This document shows positions 1 through 64,000 of a stretch of 64,000 nt of DNA, in pieces (positions within the stretch are counted from its first letter, which is position 1; every line of letters starts with the position of its first letter). The translations under genes and the position numbers were made by a program. The notes under the pieces were generated by a model, which was not told the origin of the DNA, ran no database searches, and was given only the letters and a program-made list of their open reading frames with translations. Origin of the DNA: an uncultured Lachnospiraceae bacterium (GTDB taxonomy: Bacteria; Bacillota; Clostridia; Lachnospirales; Lachnospiraceae); the NCBI GenBank assembly GCA_947632555.1, contig CANRPU010000013.1, positions 21,082 through 85,081 of the forward strand. The letters are read 5' to 3'.

Positions 1-156
1 ACGGCTATCTGTCCGGAATGCGGGCGTTCTTACATCTCCGGGGGCACCACCAATACCCAGATCAAGTATTATAATGAAGAAAACCCGTATCAGCAGGAAT
101 TAAAATCCGCCGACCGGGCCAGATACAGCGGCAGGCATATCGACGCTGCCGTCTAA
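1..156 (+). CDS. 3' end of a hypothetical protein (partial, runs off the window)
   Basis: Frame 1 is open from base 1 to TAA at 154-156 and reads TAICPECGRSYISGGTTNTQIKYYNEENPY..., including a CxxC motif. An RBS-like GGGGG follows before the next gene. Confidence 0.5.
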   Translation, partial: TAICPECGRSYISGGTTNTQIKYYNEENPYQQELKSADRARYSGRHIDAAV

Positions 157-167
157 GGGGGACTTTC

Positions 168-884
168 ATGAACACCTGCTTATCCAGCGCGCAATTGAAA
201 GACAAGGCAAAAGGCTGTCTGGGGGGCCATTACGGATTTTTGATCGGCGCCATCCTTATCGAGAGTCTTATCTCTTATGCCGTTTCTTTTTTGAGCCCCG
301 CCCTGACTTTCTCCGCCAGCGTCCCGAGGTTTTTGATCGGGCAGGCAGTCAGTTTCTGTCTTTCCGTTTTTACCGGTGTTTTCAACGCCGGCTTCGCGCT
401 GATCTATCTGAAGCTGGCCTGCGGCGCCACTCCCGTTCTTTCCGATATTTTTTACGGCTATTCCCGCCGTTTCACCACTTCCCTGCAGTTGTCGCTGGTC
501 TATAACGCTCTTTCCCTGCTGCTTCTGGCGGCTTATATCCCGGCCTTTTGGGGACTGCGCGACGGCAATACCACGCTGCTGCTCCTCGCTATTCCCGTGG
601 CCGTCATCATGCAGGCCGTCTATATCCTGCTCTGGCTTCCTCTTTCCCAGTGCTATTATCTGATGCTGGATTTTCCGGACAAGAGCGCGGGAGAGATCCT
701 CTCCCTGAGCTGCCGCATCACGCGCGGCCAAAAAAGACGGCTCTTTCTCATCCTCTGCGGTTTTATCCCCATCATGCTACTGGGCATCCTTTCTGTCATC
801 GGTTTCCTGTGGGCAGGTCCCTATCTCCAGATGACAATGGCTCTCTTTTATCTGGACATCATGAAACCGGCACAGAAGAATTAA
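168..884 (+). CDS. DUF975-family integral membrane protein
   Basis: 238 aa with several hydrophobic helices. It begins S-S-A-Q-L-K-x-x-A-K and ends with the family-like SxxxxxGQKxRLFxxxxxFI...LW..PY pattern. Confidence 0.7.
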   Translation: MNTCLSSAQLKDKAKGCLGGHYGFLIGAILIESLISYAVSFLSPALTFSASVPRFLIGQAVSFCLSVFTGVFNAGFALIYLKLACGATPVLSDIFYGYSRRFTTSLQLSLVYNALSLLLLAAYIPAFWGLRDGNTTLLLLAIPVAVIMQAVYILLWLPLSQCYYLMLDFPDKSAGEILSLSCRITRGQKRRLFLILCGFIPIMLLGILSVIGFLWAGPYLQMTMALFYLDIMKPAQKN

Positions 885-2015
885 TCTTCCGCGCCGGCTA
901 CCGGTTTGGCTCCTGTGCTGAGCCATTTTAAATATCCGTTGATAAAACTGTCCAGAGCGCCGTCCAGCACCGCGTCCGCGTTGCCGTTGACCACTCCTGT
1001 CCGATGATCCTTCACCATGGTGTAAGGCTGCAGAACATAGGAGCGTATCTGATTGCCCCATCCGATCTCCTTGACCTCTCCTCTGATATCGGAAAGTTTT
1101 TCCGCGTTGGCTTCCTGCTTTAACAAAAACAGCTTGGCCTTCAGCATCTGCATGGCCTTGTCTTTATTCTGGAACTGGCTGCGCTCATTCTGGCACTGTA
1201 CCACCGTTCCCGTAGGAATATGGGTGATACGGATAGCGGAAGAGGTTTTATTGATATGCTGTCCGCCCGCTCCGCTGCTTCGATACGTGTCAATGCGCAG
1301 ATCTTCCTCATTGATCTCCACATCCAGATCTTCTTCGATATCCGGCATGACGTCTAAAGATACAAAGGAGGTCTGGCGTTTTCCCTGCGCGTTAAAAGGG
1401 GAAATCCTCACCAGCCTGTGCACGCCTTTTTCGGATTTCAGATAGCCGTAGGCGTTTTCCCCGTTCACCTGAAAGGTGATGGATTTGATCCCCGCTTCGT
1501 CCCCGTCCAAAAAGTCCAGCACTTCCACGGTGAATCCTTTCCGTTCCGCCCAGCGGGTATACATGCGGTAGAGCATACCGCACCAGTCGCAGCTTTCCGT
1601 GCCGCCCGCTCCCGCGTTCAGCTTTAAAATGGCGTTGTTCCCGTCATATTCCCCGGAAAGCAGCGTCCGGATCCGCATGGTTTCAAACGCGTCAATAAAG
1701 CCGTCCAGTTCTTCCTGTATCTCCGGCACCAGGGAAACGTCGTTTTCCTCATCCGCCATTTCGATCAGCGTCAGAATATCCTCGTACCGCGTATGGATAT
1801 CCTGATAGTCCCTGCAGGTATCCTGCAGATTTTTCAGTTCCTTCATCTGCCTGTTGGAGCGTTCCGGATTGTCCCAGAAATCCGGCGCTTCCATTTCCCG
1901 GCTCAGTTCTTCGATACGCTTTGACTTGGCAGCCAGGTCAAAGTGAATCCCTCACTTCCGCCAATGGAGTTTCGTAGGCCAGAAGCCTGGCCTTCATCTG
2001 ATCTGTTTCTACCAC
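881..2015 (-). CDS. prfB: Peptide chain release factor 2 (programmed +1 frameshift)
   Basis: The 3' ORF has the SPF and GGQ motifs. An upstream GTG at 2015 gives MVETDQMKARLLAYETPLAEVRDSL, then CTT-TGA-C, and the reading frame continues in +1. Confidence 0.97.
1937..1952 (-). other. prfB +1 ribosomal frameshift site with internal Shine-Dalgarno
   Basis: The minus strand reads AGGG-ATTCA-CTTTGAC, the canonical RF2 autoregulatory slippery site. Confidence 0.95.
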
Positions 2016-2047
2016 TCTGCGTCACCCTCTTTCATAAAAATGTGGTT

Positions 2048-4615
2048 TCAGGCCCTTCGGCCGCAGCACTGCTTATATTTTTTACCGCTTCCGCACGGGC
2101 AGGGATCATTGGGATAAATTTTGGTATTTTCCCTCCTGGACGGCATCTTCGGTCCGCTGTCATCCTTGTTGGTACCCGTTACCTTGGCTACCTGTTCCCT
2201 CTCTACCTTCTGCTCCAGCTTTACCCGCAGCAGCAGGCGGACAGTGTCTTCCTTGATATTTTCCGTCATCTCATCGAACATCTCGTATCCGCTGAGCTTA
2301 TATTCCACCAGCGGGTCCCTCTGTCCGTAGGCCTGCAGGCCGATCCCCTGGCGGAGCTGCTCCATATCGTCAATGTGGGCCATCCACTTTCTGTCGATCA
2401 CCTTCAGCAGGATCACCCGCTCCACCTCGCGCATCATTTCCGCTTCCGGGAACTCGGTTTCCTTGGCTTCATAGAGCTTGACAGCCTCTTCCTTCAACTG
2501 CTGCTTCAGGCCGTTTTTCTTTCCGGCGGTAATCCTCTCCCTGGTCAGGGGTTCCAGCGGGATGATGGGAAGCAGCAGAGCGTTCAGCTCGTTCAGATCC
2601 CATTCCGCGGGATCCGCGTCATCGCCGATGGCGGTATCCACGCAGCGCTCGGTAATATCCGTGATCATCTTATAGATCACGTCCCGCATACTCTCGCCGT
2701 CCAGCACCCTGCGCCTCTCGCCGTAGATGATCTCTCTCTGCTCGCTCATCACGCGGTCATACTCCAGCAGATTCTTCCGGATGCCGTAGTTGTTGTTTTC
2801 TATCTTCTTCTGAGCGGACTCAATGGCGTTGCTCAGCATCTTGTGCTCGATCTCCTGTCCTTCCGGGATTCCCAGCGCCGTAAACATATTGATCAGCCTT
2901 TCGGAACCGAACAGGCGCATCAGATCGTCTTCCAGAGAAATATAAAATCTGGATTCGCCGGGATCTCCCTGACGTCCCGCGCGCCCGCGCAGCTGGTTGT
3001 CGATACGTCTGGACTCATGGCGTTCCGTACCGATGATCTTAAGACCTCCGGCCTGCCTTGCCGCCTCGTCCAGCTTGATATCCGTACCGCGCCCGGCCAT
3101 GTTGGTGGCTATGGTCACCGCCCCGTGGATACCGGCGTCCGCTACGATCTCCGCTTCCAGTTCATGGAACTTCGCGTTCAGTACTTTATGCTCAATGCCC
3201 CGCTTTTTTAACATGGCGCTCAGCTCTTCCGAAGCCTCGATGGTAATGGTGCCCACCAGCACCGGCTGTCCCTTGGCATGAGCCTCCTCCACCGCCGCCA
3301 CAATGGCGCGGAGTTTCTCTTTTCTGGTCTTATATACCGCATCCTGGCGGTCTTCCCGGATCACCGGCCTGTTGGTGGGGATCTCGATCACGTCCATGCC
3401 GTAAATATCCCGGAATTCTCTCTCCTCGGTGAGCGCGGTACCCGTCATGCCGGCTTTCTTTTCAAAGAGATTAAAGAAATTCTGAAAGGTGATGCTGGCA
3501 AGGGTTTTGCTTTCCCTCTTGACCTTCACTTTCTCCTTGGCCTCTATGGCCTGGTGCAGACCGTCGGAATAACGGCGTCCTGGCATGATACGTCCCGTAA
3601 ACTCGTCCACGATCAGCACCTGGTCATCCTTTACCACGTAGTCCTTGTCCCGCGCCATCAGGTTGTGGGCCCGCAGCGCCAGGATCACGTTATGCTGGAT
3701 CTCCAGATTTTCCGGGTCCGCGTAGTTGTCGATCTGAAAAAACCGCTCCACTTTTTCGATGCCCGCCGCGGTCAGGTTCACGATCTTGTCCTTTTCATTG
3801 ACAATAAAATCCCCGGTTTCCTCCTGTACCACGCCCATCAGGGCATCCATCTTGGAAAGCTCCGCCATGTCCTCGCCCCTGCGCATCTGGCGGGCCAGGA
3901 TATCACACATTTCATAGAGCTTGGTGGATTTGCCGCTCTGCCCGGAGATGATCAACGGCGTTCTGGCCTCGTCGATCAGCACGGAATCCACCTCGTCGAT
4001 AATGGCGTAGTGCAGTCCCCGCAGAACCAGCTGTTTCTTATATACCACCATGTTGTCGCGCAGGTAGTCAAATCCCAGCTCATTGTTGGTCACATAAGTG
4101 ATATCGCAGTTATAGGCCTCCCGTCTTTCATCCGGCGTCATGCTGTTTAATACCACGCCCACTTTCAGGCCCAGAAATTCATGCACCTGTCCCATCCACT
4201 CGGCATCTCTGTGCGCCAGATAGTCGTTGACGGTCACGATATGCACTCCCTTGCCCTCCAGGGCATTGAGGTAAGCAGGCAGCGTGGAAACCAGCGTCTT
4301 TCCTTCACCGGTACGCATCTCGGCAATACGCCCCTGGTGCAGGATGATGCCGCCTACCAGCTGTACCCGGTAATGTTCCATATTCAGGACACGCCTCGCG
4401 GCCTCACGCACCACCGCGTAAGCCTCAGGGAGCAGGTCATCCAGCGTTTCCCCTTCTTTCAGACGCTTTTTAAACTCGTCCGTTTTCGCCTTTAATTCTT
4501 CGTCGGATGCTTCCAGCATGGCAGGGCGCAGCGACTCGATCTTATCTACCAGAGGGTCGATCCGCTTTAATTCCCTGGCGCTGTGTGTTCCGAATATCTT
4601 TGTCACTAGATTCAT
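2048..4615 (-). CDS. secA: Preprotein translocase ATPase SecA
   Basis: Motifs [27 protein letters not shown] and [16 protein letters not shown], plus the C-terminal [13 protein letters not shown] zinc motif. Start set at MNLVTKIFG. Confidence 0.98.
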
Positions 4616-4657
4616 ATAGTTCCGTACTCCCTTCACGCACATACATGCACAAATGAT

Positions 4658-4686
4658 ATTTTAACAGATTTAACCGCCGGATTCAA
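4658..4686 (-). promoter_or_regulatory. Sigma-A-type promoter for secA
   Basis: TTGAAT-N17-TAAAAT on the minus strand. Confidence 0.6.
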
Positions 4687-4733
4687 CCAAAAGCAGACGG
4701 AAACCATGAAAGTTTTATGAACAATCTGTGAAT

Positions 4734-4762
4734 TTGACTTCCGGAAAAAGAAACTTTATAAT
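4734..4762 (+). promoter_or_regulatory. Sigma-A-type promoter for the pectinesterase gene
   Basis: TTGACT-N17-TATAAT. Confidence 0.75.
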
Positions 4763-4792
4763 AAAAACAAAAAACGAAAAGGACGTCGGGTT

Positions 4793-5839
4793 ATGCCGGA
4801 AACCATTCATCTTTATGTCAACCATTCCGGGGGACAGCCCCGCTTTTCCTCCGTGGGAGAAGCTCTGGCTTCCCTGCCGGATATCAGATCCGCTCCTCCC
4901 TGTTTTCCCGCGCCGCCGGAACCCTCCGTGGCTCCGGTGGTCATCCACATCGGACCGGGCATCTACAGGGAACGCCTGGTGATCGAGCGCCCCTATGTGA
5001 CGCTGGAGGGAGAAAACGCGGAAAATACCGTTCTGACCTATGACCTGGCCGCCAGGGACAGAATGGAGGACGGCAGTTTCCGGGGCACCTTCCGCACCGC
5101 TTCCGTCCGTATCCATACCCATGATCTTACCGCCAGAAACATCACTTTTCAAAATACGGCGGGATACGGCCATACCGTGGGACAGGCCCTCGCTCTCTAT
5201 GCCGACGGGGACAGGCTTTTGTTTGAGGACTGCCGCTTCATCGCCAGCCAGGATACGCTTTTTACCGCTCCCCTTCCCCCTTCTCCCGCCAAACCGGGCG
5301 GTTTTACCGGTCCCGGCGAGCACGCTCCCCGGATCCCGGGCAGGCATCTGTACCGCCGCTGTTATTTACAGGGAGATGTGGATTTTATTTTTGGCGGCGC
5401 CACCGCCTATTTTGAAAAATGCACTGTTTTTTCCAAACAGCCCGCCGACCGCAAGCCCCCGGAGAGCCCCGCGGACGAAACCATCTACGGTTACATTACC
5501 GCCGCCTCCACCCCCGAAGGCGCGCCTTACGGCTACGTGTTCCGGGACTGCCGCCTGCTCAGTGACTGTCCGCCCCGCACCGTCTATCTGGGGCGCCCCT
5601 GGCGGGAATGGGCCAGGACCGTTTTTATACACTGTGAGATGGGTGCCCATATCCATCCCGCGGGATGGCATGACTGGCAGAAACCCCACGGCCATTTTTA
5701 CTACGGCGAATACGCGTCCTACGGAGAAGGCGGAAATACGGAGCGCAGAGCAGCCTTTTCCCACATCCTGACGGAAGAAGAAGCCTCCGCCTATACGCCG
5801 GAAAATGTGCTGAACGCTCCGGACGGCTGGCGGCCCTGA
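4793..5839 (+). CDS. Pectin methylesterase (CE8), no signal peptide
   Basis: Motifs PGIYRE, GQALAL, QDTLF, GDVDFIFG and YLGRPW. Confidence 0.9.
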   Translation: MPETIHLYVNHSGGQPRFSSVGEALASLPDIRSAPPCFPAPPEPSVAPVVIHIGPGIYRERLVIERPYVTLEGENAENTVLTYDLAARDRMEDGSFRGTFRTASVRIHTHDLTARNITFQNTAGYGHTVGQALALYADGDRLLFEDCRFIASQDTLFTAPLPPSPAKPGGFTGPGEHAPRIPGRHLYRRCYLQGDVDFIFGGATAYFEKCTVFSKQPADRKPPESPADETIYGYITAASTPEGAPYGYVFRDCRLLSDCPPRTVYLGRPWREWARTVFIHCEMGAHIHPAGWHDWQKPHGHFYYGEYASYGEGGNTERRAAFSHILTEEEASAYTPENVLNAPDGWRP

Positions 5840-5854
5840 GTCCGGCCAGACAGC

Positions 5855-7009
5855 CTAAAGACAAGTCAGATACAGAAAAACCGCCGGGAGCAGAATCGCC
5901 GCGAACAACAGGTTCACCAGGGTGAAGTACCGAAAGTACTTCCCCTTTTTTTCGGGCATTTCCCGGACTATAAATTTATAGGAGATCAAGCTGGCCATGG
6001 ATGCGATCAGAGTGCCCAGACCGCCGATATCCACGCCGGCCAAAAGCGCTGCCCCGTTGTGGGTAAAACCAGCCAGGAGCGCGGCGGCAGGCACATTGCT
6101 GATAATCTGGCTGGCGCCGAAAGCCACAACCAGTTCCCTGCCCTCTAAAAGCCGTTCCAGCAGACTGCTGACCACATGGATCCTGCCCATATTTCCCACA
6201 AAGACAAAGAATCCCACAAAGGTAAGCAGCAAAGAGTAATCCACCTGTAACAGTACTGCGGGCCGCAGAAGCAGCGCGCCGAGAAGGGCCGCCGCAAAGG
6301 GAACCGCCGCGGGCAGCAGCCGCAATACCGTAAGCAGGCAGAGGCAAAAGGTCACGCCGTAAAAGATCAGCCGCGCGGCCGCCTTTCCTCCCGCCTCCCG
6401 CGCTCCGGTCCCGGCAGCGGGTACGGCAGTTTCCAGCGGTTCCTTTTTCACGCGCAGCACGCAGCAGAGCAGGAGCAGAGCGGATATCCCCGTAATGGGC
6501 GCCGTCACCTTCATAAATTCCGGCAGGCTCATGCCGAAAGCGGTGTAAAGATAAAGGTTCTGCGGATTTCCTATGGGTGTCAGCGAACTGCCCATATTGG
6601 CGGCTACGGTTTCATACACCGTAAGCGGCACCGCCAGTTCCTCTTTTCCCGCCATTTTTAAAAGCAGCAGCGTAAAAGGCACGAATGTGATCAGCGCCAC
6701 ATCGTTGGTAATGAGCATGGCGGAAAAAAAGCACAGAAACACCATGCTCAGGCAGAGCTTTCCTGTGGTATCCGCCTTTTTCAGCAGCACGCGCGCCGCC
6801 CTGTCAAAAACGCCCAGTTCCTTCAGTCCCGCCGTCACCACCATCAGCGCGAACAAAAGTCCCAGCACCCGAAAGTCGATATAGCCGGCATAGGCTTTAT
6901 CCGGCGGCACAAAAAATGAGGAAGCGGCGCCCAAAAACAGCGCCGCGCAAAGTACCGCTTCTCTTTTTATAAATTCCGCGCATTTTTTCCCCGCTTTTTT
7001 CATCTCCAT
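5855..7009 (-). CDS. IT-superfamily (SLC13/ArsB/NhaD-like) anion permease
   Basis: 384 aa, highly hydrophobic, with the motifs ITNDVALITFVP, ANMGSSLTPIGNPQN, SQIISNVPAA and GTLIASMA. Confidence 0.75.
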   Translation of the reverse strand: MEMKKAGKKCAEFIKREAVLCAALFLGAASSFFVPPDKAYAGYIDFRVLGLLFALMVVTAGLKELGVFDRAARVLLKKADTTGKLCLSMVFLCFFSAMLITNDVALITFVPFTLLLLKMAGKEELAVPLTVYETVAANMGSSLTPIGNPQNLYLYTAFGMSLPEFMKVTAPITGISALLLLCCVLRVKKEPLETAVPAAGTGAREAGGKAAARLIFYGVTFCLCLLTVLRLLPAAVPFAAALLGALLLRPAVLLQVDYSLLLTFVGFFVFVGNMGRIHVVSSLLERLLEGRELVVAFGASQIISNVPAAALLAGFTHNGAALLAGVDIGGLGTLIASMASLISYKFIVREMPEKKGKYFRYFTLVNLLFAAILLPAVFLYLTCL

Positions 7010-7027
7010 GTCCCCGTCATACCGCGC

Positions 7028-7867
7028 TTACCGTATTTTTTCATACAGCCCCAGGATATGGTCCCTGCACTGTATACTGTCCGCCGGCGTGGTATTCTCC
7101 AGCGTCACATGCATATAGGGCTTTCTTTCTTTTATAAATCTCAGCACCGCGGTATAATCCATTTCTCCCAGACCGGCCCCCACGGATACCAGCCCGCCTT
7201 CCCTGACCTGAAAATCCTTAAGATGGACCATGGCGATATCGCTGCCCAGCACTTCTATGGCCTCTTCCACGATTTCTTTCTGCCGTCCGCAGTTGCTGAT
7301 ATCCAGCAGATTCACGGGATCCAGTATGACCTGCAGGTTGGGCGATCCTATCTCGTCAAGCACCTGTCTGGCTCTGGCGGGATCATACACAATATGCTTA
7401 AAAACCGGCTCGATGGCCACGATAACGCCCATCTTTTCCGCGTACTCCACCACGGGCCGCAGATTTTCGATAAAGACGCGCAGCGCTTCCCCGCCATGGC
7501 ACTCCGGCACCGGCGTATAGGTTTCATTGGGAGCTCCCGTTTCCGTTCCCACCACGCCGCAGCCTAAAAGGGACGCGAAACGGATATGCGCCATATAGCG
7601 TCTTTGTATAGCCGCCAGCTTTTCCGGATTGGGATTCGCCAGATTGAGGTAACAGCCCAGCACCGCGATATCCACATCATTTTTCGCGAACACCTTCCTG
7701 ATATACATGGCCAGTCCCGGCGTCAGCGCGCCGTCATCCGTAGGAAACTCTTCTATCACCTTGGAAAGAGCCAGATGCCCGCAGGTAAATCCCAGCTCCC
7801 GCACGTCCGCGATCCTCTCTTCAAAGGGTAATTTTTTTGTATCATGCAATCTGATCCCAAGCTGCAC
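7028..7867 (-). CDS. Sugar-phosphate isomerase/epimerase family TIM-barrel protein
   Basis: Metal-ligand pattern AIEP...DPVN...HLKD...TLEN. Confidence 0.8.
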   Translation of the reverse strand: MQLGIRLHDTKKLPFEERIADVRELGFTCGHLALSKVIEEFPTDDGALTPGLAMYIRKVFAKNDVDIAVLGCYLNLANPNPEKLAAIQRRYMAHIRFASLLGCGVVGTETGAPNETYTPVPECHGGEALRVFIENLRPVVEYAEKMGVIVAIEPVFKHIVYDPARARQVLDEIGSPNLQVILDPVNLLDISNCGRQKEIVEEAIEVLGSDIAMVHLKDFQVREGGLVSVGAGLGEMDYTAVLRFIKERKPYMHVTLENTTPADSIQCRDHILGLYEKIR

Positions 7868-7879
7868 CGTTTTCTCTCC

Positions 7880-9439
7880 TTACTCTGATCTTTCGATCTC
7901 ATCCACGTTTTTCAGTTCCAGGGCTTCTCCCGCCTGTCCTTCTATCCGCACATTTTCCAGGCGGAGCTTTGCTACATTTCTGGCGAAAAGGCCTCTCCGG
8001 GAAGAAGGCTCCACGCCCTCCGACATGGCCGGCACGCCAGATTTCGGATTGTCGGAATAGGAAACGGAAATGTTGCGCAGCACCAGTTCTTCTATCTTGG
8101 CCTCCGGCAGCCCGTCAAAATAAGCCGCCGCCACATGGCACCCGGTACAGTCCATATTTTCAAAGACCAGTTTCTTTACCACGGGGGTCCTCTCATCTAC
8201 AGGATACGCTTCCCTGCTCTGGACATACTCCGTTTTTCCGTCCGGGTCGCAGAAATAGAAGCAGTTCACCACCAAAGGCGTCATCACCTCGTTCAGCGTC
8301 AGGTTTCGGAACACGATCCCGTCCAGCACGGCATCCCGGCCCCTTCCTCTTCTGGTCTTGATACGCAGCCCTCTGTCGGTATGGCGGAAAAGGCAGTCCT
8401 CCACCGTCATATTGAGAACGCCCCCGGCCATTTCGCTTCCCACAGTCACCGCGCCGTGCCCGTTTTCCATCAGGCACTGTCTGATGCGCAGATCCTCGCA
8501 GGGACGTTTGTACTTCCTGCCCATATAGATCTTGCCGGATTTGACCGCGATGCAGTCATCTCCCAGGGAGAACCTCACTCCCAGCACCTCCACATTCCGG
8601 CAGGATTCCGGGTCCAGACCGTCTGTATTGGGAGAATCCTGGGGATTCTTCACCGTCACGCCCACGAACCGCAGATCCTCGCTGAAAAAAGGATGGATCG
8701 TCCAGGACGGGGAATTTTGGAACGTAACGCCCTGCAGCGCCACCTGCCTGCTGCCGCTCAGGAAAAACAGCCTGGGACGGAACGCGATGTTCATTACCTT
8801 GGGATCCTTCCACCAGTTGTCCCTGGAAGCGCATCCGTCGATGACGCCCTCACCGTAGAGTACCACATCCTCCACGCCCACGCCGCAGATGATGCCGGAA
8901 AACATAGGCAGCGGATTCCCTTCCCAGGTTCCCAGGATCAGCTCGCTCTCCCCGTCATAACTTTCCGTCACCGCGGGAAACACCGGGAAACGCGTTCTGT
9001 CCGTATCCGCCAGCAGCGCCGCTCCCGCCGCGAGCTCCAGTCTGAGTCCGCTCTTTAAGAAAAGGCTGGTAACACGGTAGGTTCCCGCCGGGATCAGCAC
9101 CCTGCTCTTTGGCGGGCAGGCCATAATGGCCGCCTGGATAAAATGCGTGTCATCCTGCACGCCGTCACCCTTCGCGCCGAATCTTCTGACATCCAGCGTC
9201 ACAAACTCCTCCTCGGTGCGCAGACAGACCTTTCCGGCTTCCCTGACGCCTTCCCTGACGGAGATCTCATAATCCGTGTCCGGTTTTAACCCGTAGATCC
9301 CTTTTATCACGGTGGAGGCTTCTCCGTAATATTCCCCGTTCACATACAGTTCGTAAACGGCTTTGGTAAAATATCTTCCTCCGTCCGCGATTTCCACTGA
9401 AGCGCTCCTCGCGGTGCGCATGACACATCTTACATCCAT
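7880..9439 (-). CDS. GH28 polygalacturonase-family glycoside hydrolase, no signal peptide
   Basis: Motifs FGAKGDG, PNTDGLD, GDDCIA, GHG and GLRIK. Confidence 0.9.
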   Translation of the reverse strand: MDVRCVMRTARSASVEIADGGRYFTKAVYELYVNGEYYGEASTVIKGIYGLKPDTDYEISVREGVREAGKVCLRTEEEFVTLDVRRFGAKGDGVQDDTHFIQAAIMACPPKSRVLIPAGTYRVTSLFLKSGLRLELAAGAALLADTDRTRFPVFPAVTESYDGESELILGTWEGNPLPMFSGIICGVGVEDVVLYGEGVIDGCASRDNWWKDPKVMNIAFRPRLFFLSGSRQVALQGVTFQNSPSWTIHPFFSEDLRFVGVTVKNPQDSPNTDGLDPESCRNVEVLGVRFSLGDDCIAVKSGKIYMGRKYKRPCEDLRIRQCLMENGHGAVTVGSEMAGGVLNMTVEDCLFRHTDRGLRIKTRRGRGRDAVLDGIVFRNLTLNEVMTPLVVNCFYFCDPDGKTEYVQSREAYPVDERTPVVKKLVFENMDCTGCHVAAAYFDGLPEAKIEELVLRNISVSYSDNPKSGVPAMSEGVEPSSRRGLFARNVAKLRLENVRIEGQAGEALELKNVDEIERSE

Positions 9440-9444
9440 GAACT

Positions 9445-10005
9445 TTATTCTACCTCCTGCAGGCAGCGCCCCAGCGCTCCGTATTTTTCCGTGGAAAGCA
9501 GTTCGTTTTCACAGGCTCTCGCGATCGCCTTTCCCGCTCTGCGCAGGGCGGCGGTATCTTCTCCCAGCGGCCCTTCCTTGATCTCTTCCATGGGAAACCG
9601 CCGCAGGACGATCTTTTCCTTCTCCGTCAGAAGCCTCACCTGATCCTTCAACAGATCCTGTATGCTCCTGTAATGTTCATAGATCTCCGGGCTCATCACC
9701 AGGAGCGTGTCCGTCAGAAGCTCCAGAAAATCCGCGGCCTGCCCGGTCCGGTAGTCCTTCTTTAAGCGTCCTCCCAGGCAGCCAAGCTGCACCGCGATAT
9801 CCGCGTATCCCGCCTTTCCGCCGTATCTGGTTTCATATTCCATATAGACGGGATAGACCAGTCTGCCCGCCTCATACACGTCCATTTCCGGCTGAAACGC
9901 CACGAAAACGCCGTCCTCATCCCTGGGCAGCATCCTGACAAATTCCCCCGCGTCCTTTATGGCCTGCTCTCCGCCCGCGCGGGCCTTTTCCAAAAATACC
10001 TTCAC
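9445..10005 (-). CDS. Short, degenerate GH105/GH88-like protein
   Basis: The segments PVYMEYETRYGGKAGYADI and IYEHYRSIQDLLK resemble GH105 helices, but the protein is only about 186 aa. GTG start follows a purine-rich RBS. Confidence 0.55.
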   Translation of the reverse strand: MKVFLEKARAGGEQAIKDAGEFVRMLPRDEDGVFVAFQPEMDVYEAGRLVYPVYMEYETRYGGKAGYADIAVQLGCLGGRLKKDYRTGQAADFLELLTDTLLVMSPEIYEHYRSIQDLLKDQVRLLTEKEKIVLRRFPMEEIKEGPLGEDTAALRRAGKAIARACENELLSTEKYGALGRCLQEVE

Positions 10006-10083
10006 GTAAACCCCTTCTTTCCTTCCCACTGCAGAGAATGTCCGGCCGCAGATGAAAACAGCCTGCTGCCGGACATTCCTCTC

Positions 10084-11577
10084 TTACAGAGTAACACCCT
10101 GCTTAAAAATCGCCATATCATGATAGCCCGCTTCCTCGCTGCGGACTTTTCTGCCGGAGGCCACCTCCAGCACATAGTCAAAAAACCGTTTCGCGGTTTC
10201 CTCCGCATCCGCGTCCTCCACCAGTACTCCCGCGTTAAAATCGATCCAGCCGGATTTTTTACCTGCCAGCCTGGAATTGGTAGCAATCTTTACCGTGGGA
10301 ACAGGGGACGCGAAGGGCGTTCCTCTGCCCGTTGTAAAGAGTACGATCTGCGCTCCCGCCGCCGCCAGCGCGGTAGCCGCCACCAGATCGTTGCCCGGAG
10401 CGCTGAGCAGGTTCAGTCCTGCCGTCCGCACCCTTTCCCCGTAAGCCAGCACGCCCCGTACGGGGGAACTGCCGGATTTCTGGGTACAGCCCAGGGATTT
10501 GTCCTCCAGCGTGGAAATACCGCCTTTCTTGTTGCCGGGGGAGGGATTTTCATAGATGGTCTGGTTATGACTGGTAAAATAATTCTTAAAGTCATTGATC
10601 AGCGCCACCGTCTTGTCAAAAAGCTCCCTGTTCTCGCAGCGGTTCATCAGCAGCGTTTCCGCCCCGAACATTTCCGGTACCTCCGTCAGGATGGTGGTGC
10701 CGCCCCTGGCCGTGAGCATATCGGAAAAGCGCCCCACCAGCGGATTGGCCGTAATGCCGGAAAGCCCGTCGCTGCCGCCGCATTTCATACCTACGATCAG
10801 CCTGCTGGTACCTGCTTTCGTGCGGGTAAAGCCTTTCGCGTAGTCGATCAGCTCCCTGCAGACCGCCACGCCGTCCGCCACTTCGTCATCGCACTCCTGC
10901 GCCGTCAGGAAACGAACTCTTTTTTCATCGTATGCTCCGATATATTCCTTTAATACCTCAATATTGCTGTTCTCGCAGCCCAGCCCCAGCACCAGCACGC
11001 CGCCCGCGTTGGGATGGTTGATCAGATCCGCCAGAATGGTGCGGGTATGTTCCTGGTCATCGCCCATCTGGGAGCAGCCGTAGGGATGGGGAAAGGCGAT
11101 CACTTCCTCCACGCTTCCTTCCACATAGGCGTTCGCTTCCTTCGCGATGGCGCTCGCCACGTTGTTGACGCAGCCCACCGTAGGGATCACCCAGATCTCA
11201 TTGCGCACGCCCACTTTGCCGTCCGCGCGCTCAAAGCCCATAAAATACGCTTCTTCCTCCGGTTTGACAGAAACCTCCACCGGCTCGTAGCTGTATTCCA
11301 GCACCTCTCCCAGCGCCGTCTTCACATTGTGGGTGTGAATCCACTGTCCCGCATGGATATCCTCTTTGGCATAGCCGATGCGGAATCCGTATTTGATCAC
11401 TTCGCTGCCGGCGGGTATCTCCCGGATCGCCATTTTGTGCCCGGCAGGTATCTCCTCCAGCGCCGGCACCTTTATTTCCCCGTCTTTGTCCCGCACGGTC
11501 AGCACCGTTCCGGCGCAGATGGTGTTCAGCGCGACGATCACATTGTCATTTTCATGGATTTTTATAAAGTCCTGCAT
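10084..11577 (-). CDS. uxaA: Altronate dehydratase
   Basis: N-terminal SAF domain (IPAGHKMA, IHTHNV) and the motifs HPYGCSQ, KCGGSDG, ENPSPGN and FTTGRGTP. Confidence 0.93.
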   Translation of the reverse strand: MQDFIKIHENDNVIVALNTICAGTVLTVRDKDGEIKVPALEEIPAGHKMAIREIPAGSEVIKYGFRIGYAKEDIHAGQWIHTHNVKTALGEVLEYSYEPVEVSVKPEEEAYFMGFERADGKVGVRNEIWVIPTVGCVNNVASAIAKEANAYVEGSVEEVIAFPHPYGCSQMGDDQEHTRTILADLINHPNAGGVLVLGLGCENSNIEVLKEYIGAYDEKRVRFLTAQECDDEVADGVAVCRELIDYAKGFTRTKAGTSRLIVGMKCGGSDGLSGITANPLVGRFSDMLTARGGTTILTEVPEMFGAETLLMNRCENRELFDKTVALINDFKNYFTSHNQTIYENPSPGNKKGGISTLEDKSLGCTQKSGSSPVRGVLAYGERVRTAGLNLLSAPGNDLVAATALAAAGAQIVLFTTGRGTPFASPVPTVKIATNSRLAGKKSGWIDFNAGVLVEDADAEETAKRFFDYVLEVASGRKVRSEEAGYHDMAIFKQGVTL

Positions 11578-13022
11578 AACGCCGCCCTCATACCGTTTGC
11601 CTTAATGTCATCCAGATAACCGCAGACCGCATCGCAGAGTCCCGCTACCTTGGTCAGATCCTGTCCGTGGAACGCCTCGTTGGAAAGATAGCCCTCCACA
11701 AAGGTTCTGGTATCCTTACCGCTGTTTTCCTTGAAGAATTCCAATACCTGCATATCGTCCATGATCTTGTATTCCTCGCCGTTCCTGTGTCCGATCAGCG
11801 CTTTCTCCCGGATCTCGCTTCCGGTGTAGAACGCCATCAGAGCGGCAATGGAGAAGGTCAGATGTACCGGCAGCTTACCGTATTTCTCCACGTATCCCAA
11901 AAAGCTGGGCAGGCACCTCGCGCGCCACTTGGAAACGGAATTTAAGGAAATGGAGAGCAGCGCGTGTTTTACGTAAGGATTGTTGAAACGGGTGATCACG
12001 GCTTCCGCGAAATCCTTTAATTCCTTCTCCGGCAGCGTCAGCGTGGGGATCACTTCGTCAAAAATGGTCTTCATCATAAAATTGCGGATATCGTCATCCT
12101 GCATGGACTCCAGCACGATATCGTTGCCGGCCAGATAGGACGCCAGCACGAAAGAAGTATGGGCGCCGTTCAGGATACGTACCTTGCGCTGCTTGTAAGG
12201 CTTCTGGTTGTCGGTAAAGATAACGGGCAGCCCCGCATCCGGCAGAGGAAATTCCCCGCTGATATCCTTCGCGCTTTCGATCACCCAGAGTGCGAAAGGT
12301 TCGCCCGTTACCAGGATCCTGTCCTCATAGCCCAGGCTCTCCCAGATGGATTCCACCTCGTCCCTGGGATAGCCGGTAATGATCCGGTCCACCAGCGTGG
12401 AGGTAAAGACGCAGGCTTCGTCCACCCATTTTTTGAAGCCGTCCTCCAGTCCCCAGAGCTCGATCAGCTGCATCACGCATTTCTTTAACATGATGCCGTT
12501 ATCGTCGATGAGCTCTACAGGCAGCATGATCAGCCCCTTGTCCATGGCGCCGTTGAAATGCGTATATCTGGTGTGCAGGAATTTGGTCAGCTTGCCGGGA
12601 AAAGTCATGGGCGGATCCAGTTCAAATTTGTCTTCGGGATTGAACACGATGCCCGCTTCCGTGGTATTGGATACCACAAAACGCAGCGTATCCAGCTTTG
12701 CCAGGTTGTTGTATTTTTCATATTCGCGATAGGTGTCCACAACGTCGGCTACGCTGGTGACCACACGGTTCAATACCTTGGGTTCGCCGTCCACGATGCC
12801 CCGCAGGGATACGGTATACTGGCAGTCCTGCTCATGGAACATATCCAGGCTGCCAAACTCAATGGGTTTGATCAGTACGATGTCACCGTTGAATTTCCCG
12901 GATTCATTGGCTATGTCGATCATATAGTCCACAAATCCGCGAAGGAAATTTCCTTCTCCAAACTGCGCTACTTTTACAGGTCTTTCCTTTTTGCCGCTTA
13001 AAGCTTTGTTCATTCGTTCCAT
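11562..13022 (-). CDS. uxaB: Tagaturonate reductase (altronate oxidoreductase)
   Basis: Motifs QFGEGNFLRGF, SNTTEAGI, TLVDRIITGYP and RKVRILNGAH. Confidence 0.93.
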   Translation of the reverse strand: MERMNKALSGKKERPVKVAQFGEGNFLRGFVDYMIDIANESGKFNGDIVLIKPIEFGSLDMFHEQDCQYTVSLRGIVDGEPKVLNRVVTSVADVVDTYREYEKYNNLAKLDTLRFVVSNTTEAGIVFNPEDKFELDPPMTFPGKLTKFLHTRYTHFNGAMDKGLIMLPVELIDDNGIMLKKCVMQLIELWGLEDGFKKWVDEACVFTSTLVDRIITGYPRDEVESIWESLGYEDRILVTGEPFALWVIESAKDISGEFPLPDAGLPVIFTDNQKPYKQRKVRILNGAHTSFVLASYLAGNDIVLESMQDDDIRNFMMKTIFDEVIPTLTLPEKELKDFAEAVITRFNNPYVKHALLSISLNSVSKWRARCLPSFLGYVEKYGKLPVHLTFSIAALMAFYTGSEIREKALIGHRNGEEYKIMDDMQVLEFFKENSGKDTRTFVEGYLSNEAFHGQDLTKVAGLCDAVCGYLDDIKANGMRAALCRTL

Positions 13023-13093
13023 TTTCCTTCTCCTGACCCTCTCATTCTTTCATTTTTTGTGATACGCCCGTATGCTTCCGCCGCGAGTTATTA

Positions 13094-13107
13094 TGTAAGG
13101 GCTTACA
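13094..13107. promoter_or_regulatory. LacI-family operator downstream of the uxaB promoter
   Basis: Near-perfect palindrome TGTAAG-GG-CTTACA placed just after the -10 element of the minus-strand promoter. Confidence 0.75.
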
Positions 13108-13112
13108 GAAAA

Positions 13113-13141
13113 ATTTTACCTCTTTTTTCCGCTTTCGTCAA
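13113..13141 (-). promoter_or_regulatory. Sigma-A-type promoter for the uxaB operon
   Basis: TTGACG-N17-TAAAAT on the minus strand. Confidence 0.75.
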
Positions 13142-13190
13142 TATCCACATTTTATCCAAAAAGCCAATGCTTTTCTGTGAAAATTTGCTC

Positions 13191-13219
13191 TTGCTTTTAT
13201 TTTTTCCTTCCAGTATAAT
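13191..13219 (+). promoter_or_regulatory. Sigma-A-type promoter for lacI-uxaC
   Basis: TTGCTT-N17-TATAAT. Confidence 0.7.
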
Positions 13220-13235
13220 TTCTTTAGGATTTTTC

Positions 13236-13249
13236 TGAAACCGCTTACA
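13236..13249. promoter_or_regulatory. Second LacI/cre-like operator
   Basis: TGAAACCGCTTACA lies just downstream of the plus-strand promoter and shares the GCTTACA half-site with the first operator. Confidence 0.65.
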
Positions 13250-13268
13250 TTCAGGTGCAGGGATTGAC

Positions 13269-14297
13269 ATGATGACAAATATGACGATTTACGATATTTC
13301 CGAAAAAGCCGGTGTTTCCATCGCTACGGTTTCCCGCGTTTTAAACGGCAGCAGCAGCGTCAGTGAGAAGACCAGAAAAAAAGTACTGGACGTGATGGAC
13401 CGTTACGGTTATACCCCCAACGCTTTCGCGAGAGGGCTGGGGCTCAATACCATGAAAACCATCGGTATCATGTGCGCCGATTCTTCGGATCTGTATCTGG
13501 CCAAGGCGGTCTATTACATCGAGCAGCTCCTGCGCTCCAACGGCTACGACAGCCTCCTCTGCTGCACGGGCTACGACCTGAAGACCAAAGAGCAGTCCAT
13601 GGACCTGCTCATCTCCAAAAAGGTGGACAGCATCATTCTGGTAGGTTCCAATTTTATTTACGAACAGGATTCCGACAACAAATATATCCGGGATGCCGCC
13701 GCCGAAGTACCGGTCATGCTTTTGAACGCGGTGCTGAAGGCGCCCAATGTATACAGTATCGTTTCCGACGATTACGCTTCCATGCGCGAGGCCGCCTCGC
13801 AGATGATCGCTTCCGGCAGGAAGGATATTCTCTACTTTTATAATTCCGCCTCCTACAGCGGCAGGCGCAAGCTGGCCGGTTACCGGGCCGCGATGCGCGA
13901 AGCCGGTCTGCTGCGGGAAAACGGTCTTCTGCAGTTTTACACCGGTTCCCACGAGGATATCCACGCCATGGCCGGACAGCTTGAAAAAGTAAAAAGCGAA
14001 GGCCTTTTTTTCAACGGCGTTATCGCCGCTGATGACAACCTGGCGCTTGGAGCCGTCAAATACGCCCAAAAGAACGGGCTGAAGATACCGGAAGAGCTCT
14101 CTGTCATCGGTTACAACAACTCGCTGCTCACCACCTGCTGCGATCCGGAGCTGACTTCCATCGACAATAAGCTGGAAACGCTCTGCCAGCATCTGACCGC
14201 CACGCTGATGGGCGTCCTGAACGGCGAAAAAATGCCTGAGGAAGCTGTTTTCTCCGGGGAGATCATCCATCGGGGCACCACGCTCCTGCAATCATAA
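13269..14297 (+). CDS. LacI-family transcriptional regulator (uronate locus)
   Basis: HTH sequence TIYDISEKAGVSIATVSRVLN, hinge YTPNAFARGL, and a C-terminal sugar-binding domain. Confidence 0.92.
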   Translation: MMTNMTIYDISEKAGVSIATVSRVLNGSSSVSEKTRKKVLDVMDRYGYTPNAFARGLGLNTMKTIGIMCADSSDLYLAKAVYYIEQLLRSNGYDSLLCCTGYDLKTKEQSMDLLISKKVDSIILVGSNFIYEQDSDNKYIRDAAAEVPVMLLNAVLKAPNVYSIVSDDYASMREAASQMIASGRKDILYFYNSASYSGRRKLAGYRAAMREAGLLRENGLLQFYTGSHEDIHAMAGQLEKVKSEGLFFNGVIAADDNLALGAVKYAQKNGLKIPEELSVIGYNNSLLTTCCDPELTSIDNKLETLCQHLTATLMGVLNGEKMPEEAVFSGEIIHRGTTLLQS

Positions 14298-14316
14298 TAA
14301 AAACGGAGGTAATGCA

Positions 14317-15726
14317 ATGAAAACTTTTATGGACAAGGATTTTCTACTGGACAATGACACCGCCAAAACCCTTTTTCACGATTACGCGGAAAAGACCCCG
14401 GTTTTGGATTACCACTGCCACATCAATCCCAGGGAGATCGCGGAAGACCGCAGATTCGACAATATCACGCAGGTCTGGCTGGGCGGCGATCATTATAAAT
14501 GGCGTTTCATGCGCTCCTGCGGCGTAGACGAAAAATATATTACCGGGGACGCTTCCGACAAGGAAAAATTCCTGAAATGGGCGGAGTGCCTGGGCAAGGC
14601 CATCGGCAATCCCCTGTATCACTGGAGCCATCTGGAGCTGCAGCGGTATTTCGGCTACCACGGCACGCTGAACAAGAATACCGCGGAGGAGGTCTGGGAT
14701 CTGTGCAACGCGAAGCTGGCGGAGCCGTCCATGAGCGTGCGCAGCATCATCCGCAACTCCAACGTAACCCTGATCTGCACCACCGACGATCCTGTGGACA
14801 GCCTGGAATGGCATAAAAAGATTGCGGAGGATCCTTCTTTTACCGTGAAGGTGCTTCCCGCGTGGCGTCCCGATAAGGCCATGAACATTGAAAAGCCCGA
14901 TTATCTGGACTACCTGGAAAAACTGGCCGCCGTCACGGACGTACCGGAGATCGCCACCTTTGAAGCGTTAAAGGAAGCCCTGAAAAAACGTATGGCGTTT
15001 TTCGCTTCCATGGGCTGCAACGTATCCGACCACGCGCTGGAATACGTAATGTACTGTCCCGCCTCCGAAGATGACGTAGAAGCCATCTTTCTGAAAAGGC
15101 GCAACCGCATTCCTCTTACCAAAGAAGAAGAACTGAAATTCAAGACCGCCTTCATGCTCTTTGTAGGCGAGCAGTACCACGATCTGGATTGGGCTATGCA
15201 GCTGCATTACGGCTGCAAACGCGACAACAACACCCTGATGTATGAGAAATTAGGTCCCGATACCGGGTACGACTGCATCAACAACTACGCGCCCAGCTCC
15301 CAGATGGCGGACTTTTTAAACGCGTTAAACCAAAACGACAAACTGCCCCGCACGGTGATCTATTCCTTAAACCCCCACGACAACCAGGCCATCGGCACCA
15401 TTCTGGGATGCTTCCAGGATTCCACGGCGGCCGCCAAGATACAGCAGGGCAGCGCGTGGTGGTTCAATGACCACAAAACCGGTATGATCGAGCAGATGAC
15501 CTCCCTGGCGAACCTGGGGAACCTTTCCGGTTTCGTCGGTATGCTGACCGATTCCAGAAGCTTCCTGTCCTATACCAGGCATGAATATTTCCGCCGCATC
15601 CTCTGCAACCTGCTGGGGACCTGGGTGGAAAACGGGGAATTTCCCGCGGACATGGATACGCTCGCTGAGATCGTAACGGATATTTCCTACAATAACGCGA
15701 AACGGTACTTTAAATTTCCCCTGTAG
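14317..15726 (+). CDS. uxaC: Glucuronate/uronate isomerase
   Basis: Motifs DYHCHINP, WLGGDHYKWR, TTDDP, GSAWWFND and LTDSRSFLSY.RHEYFRR. Confidence 0.96.
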   Translation: MKTFMDKDFLLDNDTAKTLFHDYAEKTPVLDYHCHINPREIAEDRRFDNITQVWLGGDHYKWRFMRSCGVDEKYITGDASDKEKFLKWAECLGKAIGNPLYHWSHLELQRYFGYHGTLNKNTAEEVWDLCNAKLAEPSMSVRSIIRNSNVTLICTTDDPVDSLEWHKKIAEDPSFTVKVLPAWRPDKAMNIEKPDYLDYLEKLAAVTDVPEIATFEALKEALKKRMAFFASMGCNVSDHALEYVMYCPASEDDVEAIFLKRRNRIPLTKEEELKFKTAFMLFVGEQYHDLDWAMQLHYGCKRDNNTLMYEKLGPDTGYDCINNYAPSSQMADFLNALNQNDKLPRTVIYSLNPHDNQAIGTILGCFQDSTAAAKIQQGSAWWFNDHKTGMIEQMTSLANLGNLSGFVGMLTDSRSFLSYTRHEYFRRILCNLLGTWVENGEFPADMDTLAEIVTDISYNNAKRYFKFPL

Positions 15727-15758
15727 GGAACAGTCCTTTCCGTAACATAAACATAAAG

Positions 15759-15790
15759 ACAGCCGGCAAAGCGATGGCTCTGCCGGCTGT
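15759..15790. terminator. Probable bidirectional intrinsic terminator
   Basis: Stem ACAGCCGGCA/TGCCGGCTGT lies between the convergent uxaC and nitroreductase genes. Confidence 0.7.
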
Positions 15791-15805
15791 TTGTCTGATC
15801 TTCTC

Positions 15806-16336
15806 TTACAGCCTGGTCACGTTTTTCTCCCAGCTGTATTCATGGGGTTCCTTTTCCGTCCCCTTATGTCCCAGCGCTATGGCGATCTGAAATTCAAAAC
15901 CTGCCGGGAACCGCAGGGCTTTGGCAAAATAATCCTTCTTTTCTCCCCGCATGGCATCCTTGATGCAGCCGATGATCAGACTGCCCAGTCCCATGCTCTC
16001 CGCGGCCAGCGCGATATTCTCCACCGCGATGCCGGCATCCAGCGGGCTCCAGAAAAAGTTCTCGTCCGCGCTTAACAAAAGCACCGTGGGCGCTTCGTAA
16101 TAAAAGTTATGCGGCGGATCTTCAATTCCCCGCTCTTTGTTCTTTACGTCCTCGATCTCCCGCAGAATGGGATTGCTCCCATCCACTACGGTGATATGGA
16201 TCTCCTGTTTGTTGGCCGCCGTAGGCGCCTGCAGCCCGGCCAGGATCAGCTGCTTTAGTTCTTCTTCCGTCAGTTTTTCCCCGGTATAGCCCCGGGTGGA
16301 GCTTCTTTTCGCGATACTGTTCAGCACTTCATTCAT
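15806..16336 (-). CDS. Nitroreductase-family protein
   Basis: Motifs KRSSTRGY, APTAANKQ and DAGIAVENIALAAESMGLGS. Confidence 0.88.
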   Translation of the reverse strand: MNEVLNSIAKRSSTRGYTGEKLTEEELKQLILAGLQAPTAANKQEIHITVVDGSNPILREIEDVKNKERGIEDPPHNFYYEAPTVLLLSADENFFWSPLDAGIAVENIALAAESMGLGSLIIGCIKDAMRGEKKDYFAKALRFPAGFEFQIAIALGHKGTEKEPHEYSWEKNVTRL

Positions 16337-16376
16337 GACAGGATCCCCCTTTTCCTTCTTAATATTCTTTTACATT

Positions 16377-17444
16377 TTAATATTCTTTTACTTTTTCTTC
16401 TCCGTTCATCACGCGCAGAGCGCCCTGAGCCAGAGCCAGCAGCTCATCCTCTCCCGGATACACCGTAAAAGGCGCGATCCAGCCGGCTTTTTCCTTCAGG
16501 CTGGCGATCACGTCCTCCCCGTAGGCGATGCCGCCGGTAGCGATGATCTGATCCACCTTTCCTTCCAGCACGCAGGCCATGGAACCGATATCCTTGGCCA
16601 CCTGATACAGAAAGGCCTCCTTTACTTCCGCCGCGTGAGCGTCACCCTCGTTGGCCATTCTGGTCACGATACGCATATCGTTGGTGCCCAGATAAGCGTT
16701 AAAGCCGCCCTTGCCCACCAGTTTGCCGTATACCTCTTTCTCCGTATATCTGCCGGAAAAACACATTTTTACCAGAGCGCCGGAAGGTACCGCGCCGGCT
16801 CTCTCGGGAGAAAACGCGCCGTCACCGTCCAGCGCGTTGAATACATCCACTACCTTTCCGTTCACATGGGCGCCTACGGACACGCCGCCGCCCATATGCA
16901 CCACGATCAGACGCAGGGACTCGTAGGGTTTTCCCACCTCCCTGGCGTATCTCTTAGCCACCGCTTTCTGGTTCAGCGCGTGAAATACGCTGGTACGGGG
17001 CAGTTCCGGCACACCGGAATACCTGGCCACGTCCTGCAGCTCGTCTACCACCACGGGATCCACGATATAGGAAGGGATTCCCAGTTCGTCCCCGATCTCC
17101 TTTGCCAGGATGCCTCCCAGATTGGAAGCGTGCTGTCCCTGCCTGCCCCGGATCAGATCCTGCAGCAGTTCTTCCGTTACCGCGTAGGTCCCGCCGGGAA
17201 TGGGTTTCAGCATTCCGCCCCTTCCCACCACGACGTTCAGGGACTTTAGATCAAACTGCTTTTTCTCCAGCAGCCCGGTAATGATCTGTTTACGGAAATC
17301 CTTCTGGTCCACAATGGAGGCGTAACGGGAGATCTCCTCCGTGCTGTGCCTCAAGGTTTCCTCAAACAACAGGGTTTCATCCTCAAATACGCCTATCTTG
17401 GTAGAGGTGGAACCGGGATTGATGATCAAACTCTTTACTGACAT
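16377..17444 (-). CDS. buk: Butyrate kinase (branched-chain acyl kinase family)
   Basis: Motifs [35 protein letters not shown] and HMGGG. Confidence 0.92.
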
Positions 17445-17479
17445 TTTCTTTTCCTCCGGACATTTATCTGTTCTTAGTT

Positions 17480-18403
17480 TTATTTGTTCTTATTCATCTC
17501 TTCCGCTACCACCGCGGCCAAAGCCATGGAATTGACCTTGGTTTCAAACGTGTCGGAGCGGCTGGTCAGGATAACGGGAACCTTGGTCCCGGTCAGGATA
17601 CAGCCGTTCTTGACGCCGGGTACCATGTGCACAATGGCCTTATAGGTCAGATTGCCCGCGTGGATGTCGGGGAAGAGCAGAATATCCGCATCGCCCTGGA
17701 TCTTCCTGCCCGTGGCTCCTTTATGCTTCGCCGCTTCCGGATCCACCGCCAGATCTAAGGACAGCGGTCCGTCGATCACGCAGCCTGTGATCTCCCCCGC
17801 TTCATTCATACGGGTGAGTTCCGCCGCGTCCAGCGTCGCGGGCATCTTGGGATTGACTACCTCCACCGCGGCCAGAGGAGCCACCTTGGGACAGTCAATG
17901 CCGCAGGCCTTAGCCACCGGCAGCGTATTTTGGATAATATGTACTTTGTCTTCCAGCGTGGGATAGGTCATGAAAGCCACGTCGGTCAGAAACAGAAGCT
18001 GGTCAATGGCGGGAATGTCAAACACGCAGACATGGGAAAGCACCCCGCCGGTGCGCAGTCCCACTTCCTTGTCCAGCACGCTCTTCAAAAAATTCTTGGT
18101 ATCGATCAGGCCCTTCATATACATATCGGCCCTGCCTTCATGCGCCAGCTTTACGGCCTTTAAGGACGCCTGGATCATATCCGGCTCGTCAATGATCTCA
18201 TACCCGGTCAGATCCATACCGATAGAGGAAGCGATCTCACGGATCCTGGCTTCGTCACCCACCAGAATGGCCTCCGCGATGCCTTTTCTCTTCGCTTCCG
18301 CCACCGCCTCCAGGACCGCTTCGTCCTGCGCTACGGAAACGGCTACCTTTTTCATGCCGCATTCGTTTACTTTCGCGATCAGTTCATCAAACCCTTTTTT
18401 CAT
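17480..18403 (-). CDS. ptb: Phosphate butyryltransferase
   Basis: Motifs MKGLIDT, DGPLSLD and ILTSRSD, and adjacency to buk. Start set at MKKGFDEL after GGAGG. Confidence 0.88.
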
Positions 18404-18504
18404 ATTTATACCTCCGGCGCGCCTCAGCGCGCGCACTCGTCAATATTTTCTCCATTTTGCCGCCAGAACGGCTTTTTCCTTCCCTGCTCCGCAGAGTTCC
18501 TTCA

Positions 18505-20029
<1,525 letters not shown>

Positions 20030-20057
20030 GCCTGGACGGCTCCGGGTTTCTTCCCCG

Positions 20058-20561
20058 TCAGTCCAGAAATACCTTGCGCGGGCTCACGCTCCTGACCGCC
20101 TTGACCAGCTCCTCGCTGGGGCTTAAGATGATCTTCTGATTTCCGTCGTAATACATGACATACCGCTTATCCGGCTGCTCTTCCCTGCCAATGCTGTAAT
20201 CCGTCACTTTCCCGGCGCGGTTTTTGTACTGATCCAGGTGATAGGAACGGATGGGAGCCAGTATCTCCATGCGCTCCACCTCAAAAGAAGCGACCTTCTT
20301 TCTTCTGGTCTGAGCCTTGATCTTGTCTATGGAGATCTCCTTGTCCAGATACAGATATTCATATTCAATATACGCGTTCAGATGCGCCAGGTACGCCCCC
20401 AGCCCGGTAAGCAGGGCGATCAGCAGGGGAATCCCGTAGGCGAAGCCTACCAGCCCCAGCAGTCCGAATACCGCCGTGAGCATGATCAGTACAAACTTGA
20501 TCAGCCTGCCTATCAGGGAAGGTTCCTTTGTTACCAGACATTCCACATATGTTTCGCTCAT
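20058..20561 (-). CDS. Conserved membrane protein (DUF6106-like)
   Basis: Two N-terminal TM helices followed by IEYEYLYLDKEISIDKI. Confidence 0.6.
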   Translation of the reverse strand: MSETYVECLVTKEPSLIGRLIKFVLIMLTAVFGLLGLVGFAYGIPLLIALLTGLGAYLAHLNAYIEYEYLYLDKEISIDKIKAQTRRKKVASFEVERMEILAPIRSYHLDQYKNRAGKVTDYSIGREEQPDKRYVMYYDGNQKIILSPSEELVKAVRSVSPRKVFLD

Positions 20562-20582
20562 GTTTTCCTCACATTCCGCCGG

Positions 20583-22607
20583 TCACATCCGCTCGAATAC
20601 CGGCATGTACTCAATAGGCGCGGCTGCCTTTACCACAGCGCCTCCCTGCAGGATCTCCCCTGTGGAGGTCAGCTTCCACTTTCCTTCAGGCAGATACACC
20701 TCCCGCTCATACTGATCCAGATACAGGATCGGCGCCACCAGATACCTGCTGCCGAACATATACTGATCCTGCAGTTCCCAGCATTTCTCGTCTTCGGGGA
20801 ACTCATAGAACATGGTCCTGATCAGAGGAGAACCGTTGGTATGCGCCTCCTCATAAAGCTCCTTGATATAGTCGCGCATGGAAAGACGGATATCCAGGTA
20901 CTTCTTCATAATGGCGTAATTTTCTTCCCCGTAGCTCCAAAGTTCATTGGGCTGCCCGGTATGCAGATAACCGCCGCCCCAGTCCCTGGTGTCTAAAGGC
21001 GGAATATTGTAAGGGCCTCTGTCCCCGTGCATACGCAGCACCGCGGAATAGACGGCGAACTGATACCATCTGATCAGAAGCTGCCTGAAATCCGGGTCAT
21101 TTACGTCATCCGTCATAAAGCCGCCGATATCGGTAGTCCACCAGGGGATCCCCGCGAGGCCCATGTTCAGGCCGCACTGCAGCTGATCCCGGAAAGCCTC
21201 GAAGGTGCTGGGCACATCGCCGGACCATATCACATTGCCGTATTTCTGGGAACCCGCCCACGCGCAGCGGAGCAGATTCACCACAGGGCCTTTGCCCAGC
21301 CTGCTCATTTCATCATAAAACACCCTGCTGTACATCTGGGGATATATGTTGCTGACCTCCAGAGCGGGTCCCGCGCAGTAACGGTAATTTTCAAAATCAT
21401 AAACGCCGTAATCCGGCTCGGAGTTGTCCAGCCAGAAAGCGTCAATGCCATAATCATAATAATTCTTTTTGCAGACCTCCCAGACATATTTTCTGGTTTC
21501 GGGATTAAAGGGATCGATCTCCACGCAGTCACCCTGATAGTCGTAGGTCTGCGCCGCGCCTCTTTCCGTTTTGATCAGCAGTCCCCGCTCCATCATGGGG
21601 CCGAAGTTTTCGCTCTTTCTGTCCACGGAAGGCCAGATGGAAACAATGACCCTGATCCCCATGGAATGCAGTTCGTCTACCATGGCCTTGGGATCCGGCC
21701 AGTATTTTTCATCAAATTTCCAGTCACCCTGCACGGTCCAGTGGAAGAAATCAATGACTATCTGGTCGATCTTGATCCCCTCTTTCTGATACTGGCGGGC
21801 AACGCTCAGGACCTCGTCCTGCGTTCTGTAGCGCAGTTTGCACTGCCATAAGCCCATAAGGTTTTCCGGGAACATATCCGCGTGCCCGGTAACCTCGGTA
21901 TAATTGGCAAGTATCTGCCGGGGGGCATCCCCGGCCGTGATCCAGTAATCCATCTCCCGGGTGGATCTTGCCACCCACTCGGTATAGTTCTTGCCGAAGG
22001 TCACATGCCCTACCGCCGGATTGTTCCATAAGAAACCGTACCCCAGGGAAGATACCGCAAAGGGAACGGAAATCTGGGAATTGCGCTGAGCCAGTTCCAG
22101 CGTACAGCCCTTAAGATCCAGATAGGGCTGCTGGTACTGCCCCATACCGAAGATTTTTTCCCCGTCATTGCTGTCAAACTTCAGTGTCAGGGCGTATTCG
22201 CTGCCGCCGATGATCCCCTTCCATTCCCGGTTGACCACTTTCAGACAGCGGCTCCCTCTGGAAAGCGTACCGTCGTAGGAACGGTAATACTCGCGCAGGA
22301 TCAGCTTGTCATCTCTGTAAAAGGAAATGATCCCCTTAAAGTTCACCGTGGCCTTCAGCCGTCCGTTTTCAATGACCGCTATCTCCCTGGTGTCCACGGT
22401 CCCGTCACCAACCCAGTGCTCTTCCGTGTCTACGCGGATCTGGGGGGTACACCGCGCCGGCTCCTCCGTCAGCGCCCACCTGTTTTCCGTAAAGCTCCCC
22501 TGCATGGTGGCGCGCACCCGCAGAGAATCCTTTCCCCACGCTTCAATCCTGCCTATTTCACCCTGCTGATAAAAAACCAGGGCGCCGTTTTCAATCGAAA
22601 ATTTCAT
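20583..22607 (-). CDS. GH31 glycoside hydrolase (alpha-xylosidase-like)
   Basis: Motifs VIDFFHW, FWLDNSEPD, WSGDV and WTTDIGGF. Confidence 0.9.
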   Translation of the reverse strand: MKFSIENGALVFYQQGEIGRIEAWGKDSLRVRATMQGSFTENRWALTEEPARCTPQIRVDTEEHWVGDGTVDTREIAVIENGRLKATVNFKGIISFYRDDKLILREYYRSYDGTLSRGSRCLKVVNREWKGIIGGSEYALTLKFDSNDGEKIFGMGQYQQPYLDLKGCTLELAQRNSQISVPFAVSSLGYGFLWNNPAVGHVTFGKNYTEWVARSTREMDYWITAGDAPRQILANYTEVTGHADMFPENLMGLWQCKLRYRTQDEVLSVARQYQKEGIKIDQIVIDFFHWTVQGDWKFDEKYWPDPKAMVDELHSMGIRVIVSIWPSVDRKSENFGPMMERGLLIKTERGAAQTYDYQGDCVEIDPFNPETRKYVWEVCKKNYYDYGIDAFWLDNSEPDYGVYDFENYRYCAGPALEVSNIYPQMYSRVFYDEMSRLGKGPVVNLLRCAWAGSQKYGNVIWSGDVPSTFEAFRDQLQCGLNMGLAGIPWWTTDIGGFMTDDVNDPDFRQLLIRWYQFAVYSAVLRMHGDRGPYNIPPLDTRDWGGGYLHTGQPNELWSYGEENYAIMKKYLDIRLSMRDYIKELYEEAHTNGSPLIRTMFYEFPEDEKCWELQDQYMFGSRYLVAPILYLDQYEREVYLPEGKWKLTSTGEILQGGAVVKAAAPIEYMPVFERM

Positions 22608-22660
22608 GCCTTCCCTCCGTTTATGTTTTATATTTCAAAGCCTGATATCCGTTTGAAAAA

Positions 22661-22689
22661 AGTTTAACAAATGCCCTTTTCCTTGTCAA
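22661..22689 (-). promoter_or_regulatory. Promoter for the GH31 gene
   Basis: TTGACA-N17-TAAACT on the minus strand. Confidence 0.7.
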
Positions 22690-22737
22690 GGAGCCCGGTG
22701 CGATTTATAAAATATCTGTGAACAATTTCCGCTCATA

Positions 22738-22766
22738 TTGACAACTGATTTTTCTGATTTTATGAT
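22738..22766 (+). promoter_or_regulatory. Promoter for the divergent membrane-anchored protein gene
   Basis: TTGACA-N17-TATGAT. Confidence 0.7.
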
Positions 22767-22798
22767 AAGGATACAAAAAGCGCGAAGGTGGATATCGT

Positions 22799-23563
22799 AT
22801 GCCTGTAATGGATGAGTTTAAAGAAGAACGGGCCGCTTTGAAGAACAAGCCCCTGAAAAAAAAGATCTCTTATTTCTGGACCTATTATAAATGGTATGCG
22901 CTGGGAGGCGCCATCGCCCTGATCGCGGTCATTTCCGTAGCGGTGACGATCATCACCCATAAGGAAGAGGCCCTTTTCGGCATTGTGGTCAACACCAGCA
23001 CCATCGGCGAGGAAAAAGCGTTTTCTTCCGGCTTTATGGAATACGCCGGGATCGACCCGGATCAATACGAAGTCACCTTCAATTCGGCGCTGATCCTGAC
23101 GGAAATGATGAGTCCGGACGCCGTCAGCACCAGAGAGCTGATCATGGTATACACGGCCTCCGGGGATATGGACGTGGCGATCATGGACACGCTGGCCTTT
23201 GAAACCTACGCCTACAGCGAGCTTTTCTTTGACCTGCGCTCCATACTGCCGGCGGACATGCTCTCCTCCCTTGACGGCAGGATCTACTACCGGGACGAAG
23301 CCATAGCCGAGCGCCTGCGGGACGAGGACAGCCCCGCGGACGGAACGGATACGGAAGAAGAGATCGTCTTCCCCGACCCGTTCTGCCCCGAGGAAATGAC
23401 CGATCCGACCCCGATCGGTATCGACATCAGCGGCTCTCAGGTCCTGGAGAGTACCTATTACTATCCCCGCAAACCTGTTTTGCTGGGTATCCCGGCCACC
23501 TCCAGGCGGGTGGACACCGCGGTCCGGTTCATTGAATACCTGTTCGAAGGATCAGGAGAGTAA
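22799..23563 (+). CDS. Membrane-anchored hypothetical protein (possibly solute-binding-like fold)
   Basis: One N-terminal TM helix after YFWTYYKW, followed by an acidic soluble domain. Confidence 0.6.
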   Translation: MPVMDEFKEERAALKNKPLKKKISYFWTYYKWYALGGAIALIAVISVAVTIITHKEEALFGIVVNTSTIGEEKAFSSGFMEYAGIDPDQYEVTFNSALILTEMMSPDAVSTRELIMVYTASGDMDVAIMDTLAFETYAYSELFFDLRSILPADMLSSLDGRIYYRDEAIAERLRDEDSPADGTDTEEEIVFPDPFCPEEMTDPTPIGIDISGSQVLESTYYYPRKPVLLGIPATSRRVDTAVRFIEYLFEGSGE

Positions 23564-24985
23564 TTCTTTTAACAGCCTGTTGACCGTTCCGGGGTCCGCT
23601 TTTCCCTGCATGGCTTTCATGGTCTGCCCCACCAGGAATCCGATAGCCTTCTCTTTGCCTCCCCTGTAGTCCTCCACGGACCGGGGATTGGCCGCTATGA
23701 CTTCTTCCACCGTCTTTCGCAGAGCCCCCTCGTCCGAAACGGCCTTCAGACCGTTTTCTTCCACATAGGCGCGGGGATCCACATTTTCCAGGAACATTTT
23801 TTCAAAGACCTCTTTGGCTACATTGGTACTGACGGCCTTTTCGTCCACCAGCGCGATCAGTTTTGCCAGATTTTCCGGTGAAAACCGGATATCCTCCGCA
23901 TCCGTTTCCGTTTCTTTCATCAGCCGCAGGGTTTCTCCCATCAGCCAGTTGCTGACCTTCTTGGGCTGCCCACAGATCGCGGTGGTTTCCTCAAACAGAT
24001 CCGCCATACGCTTGGAATTGGTAATGATCTCAATATCGTAATCCGGGATCCCGAATTCTTCCCGGTATCTGGCCATCTTTTCGGTACGGAATTCCGGCTG
24101 CGCGGCTTTGATGCGCTCCAGCCACGCGTCATCTATCCTGACAGGCGTCAGATCCGGATCCGGAAAATAGCGATAATCCTGCGCGTCTTCCTTGGAGCGC
24201 ATGGCATAGGAACACTCTTTGGCATCGTCCCATCTCCTGGTTTCCTGTACCACCTCTTTCCCGGCCTCCAGCAGTTCCGTCTGGCGTTCGGTTTCTCCCT
24301 GGATGGCCCGGGCGATAGCGCGAAAAGAATTCAGGTTCTTCATTTCCGTTCTGGTACCGAGTTTTTCCGTGCCCGCCTCCCTGACGGACAGATTGATGTC
24401 CGCCCGCATGGAGCCCTCCTGCAGCTTGCAGTCGGAAGCTCCCAGATACTGGATGATAAGACGCAGCTTTTCCAGATAAGCGATAACCTCCTCCGCATTG
24501 CGCATGTCCGGCCGGGACACGATCTCGATCAGGGGAACTCCGGAACGGTTATAGTCCACCAGGGAAACATCTTCCCAGTCATCGTGGATCAGCTTGCCCG
24601 CGTCTTCCTCCATGTGGATCTCGTGGATCCCGATCTTTTTCTTTCCCCCGGAGGTTTCCACTTCCACCCAGCCGTTTCTGCAGATGGGCAGGTAGAGCTG
24701 GGAGATCTGGTAATTCTGCGGATTGTCAGGATAAAAATAATTCTTTCTGTCAAACTTGCAGTACCGGGTGATCTCACAGTTGGCCGCCAGTCCCACCGCG
24801 ATGGCATAGTCCAGCACCTGCTTGTTCAGTACGGGAAGAGAACCCGGCATACCGGTACATACCGGGCAGGTATGCGTATTGGGCTCCCCGCCGAAAGCAG
24901 TGGAGCAGCCGCAGAAGATCTTGGTCTTGGTCGCGAGCTCCACATGCACTTCCAGTCCTATGACCGTTTCATACTGTTTTCCCAT
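23552..24985 (-). CDS. gatB: Asp/Glu-tRNA amidotransferase subunit B
   Basis: Motifs IGLEVHVEL, RKNYFYPD, HMEEDAGK and NRSGVPLIEIVS. Confidence 0.96.
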   Translation of the reverse strand: MGKQYETVIGLEVHVELATKTKIFCGCSTAFGGEPNTHTCPVCTGMPGSLPVLNKQVLDYAIAVGLAANCEITRYCKFDRKNYFYPDNPQNYQISQLYLPICRNGWVEVETSGGKKKIGIHEIHMEEDAGKLIHDDWEDVSLVDYNRSGVPLIEIVSRPDMRNAEEVIAYLEKLRLIIQYLGASDCKLQEGSMRADINLSVREAGTEKLGTRTEMKNLNSFRAIARAIQGETERQTELLEAGKEVVQETRRWDDAKECSYAMRSKEDAQDYRYFPDPDLTPVRIDDAWLERIKAAQPEFRTEKMARYREEFGIPDYDIEIITNSKRMADLFEETTAICGQPKKVSNWLMGETLRLMKETETDAEDIRFSPENLAKLIALVDEKAVSTNVAKEVFEKMFLENVDPRAYVEENGLKAVSDEGALRKTVEEVIAANPRSVEDYRGGKEKAIGFLVGQTMKAMQGKADPGTVNRLLKELLS

Positions 24986-24987
24986 CA

Positions 24988-26448
24988 TCATGCCTCCTTT
25001 CCCGTTCCAAAGCCGCCCACGGCCTGTTCATACGCGTAAGCCGCCCGCAGCAGCTTCTTTTCCTGAAAGCAGTCTCCTATCAGCTGGAGCCCCACAGGCA
25101 GGCCCCCCGCATCCTTTCCGCAGGGCACGCTCATGGCCGGCAGTCCCGCCAGATTGGCGGAAATGGTATAAATATCGCCCAGATACATCTTCATGGGGTC
25201 CGCCAGGGATTCTCCCAGCCGGGGCGCCGTAGTGGGCGCTGTCGGCCCCAGGATCACGTCGTATTTCCGGAAGGCGTGGTCAAAAGCCTTCTTGATCAGC
25301 GCTTTTACCCGCAGCGCTTTCAGATAATAAGCATCGTAATACCCGGAGCTCAATACAAAGGAACCCAGCATAATACGCCGTTTTACCTCCGCACCGAAGC
25401 CCTGGCTCCTGGTTTTTTTGTACATGGAGTGCAGGCCCTGGCAGTCCTCTGCCCGATAGCCGTATTTTACCCCGTCGAACCGTTCCAGATTGGAACTCGC
25501 CTCCGCCGCGGCAATGGTATAGTAAGTGGGGATCGCGTATTCCACCAGGCTTAAGTCAAACTCCTCCACATCGGCGCCCGCATCCCGCAGCGTGTCCGCC
25601 GCCTTCAGTACCGCCGCTTTGACTTCCTTATCCAGGCCCTCTCCGAAATAGTCCCTGGGCACGCCGATACGCAGCCCCTCCACGTCCGTCCGCAGAGCCG
25701 AGGTAAAATCCGTATCCTCCCTTTTTATGGAAGTAGAATCCTTTTTATCGTGGGTGGCGATCAGCTCCAGCACCGCCGCGCAGTCCCGCACATCCCTGGT
25801 GAGGGGTCCGATCTGGTCCAGGGAAGAGCCGTAGGCGATCAGGCCGTAACGGGACACCGTACCGTAAGTGGGCTTCAGTCCCACCACGCCGCAGAAGGAA
25901 GCGGGCTGGCGGATGGAGCCTCCCGTATCGGATCCTATGGCAAAAAAGCACTCTCCCGCCGCCACCGCAGCGGCGGAACCGCCGGACGAGCCTCCCGGGA
26001 CACGCTCCGGGTCATGCGGGTTTCTGGTCACGCCGAACGCCGATGTTTCGGTGGTGGAGCCCATGGCAAATTCGTCCATATTGGTCTTCCCCAGGATCAC
26101 CGCTCCAGCGGCTTCCAGATCTTCCACCGCCCGCGCGGAAAAAGCAGGCACAAAATTGTCCAGTATCCTGGAGGAACAGGTGGTACGCATACCTGCCGTA
26201 CAGAGATTGTCCTTGATCGCCACAGGCACTCCCGCCAGCGCTCCCGCCGCTTCTCCCGCCTGTATTTTTTTCTGTATTTCCTCCGCCCTTTTAAAAGCGC
26301 CTTCCCTGTCCAGGGTCACATAACAGTGCAGCAGTTCTTCCTTTTCTTCCACCCGCCGGAAAACCGCCTCCAGCGCTTCCCGCGCCGAAACTTCTCCGCC
26401 TTTTATTTTTTCGGCCAGTTCCACTGCCGTCAAATCCACTAAATTCAT
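24988..26448 (-). CDS. gatA: Asp/Glu-tRNA amidotransferase subunit A
   Basis: Amidase signature GKTNMDEFAMGS, GGSSGGSAAA and GSDTGGSIRQP. Confidence 0.96.
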   Translation of the reverse strand: MNLVDLTAVELAEKIKGGEVSAREALEAVFRRVEEKEELLHCYVTLDREGAFKRAEEIQKKIQAGEAAGALAGVPVAIKDNLCTAGMRTTCSSRILDNFVPAFSARAVEDLEAAGAVILGKTNMDEFAMGSTTETSAFGVTRNPHDPERVPGGSSGGSAAAVAAGECFFAIGSDTGGSIRQPASFCGVVGLKPTYGTVSRYGLIAYGSSLDQIGPLTRDVRDCAAVLELIATHDKKDSTSIKREDTDFTSALRTDVEGLRIGVPRDYFGEGLDKEVKAAVLKAADTLRDAGADVEEFDLSLVEYAIPTYYTIAAAEASSNLERFDGVKYGYRAEDCQGLHSMYKKTRSQGFGAEVKRRIMLGSFVLSSGYYDAYYLKALRVKALIKKAFDHAFRKYDVILGPTAPTTAPRLGESLADPMKMYLGDIYTISANLAGLPAMSVPCGKDAGGLPVGLQLIGDCFQEKKLLRAAYAYEQAVGGFGTGKEA

Positions 26449-26457
26449 GGATGCCTC

Positions 26458-26751
26458 CTATTCCACGGTTTTCGGTACAACAAACATACCGTCCTTTTCA
26501 CCCGGAGCGTTCTTCAGGATATTCTCCCTGTCATCCCCGTTTGTCACCACGTCTTCCCGGAACACATTCTCCACGGGGAACACATGGGACATGGGCTCCA
26601 CTCCCGTGGTGTCCAGCTCATTCAGCTTATCAATATAGTCCAGCATATCCGCCATATCCTTTTTGGCGGCTTCCTTCTCCTGAGGCGAAAGCTCCAGCTT
26701 GGCCAGCACGCCCACATATTCTATCGTTTCGTCCGAAATGACATTTGCCAT
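26458..26751 (-). CDS. gatC: Asp/Glu-tRNA amidotransferase subunit C
   Basis: 97 aa with LAKLEL, NVFRED and FVVPK motifs, directly upstream of gatA. Confidence 0.93.
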
Positions 26752-26767
26752 ATCCGTTCCTCCCGTT

Positions 26768-28513
26768 CTAATCGCGCACCTTGATGTGCACTTCCCGCAG
26801 CTGCTGTTCGGTTACTTCGTTAGGCGCGCCGCACATCAGATCCTGCGCCGTTCCGCTCATGGGGAAAGCAATGACCTCCCGAATGTTCTCCTCATTGCGC
26901 AGCAGCATGATCATCCTGTCCACCCCGGGCGCCATGCCGGCATGGGGCGGCGCGCCGAACTGAAACGCGTTGTAAAGGGCGCCGAACTTGGCCTTCAGCG
27001 CTTCCTCGTCGTAACCGGCTATGGCAAAGGCCTTTATCATGATCTCCACGTCATGGTTGCGCACCGCTCCGGAGGAAAGCTCCACGCCGTTGCATACAAT
27101 GTCATACTGGTAAGCCAGAATATCCAGAGGATCCTTGGTATTCAGGGCTTCCATGCCGCCCTGGGGCATGGAAAAAGGATTATGGGTAAACCCGATCTGC
27201 CTGGTTTCCGGATCCCTCTCATACATGGGGAAATCGTTCACATAGCAGAAACGGTACGCGTTCTTTTCCAGAAGTCCCAGCTTCTCTCCCAGTTCGTTGC
27301 GGATCATGCCGGCGTAATAAGCCGCCTTTTCCTCTTTATCCGCCATAAAGAAAATAGTGTCCCCGGCGCTTAACCCCGCCAGCGTCAGAAGCTCGCCCTT
27401 GTATTCTTCGGGAATAAATTTGTCGATGGGTCCTTTATAGGTCAGCTCTTCCGTTACCTCCAGATAGCCCAGTCCTCCCATGCCCAGATCCGTGGCAAAT
27501 TTCAGCAGCTTCTCGTGAAAGCCCTTGGACATCTGCGCGCGTACCTTAACGGCCCTGACCGTCCTGCCTAAAAAGGGCTTAAACGAGCACTTCTGGAAAA
27601 ACTCCGTCAGGTCCACGATCCTGAGCGGATTGCGCAGATCCGGTTTATCGCTGCCGAACTCCAGCATGGCCTGTTTATAGCTGATGACCGGGAAAGGCGC
27701 CTTGGTCACCTGAAACCCTTCCGGGGCAAATTTTTCAAACACCGCCGTCAGCACTTCCTCTCCTACCCGGAACACATCTTCCTGCGTAGCGAAGCTCATC
27801 TCAAAATCCAGCTGGTAAAACTCGCCGGGGGAGCGGTCCGCCCGCGCGTCCTCGTCCCTGAAACAGGGCGCGATCTGAAAATATCTGTCAAAACCGGACA
27901 CCATGAGAAGCTGCTTATACTGCTGGGGCGCCTGGGGCAGCGCGTAAAATTTTCCCTTATACTTTCTGGAGGGCACGATATAGTCCCTGGCGCCTTCCGG
28001 CGAAGAGGCGCAGAGGATCGGCGTCTGGATCTCCAGAAATCCCAGCTCCGTCATCTTCTCACGCAGAAACGCGATGACCCGGGAACGGAAAATCATATTG
28101 TCCTTTACTTTCTGGTTGCGCAGATCCAGATAGCGGTACTTTAACCGGATATCCTCCCTGACCTCCCTGGACGTCATGACCTCAAAGGGAAGCATGGAAT
28201 ACACCTGTCCCAGTATGGTGATCTCCTCGGCCTCCAGTTCCACGGTGCCGGAGGGGATCTTCGGATTGTAGGTTTCTTCGTCCCTTTTTTCCATGCGGCC
28301 CGCAATGCTCACGCAGGCCTCCTTCTTAATGCCTTTTAAAAGCTCCGGTCTGCGCAGCACCACCTGAAGCACTCCGTACATATCCCTCAGATCCAGGAAG
28401 GACACCCCTCCGTGATCCCTGATATTCTCTACCCAGCCCGCCACTCTGAGTTCGGTTCCGATATCCTGTTCTCCGATCCCGGAAAGATTTCTGTCCCTGT
28501 AAATATTTTTCAT
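26768..28513 (-). CDS. aspS: Aspartyl-tRNA synthetase, probably non-discriminating
   Basis: Motifs [25 protein letters not shown] and [11 protein letters not shown]. It has RDHGG (His) in the anticodon-binding domain and is co-operonic with gatCAB. Confidence 0.93.
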
Positions 28514-28535
28514 GATCCTCCTCCTTTTGGCTAAA

Positions 28536-28825
28536 TAAAAAAGTCCCGAAATACAGTATCTGTATTTCGGGACGAATAAGCCAGCGCAAATCCGCGGTAC
28601 CACCCGCTTTGACGGACCGCCGCTTCCATCAAAGCGTCTGACCGGTCCATCCACTTTCGCATTTAACGCATGCCACGTACCGCCCTACCCAATCCGAAAA
28701 CCTTCAGACGGTCTGCTCCGGAGCGTTCCCTTTGCCGATTCCCACGAACAGCGCTCTCAGTCGGTGACGCCGTATTCCTGTCGCTTTCCCTGGCAAGAGT
28801 TTCCTTCGCCGCATTTACTTTATTG
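28536..28825 (-). ncRNA. T-box riboswitch leader (probable Asn specifier AAC)
   Basis: T-box AAAGCGGGTGGTACCGCGG at 28592-28610 and terminator GTCCCGAAATACAG/CTGTATTTCGGGAC plus U-tract. Stem I has AGGGAAAGCGA and CTGAGAG loops, with specifier AAC at 28725-28727. Confidence 0.88.
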
Positions 28826-28831
28826 TAATGA

Positions 28832-28860
28832 AGTCTAGCACATTTTTTTTTTGATTGCAA
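28832..28860 (-). promoter_or_regulatory. Promoter of the T-box/aspS-gatCAB transcript
   Basis: TTGCAA-N17-TAGACT with an extended TG. Confidence 0.7.
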
Positions 28861-28886
28861 TATATGTTTTCAAAAAGATACAAATT

Positions 28887-29918
28887 TTATTCGGGGAGCG
28901 TCACAGTCTTTCCGCCCTGCCACCACGCGTAGGCGGCCACACAGGCGCTGATGATCAGGAGCATATAAAAATTCAGCCCCCTGGAGATGCACATGGACAC
29001 CGTAAGACTGCTGCCGGTAAAGATCCGGCCGAACACCGCCGCGTACATTAACTCCGTTATCCCCTGGGAACCGGGCAGCGGAAGCATATCCACCGCGATA
29101 TAGACCACCGCCTGCAGAGCCATAACGGTAAACGGGCCCGCGCCGGACAGTCCCATTCCCCTGTAAACAAAATAGGTCAGCGCGAAGACACTGCATCTCT
29201 GCAGGAAAGTAAATCCTACCAGAAAACCGATCACGCCCATATGCCCCTTTAAAAAACGAACCGCAGCCTGATACTGATCCACCAGTCCCCGGATGCTGTC
29301 CCGCCGTTTTTCGGAAGGCTTCAGCATGTGCAGTCTGACCAGCAGTCTTTCCGCCGCGCATAAAAAACGCTCCATACCGGGGCCGTTCAGCATGATCGCC
29401 AGCAGGATCACCACCAGAGCCGCGTTCAGGAACAGTCCGAGAAAATATATGGGCAGGTACTCTCCCAGATTGGCCTTCAGTCCTCCCCACCAGAACAGCG
29501 CGATCCCCAGGCCCATTACCACCAGCACAAATTTGTACGCGGTGGCCACGCTCATCAGCACCACCGTGGAATCCGACACTTTATGCCCGTCCTTGCTCAT
29601 ATGATAGAGCTGCATGGGCTGTCCGCCCGTGGCGGAGGGCGTGATGCCGGAATAGAAAAATCCGGTAAAAGAATATTTCAGACAGCTGAATATACTGCAT
29701 CTGTCCCCGATGACCCGCAGCAGATACCAGATCAGGATCCCTTCCGCCGACACAAAGAACAGCGCTGTCAGCATAGCCAGCGCCAGATAACCCTTTCGCA
29801 TTTCCCGTACTGCCCGCAGAAGTTCTCCAAAATCCTGTTCTTTAAACACCACATAAAAAGTAATCCCGGCCAGTCCCAAAAACAACGCGGCGCTCGCGGC
29901 CTTTTTCTTACCCTTCAT
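28887..29918 (-). CDS. Lysylphosphatidylglycerol-synthase TM / flippase-like (UPF0104) membrane protein
   Basis: Motifs YSGITPSATGGQP and LPLPGSQGITE with many TM helices. Start set at MKGKKK. Confidence 0.82.
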   Translation of the reverse strand: MKGKKKAASAALFLGLAGITFYVVFKEQDFGELLRAVREMRKGYLALAMLTALFFVSAEGILIWYLLRVIGDRCSIFSCLKYSFTGFFYSGITPSATGGQPMQLYHMSKDGHKVSDSTVVLMSVATAYKFVLVVMGLGIALFWWGGLKANLGEYLPIYFLGLFLNAALVVILLAIMLNGPGMERFLCAAERLLVRLHMLKPSEKRRDSIRGLVDQYQAAVRFLKGHMGVIGFLVGFTFLQRCSVFALTYFVYRGMGLSGAGPFTVMALQAVVYIAVDMLPLPGSQGITELMYAAVFGRIFTGSSLTVSMCISRGLNFYMLLIISACVAAYAWWQGGKTVTLPE

Positions 29919-30486
29919 ACAAAGCTCCTTTTGCGGGACGGTATCCTTCCTGCCCGGTTCTTCCCAGCAATTCCCGCAGCGTTCCCTCAAACAATATCCC
30001 ATCCCGCTTATAGTCGTAAAAATCCGCGGGCGTGACCAGGGAAAAATGTTTTTCAAACAGGCAGATACCGTGTTCCTGCAGGAAACGCGCCAAAAAAGAA
30101 GAACAGGTATAGTGCCGTTTCTGATAAAAAGGCCTGCCCGCCAGTAAAAACGGCAGTCCCAGAACACAGTAATGATACCGGAAGCGGTCGCTGTAGAGGC
30201 GCCGCAGTTCTTCTCTCATCCGCGCCTTCTCTTCCCCGTCGCATTCCAGACTGTAGATACGGTAGCGGGCGGTGGGAAAGGCCCCCGCGATACGTTTTAA
30301 ATCCTCTTTCTCAAAACCGGAAAAATAAGGAATACAGGGATTCCTCCTGCCAAAGCTGTAAGCCTCCTCCAGGTCCTTATCCAGCCCCAGCACCACATGT
30401 ACGTAGCTTCGCCTGATGGTCCGCCGTATCAGGGACGCGAACAGCCCCGGCGTATCCACCAGCGCGATATAGATCCTATCCGTCAT
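29908..30486 (-). CDS. Permuted NlpC/P60 (YiiX/YebB-like) papain-fold protein
   Basis: His motif SYVHVVLGL precedes the YSFG and Y.Y motifs, and the Cys motif YTCSSFLA follows (His before Cys, the permuted order). Confidence 0.6.
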   Translation of the reverse strand: MTDRIYIALVDTPGLFASLIRRTIRRSYVHVVLGLDKDLEEAYSFGRRNPCIPYFSGFEKEDLKRIAGAFPTARYRIYSLECDGEEKARMREELRRLYSDRFRYHYCVLGLPFLLAGRPFYQKRHYTCSSFLARFLQEHGICLFEKHFSLVTPADFYDYKRDGILFEGTLRELLGRTGQEGYRPAKGALYEG

Positions 30487-30518
30487 TTTAAACCTGCTCC
30501 TCTTCCTTGTACAGCGTT

Positions 30519-31541
30519 TTAAGCAAATCCTAAGAATTTTTTTGCCGTTCTGTAACCGGCCAGGGTCAGCATATCTCCCGCTTTCCCCGGCAGATACGTG
30601 GCGCCGCTGAGCGTGGTGAACCGCAGCCTCTTATAAAGCCTTTCATCCATGATCCGGATATCCTCCCAGAGTTTCCGGCGCTTCAGCAGGGCCTCCGGCG
30701 TTTTGGTCATGAGCAGGAATACGTCGCAGATGGCAAGCATGACGGAAAGATTCCGCAGCAGATATTCTTCCAGCCTGGGAGAAACGGCTCTGGCCTTTTC
30801 CCAGTCCGTTCCCTCCGCTACCAGTCTGGTGACTTTTATCTGCTGGTCGATCCTGCGTATATAATTTTCTTCATTGACAGACTGTCCGCTTCTTCCCAGA
30901 AAGTAGTGGTACAGATCCAGGTCCAGATACAGAATACGCCTTACTCTGGGCAGGGGTCTGCTGGCAAAAAGATTGTCCACGTAAAAGGTATGCTCGGGAA
31001 GCCTTAAATCCATTTCCCGAAGCAGGGCGGTACGGAAGATCAGAGCGTGCATGACCAGATACTGAGAGCCCCGAAACTTTCCCATGCTCCGCCAGCCGCA
31101 GATCCTCCCCTGAGGAAATACGTTGTCATACCGGACCGGACACTGCCTGTTCTCGTAAAAGTGGTCGTAGACATAGTTGCAGACCACCATATCGGGCAGC
31201 CTGCCCGACGCGGTCCGCTCCCGCAGCGCGGCCAACAGCGCGGCCAGCGCTCCTTCGTCCAGCCAGTCATCGGAATCCACCACTTTAAAGAACAGTCCCG
31301 ACGCGGCGGCCAGTCCCGCGTTGACACCGGAACCGTGCCCCCCGTTTTCTTTATGGATCACCCGCACGATCCCCGGGTACTTCGCCGCGTAATCATCCGC
31401 TATTTCTCCCGTCAGATCCGTGGAGCCGTCATCCACCACAATGATCTCCCCGTCCTCTCCACAGGGCAGCAGAGAATCCAGACATTTGTTCATGTAATCC
31501 TGCGAATTGCAGCAGGGCACCACAAACGTGATATATTTCAT
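30519..31541 (-). CDS. GT2 glycosyltransferase
   Basis: Motifs FVVPCCN, VVDDGSTD, NGGHG and VVDSDD. Confidence 0.9.
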   Translation of the reverse strand: MKYITFVVPCCNSQDYMNKCLDSLLPCGEDGEIIVVDDGSTDLTGEIADDYAAKYPGIVRVIHKENGGHGSGVNAGLAAASGLFFKVVDSDDWLDEGALAALLAALRERTASGRLPDMVVCNYVYDHFYENRQCPVRYDNVFPQGRICGWRSMGKFRGSQYLVMHALIFRTALLREMDLRLPEHTFYVDNLFASRPLPRVRRILYLDLDLYHYFLGRSGQSVNEENYIRRIDQQIKVTRLVAEGTDWEKARAVSPRLEEYLLRNLSVMLAICDVFLLMTKTPEALLKRRKLWEDIRIMDERLYKRLRFTTLSGATYLPGKAGDMLTLAGYRTAKKFLGFA

Positions 31542-31626
31542 TTCCCGTTTTGCCTCCCTTGACTTATGGTGCTCTTACCATACCGCGGAAAGGTTAAGAC
31601 TTCTCTGGGAAATTTCTAAATAGTTT

Positions 31627-31920
31627 CTAAAAACGCAGAATGCCCAGGGCCTTAAAAACACCCCAGACATAAGGCGCGCCGAAGCAGTTTAATTTCTTAG
31701 GACCGGTGATCTGATGCTCCGTATCCTCCCGCAGCTTCAGAAACGCCTTTTCAAAAGTGGCGCGGGTAATGGATTTCTTTTTCCTCTCCGTAAAAAACTC
31801 TCCGCCCTTTATCACATAAGTAAATTCCAGATTTTTGGCTGTATAAAATGTTTCGCCCTGATGCGCGGCGATCTTCTCCCACAGATTTTCTATTGTAATG
31901 TCATCCTGCGCCTTCTCCAT
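31627..31920 (-). CDS. Small hypothetical protein
   Basis: 97 aa ORF with a GGAAAGGA RBS and protein-like composition (FYTAKNLEFTY...GPKKLNCFGAPY). Confidence 0.65.
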   Translation of the reverse strand: MEKAQDDITIENLWEKIAAHQGETFYTAKNLEFTYVIKGGEFFTERKKKSITRATFEKAFLKLREDTEHQITGPKKLNCFGAPYVWGVFKALGILRF

Positions 31921-32001
31921 ATGTACATTCCTTTCCGGCTCTTTTTTTCCAGTATGGCATAGTTCGGCCTAAAAATCCATAGGGTTTAGTACGAATCTTT
32001 A

Positions 32002-32766
32002 CTATTTCGGCGCGATATCCCCTGTCAGGGTGTGAACGGTATACTCCCGGTTGACTATAACGTTCTGTCCGTCCTCGTCCCGTTCTCCCAGACGGAATAT
32101 AAAAGATTCTCCGTCTTCGGAATATCCGGAAAACTCCAGGAAACCGATCCTGCCGTCATCCTCCAGATACCAGACGCAGGCGGCCGGCGTTTTCTCCCGT
32201 TCTTCTCCGTCCGATACCGGCATCTCCACCTGCAGCGCCTCTTCCACATCTTCACTGACGATCCGCTGTGCCGATTCCGGAAGCGTCCCCTCCTGCTTCA
32301 GATAATCCATCAGCAGTTCCATCGCCTCCTCCTTTTTCAAAGCTCCCTCTTCTTCCGGCCTGCCGCTGCCCGGCGAAGCGGAATCCATCATGCTGTCCGG
32401 CGAAACAAAATCCGTTTCGCTGTCTGCCTGCGCGGCCCCTGCCTGAAAAATGTCCGCGCTTTCACCGGCCGCTTCTTCCACGCCCGCGGAGATTCCCTGT
32501 ACCGGGCTTTCCTGTCCGGTCAGAGCGGTTTCCGCGGAAATATTGTCGGGAACGGCCGCGTCTTTCTCCGATGAGAAACGGCCGCGCCCCATCCACAATC
32601 CGGAAGCCGCCGCCAGCAACACCACGGCCGCCGCTCCCGCGTATACCGCTTTGTTTGGGAAGGCGCGGCGTTTTTTGGGGGCAGGCAGACCGGCTTCGAT
32701 CCTGTCCCACAGATCCGGCGTTTCTTCTTTCTGAAACTTTTTATACTCTTCTTCCAGATTCTTCAT
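32002..32766 (-). CDS. Probable anti-sigma factor
   Basis: N-terminal TPDLWDRIEAGL, one TM helix and an acidic extracellular tail. It overlaps the end of the ECF sigma gene. Confidence 0.7.
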   Translation of the reverse strand: MKNLEEEYKKFQKEETPDLWDRIEAGLPAPKKRRAFPNKAVYAGAAAVVLLAAASGLWMGRGRFSSEKDAAVPDNISAETALTGQESPVQGISAGVEEAAGESADIFQAGAAQADSETDFVSPDSMMDSASPGSGRPEEEGALKKEEAMELLMDYLKQEGTLPESAQRIVSEDVEEALQVEMPVSDGEEREKTPAACVWYLEDDGRIGFLEFSGYSEDGESFIFRLGERDEDGQNVIVNREYTVHTLTGDIAPK

Positions 32767-33337
32767 ACCCGCACCTCCTTAATTTTTTTACCGCTTCCCT
32801 GTACCGCCACGCCACGGTTCCTAACGGCACCTGCAGCGTATCAGAAATTTCCTGAAAGGTCATCTCCGCCATGATCTTCATATGTATGACCTCCAGTTCC
32901 GGCTCCTTTAACGTCTTCAACGCCTCAGCCATGTCCAGCGCCAGGATCACCTCTTCTTCCACGCTCTTTCCGTTTTCCTTTACGGCACGTAAAATATCTC
33001 CCCGCTGTTCCCCGGAGGCGCGCTCTTCTTCTCCCCGCTCCGTATGAAAATCCACCGGCTCCTCCCTCCATTTTCTGCGCAGCAGGTCTACGGCCATATT
33101 CCGCGCGATAGCGGCCATCCAGCCTTTGTGTCCTCTGCCCGTCCGGTAGGTTCCCGCCTTTTCCCACAGGCGGATAAAGAAATCGCCGGTAATATCTTCC
33201 GCATCCTCCTTCCCGGGCAGCAGCTGTCTGACAATGCCGTAGATATAGGAGCCATATTCCTCATAGACCTCTTTGAGGCCGTTTTTATCGCCCTTTTTCA
33301 TGGCGTGTATACATTTCGCGAATTTTTCCTCTGTCAC
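32741..33337 (-). CDS. ECF-type RNA polymerase sigma factor
   Basis: Region 2 (DAEDITGDFFIRLW, WMAAIARNMAVDLLRR) and region 4 (TFQEISDTLQVPLGTV). Confidence 0.9.
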   Translation of the reverse strand: MTEEKFAKCIHAMKKGDKNGLKEVYEEYGSYIYGIVRQLLPGKEDAEDITGDFFIRLWEKAGTYRTGRGHKGWMAAIARNMAVDLLRRKWREEPVDFHTERGEEERASGEQRGDILRAVKENGKSVEEEVILALDMAEALKTLKEPELEVIHMKIMAEMTFQEISDTLQVPLGTVAWRYREAVKKLRRCGYEESGRRV

Positions 33338-33362
33338 GGCTTTCCTTTCCGCTCCTCTGTCT

Positions 33363-33391
33363 TAGATACGGTTCAATACCCTCTTTTTACG
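33363..33391 (-). promoter_or_regulatory. Candidate alternative-sigma (ECF/SigI-like) promoter upstream of the ECF gene
   Basis: The minus strand reads CGTAAAAA-N13-CGTATCTA. Confidence 0.35.
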
Positions 33392-33393
33392 GT

Positions 33394-33424
33394 AAAACCC
33401 GCCTGCTTCTCAGAAACAGGCGGG
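33394..33424 (-). terminator. Intrinsic terminator after the aldose epimerase gene
   Basis: Stem CCCGCCTG/CAGGCGGG followed by TTTT on the minus strand. Confidence 0.7.
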
Positions 33425-33438
33425 CAGCAATCCTTCGG

Positions 33439-34314
33439 CTACTCTATGGTAATGACATAGGAAGCATGGAAGCTTTCTCCGGCATTCAAGGTATTGCCCC
33501 ACTCCCGCTGGGAAAGCTCTCCCTCAAAATCCTCCCTGTCGCACCGGCCGTACCAGGGCTCGATACAGATAAAAGGCGCGTTCTTACCGGGCGGTGTCCA
33601 GAGCCCGAAAAGGGGCGCGTCAAAGCTCACGGTCAGATAGGGCTTTTTCTCTCCGTCCAGAAGCTGCACCCTTCCGGTCTGATGCTCCTCCACGATCAGC
33701 GCGTCATCCGCGAACAGCTCTTCCGTTACCGGCAGCAGTCCGCCTTTTTCCAGTTCAATATGCCGCAGCTCGTCGGTGGCAAGGCCGTTTTTCAGTCTGC
33801 GCGTGATCAGGGAATCCCTTCCCGCCAGACCGATGTAGCAGGTGTATTTTCCCTTTTCCCTGGCAGGCGCCGCGAAAGCGGGATGCCCTCCTATGGAAAA
33901 ATACATGGTTTCGCCGGCCGGGTTGGTCACTCTCCAGAGCACTCTCACGCTCCTGCCCTCCAGCCTGTAACCCGCTTCCAGCGAAAACGCGAAAGGATAT
34001 TGTTCCCAGGTGCCGTCTTTGTCTGTCAGACAGAACCAGATCTCCTTTTCCGTCTGCTCCGTTACCATAAAATCCATATCCCGGGCAAAACCGTGCTGGG
34101 GCATGCGGTAAACCTTCCCTTTATACCGGCTTTCCCCGCCGCGGTAAGCGCCTACCACAGGAAACAGCAGAGGGGATACCCTGCCCCAGTAGGCAGGATC
34201 CGCGCTCCACATATATTCCCGCCCCGTGTCCTTTGCCACCAGGCTCCTCAGCTCCGCGCCGTGGGATTCCACCCCGATGCGGATATGATCGTTTTCCAGC
34301 TGATACAGTGCCAT
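33439..34314 (-). CDS. Aldose 1-epimerase family protein (LacX-like)
   Basis: Motifs PLLFPVVG, MPQHGFARD, GGHPAF and FICIEPW. Confidence 0.88.
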   Translation of the reverse strand: MALYQLENDHIRIGVESHGAELRSLVAKDTGREYMWSADPAYWGRVSPLLFPVVGAYRGGESRYKGKVYRMPQHGFARDMDFMVTEQTEKEIWFCLTDKDGTWEQYPFAFSLEAGYRLEGRSVRVLWRVTNPAGETMYFSIGGHPAFAAPAREKGKYTCYIGLAGRDSLITRRLKNGLATDELRHIELEKGGLLPVTEELFADDALIVEEHQTGRVQLLDGEKKPYLTVSFDAPLFGLWTPPGKNAPFICIEPWYGRCDREDFEGELSQREWGNTLNAGESFHASYVITIE

Positions 34315-34323
34315 AATTCCTCC

Positions 34324-35268
34324 TTATACCGTAGATAAGATCAGCTCCATCCTGCCGGCAAACACGGCTCTGCCGTAACCGGCGGGCAGGATGAAATGAT
34401 CCCCTTTCTTTACGGAAACGCCGTCCACGCTGCCGCTGCCGTCCAGTACGCTGGCCAGCAGGAAAGGATATTTCTGCTCCGTTACCGCCTCATCCGTCAC
34501 CTGCAGCTTCCAGACCGTGTAGTGATCACAGGAGATCAGTTTGTTCATGGTGTTCTCCGGAAGTCCGTCCGTATGGCTCAGGGCCTCCTCTCCCGCCCTG
34601 TCCGGCACGGTGATCACATCGATGCTCTGCTGCACATGCAGCGGTCTTTCCTTGCCGTTTACCAGCCTGCCGTAATCGTACACCCGATAAGTAATGTCGC
34701 TGCTCTGCTGGGTTTCCAGAATCGTAAAGCCGCCTTTGATGGCATGCACGGTTCCCGGCGTGATCTGCAGAAAATCTCCTTTGCGCACGGGCACGTTCTT
34801 GATCAGTTCCTCATACCGCCCTTCATGGATCATATCCGCCAGTTCCTCCCTGGTCCGGGCGTTGTGGCCGATGACCAGTTCCGCGTTGGGGGGACAGTCC
34901 ATCACGTACCAGCATTCCGTCTTGCCGTAGGGGCAGTTTTCATGCTCCTTCACATACTTGTCATCGGGATGTACCTGAATGCTCAGATCCTGTTTCGCGT
35001 CGATGATCTTTACCAGCAGAGGAAACTCTTCCGCCGCGATACCGCCGAACACTTCCCTGTGCTCCCTGTAGAGCGCGGACAGGCTCATGCCCTTAAAGCG
35101 GCCGTTTATGATCTCATCGTCCCCGTTGGGATGAGCGCTGATCCCCCAGCACTCTCCCGTACTGCCGCCGGCTCCCTCGTAGCCGAATTCATCCCGCAGT
35201 TTACTGCCGCCCCATACCACGTCCTTCAGCTGGGGTTTTAAAAAAATAATCTCTCTGTCCTGTTCCAT
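34324..35268 (-). CDS. manA: Mannose-6-phosphate isomerase, class I
   Basis: Motifs VWGG, GECW, LLVKIIDA..DLSIQVHP, KTECWY, GTVHAI and ETQQSSDITYR. Confidence 0.9.
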   Translation of the reverse strand: MEQDREIIFLKPQLKDVVWGGSKLRDEFGYEGAGGSTGECWGISAHPNGDDEIINGRFKGMSLSALYREHREVFGGIAAEEFPLLVKIIDAKQDLSIQVHPDDKYVKEHENCPYGKTECWYVMDCPPNAELVIGHNARTREELADMIHEGRYEELIKNVPVRKGDFLQITPGTVHAIKGGFTILETQQSSDITYRVYDYGRLVNGKERPLHVQQSIDVITVPDRAGEEALSHTDGLPENTMNKLISCDHYTVWKLQVTDEAVTEQKYPFLLASVLDGSGSVDGVSVKKGDHFILPAGYGRAVFAGRMELILSTV

Positions 35269-35344
35269 ATTCCCTCTCTTCTGCCGCCCGCGCGGCGTTT
35301 GCTCTGACTCTATGATATCTGTGATAACGTTTCCCGGACCCCTG

Positions 35345-37534
35345 TCACGCTTCCGTCACGTGGATCAGCCTGCTCCTGAAATCTCCCCACATGTTTTCCA
35401 CCAGAATACCCGCCTGCATCAGGGTACTGCCCAGACGGGCGCGCTCACAGCCGTCCACCCGGTACCGTTTATCGGGATCCAGCCCCTTTAAAAGGATCCG
35501 CCTGGAATGCACGTTGGGTCTGCCCAGCACCTGAACGAAGGTGACCAGCGCCTCGCTCTTGTCTTTTTTTACCACCATATAGCAGTCGTACATATGATTT
35601 TCCCGGTAAGAGGCAACGCGGTAATAATCTCCCATGCGCACCAGCTCGTTGTATTTGTGGTACATTTCCACCTGAGCGGGGATCAGCTTTCTGTCCTCCT
35701 CGGAAATTTTCGTCACATCCAGCTCATAGCCGAACGTACCCGCCAGGGCCACATGCCCTCTGGTTTCAAAAGGCGTCACCCTGCCTGTGGCATGATTGGG
35801 ACAGTCGCTCACATGGGCTCCCATGGCGGCAAGCGGATAGATCAGCGCGGTCCCTTCCTGGATCATCAGACGCTCAATGGCATCCGTATCGTCCGAGCAC
35901 CATATCTGCGGGCTGTAGTAGAGCATCCCGGCGTCAAATCTGGCGCCGCCCCCGGAACAGTTTTCCAGAAGCAGATGGGGAAAATCCGTTATCAGCCTCT
36001 CCTGCAGTCTGTACAGGCCCAGCACATAGCGGTGGAACAACTCTCCCTGGCGCTCCGGCGAAAGCGCTATGCTGCCGATATCGGACAGCGGCCTGTTCAT
36101 ATCCCACTTCACATACTCAATATTGGCGCTGCGCAGTACCGCCGCCATTTTTTCATAAACGTAGTCCTGGATCTCTTCCCTGGACATATCCAGCACCAGC
36201 TGGTTGCGGGCCAGTCCCGGCTCCCTTCCGGGTATGCTTATGGCCCAGTCGGGATGCGCGCGGTAAAGATCGGAATCCGGACTGATCATTTCCGGCTCGA
36301 ACCAGATACCGAATTTCATGCCCAGCTTGTTGACCTCGTCCACCAGGTACTTCAGTCCGCCTTTTATCTTTTCCTCGTTGACTTCCCAGTCCCCCAGCGC
36401 CCTGTTATCGTCGCAGCGGTTTCCGAACCAGCCGTCATCCATGACCAGCATTTCGATCCCCAGCCCGGAGGCCTCCCTGGCAATAGCCAGCAGTTTCTCC
36501 GTATTGAAATCAAAATAGGTGGCCTCCCAGTTGTTGATCAGAATGGGACGCTTGTTACAGCGGTATTCCCCTCTTATCAGATGCTCCCTGTACAGGTCGT
36601 GGAAGGCGCGGCTCATACCGCCTAAGCCCTCCGCGGAGTACACCAGCACCGCTTCCGGGCTCTGAAACTCCGCGCCGGGCTCTAACTTCCAGCCAAATCC
36701 CGCGGGATTGATACCGCTCATAAAACGCACGTTGTCAAACTGCCCCTTGTCCGCCAGCGTGATACAGTTGCCGGAATAGAGCAGATTCATGCCGTATACC
36801 TCTCCTCTGTCCTGATCCGCGTTTTTCTCAAGCAGGGCCATAAAGGGCTGCTGCTGATGCCCGCTCTCCCCCCGCAGGGAAGCGGTGCTCTGTACCCCGT
36901 AGCTCAACGGCGTCCTGTCGATATGGCGTTCCCTCGCCCAGGAACCGTGCAGCACGATCTTGTCATAGTCCCTGTCATCCATGTCAATGGAAGCGGACAT
37001 GACCTTCTCCAGCATCACAGGCCCGGTCCCGTTGTTGACGATCCTGACACTCCTGGCCACCGCGTCGATACCTGCAAATACGGAATAACTCAGTACCGCC
37101 TGTATCCCAAGGCTCTTATCCTCCAAAACCAGTTCCAGGGTGCGGCAGTCCTCTTCGCTCCCCCAGGTAGCCGGCAGTCCCTTCAGAGCCTTCTTCCCGT
37201 TGTAAATATGATAGTCCGCGAGCGTCAGCTGCAGCGCTCTGTGCCCGCCTTCGTCCTTCACCTCAATGGCGCTCTCCCTGAAATCCCCGATCCCCCCCGT
37301 AGGATATTCCATGGGAAAACAGTCCAGAAAAGAAAGCCTGTCCCTGCTGTTTGTTTCGGGAGTAAAGGGCGCCTCTCCCGTCCTGAGCAGATATCCCGCA
37401 TCGTCCTCTAACAGCCTGCCGCCAAAATACGCGTGCCCCACAAACCGCTCCGTATCCACAATACCGATCACATAGGAAGTATGCTCCGTATCCAGTTTAA
37501 AGCATCCTGTCTTCTCATTGTAAGTAATGTTCAT
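35345..37534 (-). CDS. Alpha-galactosidase (GH36)
   Basis: Motifs NNWEATYF, VMDDGWFG, FGIWFEPEM, KWDMNR, ENCSGGG and WCSDDTD. Confidence 0.93.
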   Translation of the reverse strand: MNITYNEKTGCFKLDTEHTSYVIGIVDTERFVGHAYFGGRLLEDDAGYLLRTGEAPFTPETNSRDRLSFLDCFPMEYPTGGIGDFRESAIEVKDEGGHRALQLTLADYHIYNGKKALKGLPATWGSEEDCRTLELVLEDKSLGIQAVLSYSVFAGIDAVARSVRIVNNGTGPVMLEKVMSASIDMDDRDYDKIVLHGSWARERHIDRTPLSYGVQSTASLRGESGHQQQPFMALLEKNADQDRGEVYGMNLLYSGNCITLADKGQFDNVRFMSGINPAGFGWKLEPGAEFQSPEAVLVYSAEGLGGMSRAFHDLYREHLIRGEYRCNKRPILINNWEATYFDFNTEKLLAIAREASGLGIEMLVMDDGWFGNRCDDNRALGDWEVNEEKIKGGLKYLVDEVNKLGMKFGIWFEPEMISPDSDLYRAHPDWAISIPGREPGLARNQLVLDMSREEIQDYVYEKMAAVLRSANIEYVKWDMNRPLSDIGSIALSPERQGELFHRYVLGLYRLQERLITDFPHLLLENCSGGGARFDAGMLYYSPQIWCSDDTDAIERLMIQEGTALIYPLAAMGAHVSDCPNHATGRVTPFETRGHVALAGTFGYELDVTKISEEDRKLIPAQVEMYHKYNELVRMGDYYRVASYRENHMYDCYMVVKKDKSEALVTFVQVLGRPNVHSRRILLKGLDPDKRYRVDGCERARLGSTLMQAGILVENMWGDFRSRLIHVTEA

Positions 37535-37601
37535 AATCATCCTCCGCGCCAAAAATTTGTCGATGAAAACAGCCGGGGAAACATGCTCCCCATACCTCTT
37601 T

Positions 37602-37630
37602 ATTGTAACAGAACGGCGCCAATATATCTA
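37602..37630 (-). promoter_or_regulatory. Promoter for the GH36 gene
   Basis: TAGATA-N17-TACAAT with an extended TG. Confidence 0.55.
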
Positions 37631-37647
37631 CAAAAAAATGCGGTTCT

Positions 37648-39417
37648 TCACTCGCTCAGAACAAACTGGCTGTTATAGAGTTCCGCGTAAAAGCCGTTTT
37701 CCGCAAGCAGTGCGTCATGGCTGCCCTGCTCCACGATATGCCCGTCCCGCATGACCAGAATGATATCCGAGTCCATGATCGTGGAAAGCCTGTGGGCGAT
37801 CACGAAGCTGGTGCGCCCCTTCATCATGCCGGCAAAGGCTTTCTGGATCCGCATTTCCGTGCGGGTGTCAATGGAAGACGTGGCCTCATCCAGGATCAGC
37901 ATGGGCGGCAGACAGAGCATTACCCTGGTGATGCACAGAAGCTGTTTCTGCCCCTGGGAGAGGCCCTCCCCGTCCTCGGAAAGCACCGTATCATAACCGT
38001 CTGGCAGACGTTTGATAAAGCTGTGGGAATGGGCCGCTTTTGCCGCCGCGACCATCTCCTCCTCCGTGGCATCCGGTTTCCCCATCAGGATATTTTCCCG
38101 CACCGTGCCGGCCTTGAGCCAGGTTTCCTGCAGCACCATGCCGTAATTCTCCCGCAGGCTCTTTCTGGTGAGGCGCCGTATATCCGTACCGTCCACCGAG
38201 ATACTTCCTTTATCCACGTCGTAAAAGCGCATGAGCAGATTGATCAGGGTAGTCTTCCCGCAGCCGGTGGGCCCCACGATGGCCACCCGCTTTCCGGGCT
38301 CCACAAACAGGTTCAGATCCTCTATGAGCTTTTTCTCCGGCACGTAGGAAAAGGCCACGTCCTTTAATACCACCTCGCCCCGCGCGTTCTCCAGCACTTT
38401 GGCATCCTCCGGTTCCGGCGTCTGCGGCTCCTCCTCTATCAGGGCGAAGAGCCGCGCCGCGCAGGCCAGCGCGTTCTGAAACTCCGTAAACACGCCGGAA
38501 ATCTCGTTAAAGGGTTTGGTATACTGATTGGCGTAGCTTAAAAAACAGGTCAGGGTACCCACGGTCAGCCGCCCCGCGATGGCGGACAGGGCTCCGGTGA
38601 TACAGACGCCGATATAGACCAGACTGTTGACAAAACGGGTGCAGGGATTGGTCAGCGAGGAGAAAAAAGTAGCTTTCAGAGAGTATTTTCCCAGCTTTTC
38701 ATTTATCACGTCAAATCTCTCCAGCGCCTTTTCCTCATAGGAAAAAGCCTGCACCACTTTCTGGTTTCCTATCATCTCATCTATCAGAGCCGTCTGCTCT
38801 CCCCGCGTTTCCGACTGGAGTTTAAACATCCTGTAGGTGCCGCGGGCGATAAAAGCCGCCACGAACAGGCTGACCGGCGTAATACATACCACCACCAGAG
38901 TGATGCCCACGTTCTCCGCGAGCATAAACAGCAGCGTGCCGAAAATCGTAAGGACCCCGGTAAAGAGCTGGGTAAAACCCATGAGCAGGCCGTCCGAAAA
39001 CTGATCCGCGTCCGCGATGATCCTGCTGACCAGTTCCCCATAAGGATGCGCATCCAGATATTTCAGCGGCAGCACCTGTATTTTTTCAAAGGCGTCCCGC
39101 CGGATATCCTGTACCACATGATAGGCGATCCGGTTATTGCAGACGCTCATCACCCACTGGGCCAGAGCGGTGGCACCCGCCACAACCGCCATCACGCGCA
39201 GGATCGAGGCAATGGCCGTAAGATCCACCTTTCCCGCTTCCACAATGCAGTCAATGGCATTTCCCGTCAGAATGGGGATATAGAGCGTAAGGACCACCGT
39301 GGCAGCCGCGCAGACTATGGAACAGATCAAAAAGAACCGGTACCTGCCCACGTAACGCAGTACTTTTTTCATCACCGCGTACTGCCCGCCGGCAGTTTTC
39401 TTTCCGCCTTTGCTCAT
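37648..39417 (-). CDS. ABC exporter, fused TMD-NBD subunit (heterodimer partner)
   Basis: Six-TM domain, Walker A GPTGCGKT, LSQGQ signature and ILDEATS. Confidence 0.9.
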   Translation of the reverse strand: MSKGGKKTAGGQYAVMKKVLRYVGRYRFFLICSIVCAAATVVLTLYIPILTGNAIDCIVEAGKVDLTAIASILRVMAVVAGATALAQWVMSVCNNRIAYHVVQDIRRDAFEKIQVLPLKYLDAHPYGELVSRIIADADQFSDGLLMGFTQLFTGVLTIFGTLLFMLAENVGITLVVVCITPVSLFVAAFIARGTYRMFKLQSETRGEQTALIDEMIGNQKVVQAFSYEEKALERFDVINEKLGKYSLKATFFSSLTNPCTRFVNSLVYIGVCITGALSAIAGRLTVGTLTCFLSYANQYTKPFNEISGVFTEFQNALACAARLFALIEEEPQTPEPEDAKVLENARGEVVLKDVAFSYVPEKKLIEDLNLFVEPGKRVAIVGPTGCGKTTLINLLMRFYDVDKGSISVDGTDIRRLTRKSLRENYGMVLQETWLKAGTVRENILMGKPDATEEEMVAAAKAAHSHSFIKRLPDGYDTVLSEDGEGLSQGQKQLLCITRVMLCLPPMLILDEATSSIDTRTEMRIQKAFAGMMKGRTSFVIAHRLSTIMDSDIILVMRDGHIVEQGSHDALLAENGFYAELYNSQFVLSE

Positions 39418-41201
39418 CTTGTTCGCGCCTCCTTTCCCCCGTCCGCGTACTGGAACGAATAAATTTCCCGATAGATCCCGCATTCCCGCAGCAGTTCCTG
39501 ATGGGTGCCCATGCCGGCCACTTTTCCGTCATCCAGCACCAGGATCAGATCCGCGTGAAGAATGGAAGAGGCTCTCTGGGAAACGATAAAGACCGTGGGC
39601 GCGTCTTCCATGGAGCGAAGGGCCCTGCGAAGCTTTAAGTCCGTGGCGTAATCCAGCGCGGAGGCCGAATCGTCCAGGATCAGTATCCGGGGACTGCCCG
39701 CCAGCGCTCTGGCTATGGTAAGACGCTGCCTCTGCCCGCCGGAAAGATTCCGGCCGTTCTGGCTTATCATGGTTTCCAGCCCCTCCGGCTTTTCGTCCAC
39801 AAATTCCCGCGACTGCGAGATCTCCAGCGCCTTCCGCAGAGTTTCCTCCTCTATGCCCGTTCTGCCCATAAGCAGATTCTCCCGGATAGTGCCTTTAAAC
39901 AGCACCGCCTTCTGGGGTACCACGCCGATCCCGGCGCGCAGCGCGCGTAAATCCTGCTCCTGCACCGGAATGCCGTTGACACGTACGCTGCCGGCGGTAG
40001 CTTCATAAAAACGGGGGATCAGATTGACCAGAGAAGTCTTCCCGGAACCGGTACCGCCGATGATCCCTACAGTCTGTCCCTTCATGACCTTAAAATCAAT
40101 ATCCGTCAGGCTTTCCGCTCCCGCGCCGGGATAGGTCAGGCTCACATGGGAAAACTCTACCGCGGGAACGGGCATTTCCTTCGTCCCCGAAGCGGAGGCT
40201 GCCGTCCGCGGTCCCGTCAGCCCGGTCCCCCCGCGGGAAGCATCCGGCCCGTCGTTGTCCGCGGGCCGTTCCAGCACATTTTCAATCCGATGCCCGCAGG
40301 CCAGCGCCTTGTTGACGGTTATGATCAGATTGGCCAGCTTTACCAGTTCCACCAGGATCTGGGACATGTAATTGACCAGCGCCATGACCGCGCCCTGGGT
40401 CAGGATCCCTCCCTCTACCCGGAGAGCTCCCGTCCACAAGAGCCAGATGGTGCCGCCGTTGATGATCACGTAGGTAGCGGGATTCATCACCGCGGAAAGC
40501 CTGCCTACAAACATCTGCAGTTCTGTCAGGGCGCCGCTGGCTTTTTCAAATTCCCGGATCTCCTCTTCTTCCTTGTGAAAAGCCCTCAGCACTCTGACGC
40601 CCGTCAGACTGCCTCTGGCAATGCCCAGGATCTTATCCAGTCTTTCCTGCACTTTTTTATAGAGGGGGATGGTAAGCAGCATAATGCCGAAGACCGCCAG
40701 GGAGAGCAGAGGGATCACTACCGTGAAAATAAGAGCCGCCTTTACATCAATGGTAAAGGCCATGACCATAGCGCCGAATACGATAAAAGGTGAACGCAAA
40801 AACAGGCGCAGAACCATATTGACACCGTTCTGCACCTGATTGACATCGCTTGTCATACGGGTGATCATGGTAGACGTACCCATATGGTCCGCCTGCGCGT
40901 AGGAAAACCGCTGCAGATGGGAAAAAAGGGCGTGGCGCAGCTTCGTGGCGAAGCCCACGGCCGCTTTGGCGGAAAAATACTGAGCGGTAACGGAACAGGC
41001 AAGTCCTACCGCTCCCAGCAAGATCATTACCAGGCACATACGCCACACATAGGATCGGTTTCCACTGGCGATACCTATATCCACGATCCGCTTTACCACC
41101 AGGGGAACCAGCAGTTCAAAAGACGCCTCCAGCATTTTAAACAGAGGCGCCAATACCGTTTCTTTTTTATATGCTTTCAGATATACCCATAATCGTTTCA
41201 T
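39414..41201 (-). CDS. ABC exporter, fused TMD-NBD subunit with a degenerate site
   Basis: Walker A GGTGSGKT, LSGGQ and Walker B ILDDSAS (D in place of the catalytic E), typical of heterodimeric exporters. Confidence 0.9.
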   Translation of the reverse strand: MKRLWVYLKAYKKETVLAPLFKMLEASFELLVPLVVKRIVDIGIASGNRSYVWRMCLVMILLGAVGLACSVTAQYFSAKAAVGFATKLRHALFSHLQRFSYAQADHMGTSTMITRMTSDVNQVQNGVNMVLRLFLRSPFIVFGAMVMAFTIDVKAALIFTVVIPLLSLAVFGIMLLTIPLYKKVQERLDKILGIARGSLTGVRVLRAFHKEEEEIREFEKASGALTELQMFVGRLSAVMNPATYVIINGGTIWLLWTGALRVEGGILTQGAVMALVNYMSQILVELVKLANLIITVNKALACGHRIENVLERPADNDGPDASRGGTGLTGPRTAASASGTKEMPVPAVEFSHVSLTYPGAGAESLTDIDFKVMKGQTVGIIGGTGSGKTSLVNLIPRFYEATAGSVRVNGIPVQEQDLRALRAGIGVVPQKAVLFKGTIRENLLMGRTGIEEETLRKALEISQSREFVDEKPEGLETMISQNGRNLSGGQRQRLTIARALAGSPRILILDDSASALDYATDLKLRRALRSMEDAPTVFIVSQRASSILHADLILVLDDGKVAGMGTHQELLRECGIYREIYSFQYADGGKEARTR

Positions 41202-41239
41202 TTACTGTCCCTCTCACAGGCTTCTATCATAGCATATTT

Positions 41240-41261
41240 TATCCCGTTTGCAAACGGGATA
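41240..41261. promoter_or_regulatory. Perfect 22-bp palindrome overlapping the -35 of the ABC exporter promoter
   Basis: TATCCCGTTTGCAAACGGGATA. The minus-strand promoter TTGCAA-N16-TATGAT spans 41226-41253. Confidence 0.55.
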
Positions 41262-41263
41262 TT

Positions 41264-41935
41264 TCAGATTTTCTCACTCTTTACGGCGCCGTCCGCCAGC
41301 TCGATCACCCTGGGCATGCTCCCGGCGATCCCCGCGTCGTGGGTAACAATAATGACCGCCGTCTTAAACTCTTCGTTGATACGCGTCAGCAGTTCGATCA
41401 CTTCGCCTCCGGATCTGGCATCCAGATTACCGGTGGGTTCATCGCAGAGCAGCGCCTTGGGACGGTTCATCATAGCTCTGGCAATCGCGAAACGCTGCTG
41501 CTGCCCGCCGCTCATCTGACCTGGCAGGTGTTTTAACCTGTCTTCGATCCCCAGCGTTTTCACAATCTCATGAAACCAGTCTTTGTCCGGCTTTCTGTTG
41601 TCCAGTCTGCAGGGCAGGATAATATTTTCCTCTCCCGTCATATCCGGGATCAGGTGAAAGCTCTGAAAGATCACGCTCACATGATTTCTCCGGTACGCCG
41701 CCAGTTCTTTTTCTTTCAAGCGGTATAGATCCTGGTCCTGAAACCAGACCTTTCCTTCCTCCGGAACCAGCAGCCCGCCCAGCAGATGCAGCAGCGTAGT
41801 CTTGCCGCTGCCGGATTTGCCGGTAATGGCCGTCCTTTCCCCTTCCTCAAATTCCAGGGAAATGTCCTTGACCGCGAATACCGTATTTTCCTTATTGCCG
41901 TATTTCTTTGTCACATGCTCCGTTTTCAGCAGCAT
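41264..41935 (-). CDS. ABC ATP-binding protein (LolD/MacB/FtsE-like)
   Basis: Motifs GKSGSGKT, IFQSFHL, MSGGQQQR and CDEPTGNLD. Confidence 0.92.
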   Translation of the reverse strand: MLLKTEHVTKKYGNKENTVFAVKDISLEFEEGERTAITGKSGSGKTTLLHLLGGLLVPEEGKVWFQDQDLYRLKEKELAAYRRNHVSVIFQSFHLIPDMTGEENIILPCRLDNRKPDKDWFHEIVKTLGIEDRLKHLPGQMSGGQQQRFAIARAMMNRPKALLCDEPTGNLDARSGGEVIELLTRINEEFKTAVIIVTHDAGIAGSMPRVIELADGAVKSEKI

Positions 41936-41981
41936 TTTCTGTCCCCCTCTCCTACCACTTTGTTTTTGATTCCGGAGCGTT

Positions 41982-42983
41982 TCACTCCGTTCCCAACTCT
42001 TCCGGGATATCTCTACGTAAAAGCGCCGTCAGGCGTTTTACCGCGAAAAGCAGCAGCGCCGCCGCTATCAGCGCGGTGACCCCGATCAGGAACCGGTGCA
42101 AAGGATAACGCCAGAAATACTGTATGGGGAAATGCCAGTACCATTCGGGAGGATACTGTCCGTTCGCATTCAGCAAATGGGTTTCCTCTATCAAATACTG
42201 GGCATACCAGGCGATCCCCGTATAACCGTAGAGCAAAAGGGCGCCGATCCCGCCGGCAAGCAGCGGATAACACAGCAGCCGTTTCAGGATCATACCCCGT
42301 ATCCGGCCGGCCGAACCTCCTGCCGCCCTTACAATGGCTGTTTTTTTCCGTCCGTTATAGAGCATGACCGTTATCAGGTTGCAGATGCTGACGCTCCCGA
42401 TGAGGAGCAGCAGTATAAACAGACTGTAAAATATCATCATGGAAGAACGGGAAACCGCACCCATATCCCGCTTTATATCCCCCAGGCAGTATCCGTTCAT
42501 CAGATCGGAAGCGGCCAGCAGAGAATACCATTTGCCCTCAAATGCTGCCCTGTCCCCATCCTTTTTCAGATTGACGTAAAAATTGGTGTAATTGTGGTCC
42601 GGCAGACCGAAAGCTTCCAGCGCGCTGAGCGTACTCGCGATCCGCACGCCGCTGTCCGGTACAGGCAGAGAGGAATAAAATATCTTCTGCCCTGCTTCGT
42701 CCGGCACCGCGATGGCGCCCACGCGGGACGGAAAGTCCTTTCGGCTCCCGAATTCATATATCGGCTCCGTTCCCTGATAAAAGGCGGGCAGCGCTCCTTC
42801 CGGCACTATCCCTGCCTGAAAGTCGGTATCTTCATCAATCTCCTTGTCGTATACCACATCAGCCAGAGGCAGCATCTCCCCCACAGTGAAGTAATCGCAT
42901 ACCGCCTCCTCCTTCGCCAGCAGGATCACTTCCTCACCGGATGCCAGTTTATCCGGATGGATCTCCCCCCGGACCACATAGGG
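41982..42983. repeat. Direct repeat block 1, copy A (partner 45515-46516)
   Basis: Appears nucleotide-identical at offset 3533. The encoded protein and the alternative-frame ORFs match in both copies, and the first mismatch is at 42984/46517. Confidence 0.9.
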
Positions 42984-44882
42984 CGCAAGCAGGGAAAGAT
43001 TCTCCTGCGCCAGAGCGATAGTGGGAGCCTGATAAACCTCCTGATCTGCGGGAAATCCCATATATTCCCAGCACATCCGATGCCTTTCTACGTAATACGT
43101 ATCATCCGGATTCCAATAATCGTTTGAGCCGCCGGACAAAAAGGCGTCTTTCTCCCCGTTTCTCTCATAGACCAGACGGGAGGAAATGTTCTCCGCGCTG
43201 AGGAAATAATCTTCCACATCCCCGCTCTCTGCCAGCGCCATGGCCGCTGCCGCGTCCAGTCCGGCTTCATGCATGGTCTGGTCATAGTAGCCGGCTGTAG
43301 TATTGCCTATGGAAATCCTCGCGTAATAGTCATAAGTATTTTCTTCGTCCGCCTTCAGTCCCAGCAGCGTAAGGCTGCTCTGCACATCGTCCGCTTCCTT
43401 CTGTGCCTGGCATCGGCAGCTGAAGTACCCGAAGCTCACCGCTCCCGTCATGAGGGTCAGCAGGAACAGCAGCCCTGCGTGCCAGCCTCCCATAAGGGAG
43501 GCTCCCAGGCCGCGCCCCCGCGATCTTCTCTTTATCCGCGCCTTTCCCCGCCCGATCATGTCCAGCGGCCTGTCGTTGATATGCCCCGCGAAATAAAAAG
43601 ACATTACCGCCGCCACCGTAAGCGCCGTCACCATCCACGGCAGCCGGGCCGGGCTGTACGTCACCATTTTGATGTACCTGCCCCAGAAACTGTCCAGGAA
43701 AAAGGCGTAGAATACCTTCTGCCCGAACAACACTTCCTGCAGCTTCAGACTGAGCGTGTAGATGCCGGCTCCAAAGAGATACCCGGCCGCCACGCCGCTT
43801 ACGAGGAACAGGAATGCCTCCAGGATGAGCATGGCAGCCACCTGCCCCATACTCATCCCCACGGCCCGCAGCGTTCCCAGCTGCACGCTCCTTTTTTGCA
43901 GCATCAGGTGCAGGACGGAATATACGGAGCAGACGGTGAGCAGGATCAAAAGTACCGTGAAACAGGGAATCAGAAAAGCGTTGTAAAAATTCAGCGTGCG
44001 GTATTTTTCGTCCGTGGTCACCGATTCATACCATTTGGAAGACAGCTTTCCGCCGCTTGGCCCGTTGTCCCTGGTCACAAGAAGCTGACCCGTGGCAAAT
44101 CGTCCATCCACGCCCCCAAAGTAAATTTCCTCGCCAAAATTTTTCTGGAGATCCGTGAGTATATCATAATAATCATAGTCCCCATTCAAATCTATATCGG
44201 CCAGAAAAATATAAGGACTTTCCGCTGTCCCCGCAAGCTGCTCCCCCTCGTTTTTTGAGAGGTAAAACAAAGGCGGAAGCACCACATCGTCCAGTTTCCA
44301 CCAGTTAGCGGTGCAGCTTCGCTGCACATACGTTCTGTAACCGTTTGTGTCCTGTATTTTCAGAATGCCGGTGAGCAGATATTCCCTCTCTTCCACAAAA
44401 CTGCCGCTTTCATCATACAGACAGAGGCTTATCTTCTCTCCGGTCCTGGCCGCGTATCCCCAGCTCTGGAGCGCCCTCTTATCCGCGCAGAGCTCTCCCT
44501 CCCTTTCCGGGTATCTTCCCTCCAGCAGAGGCAGATGAAACATATCTATGGCCAGTTCATTTTCAAAATATCCCACTCCCGCCGAAAGATCCTTTTTCCC
44601 TGCGGGGGATACGCTTCCTGTACGGTACACTTTTGAGGATTCCGTAAAGCGTGTATCCGCTTCCAGATAGGCCGCCATTTCTTTATCCGGATAATATACT
44701 CCTACATCACAGTTCCCGCTGTCATCCAGCATCGCTTCCAGCTCCGCCAGGATACTGCTGCGGCCGTAAAGGCAGGCGCAGAAAAGCCCGGCCGTAGCCA
44801 GTACGACCACGGTATAGAGCTGCAGCAGCAGGAGCTTATTGCCCAGCCAGTATTTTCTGCTGATGAAAAGAAGCGTCTTCAT
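41982..44882 (-). CDS. MacB/FtsX-type ABC permease, copy A (966 aa)
   Basis: TM, large extracytoplasmic domain, FtsX TM block (QLGTLRAVGMS), second extracytoplasmic domain, then a second FtsX block (AIVRAAGGS). Confidence 0.85.
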   Translation of the reverse strand: MKTLLFISRKYWLGNKLLLLQLYTVVVLATAGLFCACLYGRSSILAELEAMLDDSGNCDVGVYYPDKEMAAYLEADTRFTESSKVYRTGSVSPAGKKDLSAGVGYFENELAIDMFHLPLLEGRYPEREGELCADKRALQSWGYAARTGEKISLCLYDESGSFVEEREYLLTGILKIQDTNGYRTYVQRSCTANWWKLDDVVLPPLFYLSKNEGEQLAGTAESPYIFLADIDLNGDYDYYDILTDLQKNFGEEIYFGGVDGRFATGQLLVTRDNGPSGGKLSSKWYESVTTDEKYRTLNFYNAFLIPCFTVLLILLTVCSVYSVLHLMLQKRSVQLGTLRAVGMSMGQVAAMLILEAFLFLVSGVAAGYLFGAGIYTLSLKLQEVLFGQKVFYAFFLDSFWGRYIKMVTYSPARLPWMVTALTVAAVMSFYFAGHINDRPLDMIGRGKARIKRRSRGRGLGASLMGGWHAGLLFLLTLMTGAVSFGYFSCRCQAQKEADDVQSSLTLLGLKADEENTYDYYARISIGNTTAGYYDQTMHEAGLDAAAAMALAESGDVEDYFLSAENISSRLVYERNGEKDAFLSGGSNDYWNPDDTYYVERHRMCWEYMGFPADQEVYQAPTIALAQENLSLLAPYVVRGEIHPDKLASGEEVILLAKEEAVCDYFTVGEMLPLADVVYDKEIDEDTDFQAGIVPEGALPAFYQGTEPIYEFGSRKDFPSRVGAIAVPDEAGQKIFYSSLPVPDSGVRIASTLSALEAFGLPDHNYTNFYVNLKKDGDRAAFEGKWYSLLAASDLMNGYCLGDIKRDMGAVSRSSMMIFYSLFILLLLIGSVSICNLITVMLYNGRKKTAIVRAAGGSAGRIRGMILKRLLCYPLLAGGIGALLLYGYTGIAWYAQYLIEETHLLNANGQYPPEWYWHFPIQYFWRYPLHRFLIGVTALIAAALLLFAVKRLTALLRRDIPEELGTE
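43510..43985. repeat. Direct repeat block 2, copy A (partner 47037-47512)
   Basis: Identical by line-by-line reading at offset 3527. It covers the central FtsX TM block. Confidence 0.9.
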
Positions 44883-44944
44883 AAAAATCTCCCCCTGAAT
44901 GAGAAGTGCGCAGCAACATTCCCTTTCCTTTACTCCAATTATAA

Positions 44945-45349
44945 CTAGTAAACCGCATGTAGCGTTCCGGAAACGGTCATATCCAGATAAGTGGTGACAT
45001 ACACATAATAGGTTTTGCCTGCAGGCAGATCAAATTCAGCGGCCGGCACTTTCATATTACCTGGAAAAGACTGTACCGCAACTGCCGTACCGGTATCTGT
45101 CCAAGGATTTCTTATCGCAGTAGGATAAATCGCCACACGTGCCACACCGTTTCCCTGTTCGGGTTGCGTATCTACCGATACATGATATGTAGACTGCGCA
45201 GAAGCATTATAGTAACTTCCTTCGCTGAAAGTGGTTGCCGTAACGCTGTAGGGTATATCCGAAAAAGCAGTTGCCAACACCGTCATGGAAAACAGTGTCA
45301 TCACACTTACGGCGCAAATTAACATGGATATTCTTCGGAACATTTTCAT
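44945..45349 (-). CDS. Small Sec-secreted beta-rich protein (134 aa)
   Basis: Signal peptide MKMFRRISMLICAVSVMTLFSMTVLA followed by a Tyr/Thr/Val-rich mature part. The DNA is AT-richer than its flanks, and an RBS GGGGGA precedes it. Confidence 0.75.
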   Translation of the reverse strand: MKMFRRISMLICAVSVMTLFSMTVLATAFSDIPYSVTATTFSEGSYYNASAQSTYHVSVDTQPEQGNGVARVAIYPTAIRNPWTDTGTAVAVQSFPGNMKVPAAEFDLPAGKTYYVYVTTYLDMTVSGTLHAVY

Positions 45350-45439
45350 TTGATTTTCCCCCTATTCTTAAGATAGATTACGATTCCGTTTGACTGCCGG
45401 ATAAACGGCTGTGGAATCAGAAATATTGGTTACGACTTC

Positions 45440-45504
45440 AATGTATCATCTGCAGGTTTGCCTGTCAATTAATGTTAGGAATTTGTAAGGTTTTTTTAAG
45501 ATTT
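45440..45504 (-). promoter_or_regulatory. Promoter P1 with an upstream direct-repeat activator-like box
   Basis: Minus strand: AAATCTTAAAAAAACCTTACAAAT-N12-TTGACA-N17-TACATT. Confidence 0.7.
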
Positions 45505-45514
45505 TCGGAGCGTA

Positions 45515-46516
45515 TCACTCCGTTCCCAACTCTTCCGGGATATCTCTACGTAAAAGCGCCGTCAGGCGTTTTACCGCGAAAAGCAGCAGCGCCGCCGCTA
45601 TCAGCGCGGTGACCCCGATCAGGAACCGGTGCAAAGGATAACGCCAGAAATACTGTATGGGGAAATGCCAGTACCATTCGGGAGGATACTGTCCGTTCGC
45701 ATTCAGCAAATGGGTTTCCTCTATCAAATACTGGGCATACCAGGCGATCCCCGTATAACCGTAGAGCAAAAGGGCGCCGATCCCGCCGGCAAGCAGCGGA
45801 TAACACAGCAGCCGTTTCAGGATCATACCCCGTATCCGGCCGGCCGAACCTCCTGCCGCCCTTACAATGGCTGTTTTTTTCCGTCCGTTATAGAGCATGA
45901 CCGTTATCAGGTTGCAGATGCTGACGCTCCCGATGAGGAGCAGCAGTATAAACAGACTGTAAAATATCATCATGGAAGAACGGGAAACCGCACCCATATC
46001 CCGCTTTATATCCCCCAGGCAGTATCCGTTCATCAGATCGGAAGCGGCCAGCAGAGAATACCATTTGCCCTCAAATGCTGCCCTGTCCCCATCCTTTTTC
46101 AGATTGACGTAAAAATTGGTGTAATTGTGGTCCGGCAGACCGAAAGCTTCCAGCGCGCTGAGCGTACTCGCGATCCGCACGCCGCTGTCCGGTACAGGCA
46201 GAGAGGAATAAAATATCTTCTGCCCTGCTTCGTCCGGCACCGCGATGGCGCCCACGCGGGACGGAAAGTCCTTTCGGCTCCCGAATTCATATATCGGCTC
46301 CGTTCCCTGATAAAAGGCGGGCAGCGCTCCTTCCGGCACTATCCCTGCCTGAAAGTCGGTATCTTCATCAATCTCCTTGTCGTATACCACATCAGCCAGA
46401 GGCAGCATCTCCCCCACAGTGAAGTAATCGCATACCGCCTCCTCCTTCGCCAGCAGGATCACTTCCTCACCGGATGCCAGTTTATCCGGATGGATCTCCC
46501 CCCGGACCACATAGGG
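45515..46516. repeat. Direct repeat block 1, copy B
   Basis: Partner of 41982-42983. Confidence 0.9.
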
Positions 46517-48418
46517 TGCGAGCAGGGAAAGATTCTCCTGCGCCAAAGCGATGGTGGGAACCTGGTAAATACCGGCCGGATCCGAAAATCCCCTGTATTG
46601 CCAGGTCAAACGCATCCGCTCCGCCCTGTAATCGTCTACAGGTATACCTTCCGTTTTCGTATAATCCACAGAACCGCCTGCCAGGAAAGCATCTTTTTTG
46701 CCGCCGGGCTCATAGACCAGCTTGGAAGACGCGTTGACAGCGCACAAAAGATATGTTTCCACTGCCCCGTCATCCGCAAGCGTCTGGGCCCGCGCGGCAT
46801 CCAATCCATTTTCATGCAGCATCTGCTCGTATCCGAACAGGGTTTCCTGTACTCCCATTGACGCCACATATTCATACGTATCCACCTTGACCTGCTTCAA
46901 AAGATCATTCCAGGAATCTGCCTCTTTTGCCGCCTGGCACCGGCAGCTGAAGTACCCGAAACTCACCGCTCCCGTCATGAGGGTCAGCAGGAACAGCAGC
47001 CCCGCGTGCCAGCCTCCCATAAGGGAAGATCCCAGACCGCGCCCCCGCGATCTTCTCTTTATCCGCGCCTTTCCCCGCCCGATCATGTCCAGCGGCCTGT
47101 CGTTGATATGCCCCGCGAAATAAAAAGACATTACCGCCGCCACCGTAAGCGCCGTCACCATCCACGGCAGCCGGGCCGGGCTGTACGTCACCATTTTGAT
47201 GTACCTGCCCCAGAAACTGTCCAGGAAAAAGGCGTAGAATACCTTCTGCCCGAACAACACTTCCTGCAGCTTCAGACTGAGCGTGTAGATGCCGGCTCCA
47301 AAGAGATACCCGGCCGCCACGCCGCTTACGAGGAACAGGAATGCCTCCAGGATGAGCATGGCAGCCACCTGCCCCATACTCATCCCCACGGCCCGCAGCG
47401 TTCCCAGCTGCACGCTCCTTTTTTGCAGCATCAGGTGCAGGACGGAATATACGGAGCAGACGGTGAGCAGGATCAAAAGTACCGTGAAACAGGGAATCAG
47501 AAAAGCGTTGTAGAAGTTTCCCCGCAGGTATTCCCCGCTGGCAATCAGTTTTTCATACAAATTAAACCCGGGAGAAAAAGACCCGCTCGTGACCGCGGCA
47601 CCCCTGGTCAGGAGCTTAAACGCCGCTCCGCTGCGATGTCCGCCGATATGCGCATTCAGATATACCCCTTTAAATTTATCCAGCAACTCCATCTTAATGT
47701 CGGTTTCGTCATTCTCATCCGCGTAGTCGATATTTCCGAGAAAAATAAAATCCGCGCCGGATACGCCGGCAGATTTTTCTCCCTCCTCCCTTGAAAGATA
47801 ACACATCGGAGGAATATAGCTCTCCGCTTCAAACTGTCCATCCCGGTAGTGTGTCCTTCTTGTCCAGTCCCCGGTTATCCCATTGGCGGTCACCTCCAGA
47901 ACGCCGGTGAGCAGATATTCCCTCTCCTCCACAAAACTGCCGCTTTCATCATACAGACAGAGGCTTATAGTCTGTCCCGCCCTGGCCGCGTATCCCCAGC
48001 TCTGGAGCGTCCTCTTATCCGCGCAGAGCTCCCCCTCTCTTTTCGGGTATCTTCCCTCCAGCAGAGGCAGATGAAACATATCTATGGCCAGTTCGTTCTC
48101 AAAATATCCCAGTCCCGCCGAAAGATCCTTTTTCCCTGTGGGAGATACGCTTCCCGTACGGTACACTTTTGAGGATTCTGTAAATCGCGTATCCGCTTCC
48201 AGATACGCCGCGATTTCCGCATTGGGATAGGCCACGGATATGTCATAGTTCCCGCTGTCATCCAGTATCGTTTCCAGCTCCGCCAGAGTGCTGCTGCGGC
48301 CGTAAAGGCAGGCGCAGAAAAGCCCGGCCGTGGCCAGTACGATCACGGCGTAGAGCTGCAGCAGCAAGGGCTTATTGCCCAGCCAGTATTTTCTGCTGAT
48401 GAAAAGAAGCGTCTTCAT
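45515..48418 (-). CDS. MacB/FtsX-type ABC permease, copy B (967 aa)
   Basis: Same architecture as copy A. Start set at MKTLLFISRK. Confidence 0.85.
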   Translation of the reverse strand: MKTLLFISRKYWLGNKPLLLQLYAVIVLATAGLFCACLYGRSSTLAELETILDDSGNYDISVAYPNAEIAAYLEADTRFTESSKVYRTGSVSPTGKKDLSAGLGYFENELAIDMFHLPLLEGRYPKREGELCADKRTLQSWGYAARAGQTISLCLYDESGSFVEEREYLLTGVLEVTANGITGDWTRRTHYRDGQFEAESYIPPMCYLSREEGEKSAGVSGADFIFLGNIDYADENDETDIKMELLDKFKGVYLNAHIGGHRSGAAFKLLTRGAAVTSGSFSPGFNLYEKLIASGEYLRGNFYNAFLIPCFTVLLILLTVCSVYSVLHLMLQKRSVQLGTLRAVGMSMGQVAAMLILEAFLFLVSGVAAGYLFGAGIYTLSLKLQEVLFGQKVFYAFFLDSFWGRYIKMVTYSPARLPWMVTALTVAAVMSFYFAGHINDRPLDMIGRGKARIKRRSRGRGLGSSLMGGWHAGLLFLLTLMTGAVSFGYFSCRCQAAKEADSWNDLLKQVKVDTYEYVASMGVQETLFGYEQMLHENGLDAARAQTLADDGAVETYLLCAVNASSKLVYEPGGKKDAFLAGGSVDYTKTEGIPVDDYRAERMRLTWQYRGFSDPAGIYQVPTIALAQENLSLLAPYVVRGEIHPDKLASGEEVILLAKEEAVCDYFTVGEMLPLADVVYDKEIDEDTDFQAGIVPEGALPAFYQGTEPIYEFGSRKDFPSRVGAIAVPDEAGQKIFYSSLPVPDSGVRIASTLSALEAFGLPDHNYTNFYVNLKKDGDRAAFEGKWYSLLAASDLMNGYCLGDIKRDMGAVSRSSMMIFYSLFILLLLIGSVSICNLITVMLYNGRKKTAIVRAAGGSAGRIRGMILKRLLCYPLLAGGIGALLLYGYTGIAWYAQYLIEETHLLNANGQYPPEWYWHFPIQYFWRYPLHRFLIGVTALIAAALLLFAVKRLTALLRRDIPEELGTE
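47037..47512. repeat. Direct repeat block 2, copy B
   Basis: Partner of 43510-43985. Confidence 0.9.
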
Positions 48419-48445
48419 AAAAATCCCCCCTGCTCGGCTTCCGGA

Positions 48446-48482
48446 CAAAAAGGCTGTAACTCGAAATATCGGTTACAGCCTT
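48446..48482 (-). terminator. Terminator-like hairpin overlapping the start of promoter P2
   Basis: AAGGCTGTAAC/GTTACAGCCTT stem followed by a T-run on the minus strand. Confidence 0.6.
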
Positions 48483-48548
48483 AATGTATCATCGGCAGAT
48501 TTTTCCTGTCAATTCCCGCTATGGATTTGTAAGGTTTTTTTAAGATTT
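48483..48548 (-). promoter_or_regulatory. Promoter P2, homologous to P1
   Basis: The same 24-bp box (48525-48548), then N12-TTGACA-N18-TACATT. Confidence 0.7.
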
Positions 48549-48604
48549 GGCGTATTGTTGAATTATGTTGTAAAACCAGACGTGTTTCGATATCATGAAA
48601 ATGC

Positions 48605-50899
48605 TTATCGTTCATTCAGGTACAGCTGCACCCGGTTCTGCAGTATCTTGGCGGCCTGTTCCGCGCTTTGCCCGCCCTGGAAAAATCCGCTCAGTTCTTC
48701 CGCGAAGACGTCCGCCAGATCTCCCGGCAGAGCAGGGTAAGGAACACTTTCTTCATAGAGGGAGAGCAGCGTTTCCTTTACCGCTTCCCGGTCCACCTTT
48801 ATCGTCAGTTCTTCCCCGTCCACCTGATATTTCACCTCGCTCTCCACATCAGCGAGCCGGCTTTCAAACACATCCTTTCTGACGCTGAACACATCGGCGC
48901 CGTCCGCCATTTTCTCCTGCGCCTCCCTGCTAAGGAGAAATTCCAGAAAAAGGAAAGCTCCCTGCTTTTGTTCCTCGGAGGCAGAGGCCCGTATGGTCAG
49001 TATCTGATTGGGCAGAATATAATGGTGCGGGCCATCCTTGCCCGGAAAGCCGATATAATTGATATTTTCTCCCAGCATGGCGTCATAATACGCAATGGAT
49101 TCCTCTGCCAGAAGATAAACCGCCTCTCCCAGGCAGCGTCCCTCGCGCATCATGGCGATGGCCTCCGAGCGGGTGGCCGGTACGTTTCTTTCCGAAGCAT
49201 ACTTTCGCGCCAGTTCCAGCACCTGAAGAAACTCAGGACTGTCAAGATCCGCTCTGCCCTCTTCCCAATCCGCGAAAATGCTGTTTTTCAGATCCTGTAC
49301 AAAAAATTCCTCTACAAACTCTACCGGATCCTGTTCCCGGTGGATCAGCGCCAGTTCAGGATGCGCCGCCACATAATCCAGAAACTCTTTCTGATCCCAG
49401 CCGTCCATTCCGCAGGATGCGCTGGCAAAAGTATACATATGCCAGCCGATGACAATACCGTACTGTTCTTCCTCGATCTGTCCCGCGGCCATAACTTTAT
49501 CCAGCAGCGCATCGGAAAGTCCCGCCTGGGAAAGCCTGTCATCCAGATCCTCCCACAGCGTCTGATGTTCCTCAAAGGAAAGCGCCGCCGTATCCAGGAG
49601 CACAGGTCCGCTTCCCGCGTTCAGCTCTGTCAGGAGCGCGGTTTCGTCCGGATATTCCGTCATGGTCAGTATATATTGCGGATATGTTTTGTTAAATTCA
49701 GCCACGGCATTCTGATACATATTCTGATTCCACTCGGGAACCACAAAGGGAATTTCTATGATCTCTTCCGCCGCATCTCCGCAGGGCTTTAGGTACAGAT
49801 AAAAATCTTTCTGGCTGTCGGAACAGATACAGGCGATCCCGCCCTCCGGCAGCGCCATCAGCTCTTGAATCCCTTCTATACTGAACCCATGACTGGACCA
49901 GCGGTAAAGCAGTTCCGCGTTCTCAAACTCTAAAGTGCTGCGGTAAATTCCCTGTTTATCCGCGTAAAGAAGCGTTTCTCCCTCGTCAAACAACCCCAGA
50001 AACAGCAGGTCGTTCTTTGCATCCGCTTTGGCTATCAGCCTTTCTCCACCGTTTGTAAGATCAGGGCAAAGCAGGGAAGATTCACCTGCTTTGCCGCCTT
50101 CCCCGGACTTTGTCAGGGTATACAGTCCCAGAGAACCGTCCGGCAGAACGATCCAGTTTACCTGCCGGTAATCCTCCACAGCATACTGCTTTTCCCAAAG
50201 AGTTTCTCCGTCCGCGTTCACTACCTTGTATACAGGGGGTAAGTTTTCGTCTTCCGGTTCAAAACGGAAGGCTATGTTTCCAAAGCGATCTCTCTGCAGG
50301 TCAAAATATCCCGTCCCCGGCTGCTCCAGGCTGCCCGTAAGCCGCATTTCCTCATCCAGAAGCAGGATCTGAACTTTCTTTTCCTCGTCCGCGCTCTTAA
50401 AACCGTAAGCCGACAGACAGTATCCTCTTCCCGGCGCTCCGCCTCCCATAACGAGCCCCATACCGGGCGCTCCGTAATCGTGGGCATCCAGTTCCTGAAC
50501 ATCATAGCTGCCGTCCGGCCCCGCCAGATAAACCCAGGTCTTGCGCTTATCCGCATCATCGGAGAACCATTTGTCAAAATATCCTCCCACGCCGCCGGCA
50601 AGGAAAAAATTCCCGGATCTGCCGGTAAGTCCTTCCGGTTCCTGCAGTGTTATCTCCGTCTTCACCGCCGCGTAATAAACATCTGCGTTATTGTCTTTCC
50701 ATACGGATACGGTTTCATCGTCTTTTTCTCCGGGTCCTCTTTCCGCGGCCGTTTCCGGCGCGGACGTATCGGGAACCGTCGATTCCAAAGCCGCTGACTC
50801 CTTTTGTGCCGGCTCCTGACCGCAGCCGGAGGCAAACAAGCCAAGGCACACGCCTGCTGTGGCGTAAAACAAGAAGTACTTTTTCCGTATCCAGTCCAT
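48605..50899 (-). CDS. Large lipoprotein with a C-terminal solute-binding-protein-like domain
   Basis: Lipobox LFASGC. The C-terminal part has SBP-like motifs (AVAEFNKTYPQY, GAFLFLEFLLSREAQ, AAKILQNRVQLYLNE). Confidence 0.75.
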   Translation of the reverse strand: MDWIRKKYFLFYATAGVCLGLFASGCGQEPAQKESAALESTVPDTSAPETAAERGPGEKDDETVSVWKDNNADVYYAAVKTEITLQEPEGLTGRSGNFFLAGGVGGYFDKWFSDDADKRKTWVYLAGPDGSYDVQELDAHDYGAPGMGLVMGGGAPGRGYCLSAYGFKSADEEKKVQILLLDEEMRLTGSLEQPGTGYFDLQRDRFGNIAFRFEPEDENLPPVYKVVNADGETLWEKQYAVEDYRQVNWIVLPDGSLGLYTLTKSGEGGKAGESSLLCPDLTNGGERLIAKADAKNDLLFLGLFDEGETLLYADKQGIYRSTLEFENAELLYRWSSHGFSIEGIQELMALPEGGIACICSDSQKDFYLYLKPCGDAAEEIIEIPFVVPEWNQNMYQNAVAEFNKTYPQYILTMTEYPDETALLTELNAGSGPVLLDTAALSFEEHQTLWEDLDDRLSQAGLSDALLDKVMAAGQIEEEQYGIVIGWHMYTFASASCGMDGWDQKEFLDYVAAHPELALIHREQDPVEFVEEFFVQDLKNSIFADWEEGRADLDSPEFLQVLELARKYASERNVPATRSEAIAMMREGRCLGEAVYLLAEESIAYYDAMLGENINYIGFPGKDGPHHYILPNQILTIRASASEEQKQGAFLFLEFLLSREAQEKMADGADVFSVRKDVFESRLADVESEVKYQVDGEELTIKVDREAVKETLLSLYEESVPYPALPGDLADVFAEELSGFFQGGQSAEQAAKILQNRVQLYLNER

Positions 50900-50989
50900 A
50901 TCATATCCCCCTCGTATAATATCTTTTAGATACAGTAAATGTACCTTGATAACTTAATAAATCTTTGTTCAATAGGCTTAGTAAAGCCC

Positions 50990-51260
50990 ATGATATAATT
51001 GTCCTTAGTGTCAATCAGGTAATAGTTCTTTTTCCCCCTGTTGAACCAGTAATGGCTGCTTCAGAGATAGTCTGTTCCCCTGACACGGAAGTTAGCTTCA
51101 AACCGGCTGGCTGTTTGCTTAAGTGCATGGACGACCATCTTGCAGTGTGGTTCCGCATCTGTCCATCTTAAGCCGGATTCTTATATGCGAGGGTGTCGAT
51201 GCTCCGTGATCATGGGTTTTTCCAAGCCGATTGAACACTCATATCCAACATAGAAAGAAG
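50990..51260 (+). ncRNA. Candidate IS110 bridge RNA (5' non-coding end)
   Basis: About 300 nt of non-coding sequence upstream of the transposase, with nested stems (TCAATCAGG/CCTGTTGA, CCGGCT/AGCCGG, ATGGAC/GTCCAT). Inferred from IS110 family biology. Confidence 0.45.
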
Positions 51261-51268
51261 GTGATATC

Positions 51269-52495
51269 ATGAACCCACTTTACGTCGGTATTGATGTCAG
51301 CAGCAGATCCAATGTCGTATACCTGATGCTTCCTAACGGAGATAAGCACAGTAACTTTGAATTAAAAAACTCACATGATGGCTCCTCTCAGCTTGTGAAA
51401 AGAATTCTTTCTGCCATGACTTCTCATTCCCTTGACACGGTTCTGATCGGTCTCGAAGCAACCTCTGTTTATGGAGACAATCTCGTGTACTTTCTAAGGG
51501 AAGATGCCACTCTGGCACCATTTAACAGAAAGATTCATGTCCTCAATCCTAAGCAGGTAAATAAGTTCAAAGAATCTTATAATGACCTGCCTAAGAATGA
51601 TTATGTGGACTCTTTTGTCATTGCTGACTGCCTGCGTTTCGGTAGAATCAACAAAGAGGTATATATCGGGGACTATCGTTACAAAGCCCTCCAGAACCTT
51701 ACAAGGGCACGTTTCTTCGCCGTCCAGAACCTCATCAGGGAAAAACAGCGTTTCATCAATGTCCTGTTCAAGAAGTATTCTACGATGACGCAGGAGAAGG
51801 TATTTACTGATACCTTCAGCACTACAGCCTTAGCCGTCTACGAAGAGTTTGAATCCGCAGAAGCATTGGCCTCGATGGACTTACAAGAACTTACGGACTT
51901 CATTGTGGAAAAAGGGAAGAACCGCTTCCCTGATCCGGATGCCGTAGCCAAAGCCATCCAGAAAGCTGCCAGAAGTTCCTACCGTTTGCCTAAGACGGTA
52001 AATGACTCCGTTAATCAGGTGCTTTCTATATCCATAACCTCAATAAAGGCATTGGATGCTCAGATCAAAGAGTTCGATAAAGCAATCGCTGCCCAAATGG
52101 AACTCTTACCAAACGTATTGATATCTATTCCAGGCATTGGTCCTGTATTCTCAGCCGGTATCATGGCTGAAATCGGCGATATCAATCGTTTCGGGAACCA
52201 TGCCCAGCTTGCTAAATATGCAGGTCTTGCATGGAAACAACATCAGTCCGGAAGTTTTGAAGCCCAGACAACAAGGCTTATAAATTCCGGTAACCGCTTT
52301 TTAAAGTATTATCTGTGTGAAGCAGCTTTCTCCCTTGTAAGATGCGACAAGGAATACAGCGACTTCTACCACCTCAAATACAAAGAGGTGAACAGATATC
52401 AACATAAACGTGCACTCGCATTAACTGCCCGTAAATTTGTGCGGTTAGTCTTTCGACTGCTGAAAGACAATCGACTATATCGAGCAGCGGAATAG
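51269..52495 (+). CDS. IS110-family DEDD transposase/recombinase
   Basis: Motifs YVGIDVS, GLEATSVY, KNDYVD, IPGIGPV and LAKYAGL...QSG. Confidence 0.95.
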   Translation: MNPLYVGIDVSSRSNVVYLMLPNGDKHSNFELKNSHDGSSQLVKRILSAMTSHSLDTVLIGLEATSVYGDNLVYFLREDATLAPFNRKIHVLNPKQVNKFKESYNDLPKNDYVDSFVIADCLRFGRINKEVYIGDYRYKALQNLTRARFFAVQNLIREKQRFINVLFKKYSTMTQEKVFTDTFSTTALAVYEEFESAEALASMDLQELTDFIVEKGKNRFPDPDAVAKAIQKAARSSYRLPKTVNDSVNQVLSISITSIKALDAQIKEFDKAIAAQMELLPNVLISIPGIGPVFSAGIMAEIGDINRFGNHAQLAKYAGLAWKQHQSGSFEAQTTRLINSGNRFLKYYLCEAAFSLVRCDKEYSDFYHLKYKEVNRYQHKRALALTARKFVRLVFRLLKDNRLYRAAE

Positions 52496-52765
52496 TTATC
52501 TATTCCTGCTGATGAATGCCCTGCTCAAAAAGCAGATAACGCAGGGTTTGTTAAAGTTACCCTTTTTTCAGCAAATGATATGAAAACAACTCAAAAACAA
52601 TTTCAATTTACTCTTGACATATCACCGCTGGACTATTCCTATCATAATGAACTATTGTCCGCATATATGCCCATGCTGACCGGCATAAACTGTTACTGTT
52701 TTTCCCGAGTTTAAATTTCAAAAATAGTCATGAACTTGTCCGATCCCGCGCTTCCCGACAGTATC

Positions 52766-53311
52766 TCAAGAACGAAAATCATGGACCTTCCCCTGATATT
52801 CCTCTTTACGCAGGCTGTCCACATCCACGTAATAATCGGCCGGATCGTCGGGATTCACGTAGACCGCCACCTGCTGCCCCACATAGGGGTAAGTGTCCCC
52901 GAAAATGTTGCGGCTGCTGTAGAGAAATACGTCCCCGGTAAATTCGTCCGTATAACGGCACTCCAGCCTATTGGGGTGCCTGCCGTTGACGGCCACCTGA
53001 TAAACTATCTGGCTGCCCGTTACTTCCGCGTAGATCTTTTTCCCATGCTGCAGCAGCCGGTTTTTCTTTTTGTCCATTACCTTTACGGCTATGACAAATC
53101 CCAGTCCCACCATGAAAAAGGGAATCCCCACGGACGCCAGCACCACGGGGGCCACCCATACCGGCTCCTCTGTAACAGTAATCCGGGTCACTACCAGCCA
53201 GGCGCCCAAAGCCGCCAGCGTCATCAGGGCCCCCAATATCAGAAAGAGAATGCCCAGCAGCCTTTCTCCCAGATTTTCCGTTTTCTCAACGTTTCTTTCT
53301 CTGTTCCTCAT
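52766..53311 (-). CDS. DUF3592-like membrane protein
   Basis: Two TM helices followed by GQQVAVYVNPDDPADYYVD. Confidence 0.65.
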   Translation of the reverse strand: MRNRERNVEKTENLGERLLGILFLILGALMTLAALGAWLVVTRITVTEEPVWVAPVVLASVGIPFFMVGLGFVIAVKVMDKKKNRLLQHGKKIYAEVTGSQIVYQVAVNGRHPNRLECRYTDEFTGDVFLYSSRNIFGDTYPYVGQQVAVYVNPDDPADYYVDVDSLRKEEYQGKVHDFRS

Positions 53312-54177
53312 TCGTCCACCTTTCCTTCCAGCAGCTTCTCCAGGCTGATCTCGCCGTCAAACACATGAGTGGCCGGTCCGGTCATATATATCAGATCCGC
53401 TTCCCTGTCCCAGAAGATCTCCAGTTCCCCGCCGTTTAACTTTACCGTTACCCGCTCTTTGGTCAGGCCGTTCAATACGCAGGCCACTGCCGTGGCGCAG
53501 GAACCCGTACCGCAGGCCAGGGTTTCGCCCGTTCCTCTTTCCCATACCCGCATCCGCACGGTATCCTGATCCAGCACCTTGACAAATTCCGCGTTCACCC
53601 GCCTGGGAAAAAGGGGATGATGCTCAAAGGCCGGCCCTATGGTTTCTATGGGTAGATCTTCCACATCGTCCATAAAGACCACCGCGTGAGGATTCCCCAT
53701 GGACACGCAGGTCACGCGATATTCTTTTCCCAGCACTTCAATGGGAATATTGACGGCCCGTTCCCCCTGCGCCAATACGGGAATCTGAGCCGGAACCAGC
53801 TGAGGCGCGCCCATATTGACTTTTACCGCGGACACCTTTTGGTTTTCCGTAACCAGCTCCATCTGCCGGATCTGGCCGGCGCTGATAATGCTGAAACGCT
53901 CTTTTTTTATCATGCCTCTGTCATAAACATACTTCGCCACACAGCGGATGCCGTTGCCGCACATCTCCGACCTGCTGCCGTCCGCATTGTACATTTCCAT
54001 CTCAAAATCGGCCTCGTGGGAAGGGTTGATAAAGATCACGCCGTCCCCGCCGACCCCAAAATGCCGGTCGCTCAGCTTTCTTACGATTTCCGGCTTATCC
54101 TCCGGCCTCAGCTTTTCTTTCGCGCCGTCCACATAGATATAGTCGTTGCCGCAGCCTTCCATTTTGGTAAACTTCAT
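53308..54177 (-). CDS. dapF: Diaminopimelate epimerase
   Basis: Motifs KMEGCGND, EMCGNGIRC, SMGNPH and ERGTGETLACGTG. Confidence 0.95.
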   Translation of the reverse strand: MKFTKMEGCGNDYIYVDGAKEKLRPEDKPEIVRKLSDRHFGVGGDGVIFINPSHEADFEMEMYNADGSRSEMCGNGIRCVAKYVYDRGMIKKERFSIISAGQIRQMELVTENQKVSAVKVNMGAPQLVPAQIPVLAQGERAVNIPIEVLGKEYRVTCVSMGNPHAVVFMDDVEDLPIETIGPAFEHHPLFPRRVNAEFVKVLDQDTVRMRVWERGTGETLACGTGSCATAVACVLNGLTKERVTVKLNGGELEIFWDREADLIYMTGPATHVFDGEISLEKLLEGKVDE

Positions 54178-54192
54178 CTGCCCTTTCCCCCT

Positions 54193-54741
54193 TTACAGCT
54201 TCATCATGGACAATACCATCCGCGCGGTTTCCACCATATTGGTGCCGGAATCCATACTGCATTTCTGCAGATAGCGATGCGCTTCCTCCTCCGTCATGCG
54301 GTTGCGCTCCATCAGGATACTTTTCGCCTCTTTCAGCAGTTCCTTTTCCTCCTGACTGCGTTCCCTGGGGCGCAGACGCTCTTTTTTTCTGCGGCGCTCC
54401 TGGTTTTCCGCCATCATGCCAAGGGTACTGAGCAGATCCGGTACCTTAAGGGGCATTGATAAGTATATTATATCATGCTCTTCGCATTCACTCAAGTATT
54501 GGGGGGACGCCAGCATAAGCATCTCGAACCCCTGGGGTAAGTATTCGTGCAACTGGGAATACAGCATATCCACCATCTTATAGCCGCATATCACGATACC
54601 GCCGTTTAAACCGTCTGTCTGGCTGACAGCCTGTGTTCCGGTGGTACATACTCCAACCACATGAAATCCGTTTCTGGCCAACAGGTTTCTAATGCTTTTC
54701 GCGTCATCAATCTTCGGAAAAACGACAATAATATTCGTCAC
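54193..54741 (-). CDS. ANTAR-domain antiterminator with an atypical receiver domain (NitR-like)
   Basis: C-terminal ANTAR (AKSILMERNRMTEEEAHRYLQKCSMD). GTG start follows GGAGG. Confidence 0.85.
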   Translation of the reverse strand: MTNIIVVFPKIDDAKSIRNLLARNGFHVVGVCTTGTQAVSQTDGLNGGIVICGYKMVDMLYSQLHEYLPQGFEMLMLASPQYLSECEEHDIIYLSMPLKVPDLLSTLGMMAENQERRRKKERLRPRERSQEEKELLKEAKSILMERNRMTEEEAHRYLQKCSMDSGTNMVETARMVLSMMKL

Positions 54742-54816
54742 ACGCACACCTCCTTCCTGTGGGATTTCATGGCACACGGGTGCCAAGCGCCATTGATACA
54801 TTCAGGAAAGCGCGCG

Positions 54817-56148
54817 TTAAAACCTGTTCAGATACTCCCGGATCTCCCAATCCGTCACCTGGGAACGATAGCGGTGCCATTCCGCCTTTTTGGCAGCGAT
54901 ATAACGCCGGGAAACATGTTTGCCCAGAACTTCCTGCACAAAAGTATCCTTTTCCATTTCCGCGATGGCCTCTATCAGGGTACCGGGAAGTTCCTCGATC
55001 CCCAGCGCCTTTCTCTCTTCTTCCTTCATCTCGGAAATATTTCCGTCCACACTGGCGGGAGGCTCTATTTTGTTTTGGATGCCGTCCAGCCCCGCCATCA
55101 GGCACAGCGCCAGCGTCAGGTAGGGATTGGCGGAAGGATCCGGGCTGCGCAGCTCAATACGGGTGTCCTCACCATAGGAAGCGGGGATCCGGATCAGAGG
55201 GCTGCGGCTCTTGTCGCTCCACGCCACGTAGACCGGCGCCTCATAGCCCGGCACCAGCCGTTTATAGGAATTGACCAGCGGATTGGTGACCGCCGCCATT
55301 CCTTTTACGTGCTTCATCAGCCCGCCGATAAACCAGTAGGCTTCTCTGCTCAAGCCCCTGGCATCCGAGCCGTCGCTGAAGACATTCCTGTCCCCCTGAA
55401 AGAGCGACATATTGATATGCATACCGGAGCCGCTGACATCTTTCTGCGGTTTCGGCATGAAGGTGGCATGAAGGCCGTGTCTTCTGGCAATGGTCTTCAC
55501 CGCCAGCTTAAAGGTCATGATATTGTCGGCCGTTGCCAGCGCCTCGTCATATTTAAAATCAATTTCATGCTGGGCCGGCGCGCTTTCATGATGGGATCCC
55601 TCTATCTCAAAGCCCATGCTCTCCAGCGTCATGATCATGTCCCTGCGGGCGTTTTCCCCGAAGTCCATGGGGCTCATGTCAAAATAGCCGGCCTGCTCGT
55701 AGGTGATGGTGGTAGGCATGGCGTTCTCGTCCGTATGGAACAGGAAAAATTCACATTCCGGCCCCACATTAAAGGTATAGCCCATCCGCGCGGCTTCCGC
55801 CACCGCGCGTTTCAGCACATAGCGGGGATCTCCTTCAAAGGGCTCTCCACCGGGTCTGTGCACGTCGCAGATCAGCCTCGCCACTTTGCCCTGCTGCGGC
55901 CTCCAGGGGAAGATCTCCATGGTGGAAAGGTTGGGATATAAATACATATCGGAATCTTCGATCCCCACAAATCCTTCTATGGACGAACCGTCAAACCTGC
56001 ATTTGTTATCTAACGCTTTCTCCAGCTGACCCGATGTAATGGCCACATTTTTCAGATTGCCGAATATGTCGGTAAACTGCAGGCGGATAAACTCCACGTC
56101 TTCCTCTTTTACCAGTCTTATGATATCTTCCTTCGTATAATGCTTCAT
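54817..56148 (-). CDS. glnA: Glutamine synthetase type I
   Basis: Motifs FDGSSIEG, GPECEFFLF, HHESAPAQHEI, FMPKP, GSGMH and RIELRSPD. Confidence 0.96.
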   Translation of the reverse strand: MKHYTKEDIIRLVKEEDVEFIRLQFTDIFGNLKNVAITSGQLEKALDNKCRFDGSSIEGFVGIEDSDMYLYPNLSTMEIFPWRPQQGKVARLICDVHRPGGEPFEGDPRYVLKRAVAEAARMGYTFNVGPECEFFLFHTDENAMPTTITYEQAGYFDMSPMDFGENARRDMIMTLESMGFEIEGSHHESAPAQHEIDFKYDEALATADNIMTFKLAVKTIARRHGLHATFMPKPQKDVSGSGMHINMSLFQGDRNVFSDGSDARGLSREAYWFIGGLMKHVKGMAAVTNPLVNSYKRLVPGYEAPVYVAWSDKSRSPLIRIPASYGEDTRIELRSPDPSANPYLTLALCLMAGLDGIQNKIEPPASVDGNISEMKEEERKALGIEELPGTLIEAIAEMEKDTFVQEVLGKHVSRRYIAAKKAEWHRYRSQVTDWEIREYLNRF

Positions 56149-56170
56149 ATGCTCACGATTCCTTTCTTTT

Positions 56171-56212
56171 AAAAAAGGGCGTTCTTATACCGCATAAGAA
56201 CGCCTTTGTTCT
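56171..56212 (-). promoter_or_regulatory. glnA leader attenuator: terminator overlapped by an ANTAR-type hexaloop hairpin
   Basis: Terminator GGCGTTCTTAT/ATAAGAACGCC plus T-run. The overlapping hairpin AGAAC-AAAGGC-GTTCT has loop A1/G4. Confidence 0.75.
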
Positions 56213-56217
56213 GTTCC

Positions 56218-56247
56218 ATAATAGCAATCTCCCCACCGCCTTGTCAA
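56218..56247 (-). promoter_or_regulatory. Candidate glnA promoter
   Basis: TTGACA-N18-TATTAT with an extended TG. Confidence 0.55.
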
Positions 56248-56315
56248 TACAATTATGTGCTAAGAAAGGCGCGGGCCGCATATGGTATAGAAAAGAAAAA
56301 ATACAGGGACCTTTT

Positions 56316-56906
56316 ATGAGCGCCAAAACAAAAATCGTGGTACTCCACGTGAAAGAATTGATCTACGCGGGCATTATCGCCGCTTTCGGGATTCTGTTTC
56401 TGGTACTGCTGATCATCATGTTTCTTCCGAAACACGACAGCAGCCCGGAGGATGCGCCCAGTCCCGGTCAGGAGATAAATTCGGAATCTCTTCCTGACCC
56501 GGAACACGCATCCGGTACGGAATCTCTTCCGGATCCGGAATCTCCGCGGCCGTCCGGATCCGTATCGGGAAACGCCGCGGGAAACGGGGAAACTTCCTAC
56601 ATACCCGGCGTTTACACCACATCCCTGGTGCTGAATGAACAGGCCGTGGATATTGAGGTCATCGTGGATAAAGACTCCATAACCTCCGTCCGTATGGTGA
56701 ACCTGGACGATGCCATTGCCACCATGTATCCTTTAGTACAGCCTTCCCTGGAGTCCCTTGCCGCGCAGATATGCGAAAAACAATCCCTGGATGACCTTTC
56801 CTATCCTATGGAAAGCCGGTACACTTCCCTGGTGCTGATAGACGCCATTGACACCGCTCTGCAGAAAGCCGTTGTCAATCCCGGGGAAGAAGAGTTCCTT
56901 CCTTAA
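56316..56906 (+). CDS. Membrane-anchored hypothetical protein
   Basis: Begins MSAKTKIVVLHVKEL, then a TM helix, a Pro/Ser linker and a domain starting YIPGVYTTSL. Confidence 0.7.
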   Translation: MSAKTKIVVLHVKELIYAGIIAAFGILFLVLLIIMFLPKHDSSPEDAPSPGQEINSESLPDPEHASGTESLPDPESPRPSGSVSGNAAGNGETSYIPGVYTTSLVLNEQAVDIEVIVDKDSITSVRMVNLDDAIATMYPLVQPSLESLAAQICEKQSLDDLSYPMESRYTSLVLIDAIDTALQKAVVNPGEEEFLP

Positions 56907-56960
56907 CGGATTTTCCTGACGAGGGACTTTCTCTGAAAACATATGGGAAAGAAACATAAG

Positions 56961-57012
56961 AAAAAGGGCTGCCCCGCTTATCCGGTCTTCCGGTAATCGG
57001 TTCAGCCCTTTT
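56961..57012. terminator. Probable bidirectional terminator
   Basis: AAAAAGGGCTG...CAGCCCTTTT between convergent genes. Confidence 0.6.
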
Positions 57013-57027
57013 CCGCGTCCGCGCCTC

Positions 57028-58941
57028 TCAGGACAATTCTTCCACCTGCTTTAACCAGATCTCGGCATCGGCGTCGGAAGGCATGCGCAGATCCCCTCTC
57101 GGAGATACCGCCACGCTTCCTACCTTGGGCCCGTCCGGCAGGCAGGAACGTTTAAACTGCTGGGCGAAGAAACGTCTGTAAAACAGCTTCATCCATTTTA
57201 AGATCTCTTCGCCGGTATATTCTCCCGCGAAAGCCAGTCCGGCCAGCCTGTACACTTTGGCAGGCTCAAAACCGCAGCGCAGCATGTAATACAGGAAAAA
57301 ATCATGCAGTTCATACGGTCCCACCAGTTCCTCCGTTTTCTGGGAGATCACGCCGTCCACCGGAGGGAGCAGTTCGGGGCTGACCGGCGTATCCAGCACG
57401 TCCGAAAGCACCTTCCGCAGTTCTTCCGTTTCACAGGTATCCGCGTAAAACCGTACCAGATGGCGCACCAGCGTTTTGGGAACGCCCGCGTTGACGCCGT
57501 ACATGGACATATGGTCCCCGTTGTAGGTGGCGAACCCCAGCGCCAGTTCCGACATGTCCCCCGTTCCGATCACAAGCGCGTTTTCCTTGTTGGCGATATC
57601 CATCAGAATCTGCGTGCGCTCCCTGGCCTGTCCGTTTTCATAGACAACATCGTGGACTTCCATGGACTGACCGATATCCGCGAAATGTACCGTTACCGCT
57701 TCTTTGATATTGATCTCCAGCAGAGAGGCCCGCAGGGTCCGCGCCAGCCTGCATGCGTTCTCATAGGTTCTGTCCGTAGTGCCGAAGCAGGGCATGGTAA
57801 CGGCCAGAATGTTTTCCCTGGGCAGCCCCAGCATATCGAAAGTCCGCACTGTAACTAACAGCGCCAGCGTAGAATCCAGTCCGCCGGAAACGCCTATCAC
57901 CGCCTTCTTGCACCCTGTATGCTCATACCGCTTTTTCAGGCCGTAAGACTGGATAGAGAGGATCTCCTCACAGCGCCTGTTCCGTTCCGTATTGTCAGAG
58001 GGTACGAAGGGCATGGGCGCGAAGGTCCGAGTCAGCCGGGTTTCCTCCTTTTTCAGGGAAAAGGACACCGTCAGATAGCCGTCCCCGTTTCCGGGCATAA
58101 AGGTGCTCATGCGCCGGCGTTCCGCCCGCAGCCTGTGAATGTCGATATCCCCATAGACGGTTTCATTGCGAAACCGCTTGGCCTGCGCCAGCACGGTACC
58201 GTTCTCCGCGATCATGTTGTGTCCGCCGAATACCAGATCCTGCGTGGATTCTCCCTCTCCCGCTCCCGCGTAGACATAGCCTGCCACCAGTCTGGCGCTG
58301 GCGGATTTCACCAGCATTTCCCGATAGGCATCCTTGCCGATGGTTTCATTGGAGGCGGAAAGATTGACAATGATCGTGGCGCCTGCCAGCGCGTGGGCCG
58401 TTGCCGGCGGTTCGGGCACCCACAGATCCTCGCAGATCTCACAGGCTACCTTAAGCCCCTTGATAGCGTCACAGGCAAAAAGCAGTCTGCCGCCAAAGGG
58501 AACCTGTTCGCTCCCGATCGCCGTATAGCAGACTTCTTCCGCTCCCGGCGTGAAATGTCTTCCCTCGTAAAATTCCGCGTAAGCGGGAATATATCTTTTG
58601 GGCACTAGTCCCAGGATCCTGCCGCCGCTCAGAGCGGCCGCCACATTGTAGAGCTTGCCGTCCTTCTCAAACGGCAGTCCCACAAACACCAGCGCATCCA
58701 GGCCGCCGGTAAACTCCGCCAGCTCCCGCAGCGCTCTCAGCGCCTCCTCCAGCAGGAGTTCCTGCAAAAACAGATCCCCGCAGGTATATCCTGTCAGGCA
58801 CAGTTCCGGGAACACGATGATCTTCGCTCCCCTGCCGCAGGCCTCCGTCAAACATAATTTTATCTGCTCTTCATTATAGGGCACATCCGCCACTTTGATC
58901 CTGGGCGTGACCGCCGCCGTTTTTATGAATCCCTGTTTCAT
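57028..58941 (-). CDS. nadE: Glutamine-dependent NAD+ synthetase
   Basis: Nitrilase domain (FPELCLTGY, EICEDLW) followed by GVSGGLDST, GTGDMSE and FKRSCLPDGP. Confidence 0.95.
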   Translation of the reverse strand: MKQGFIKTAAVTPRIKVADVPYNEEQIKLCLTEACGRGAKIIVFPELCLTGYTCGDLFLQELLLEEALRALRELAEFTGGLDALVFVGLPFEKDGKLYNVAAALSGGRILGLVPKRYIPAYAEFYEGRHFTPGAEEVCYTAIGSEQVPFGGRLLFACDAIKGLKVACEICEDLWVPEPPATAHALAGATIIVNLSASNETIGKDAYREMLVKSASARLVAGYVYAGAGEGESTQDLVFGGHNMIAENGTVLAQAKRFRNETVYGDIDIHRLRAERRRMSTFMPGNGDGYLTVSFSLKKEETRLTRTFAPMPFVPSDNTERNRRCEEILSIQSYGLKKRYEHTGCKKAVIGVSGGLDSTLALLVTVRTFDMLGLPRENILAVTMPCFGTTDRTYENACRLARTLRASLLEINIKEAVTVHFADIGQSMEVHDVVYENGQARERTQILMDIANKENALVIGTGDMSELALGFATYNGDHMSMYGVNAGVPKTLVRHLVRFYADTCETEELRKVLSDVLDTPVSPELLPPVDGVISQKTEELVGPYELHDFFLYYMLRCGFEPAKVYRLAGLAFAGEYTGEEILKWMKLFYRRFFAQQFKRSCLPDGPKVGSVAVSPRGDLRMPSDADAEIWLKQVEELS

Positions 58942-58950
58942 GCCGCCCTC

Positions 58951-59832
58951 CTACCGCGATGCCTTCTGACACATTTTCTTCAGTTCTTCCGGAGAAAAAA
59001 CATATCGTCTGCCGCAAAACTGGCAGCTCACCTCTGTTTCCCTGCCGTCCGCTATCATATCCTCCAGTTCCGCCCTGCCTATACTGATCAGCGCCCTTTC
59101 CACCCTTTCCCTGCCGCAGCCGCAGAAAAAGGACAGGGGCATGGTATCCGCGCACACCGGATCCAGGCCGTCCAGCAGGAGCATCAGCAGATCCTCCGGC
59201 GTGCTTCCCTGGTCTAAAAGGGAGGTGACGGAACTTACTCCGCTTAAATTCTTTTCCAGTCTTGCGATCACCTGCTCTTCCGCGAAAGGCATCACCTGAA
59301 TAATAAATCCTCCCGCCCGGCGCACCGTATTTTCCCTGTTCATCAAAACGCCCAGTCCCACGGAAGAAGGAACCTGCTCCGACAGGGCGAAATAAGCGGT
59401 CAGATCTTCCGCGATCTCTCCCGTCTGTAAATCAGTCTGCCCAACATAGGGCTCTTTCAGTCCCATATCTTTGACAACCCGCAGGATCCCCTTCCCCACA
59501 GCGCCGCCCACGTCCAGTTTCCCCTTGGCGTTGGCGGGAAGGATCACATCCGGCTGGTTTACATAACCTTTTACATGCCCGGCGGCGTCCGCCGTCACGG
59601 TCAGTCCGCCCAGAGGCCCGTCCCCGCTGATCTGCAGCGTCAGAAGATCGTTCTCACCTTTCAGCATACTTCCCATCATGCAGCCCGCCGTCAACAGCCT
59701 GCCCAGCGCCGCGGAAGCCACCGGACTGGTATTGTGTATGCTCCGGGCTTTTTCCGTCAGCCCGCCTGTCGTGCAGGCGAAGGCTCTGATCTGCGCCTGC
59801 GCCGCCGTTCCTCTTACCAAATAGTCCGTCAT
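58951..59832 (-). CDS. hslO: Hsp33 redox-regulated chaperone
   Basis: Motifs GEIAEDLTAYF..SEQ and GGFIIQ, with the zinc motif CGC...CQFC. Confidence 0.93.
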   Translation of the reverse strand: MTDYLVRGTAAQAQIRAFACTTGGLTEKARSIHNTSPVASAALGRLLTAGCMMGSMLKGENDLLTLQISGDGPLGGLTVTADAAGHVKGYVNQPDVILPANAKGKLDVGGAVGKGILRVVKDMGLKEPYVGQTDLQTGEIAEDLTAYFALSEQVPSSVGLGVLMNRENTVRRAGGFIIQVMPFAEEQVIARLEKNLSGVSSVTSLLDQGSTPEDLLMLLLDGLDPVCADTMPLSFFCGCGRERVERALISIGRAELEDMIADGRETEVSCQFCGRRYVFSPEELKKMCQKASR

Positions 59833-59833
59833 T

Positions 59834-60757
59834 TCAATCCCGATGCCTTCCCTTTCTTCCTTCGTTTCCTTTTCCCTGCTCCCTGGCAAGGATATAGATC
59901 CTTTCGCTGGTTTCCGTCACGGCTTCCCGCGTATCCGCGTCCAGCATCAGTTCCACCTTCATGCCGCTCTCCCGCACCAGACGCGCCATCTGCTCCGCCG
60001 TATAGCCTCTCTGATAGTGGGTTTCCGTAAATCTGCGGTAGTACTGCTCCTTTTCCCGTACAAAAACCGTCACGTCATATTCATTGATCTCTTCCCGGGA
60101 ATGATAATAATTTTCCCAGATAAAGCTGCATTCATCCCTGTTTTCCGCGATGGTGGCGTCACCGATGACCTCCGCGTATTTGTAGACCGTATTAAAATCA
60201 AAGATAAAGATACCGCCGGGAAAAAGATAGTTGTTTACCAGGGCGAACACCTTCCGCAGCTCGTCCTCTTCCAGAATGTAATTCAGCGCGTCACAGACGC
60301 AGAACACGGTGCCCACCGTTCCGTAAAGGGAAAGCTCCCTCATATCCTGCCGCAGATAGAGGGTTCCGCTTCCGGAATGTTCCGCCTTTTCCAGCGCTTT
60401 CCGCAGCATATCCTCCGAAACATCCACGCCTATCATATCATAGCCGGCCCCCGCGAACATCTCCGTGAGCGTACCGGTCCCGCAGCCCAGATCCAGCACG
60501 AGGTTGCGCTCCGTTTCCAGATTCCCCAGCGCTTCGGGATCTTCCCCGGCTTCGGGATTTCCCCCTGCTTCCGGGTTTCCCCCGGCTTCGGGATTTTCCC
60601 GCGCTTCGGGATCTTCTCCTGCTTCCGGTTTTGCTTTGACGGGTTTTGAGATCCCGTATTCTTCTATGAGCTTTTTCAGAAAGTCGAACCACTCCTCATA
60701 GGGAGTATCGTCCATAAAGGTATCGTAGACATCGGCAAAATCCGTATATGCTTCCAA
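59834..60757 (-). CDS. Class I SAM-dependent methyltransferase with a repeat insertion
   Basis: Motifs VLDLGCGTG, GVDVSEDML and CDALNY. Confidence 0.88.
   Translation of the reverse strand: MEAYTDFADVYDTFMDDTPYEEWFDFLKKLIEEYGISKPVKAKPEAGEDPEARENPEAGGNPEAGGNPEAGEDPEALGNLETERNLVLDLGCGTGTLTEMFAGAGYDMIGVDVSEDMLRKALEKAEHSGSGTLYLRQDMRELSLYGTVGTVFCVCDALNYILEEDELRKVFALVNNYLFPGGIFIFDFNTVYKYAEVIGDATIAENRDECSFIWENYYHSREEINEYDVTVFVREKEQYYRRFTETHYQRGYTAEQMARLVRESGMKVELMLDADTREAVTETSERIYILAREQGKGNEGRKGRHRD
60521..60628. repeat. 18-bp coding tandem repeat, 6 degenerate units
   Basis: Encodes PEAGED-PEAREN-PEAGGN-PEAGGN-PEAGED-PEALGN. Confidence 0.9.
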
Positions 60758-60760
60758 TGC

Positions 60761-61618
60761 TCATTCTCCCAGTTTCCATGCCATGAAAAAGCCCAGAGGC
60801 AGCGTTACTACTCCGGCAACGGCCGCGGGCACGGTTGTCTGCGCGAAACTTCCCAGGTTCATCAGCACAATGGCCACCGGCGATGCCAGGATCAGGCCTA
60901 TGATCGCCCAGAACGCGTAAAGGGGAAATTTCGCGAAAATGATCTCGATCAGCTTGGCTATGGCAAAAATACCTGCCACCACCCCGATGCCGAAGGGCAC
61001 CAGCACGCCGCATCCCTGCAGGATGCCGTCCACATCCAGAGAAGTCAGCGCCCTGATAAACGCGTTGATATTCTCGATAATGGGGTGATAGTATCCCAAA
61101 AGCAGCAGGATCATGGATCCGCTGACGCCGGGAACGACCATGGTGGCGGAAGCGATCACGCCCACCAGGAAAAGCAGGATCACATTCAGAAAGGAAAAAC
61201 GCAGATCCACCTGCGCGCCTTCTCTTTCTCCCACTGCCGCCAGCGCGGTCACCATCCCGAAGAACGCCAGAAACGCCACGATATGTCCTGCCCGGATCCG
61301 GCTGCCCTTTACTTTTTTATACATGGCAGGCAGGCCGCCCAGGATCAGCCCCACAAAAAGCAGATTGACCGGTACGGGATAATGATCAAAAAGATATTCC
61401 AGTCCAAAGGAACTGGCGATCAGCGCCACGCCCGCTCCGATCACGATGGGGATCAGAAATCCCACACTCTTTTTAAACTCCTGAAACAGATGGGTGATAC
61501 AATGGATCAGCCTGTCGTAGATCCCCATGGAAACTGCCATGGTCCCGCCGCTGACGCCGGGAATGATATTGGCCAGTCCGATCACCGCGCCTTTACAGAT
61601 ACTTTTTAAAAATTCCAT
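60761..61618 (-). CDS. DUF368-family membrane protein
   Basis: Duplicated IPGVSGG / VPGVSGS motifs. Start set at MEFLKS. Confidence 0.85.
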   Translation of the reverse strand: MEFLKSICKGAVIGLANIIPGVSGGTMAVSMGIYDRLIHCITHLFQEFKKSVGFLIPIVIGAGVALIASSFGLEYLFDHYPVPVNLLFVGLILGGLPAMYKKVKGSRIRAGHIVAFLAFFGMVTALAAVGEREGAQVDLRFSFLNVILLFLVGVIASATMVVPGVSGSMILLLLGYYHPIIENINAFIRALTSLDVDGILQGCGVLVPFGIGVVAGIFAIAKLIEIIFAKFPLYAFWAIIGLILASPVAIVLMNLGSFAQTTVPAAVAGVVTLPLGFFMAWKLGE

Positions 61619-61713
61619 GATTTGTCCTCCGGTTATATACTGTGATATACTGCGCTGAATACGCTGTCCCGCCACTGTCCCGCGTTTGCCGTATTCCGCG
61701 GTTTTCCATATTA

Positions 61714-62775
61714 TTATCCACAGGAAGCCAGGATCTCCCTCAGAGCCTCCAGCAGCCTGTCCATCTGTTCCTCCGTTCCTATGGTGATCCTGATGTGATC
61801 CGCGATACGCGGCTTTTCCCAATGTCTGACAAAAATACCTCTTTCCTTCAGTTCCGCAAAAAGCCGGGCCCCCGGTACGCGCTTATGAGCGGCAAAGATA
61901 AAATTGGCCCGGGAATCCATAAAAGTAAAATCCAGTTTTAACAGCTCTTTTTTAATTCTTTCACGGGTTTCCACGATCCTGGCATTACAATTTTTAAAAT
62001 AGGCATCGTCTTTTACCGCTTCCACGCCCAGAGCCAGCGCCGTCCTGTTCATGGTATATGAGTTAAATGAAAATTTAACATTTTTCAGATATGTGATCAG
62101 CTTCTCTCCGCCCATGGCAAAGCCGATACGCATACCTGCCAGGGAGCGGGATTTGGAAAAGGTCTGCACCACCAGCAGATTATCGTATTTTTCCAGAAGA
62201 GGCAGGCAGCTCACCCCGCCGAAGTCAATATACGCTTCGTCCACGATGACCACCACGCCGGGATTGGCGCGCAGGATCTCTTCCACTTTCTCCAAAGGCT
62301 CCAGGATGCCGGTGGGCGCATTGGGATTGGGAAAGATGATACCGCCGTTTTCCTGCAGGTAATCCTCCGTCCTCAGCCTGAAATCCCCGTCCAGCGGACA
62401 TTCCCGGTACGGTATCTGAAAAAGCCCGGCCCATACATCGTAAAAGGAGTATGTGATGTCCGGGAACAAGATAGGCCTGCCCGAGTGAAAAAAGGTCAGG
62501 AACGCCATCGCCAGCACATCGTCGGAGCCTACTCCCACAAAGATCTGGGCGGGCCGCAGCCCATAATACTTCGCCAGCGTTTCTGTCAGTTCCCGCGCAT
62601 CCGGATCGGGATAGAGCCGCAGGGAATCGCTGTCCATCTCCCGCAGCAGCTTTTCCACGCCCGGCGCCGGGGGATAAGGATTTTCGTTGGTATTCAGCTT
62701 TATGATCCCCTTGCCCTGAGGCTGTTCGCCCGGCGTATAAGGCACCGCGCGCCTGATATTATCTTCCCAGTTCAT
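61714..62775 (-). CDS. hisC: Histidinol-phosphate aminotransferase
   Basis: Motifs KLNTNENPY, NPNAPTG, VDEAY and TFSKSRSLAGMRIG. Confidence 0.93.
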   Translation of the reverse strand: MNWEDNIRRAVPYTPGEQPQGKGIIKLNTNENPYPPAPGVEKLLREMDSDSLRLYPDPDARELTETLAKYYGLRPAQIFVGVGSDDVLAMAFLTFFHSGRPILFPDITYSFYDVWAGLFQIPYRECPLDGDFRLRTEDYLQENGGIIFPNPNAPTGILEPLEKVEEILRANPGVVVIVDEAYIDFGGVSCLPLLEKYDNLLVVQTFSKSRSLAGMRIGFAMGGEKLITYLKNVKFSFNSYTMNRTALALGVEAVKDDAYFKNCNARIVETRERIKKELLKLDFTFMDSRANFIFAAHKRVPGARLFAELKERGIFVRHWEKPRIADHIRITIGTEEQMDRLLEALREILASCG

Positions 62776-62884
62776 ATCCGCTTTCCCTTTCGTTTTCAGA
62801 TGCCCGGCCCGCCCGAAGCGGGCCGGGTACCCTAAATGTCAGTGTGAAACACGCTGTCACAAGCGCAGGATTATTTTACCATGC

Positions 62885-64000
62885 CTAAAGCACAAAGTCC
62901 ACACATTCTTCCAGCGGCTGGCGCAGTTTATAGTCTTCTCCCCGCACCACCAGATCCTTGCCCTCATGTTTTTTCACCAGGCCGCGCTTCAGCATCAGAC
63001 GATATCTGGGCATTCCGCGGGCTTCCAGGAGTTCCTCCGGCAGATACAGCTCCAGCTCCTGTTTTTTCTTTCTTAAGCGCAGAAAACCGATCCGCCTGTA
63101 TTCCTCTCCGCCGTTATAGCAGTAGAGCGCCGCGCTGTACAGCCAGGAGATCCTGCAGAGCATTCCCAGCCCCAGCAGGAAAAGTCCGCCGCCCGCAAGG
63201 GACCGCAGACGCGCCGCGGACCGTCTGGTATCGGACAGGGAATTGCCCGCGGTATTTTCAGCCAGAGCCTTCTCCGTTTCCGGAGCGGTATTTTTCAGCA
63301 TTTCCCCGCCTTCCTGCTTTTTGGCTCCCGATGCGGCATCCCTGGCATCCCCGGTGCCCGCGGCCCCTCCTGCGCCCGCAGTGCCCGCAATGCCGGCCGC
63401 TCCCGCCGCTCCCGCGCCGCCGTTCGCGGCCGTTTGCGCCGTCCGCGCTTCCGGGCGGATTTCCTCTTTCTTCTGAGCGGCGTTACTTTCCCGGGCCGCG
63501 TCTTCTTCCTTTCCGCCGTCCTTCCGCTGGTTTTCCGTATCTGTTTTTGTTTCTGTTTTTGTTTCTGTTTTCGCGTCTGTCTTCGCTTCTCCGCTCTTTC
63601 CACTCTTTCCCGTATCCTGCCGGGATGCGGATTCGGATCTGCACTGCTGTTCTCCCGCGTCCGGCTCCGTGTTCTTCCACTCGTCACCGCTTTCCGTCCC
63701 CGTCCCAAAACTGCCCGTGGGAGAACCGGCCTGTCCGGTCCCGCCTGCCGGTCCTGAAGGTGCCGCGGTGCCGGAGCCCGCCTTGTCCGCCGGCGCGGAA
63801 ACGGAAGGAACAGAAGGCTGGGGCTGCTCGGAAGGCGTAGGGGAAGGAGAAGGTTCCGGCGGATAAGGATAGTCACCGCGTTTTAAGGTCCTGGAGGCCG
63901 TATTTCCCGCCTTATCCCGCACAACCAGCTGTACCTCTTTTCCTTCTTCCAGATAACAGACCGCCGCGGCGCCCCAGCTCTGTCCCTCGTCAAAGGAATA
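62885..64000 (-). CDS. 3' part of a large membrane-anchored surface protein (runs off the window)
   Basis: The frame stays open to base 64000 (YSFDEGQSW...VRDKAGN, an Ig-like repeat end). A low-complexity linker, one TM helix and a basic cytoplasmic tail follow. Confidence 0.75.
   Translation of the reverse strand, partial: YSFDEGQSWGAAAVCYLEEGKEVQLVVRDKAGNTASRTLKRGDYPYPPEPSPSPTPSEQPQPSVPSVSAPADKAGSGTAAPSGPAGGTGQAGSPTGSFGTGTESGDEWKNTEPDAGEQQCRSESASRQDTGKSGKSGEAKTDAKTETKTETKTDTENQRKDGGKEEDAARESNAAQKKEEIRPEARTAQTAANGGAGAAGAAGIAGTAGAGGAAGTGDARDAASGAKKQEGGEMLKNTAPETEKALAENTAGNSLSDTRRSAARLRSLAGGGLFLLGLGMLCRISWLYSAALYCYNGGEEYRRIGFLRLRKKKQELELYLPEELLEARGMPRYRLMLKRGLVKKHEGKDLVVRGEDYKLRQPLEECVDFVL

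Follow-up and report, generated by a model that had tools for sequence, protein, structure and literature searches.

Background

Concerted evolution is familiar from bacterial tuf and rRNA genes, and silent-cassette antigenic variation from systems such as Neisseria pilE/pilS. Interlocus gene conversion leaving islands of divergence has been described in a tandem lipoprotein paralogue cluster of a bacterial species (PMC2568036), and the same process in mammalian TLR1/TLR6 (PMC2077338), in GOT1 paralogues of Tigriopus (PMC3728101) and in an HMA4 model (bioRxiv 10.1101/2025.10.29.685298). In structural terms the closest described system is Escherichia coli YbbAP, composed of the fused double-FtsX permease YbbP and the ATPase YbbA (PDB 9ge6/9ge7; PMC12646458), which stands with MacB, LolCDE, FtsEX, BceAB, HrtBA and YtrEF among the Type VII ABC systems. 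Members of this superfamily commonly act with an extracytoplasmic partner protein encoded nearby.

We analyzed a 64,000-nt stretch of DNA (the window) from an uncultured Lachnospiraceae bacterium (GCA_947632555.1, contig CANRPU010000013.1, positions 21,082 to 85,081), which carries two tandem permease genes, A and B. As with other gene-converted tandem paralogues, A and B are direct repeats a few kb apart, with exact tracts bordering on deeply diverged segments; within a genome the paralogues resemble each other more than orthologues do between genomes, strains differ in tract content, and copy number appears to be altered by unequal crossover. What sets the locus apart from the cited conversion cases is that its genes are for a Type VII ABC permease and that its islands map onto sub-domains of two ectodomains; in addition, the segments specific to one paralogue have apparently moved between species recently. 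As in YbbP, each chain has two FtsX modules; as in YbbAP and other Type VII systems, the LolD/MacB-like ATPase is separate and in each module the first TM helix leads into a large extracytoplasmic domain. Sequence identity to these members is only 9–15%, whole-chain TM-scores are about 0.35–0.4, and PF12704 was undetected in the ectodomains. Unlike the YbbAP case, the host appears Gram-positive-like and two alternative permease genes accompany one ATPase gene. With silent-cassette systems, shufflons and DGRs the locus shares variable surface-exposed segments set between constant blocks able to guide recombination; unlike in pilE/pilS, shufflons and DGRs, both copies are complete, promoter-associated genes, there are only two stable variant types, and no dedicated recombinase, G4, invertase sites or reverse transcriptase was seen at the locus.

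Permease genes, fold and topology

Permease A (41982–44882, minus strand) is an ORF of 966 aa. Permease B (45515–48418, minus strand), which equals NCBI protein P0169, has 967 aa with ATG as the start codon and would have 977 aa if translation began at a TTG located 30 nt further upstream. Both are permeases of the fused double-FtsX kind (Type VII, YbbP/MacB-like), and each has 8 TM helices. PF02687 was matched in two stretches per chain (E 5e-19), and both halves matched profiles of LolF, MacB, YtrF, LolE and BceB. Hydropathy placed the helices at residues about 17–37, 302–322, 348–374, 414–435, 471–490, 821–840, 865–887 and 931–950, a 1+3+1+3 arrangement with loops of ~260 aa after TM1 and ~325 aa after TM5. 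Each chain thereby holds two four-TM modules, both with a large extracytoplasmic domain lying between TM1 and TM2.

The AF2 model of A (pLDDT 83, pTM 0.77) displayed long stalk helices and mixed alpha/beta ectodomains. Its best Foldseek match was YbbP (9ge6, E 4.6e-17), and MacB (5gko, 8.6e-10), LolE (7arh, 1.7e-9) and BceB (7tch, 2.6e-9) were also matched. The MacB-type periplasmic core domain PF12704, which is typical of the Type VII permease family and not obligatory in it, was not detected in A or B at E ≤ 0.01 and was carried only by the very distant relatives P0012 and P0013.

Downstream of A, a gene at 41264–41935 (minus strand) encodes a 223-aa ABC ATPase of the LolD/MacB/FtsE type (PF00005, E 3e-37). 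Its best NCBIfam matches were LolD (E 8e-64), FtsE, MacB and YbbA, all under the equivalog cut-offs. This single ATPase gene presumably serves both predicted permeases. In gene order the locus reads SBP-B-orf134-A-ATPase, SBP being an SBP-like lipoprotein of 764 aa.

Mosaic of identical and diverged segments

The DNA identity profile of A against B alternates sharply along the genes. The N-terminal ~520 nt are ~93% identical and are followed by the variable segment V1 (A 43986–44362, B 47513–47898), with 45–55% identity, which in A spans aa ~173–309, covering the second half of ectodomain 1 and the stalk that leads to TM2. Next is an exact block of 476 nt encoding TM2–TM4 (A 43510–43985, B 47037–47512), and then the variable segment V2 (A ~43020–43410, B ~46553–46940), with 55–65% identity, corresponding in A to aa ~501–636, the N-terminal half of ectodomain 2. 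An exact C-terminal block of 1002 nt (A 41982–42983, B 45515–46516) encodes the second half of ectodomain 2 and TM6–TM8 and runs to the stop codon, beyond which a further 12 nt are near-identical; all of these segments lie on the minus strand. An earlier note, made from the window sequence, had described this layout, and the identity profile and ORFs confirmed its segments and coordinates to the base.

Two additional variable patches, V3 and V4, are visible only in comparison with relatives; with these, the haplotype of A is V1a-V2a-V3a-V4a and that of B is V1b-V2b-V3a-V4a. When V1–V4 were placed on the protein by topology and secondary structure, all four fell within the two predicted extracytoplasmic domains. 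For V1 and V2 this location had been proposed before, and both hydropathy and the AlphaFold model agree with it.

When the 446 differing A/B columns were permuted (10,000 shuffles), the longest identical run had a mean of 40 nt and a maximum of only 91 nt; the tracts of 1002 and 476 nt are therefore far longer than the overall divergence predicts. Values of dS were 0.22 for the N-terminus, 1.57 for V1, 1.30 for V2 and 0 for the C-terminus, and those of dN were 0.74 for V1 and 0.41 for V2. The sliding-identity and dN/dS comparison that the earlier note had proposed thus confirmed identical blocks beside saturated V1 and V2, and its argument that duplication plus drift cannot explain the mosaic holds, as dS of 0 lies beside dS of 1.3–1.6. 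Whole-segment dN/dS was 0.3–0.5 with dS saturated, giving no positive evidence of selection maintaining the V1/V2 islands.

TM block in related loci

A locus of a sister species (L005) has the same synteny as the window, with flanks 78–88% identical. Its two paralogues share an exact run of 514 nt over the TM block (shuffle maximum 59 nt). The block is 100% identical within the window pair, within the L005 pair and within the pair of another locus, L036, and 79–93% identical between the window and L005; the blocks of L005 and L036 are about 8–20% different from that of the window. In both the L005 and L036 pairs, strain-specific variants of the block are common to the two copies. The pairs at L033 and L034 retain 15–20 differences in the block and are only partly homogenized.

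In phylogenetic trees, the TM block grouped by lineage and V1 and V2 grouped by type. A and B were sisters relative to the outgroups P0004–P0011 in every segment tree, and long branches were observed for V1 (both types) and V2 (A type). Both V types predate the species split.

C-terminal tract, haplotypes and copy number

The sister-species paralogues are 51–90% identical over their C-terminal third. The 1-kb C-terminal identity is specific to the window's lineage, in which the native V3/V4 of B would have been overwritten by A-type sequence. The C-terminal block of A was called a-type by comparison with L005_2 and L010_2, and the a-type V3/V4 of the window's B is 97–99% identical to L005_2. 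The V3b/V4b sequences of the B orthologues P0002, P0003, L007 and L015 are 50–53% identical to the corresponding block of the window's B. A's block would thus be the conversion donor and B's the recipient, its native V3b/V4b being replaced.

The earlier note had suggested searching related loci for new ectodomain combinations, and B was indeed found in two forms. The form V1b-V2b-V3a-V4a is present in the window, L011, L013 and L014, and V1b-V2b-V3b-V4b in L015 and L007. The unconverted B (V3b/V4b) lies upstream of orf134-A in L015 and is a single gene in L007–9, L025, L026 and L029. A patch at alignment columns 2701–2760 is present in both window copies and not in the B of L011.

Copy-number variants, also predicted in the note, do occur: a single permease was found between the same flanks in at least 6 runs. 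At the outgroup loci L021, L022 and L031, a single permease accompanies the ATPase. Converted allele, unconverted allele and single-copy haplotype are all found in public assemblies, making the locus a compact natural example of bacterial concerted evolution.

Concerted evolution of the TM block, seen in two species, and strain-level polymorphism of the C-terminal tract show that the mosaic is explained by gene conversion and not by duplication plus drift. These two observations also support the suggestion of the note that gene conversion keeps the constant parts alike.

Proposed history of the locus

The best explanation, to which we assign a probability of roughly 0.85, is a pair of tandem direct-repeat paralogues undergoing interlocus gene conversion, with V1 and V2 left as islands. 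The duplication would be specific to this lineage, more distant relatives carrying only one permease at that position of the chromosome, and the old divergence would be carried by V1 and V2. Interlocus gene conversion, a non-reciprocal form of homologous recombination that presumably depends on RecA, would overwrite one copy wherever similarity allows strand exchange, and V1 and V2 would persist because segments of ~50% identity cannot pair; selection may also keep two ectodomain specificities. The central TM2–TM4 block would have been homogenized independently in each lineage, and in that of the window a tract of at least 1 kb would have copied the C-terminal third of A, including V3/V4, into B. 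The single-copy haplotype probably arose from unequal crossing-over between the same repeats. This direction and order of the conversion events are what we infer from the comparisons above.

Alternative explanations

An assembly artefact, in which the assembler collapsed repeats to give the identical blocks or joined two strain alleles into a chimeric tandem, must be considered since the draft genome comprises 42 contigs, short reads can hardly span an exact repeat of 1 kb, and both species occur together in the samples of one study. Such an origin is extremely unlikely. The junction from the C-terminus of B through P' and orf134 to the N-terminus of A is unique sequence, and the B-spacer-A junction with the A-type C-terminus of B recurs in at least 5 independent metagenome assemblies at 99.4–99.97% identity (recurrence loci L011, L013, L014 and L016), three junction-bearing assemblies having coverage of ~30x. 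With only ~85% similarity between the promoter-like sites P and P' (see below), the assembly graph offers no path from one to the other, and a collapse or polishing artefact cannot have produced the a-type V3/V4 of B, which is ~50% different from the b-type. Contigs of other assemblies end precisely at the edges of the repeats, which is how true repeats should behave, and the 15–20 differences retained at L033 and L034 indicate that assemblers can keep the two copies apart. As de Bruijn assemblers can collapse near-identical repeats, exact identity and some of the strain-specific co-variation may be overstated, and blocks given as 100% identical may really be 98–99% or more. Loci of this kind break or chimerize short-read assemblies, a warning for annotation and assembly alike. 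Another source of the mosaic could be DNA imported from other strains or species by allelic replacement. The A-specific segments of the window and L005 are 95–99% identical, against 78–88% for the flanks, which indicates that inter-lineage recombination contributed to the mosaic as well. In addition, the window's A best matches the B copy of L005 (98%) over its first 180 nt; some patches may therefore be imported rather than derived from the neighboring copy. Import as the main process is very unlikely, because it cannot make resident copies mutually identical while both differ from every other lineage, as is seen for the TM blocks of the window, L005 and L036 with their lineage-specific variants, and for the C-terminal tract, which is the same in A and B of the window down to the patch missing from the B of L011.

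The earlier note had raised the possibility of a recombinational receptor-shuffling cassette, and a programmed device generating V1/V2 chimeras and copy-number variants at high frequency would suit the variation in V3/V4 content and copy number, the extracytoplasmic position of the variable parts and the dimorphism of the adjacent secreted orf134. Candidate chimeras exist as well, yet the predicted V1(B)+V2(A) combination was found in only one contig of 3x coverage (L017) and the V2a-V3b-V4a form in only one of 1.8x (L032). Coverage gaps at such depths make false joins likely and the switch points lie in stretches shared by A and B; both contigs may be assembly chimeras through identical blocks, and they were rejected as proof of V1/V2 chimeras. 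The parental pairing, V1a with V2a or V1b with V2b, is kept in 11/11 full-length robust sequences. Each V segment has two types, 95–100% conserved across strains and species, with no hypervariability among close strains. The A/B repeats are direct, and no significant inverted repeats were found, those present being ≤28 nt and imperfect. A and B are both complete genes, with no silent copies. In a Pfam scan of 8 selected proteins, complemented by listing the ORFs at 30–58 kb and reading them by eye, the only recombinase among the scanned proteins was an IS110 transposase 3 kb away; the sister locus L005 shows the same mosaic and lacks this gene. Shuffling by a dedicated cassette is accordingly highly unlikely, and that proposal of the note is not supported: the locus is a case of concerted evolution, presumably of the RecA type, that has left islands of divergence. 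A scenario without gene conversion, in which a recent duplication was followed by fast positive selection acting on V1 and V2 alone, would fit the long branches of V1 (both types) and V2 (A type). It is barely conceivable, since synonymous sites in V1/V2 are saturated (dS 1.1–1.6) with dS of 0 next door, the identical tracts depend on the lineage (TM block only in the sister species, TM block plus C-terminus in the window), and both V types are older than the species split.

Distribution

No permease relatives were found in 36 same-genus and 24 same-order genomes (E ≤ 1e-20), and a search of 400 genera of the family returned only two matches, with 26% identity. A search for related loci in GTDB species representatives and JGI metagenomes gave none, protein A had no exact match in the contig index, and only about 11 close clusters were detected among 5.8 billion proteins. 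The permeases belong to a rare, uncharacterized branch of Type VII ABC transporters, and the evolutionary process itself is already known.

Neighboring secreted protein and control sites

The B-A spacer contains orf134 (44945–45349, minus strand), encoding a small secreted beta-sandwich protein with a predicted signal peptide and 8 strands. No Pfam or NCBIfam match was found for it, and its fold search returned nothing beyond generic beta-sandwich/jelly-roll matches (E ≥ 4e-4). At L031, a homologue lies directly upstream of the single permease and ATPase, and orf134, too, is dimorphic. Natural variation marks the four ectodomain patches and this small secreted neighbor as candidate specificity determinants, and V1–V4 or orf134 may have a role in partner or substrate recognition. 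A broader proposal, which we regard as unlikely, is that V1–V4 and the dimorphic orf134 could co-evolve as the specificity modules of a mechanotransmission system of the Type VII ABC kind, recognizing, for example, a polymorphic extracellular partner, a bacteriocin-like factor or a phage; exchange by recombination, both between the two tandem permeases and with species living alongside, would then be a population-level route to selected new ectodomain combinations, such as V1b-V2b-V3a-V4a.

The composition profile showed no anomaly. Upstream of B is a promoter-like site, P (48483–48512, minus strand), consisting of TTGACA, 18 nt and TG-n-TACATT. A second site, P' (45440–45468, minus strand), upstream of orf134-A-ATPase, lies inside a ~100-nt copy of the P region, the two being 85% identical over 48 nt. 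Between P and the start codon of B, a leader hairpin followed by a U-run (48450–48481, minus strand; dG −25.5 kcal/mol, z −3.7) is present, a feature of the P leader that is absent from the P' leader.

Layout of the A/B mosaic

The ORFs of the tandem permeases A (41982-44882, 966 aa) and B (45515-48418 from its ATG, 967 aa) lie on the minus strand, as do all segments listed here. DNA alignment of the two units reproduced, almost to the base, the alternation of identical and variable blocks described in an earlier note, and the mosaic is confirmed. An N-terminal stretch of about 520 nt, with about 93% identity, was followed by variable segment V1 (A 43986-44362, B 47513-47898; 45-55% identity), an exact 476-nt block (A 43510-43985, B 47037-47512; the TM block), variable segment V2 (A ~43020-43410, B ~46553-46940; 55-65% identity), and an exact 1002-nt block running to the stop codon (A 41982-42983, B 45515-46516), past which near-identity extended for 12 nt more. 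When the 446 differing A/B columns were shuffled in 10,000 trials, the longest identical run had a mean of 40 nt and a maximum of 91 nt. Nei-Gojobori dS between A and B was 0.22 in the N-terminus, 1.57 in V1, 1.30 in V2, and 0 in the C-terminal third, with dN/dS of 0.3-0.5 in V1 and V2. The contrast therefore sits at synonymous sites and lies far beyond chance.

Permease proteins and ATPase

Both proteins carry the PF02687 (FtsX) domain twice, and hydropathy analysis showed TM helices arranged 1+3+1+3, with loops of approximately 260 residues after TM1 and 325 after TM5. An AlphaFold2 model, built on an alignment of 55 homologues from a phmmer search of 1.84 billion representatives, had a mean pLDDT of 83 and a pTM of 0.77. 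Its top structural match was Escherichia coli YbbP in the YbbAP complex (9ge6, E 4.6e-17), followed by MacB, LolE, and BceB, and searching PDB sequences with a profile gave a concordant result. A and B therefore belong to the Type VII (mechanotransmission) ABC superfamily, as permeases of its fused, "duplicated" form (PMC12646458).

Topology and the model assign V1 to the C-terminal half of ectodomain 1, together with the stalk that leads to TM2, and V2 to the N-terminal half of ectodomain 2. TM2-TM4 are encoded by the 476-nt block, and the remainder of ectodomain 2 and TM6-TM8 by the 1-kb block. The gene directly after A (41264-41935, minus strand) encodes a 223-aa LolD/FtsE/MacB/YbbA-like ATPase, and B is not followed by an ATPase gene. 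Since each permease amounts to a complete pseudo-dimer, the two would serve as alternatives for pairing with one and the same ATPase dimer, with different ectodomain surfaces.

Distribution and ancestry

The permease family is rare, with only 11 close clusters among 5.8 billion proteins. No relatives were found in 60 related genomes, a search of 400 genera of the bacterial family gave two matches with 26% identity, and a pattern scan of GTDB representatives and JGI metagenomes found no related locus. Informative contigs were obtained through exact-protein look-ups. In a sister species (loci L005, L006, L010, and L033-L036), with syntenic flanks only 78-88% identical to the window, B and A are in tandem, 6 bp apart, without the small secreted protein gene of the B-A spacer (orf134), the SBP gene, or IS110.

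Three distant relatives (L021, L022, and L031; 46-60% identity) have a single permease plus ATPase, that of L021 at the same syntenic site (GlnA-ANTAR-DapF-DUF3592), and an orf134 homologue lies directly upstream of the pair in L031 (948-1343). This distribution argues that one permease copy is ancestral and that small secreted protein, permease, and ATPase form an old unit. Segment trees placed A and B as sisters relative to all outgroups in every segment, with long branches for V1 (both types) and V2 (A type).

Probable gene conversion and transfer

The L005 paralogues share an exact 514-nt run over the TM block (shuffle maximum, 59 nt), although the sister-species block differs from that of the window by 8-20%. 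At single variable sites the two copies agree within the window, within L005, and within L036, every pair with variants specific to its lineage or strain. The TM blocks of the L033/L034 pairs (12.7x coverage) still differ at 15-20 sites. Identity within pairs, combined with variants specific to each lineage, shows concerted evolution of the TM block, repeated independently. The gene conversion suggested in the earlier note is supported and extended.

In the C-terminal third, the sister-species paralogues are 51-90% identical, with two strongly diverged ectodomain patches, V3 (aa ~686-735) and V4 (aa ~809-832). Window B has a-type V3/V4, 97-99% identical to A orthologues, which suggests that, in the window lineage, A-type sequence of at least 1 kb overwrote the corresponding part of B. 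The tract is polymorphic. Converted B followed by P' (a promoter-like site), orf134, and A was also found in L011, L013, and L014 (two at ~30x), which differ from the window at 7-18 positions; L015 has the same arrangement with native V3b/V4b in B.

Could the identical blocks or the tandem arrangement be assembly artefacts? Where repeats are nearly identical, a graph assembler may smooth away a small number of genuine differences, and "exact" identity is meant here at the assembly level. However, the B-P'-orf134-A junction is unique sequence recurring in at least 5 independent assemblies at 99.4-99.97% identity, and V3b, approximately 50% diverged, cannot be "collapsed" into V3a. Metagenome contigs also break as real repeats would make them, exactly at the TM block (L011-L013) or ~55-65 nt inside the C-terminal block end (L023, L024, L027, and L028). 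These observations argue against an artefact.

Import of DNA is a further possible source of the mosaic. Between window positions 42186-44585 and the sister species (L005 13208-15607), A-specific segments show 95-99% identity and dS of 0.03-0.10, whereas B-specific segments, the TM block, and flanks show dS of 0.26-0.7 or 78-92% identity. This difference points to recent movement of A-type DNA between the two species, which co-occur in ERZ272491xx-4xx samples. In each genome the shared blocks of A-type DNA hold resident sequence. Import alone does not account for two resident copies that are identical to each other yet different from everything else.

Mosaic divergence of tandem paralogues through interlocus gene conversion is well known (PMC2568036, PMC2077338, PMC3728101); this locus adds a well-resolved case in an uncharacterised branch of Type VII ABC transporters.

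Copy number and ectodomain combinations

Copy-number change, also anticipated in the earlier note, was found as a haplotype with unconverted B as the only permease and the ATPase gene directly next (L007-L009, L025, L026, and L029; at least 6 Logan runs), with flanks matching the window at ~99% identity. Single-copy B already has a-type patches between V3b and V4b and differs from L015 B at 21 of 1464 nt. Both features fit descent from a two-copy ancestor, presumably through an unequal crossover within the C-terminal end that the copies share, the direction being inferred.

Besides the copy-number variation, new ectodomain combinations were found: B occurs robustly as V1b-V2b-V3a-V4a and as V1b-V2b-V3b-V4b. 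The V1(B)+V2(A) chimera predicted in the earlier note appeared in one contig only (L017, 3x coverage), with switch points in stretches common to A and B, and a V2a-V3b-V4a gene upstream of P' in one other (L032, 1.8x). Gaps in one assembly-graph branch at such coverage can yield exactly these joins, and neither contig was accepted as proof of chimeras, since 1.8-3x coverage allows false joins at A/B-shared stretches. Parental V1-V2 pairing was kept in 11/11 full-length sequences from better assemblies.

A programmed receptor-shuffling cassette, as the earlier note proposed, is not supported. No inverted repeats, silent cassettes, or hypervariability were found at the locus, and the only recombinase detected (8 selected proteins against Pfam; the other ORFs at positions 30-58 kb listed and read by eye) was an IS110 transposase absent from the sister locus. 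The variation calls for no mechanism beyond ordinary homologous recombination between direct repeats.

Neighbourhood, leader and orf134

The minus-strand order is SBP_bac_8 lipoprotein, promoter-like site P, hairpin, B, P', orf134, A, ATPase, and two unrelated ABC exporter genes. The 764-aa lipoprotein (48605-50899) carries its SBP_bac_8 domain C-terminally, the N-terminal half being unassigned. P (48512-48483; TTGACA, 18 nt, TG-n-TACATT) lies upstream of B, and the leader between P and the start codon (48419-48482) contains a strong 13-bp hairpin and, directly after it, a U-run (dG -25.5 kcal/mol, z -3.7), which could be an attenuator. P' (45468-45440) lies between B and orf134 within ~100 nt duplicated from the P region, and its leader is without the hairpin.

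The orf134 product (44945-45349), with homologues in only two known clusters, has a signal peptide and a predicted small beta-sandwich. A second allele (L032 1631-2023, 1.8x coverage) is near-identical in P' leader and signal peptide and only 52% identical in the mature part, as if a possible partner protein existed in two allelic forms. An extracytoplasmic partner is typically the target or the intermediary of Type VII systems (PMC12646458), and the orf134 product is a candidate for that role here.

Relative to syntenic L005, the window has additional sequence at 48605-52600, from the DUF3592 side up to B, carrying the lipoprotein gene and the IS110-family transposase gene (51269-52495, plus strand). 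After the ATPase gene, the two ABC_membrane+ABC_tran exporter genes (37648-39483 and 39414-41201, minus strand) overlap by 70 nt in the longest ORF of the second, the true start of which is probably further downstream, relatives being called with a 589-aa product. The downstream GH36 alpha-galactosidase gene has a longest ORF of 735 aa from the first TTG start in the window and one 729-aa ORF in L024; it is split into two ORFs (71 + 655 aa) in the metagenome contig L023 (4503-6692), likely by a frameshift or low-coverage error.
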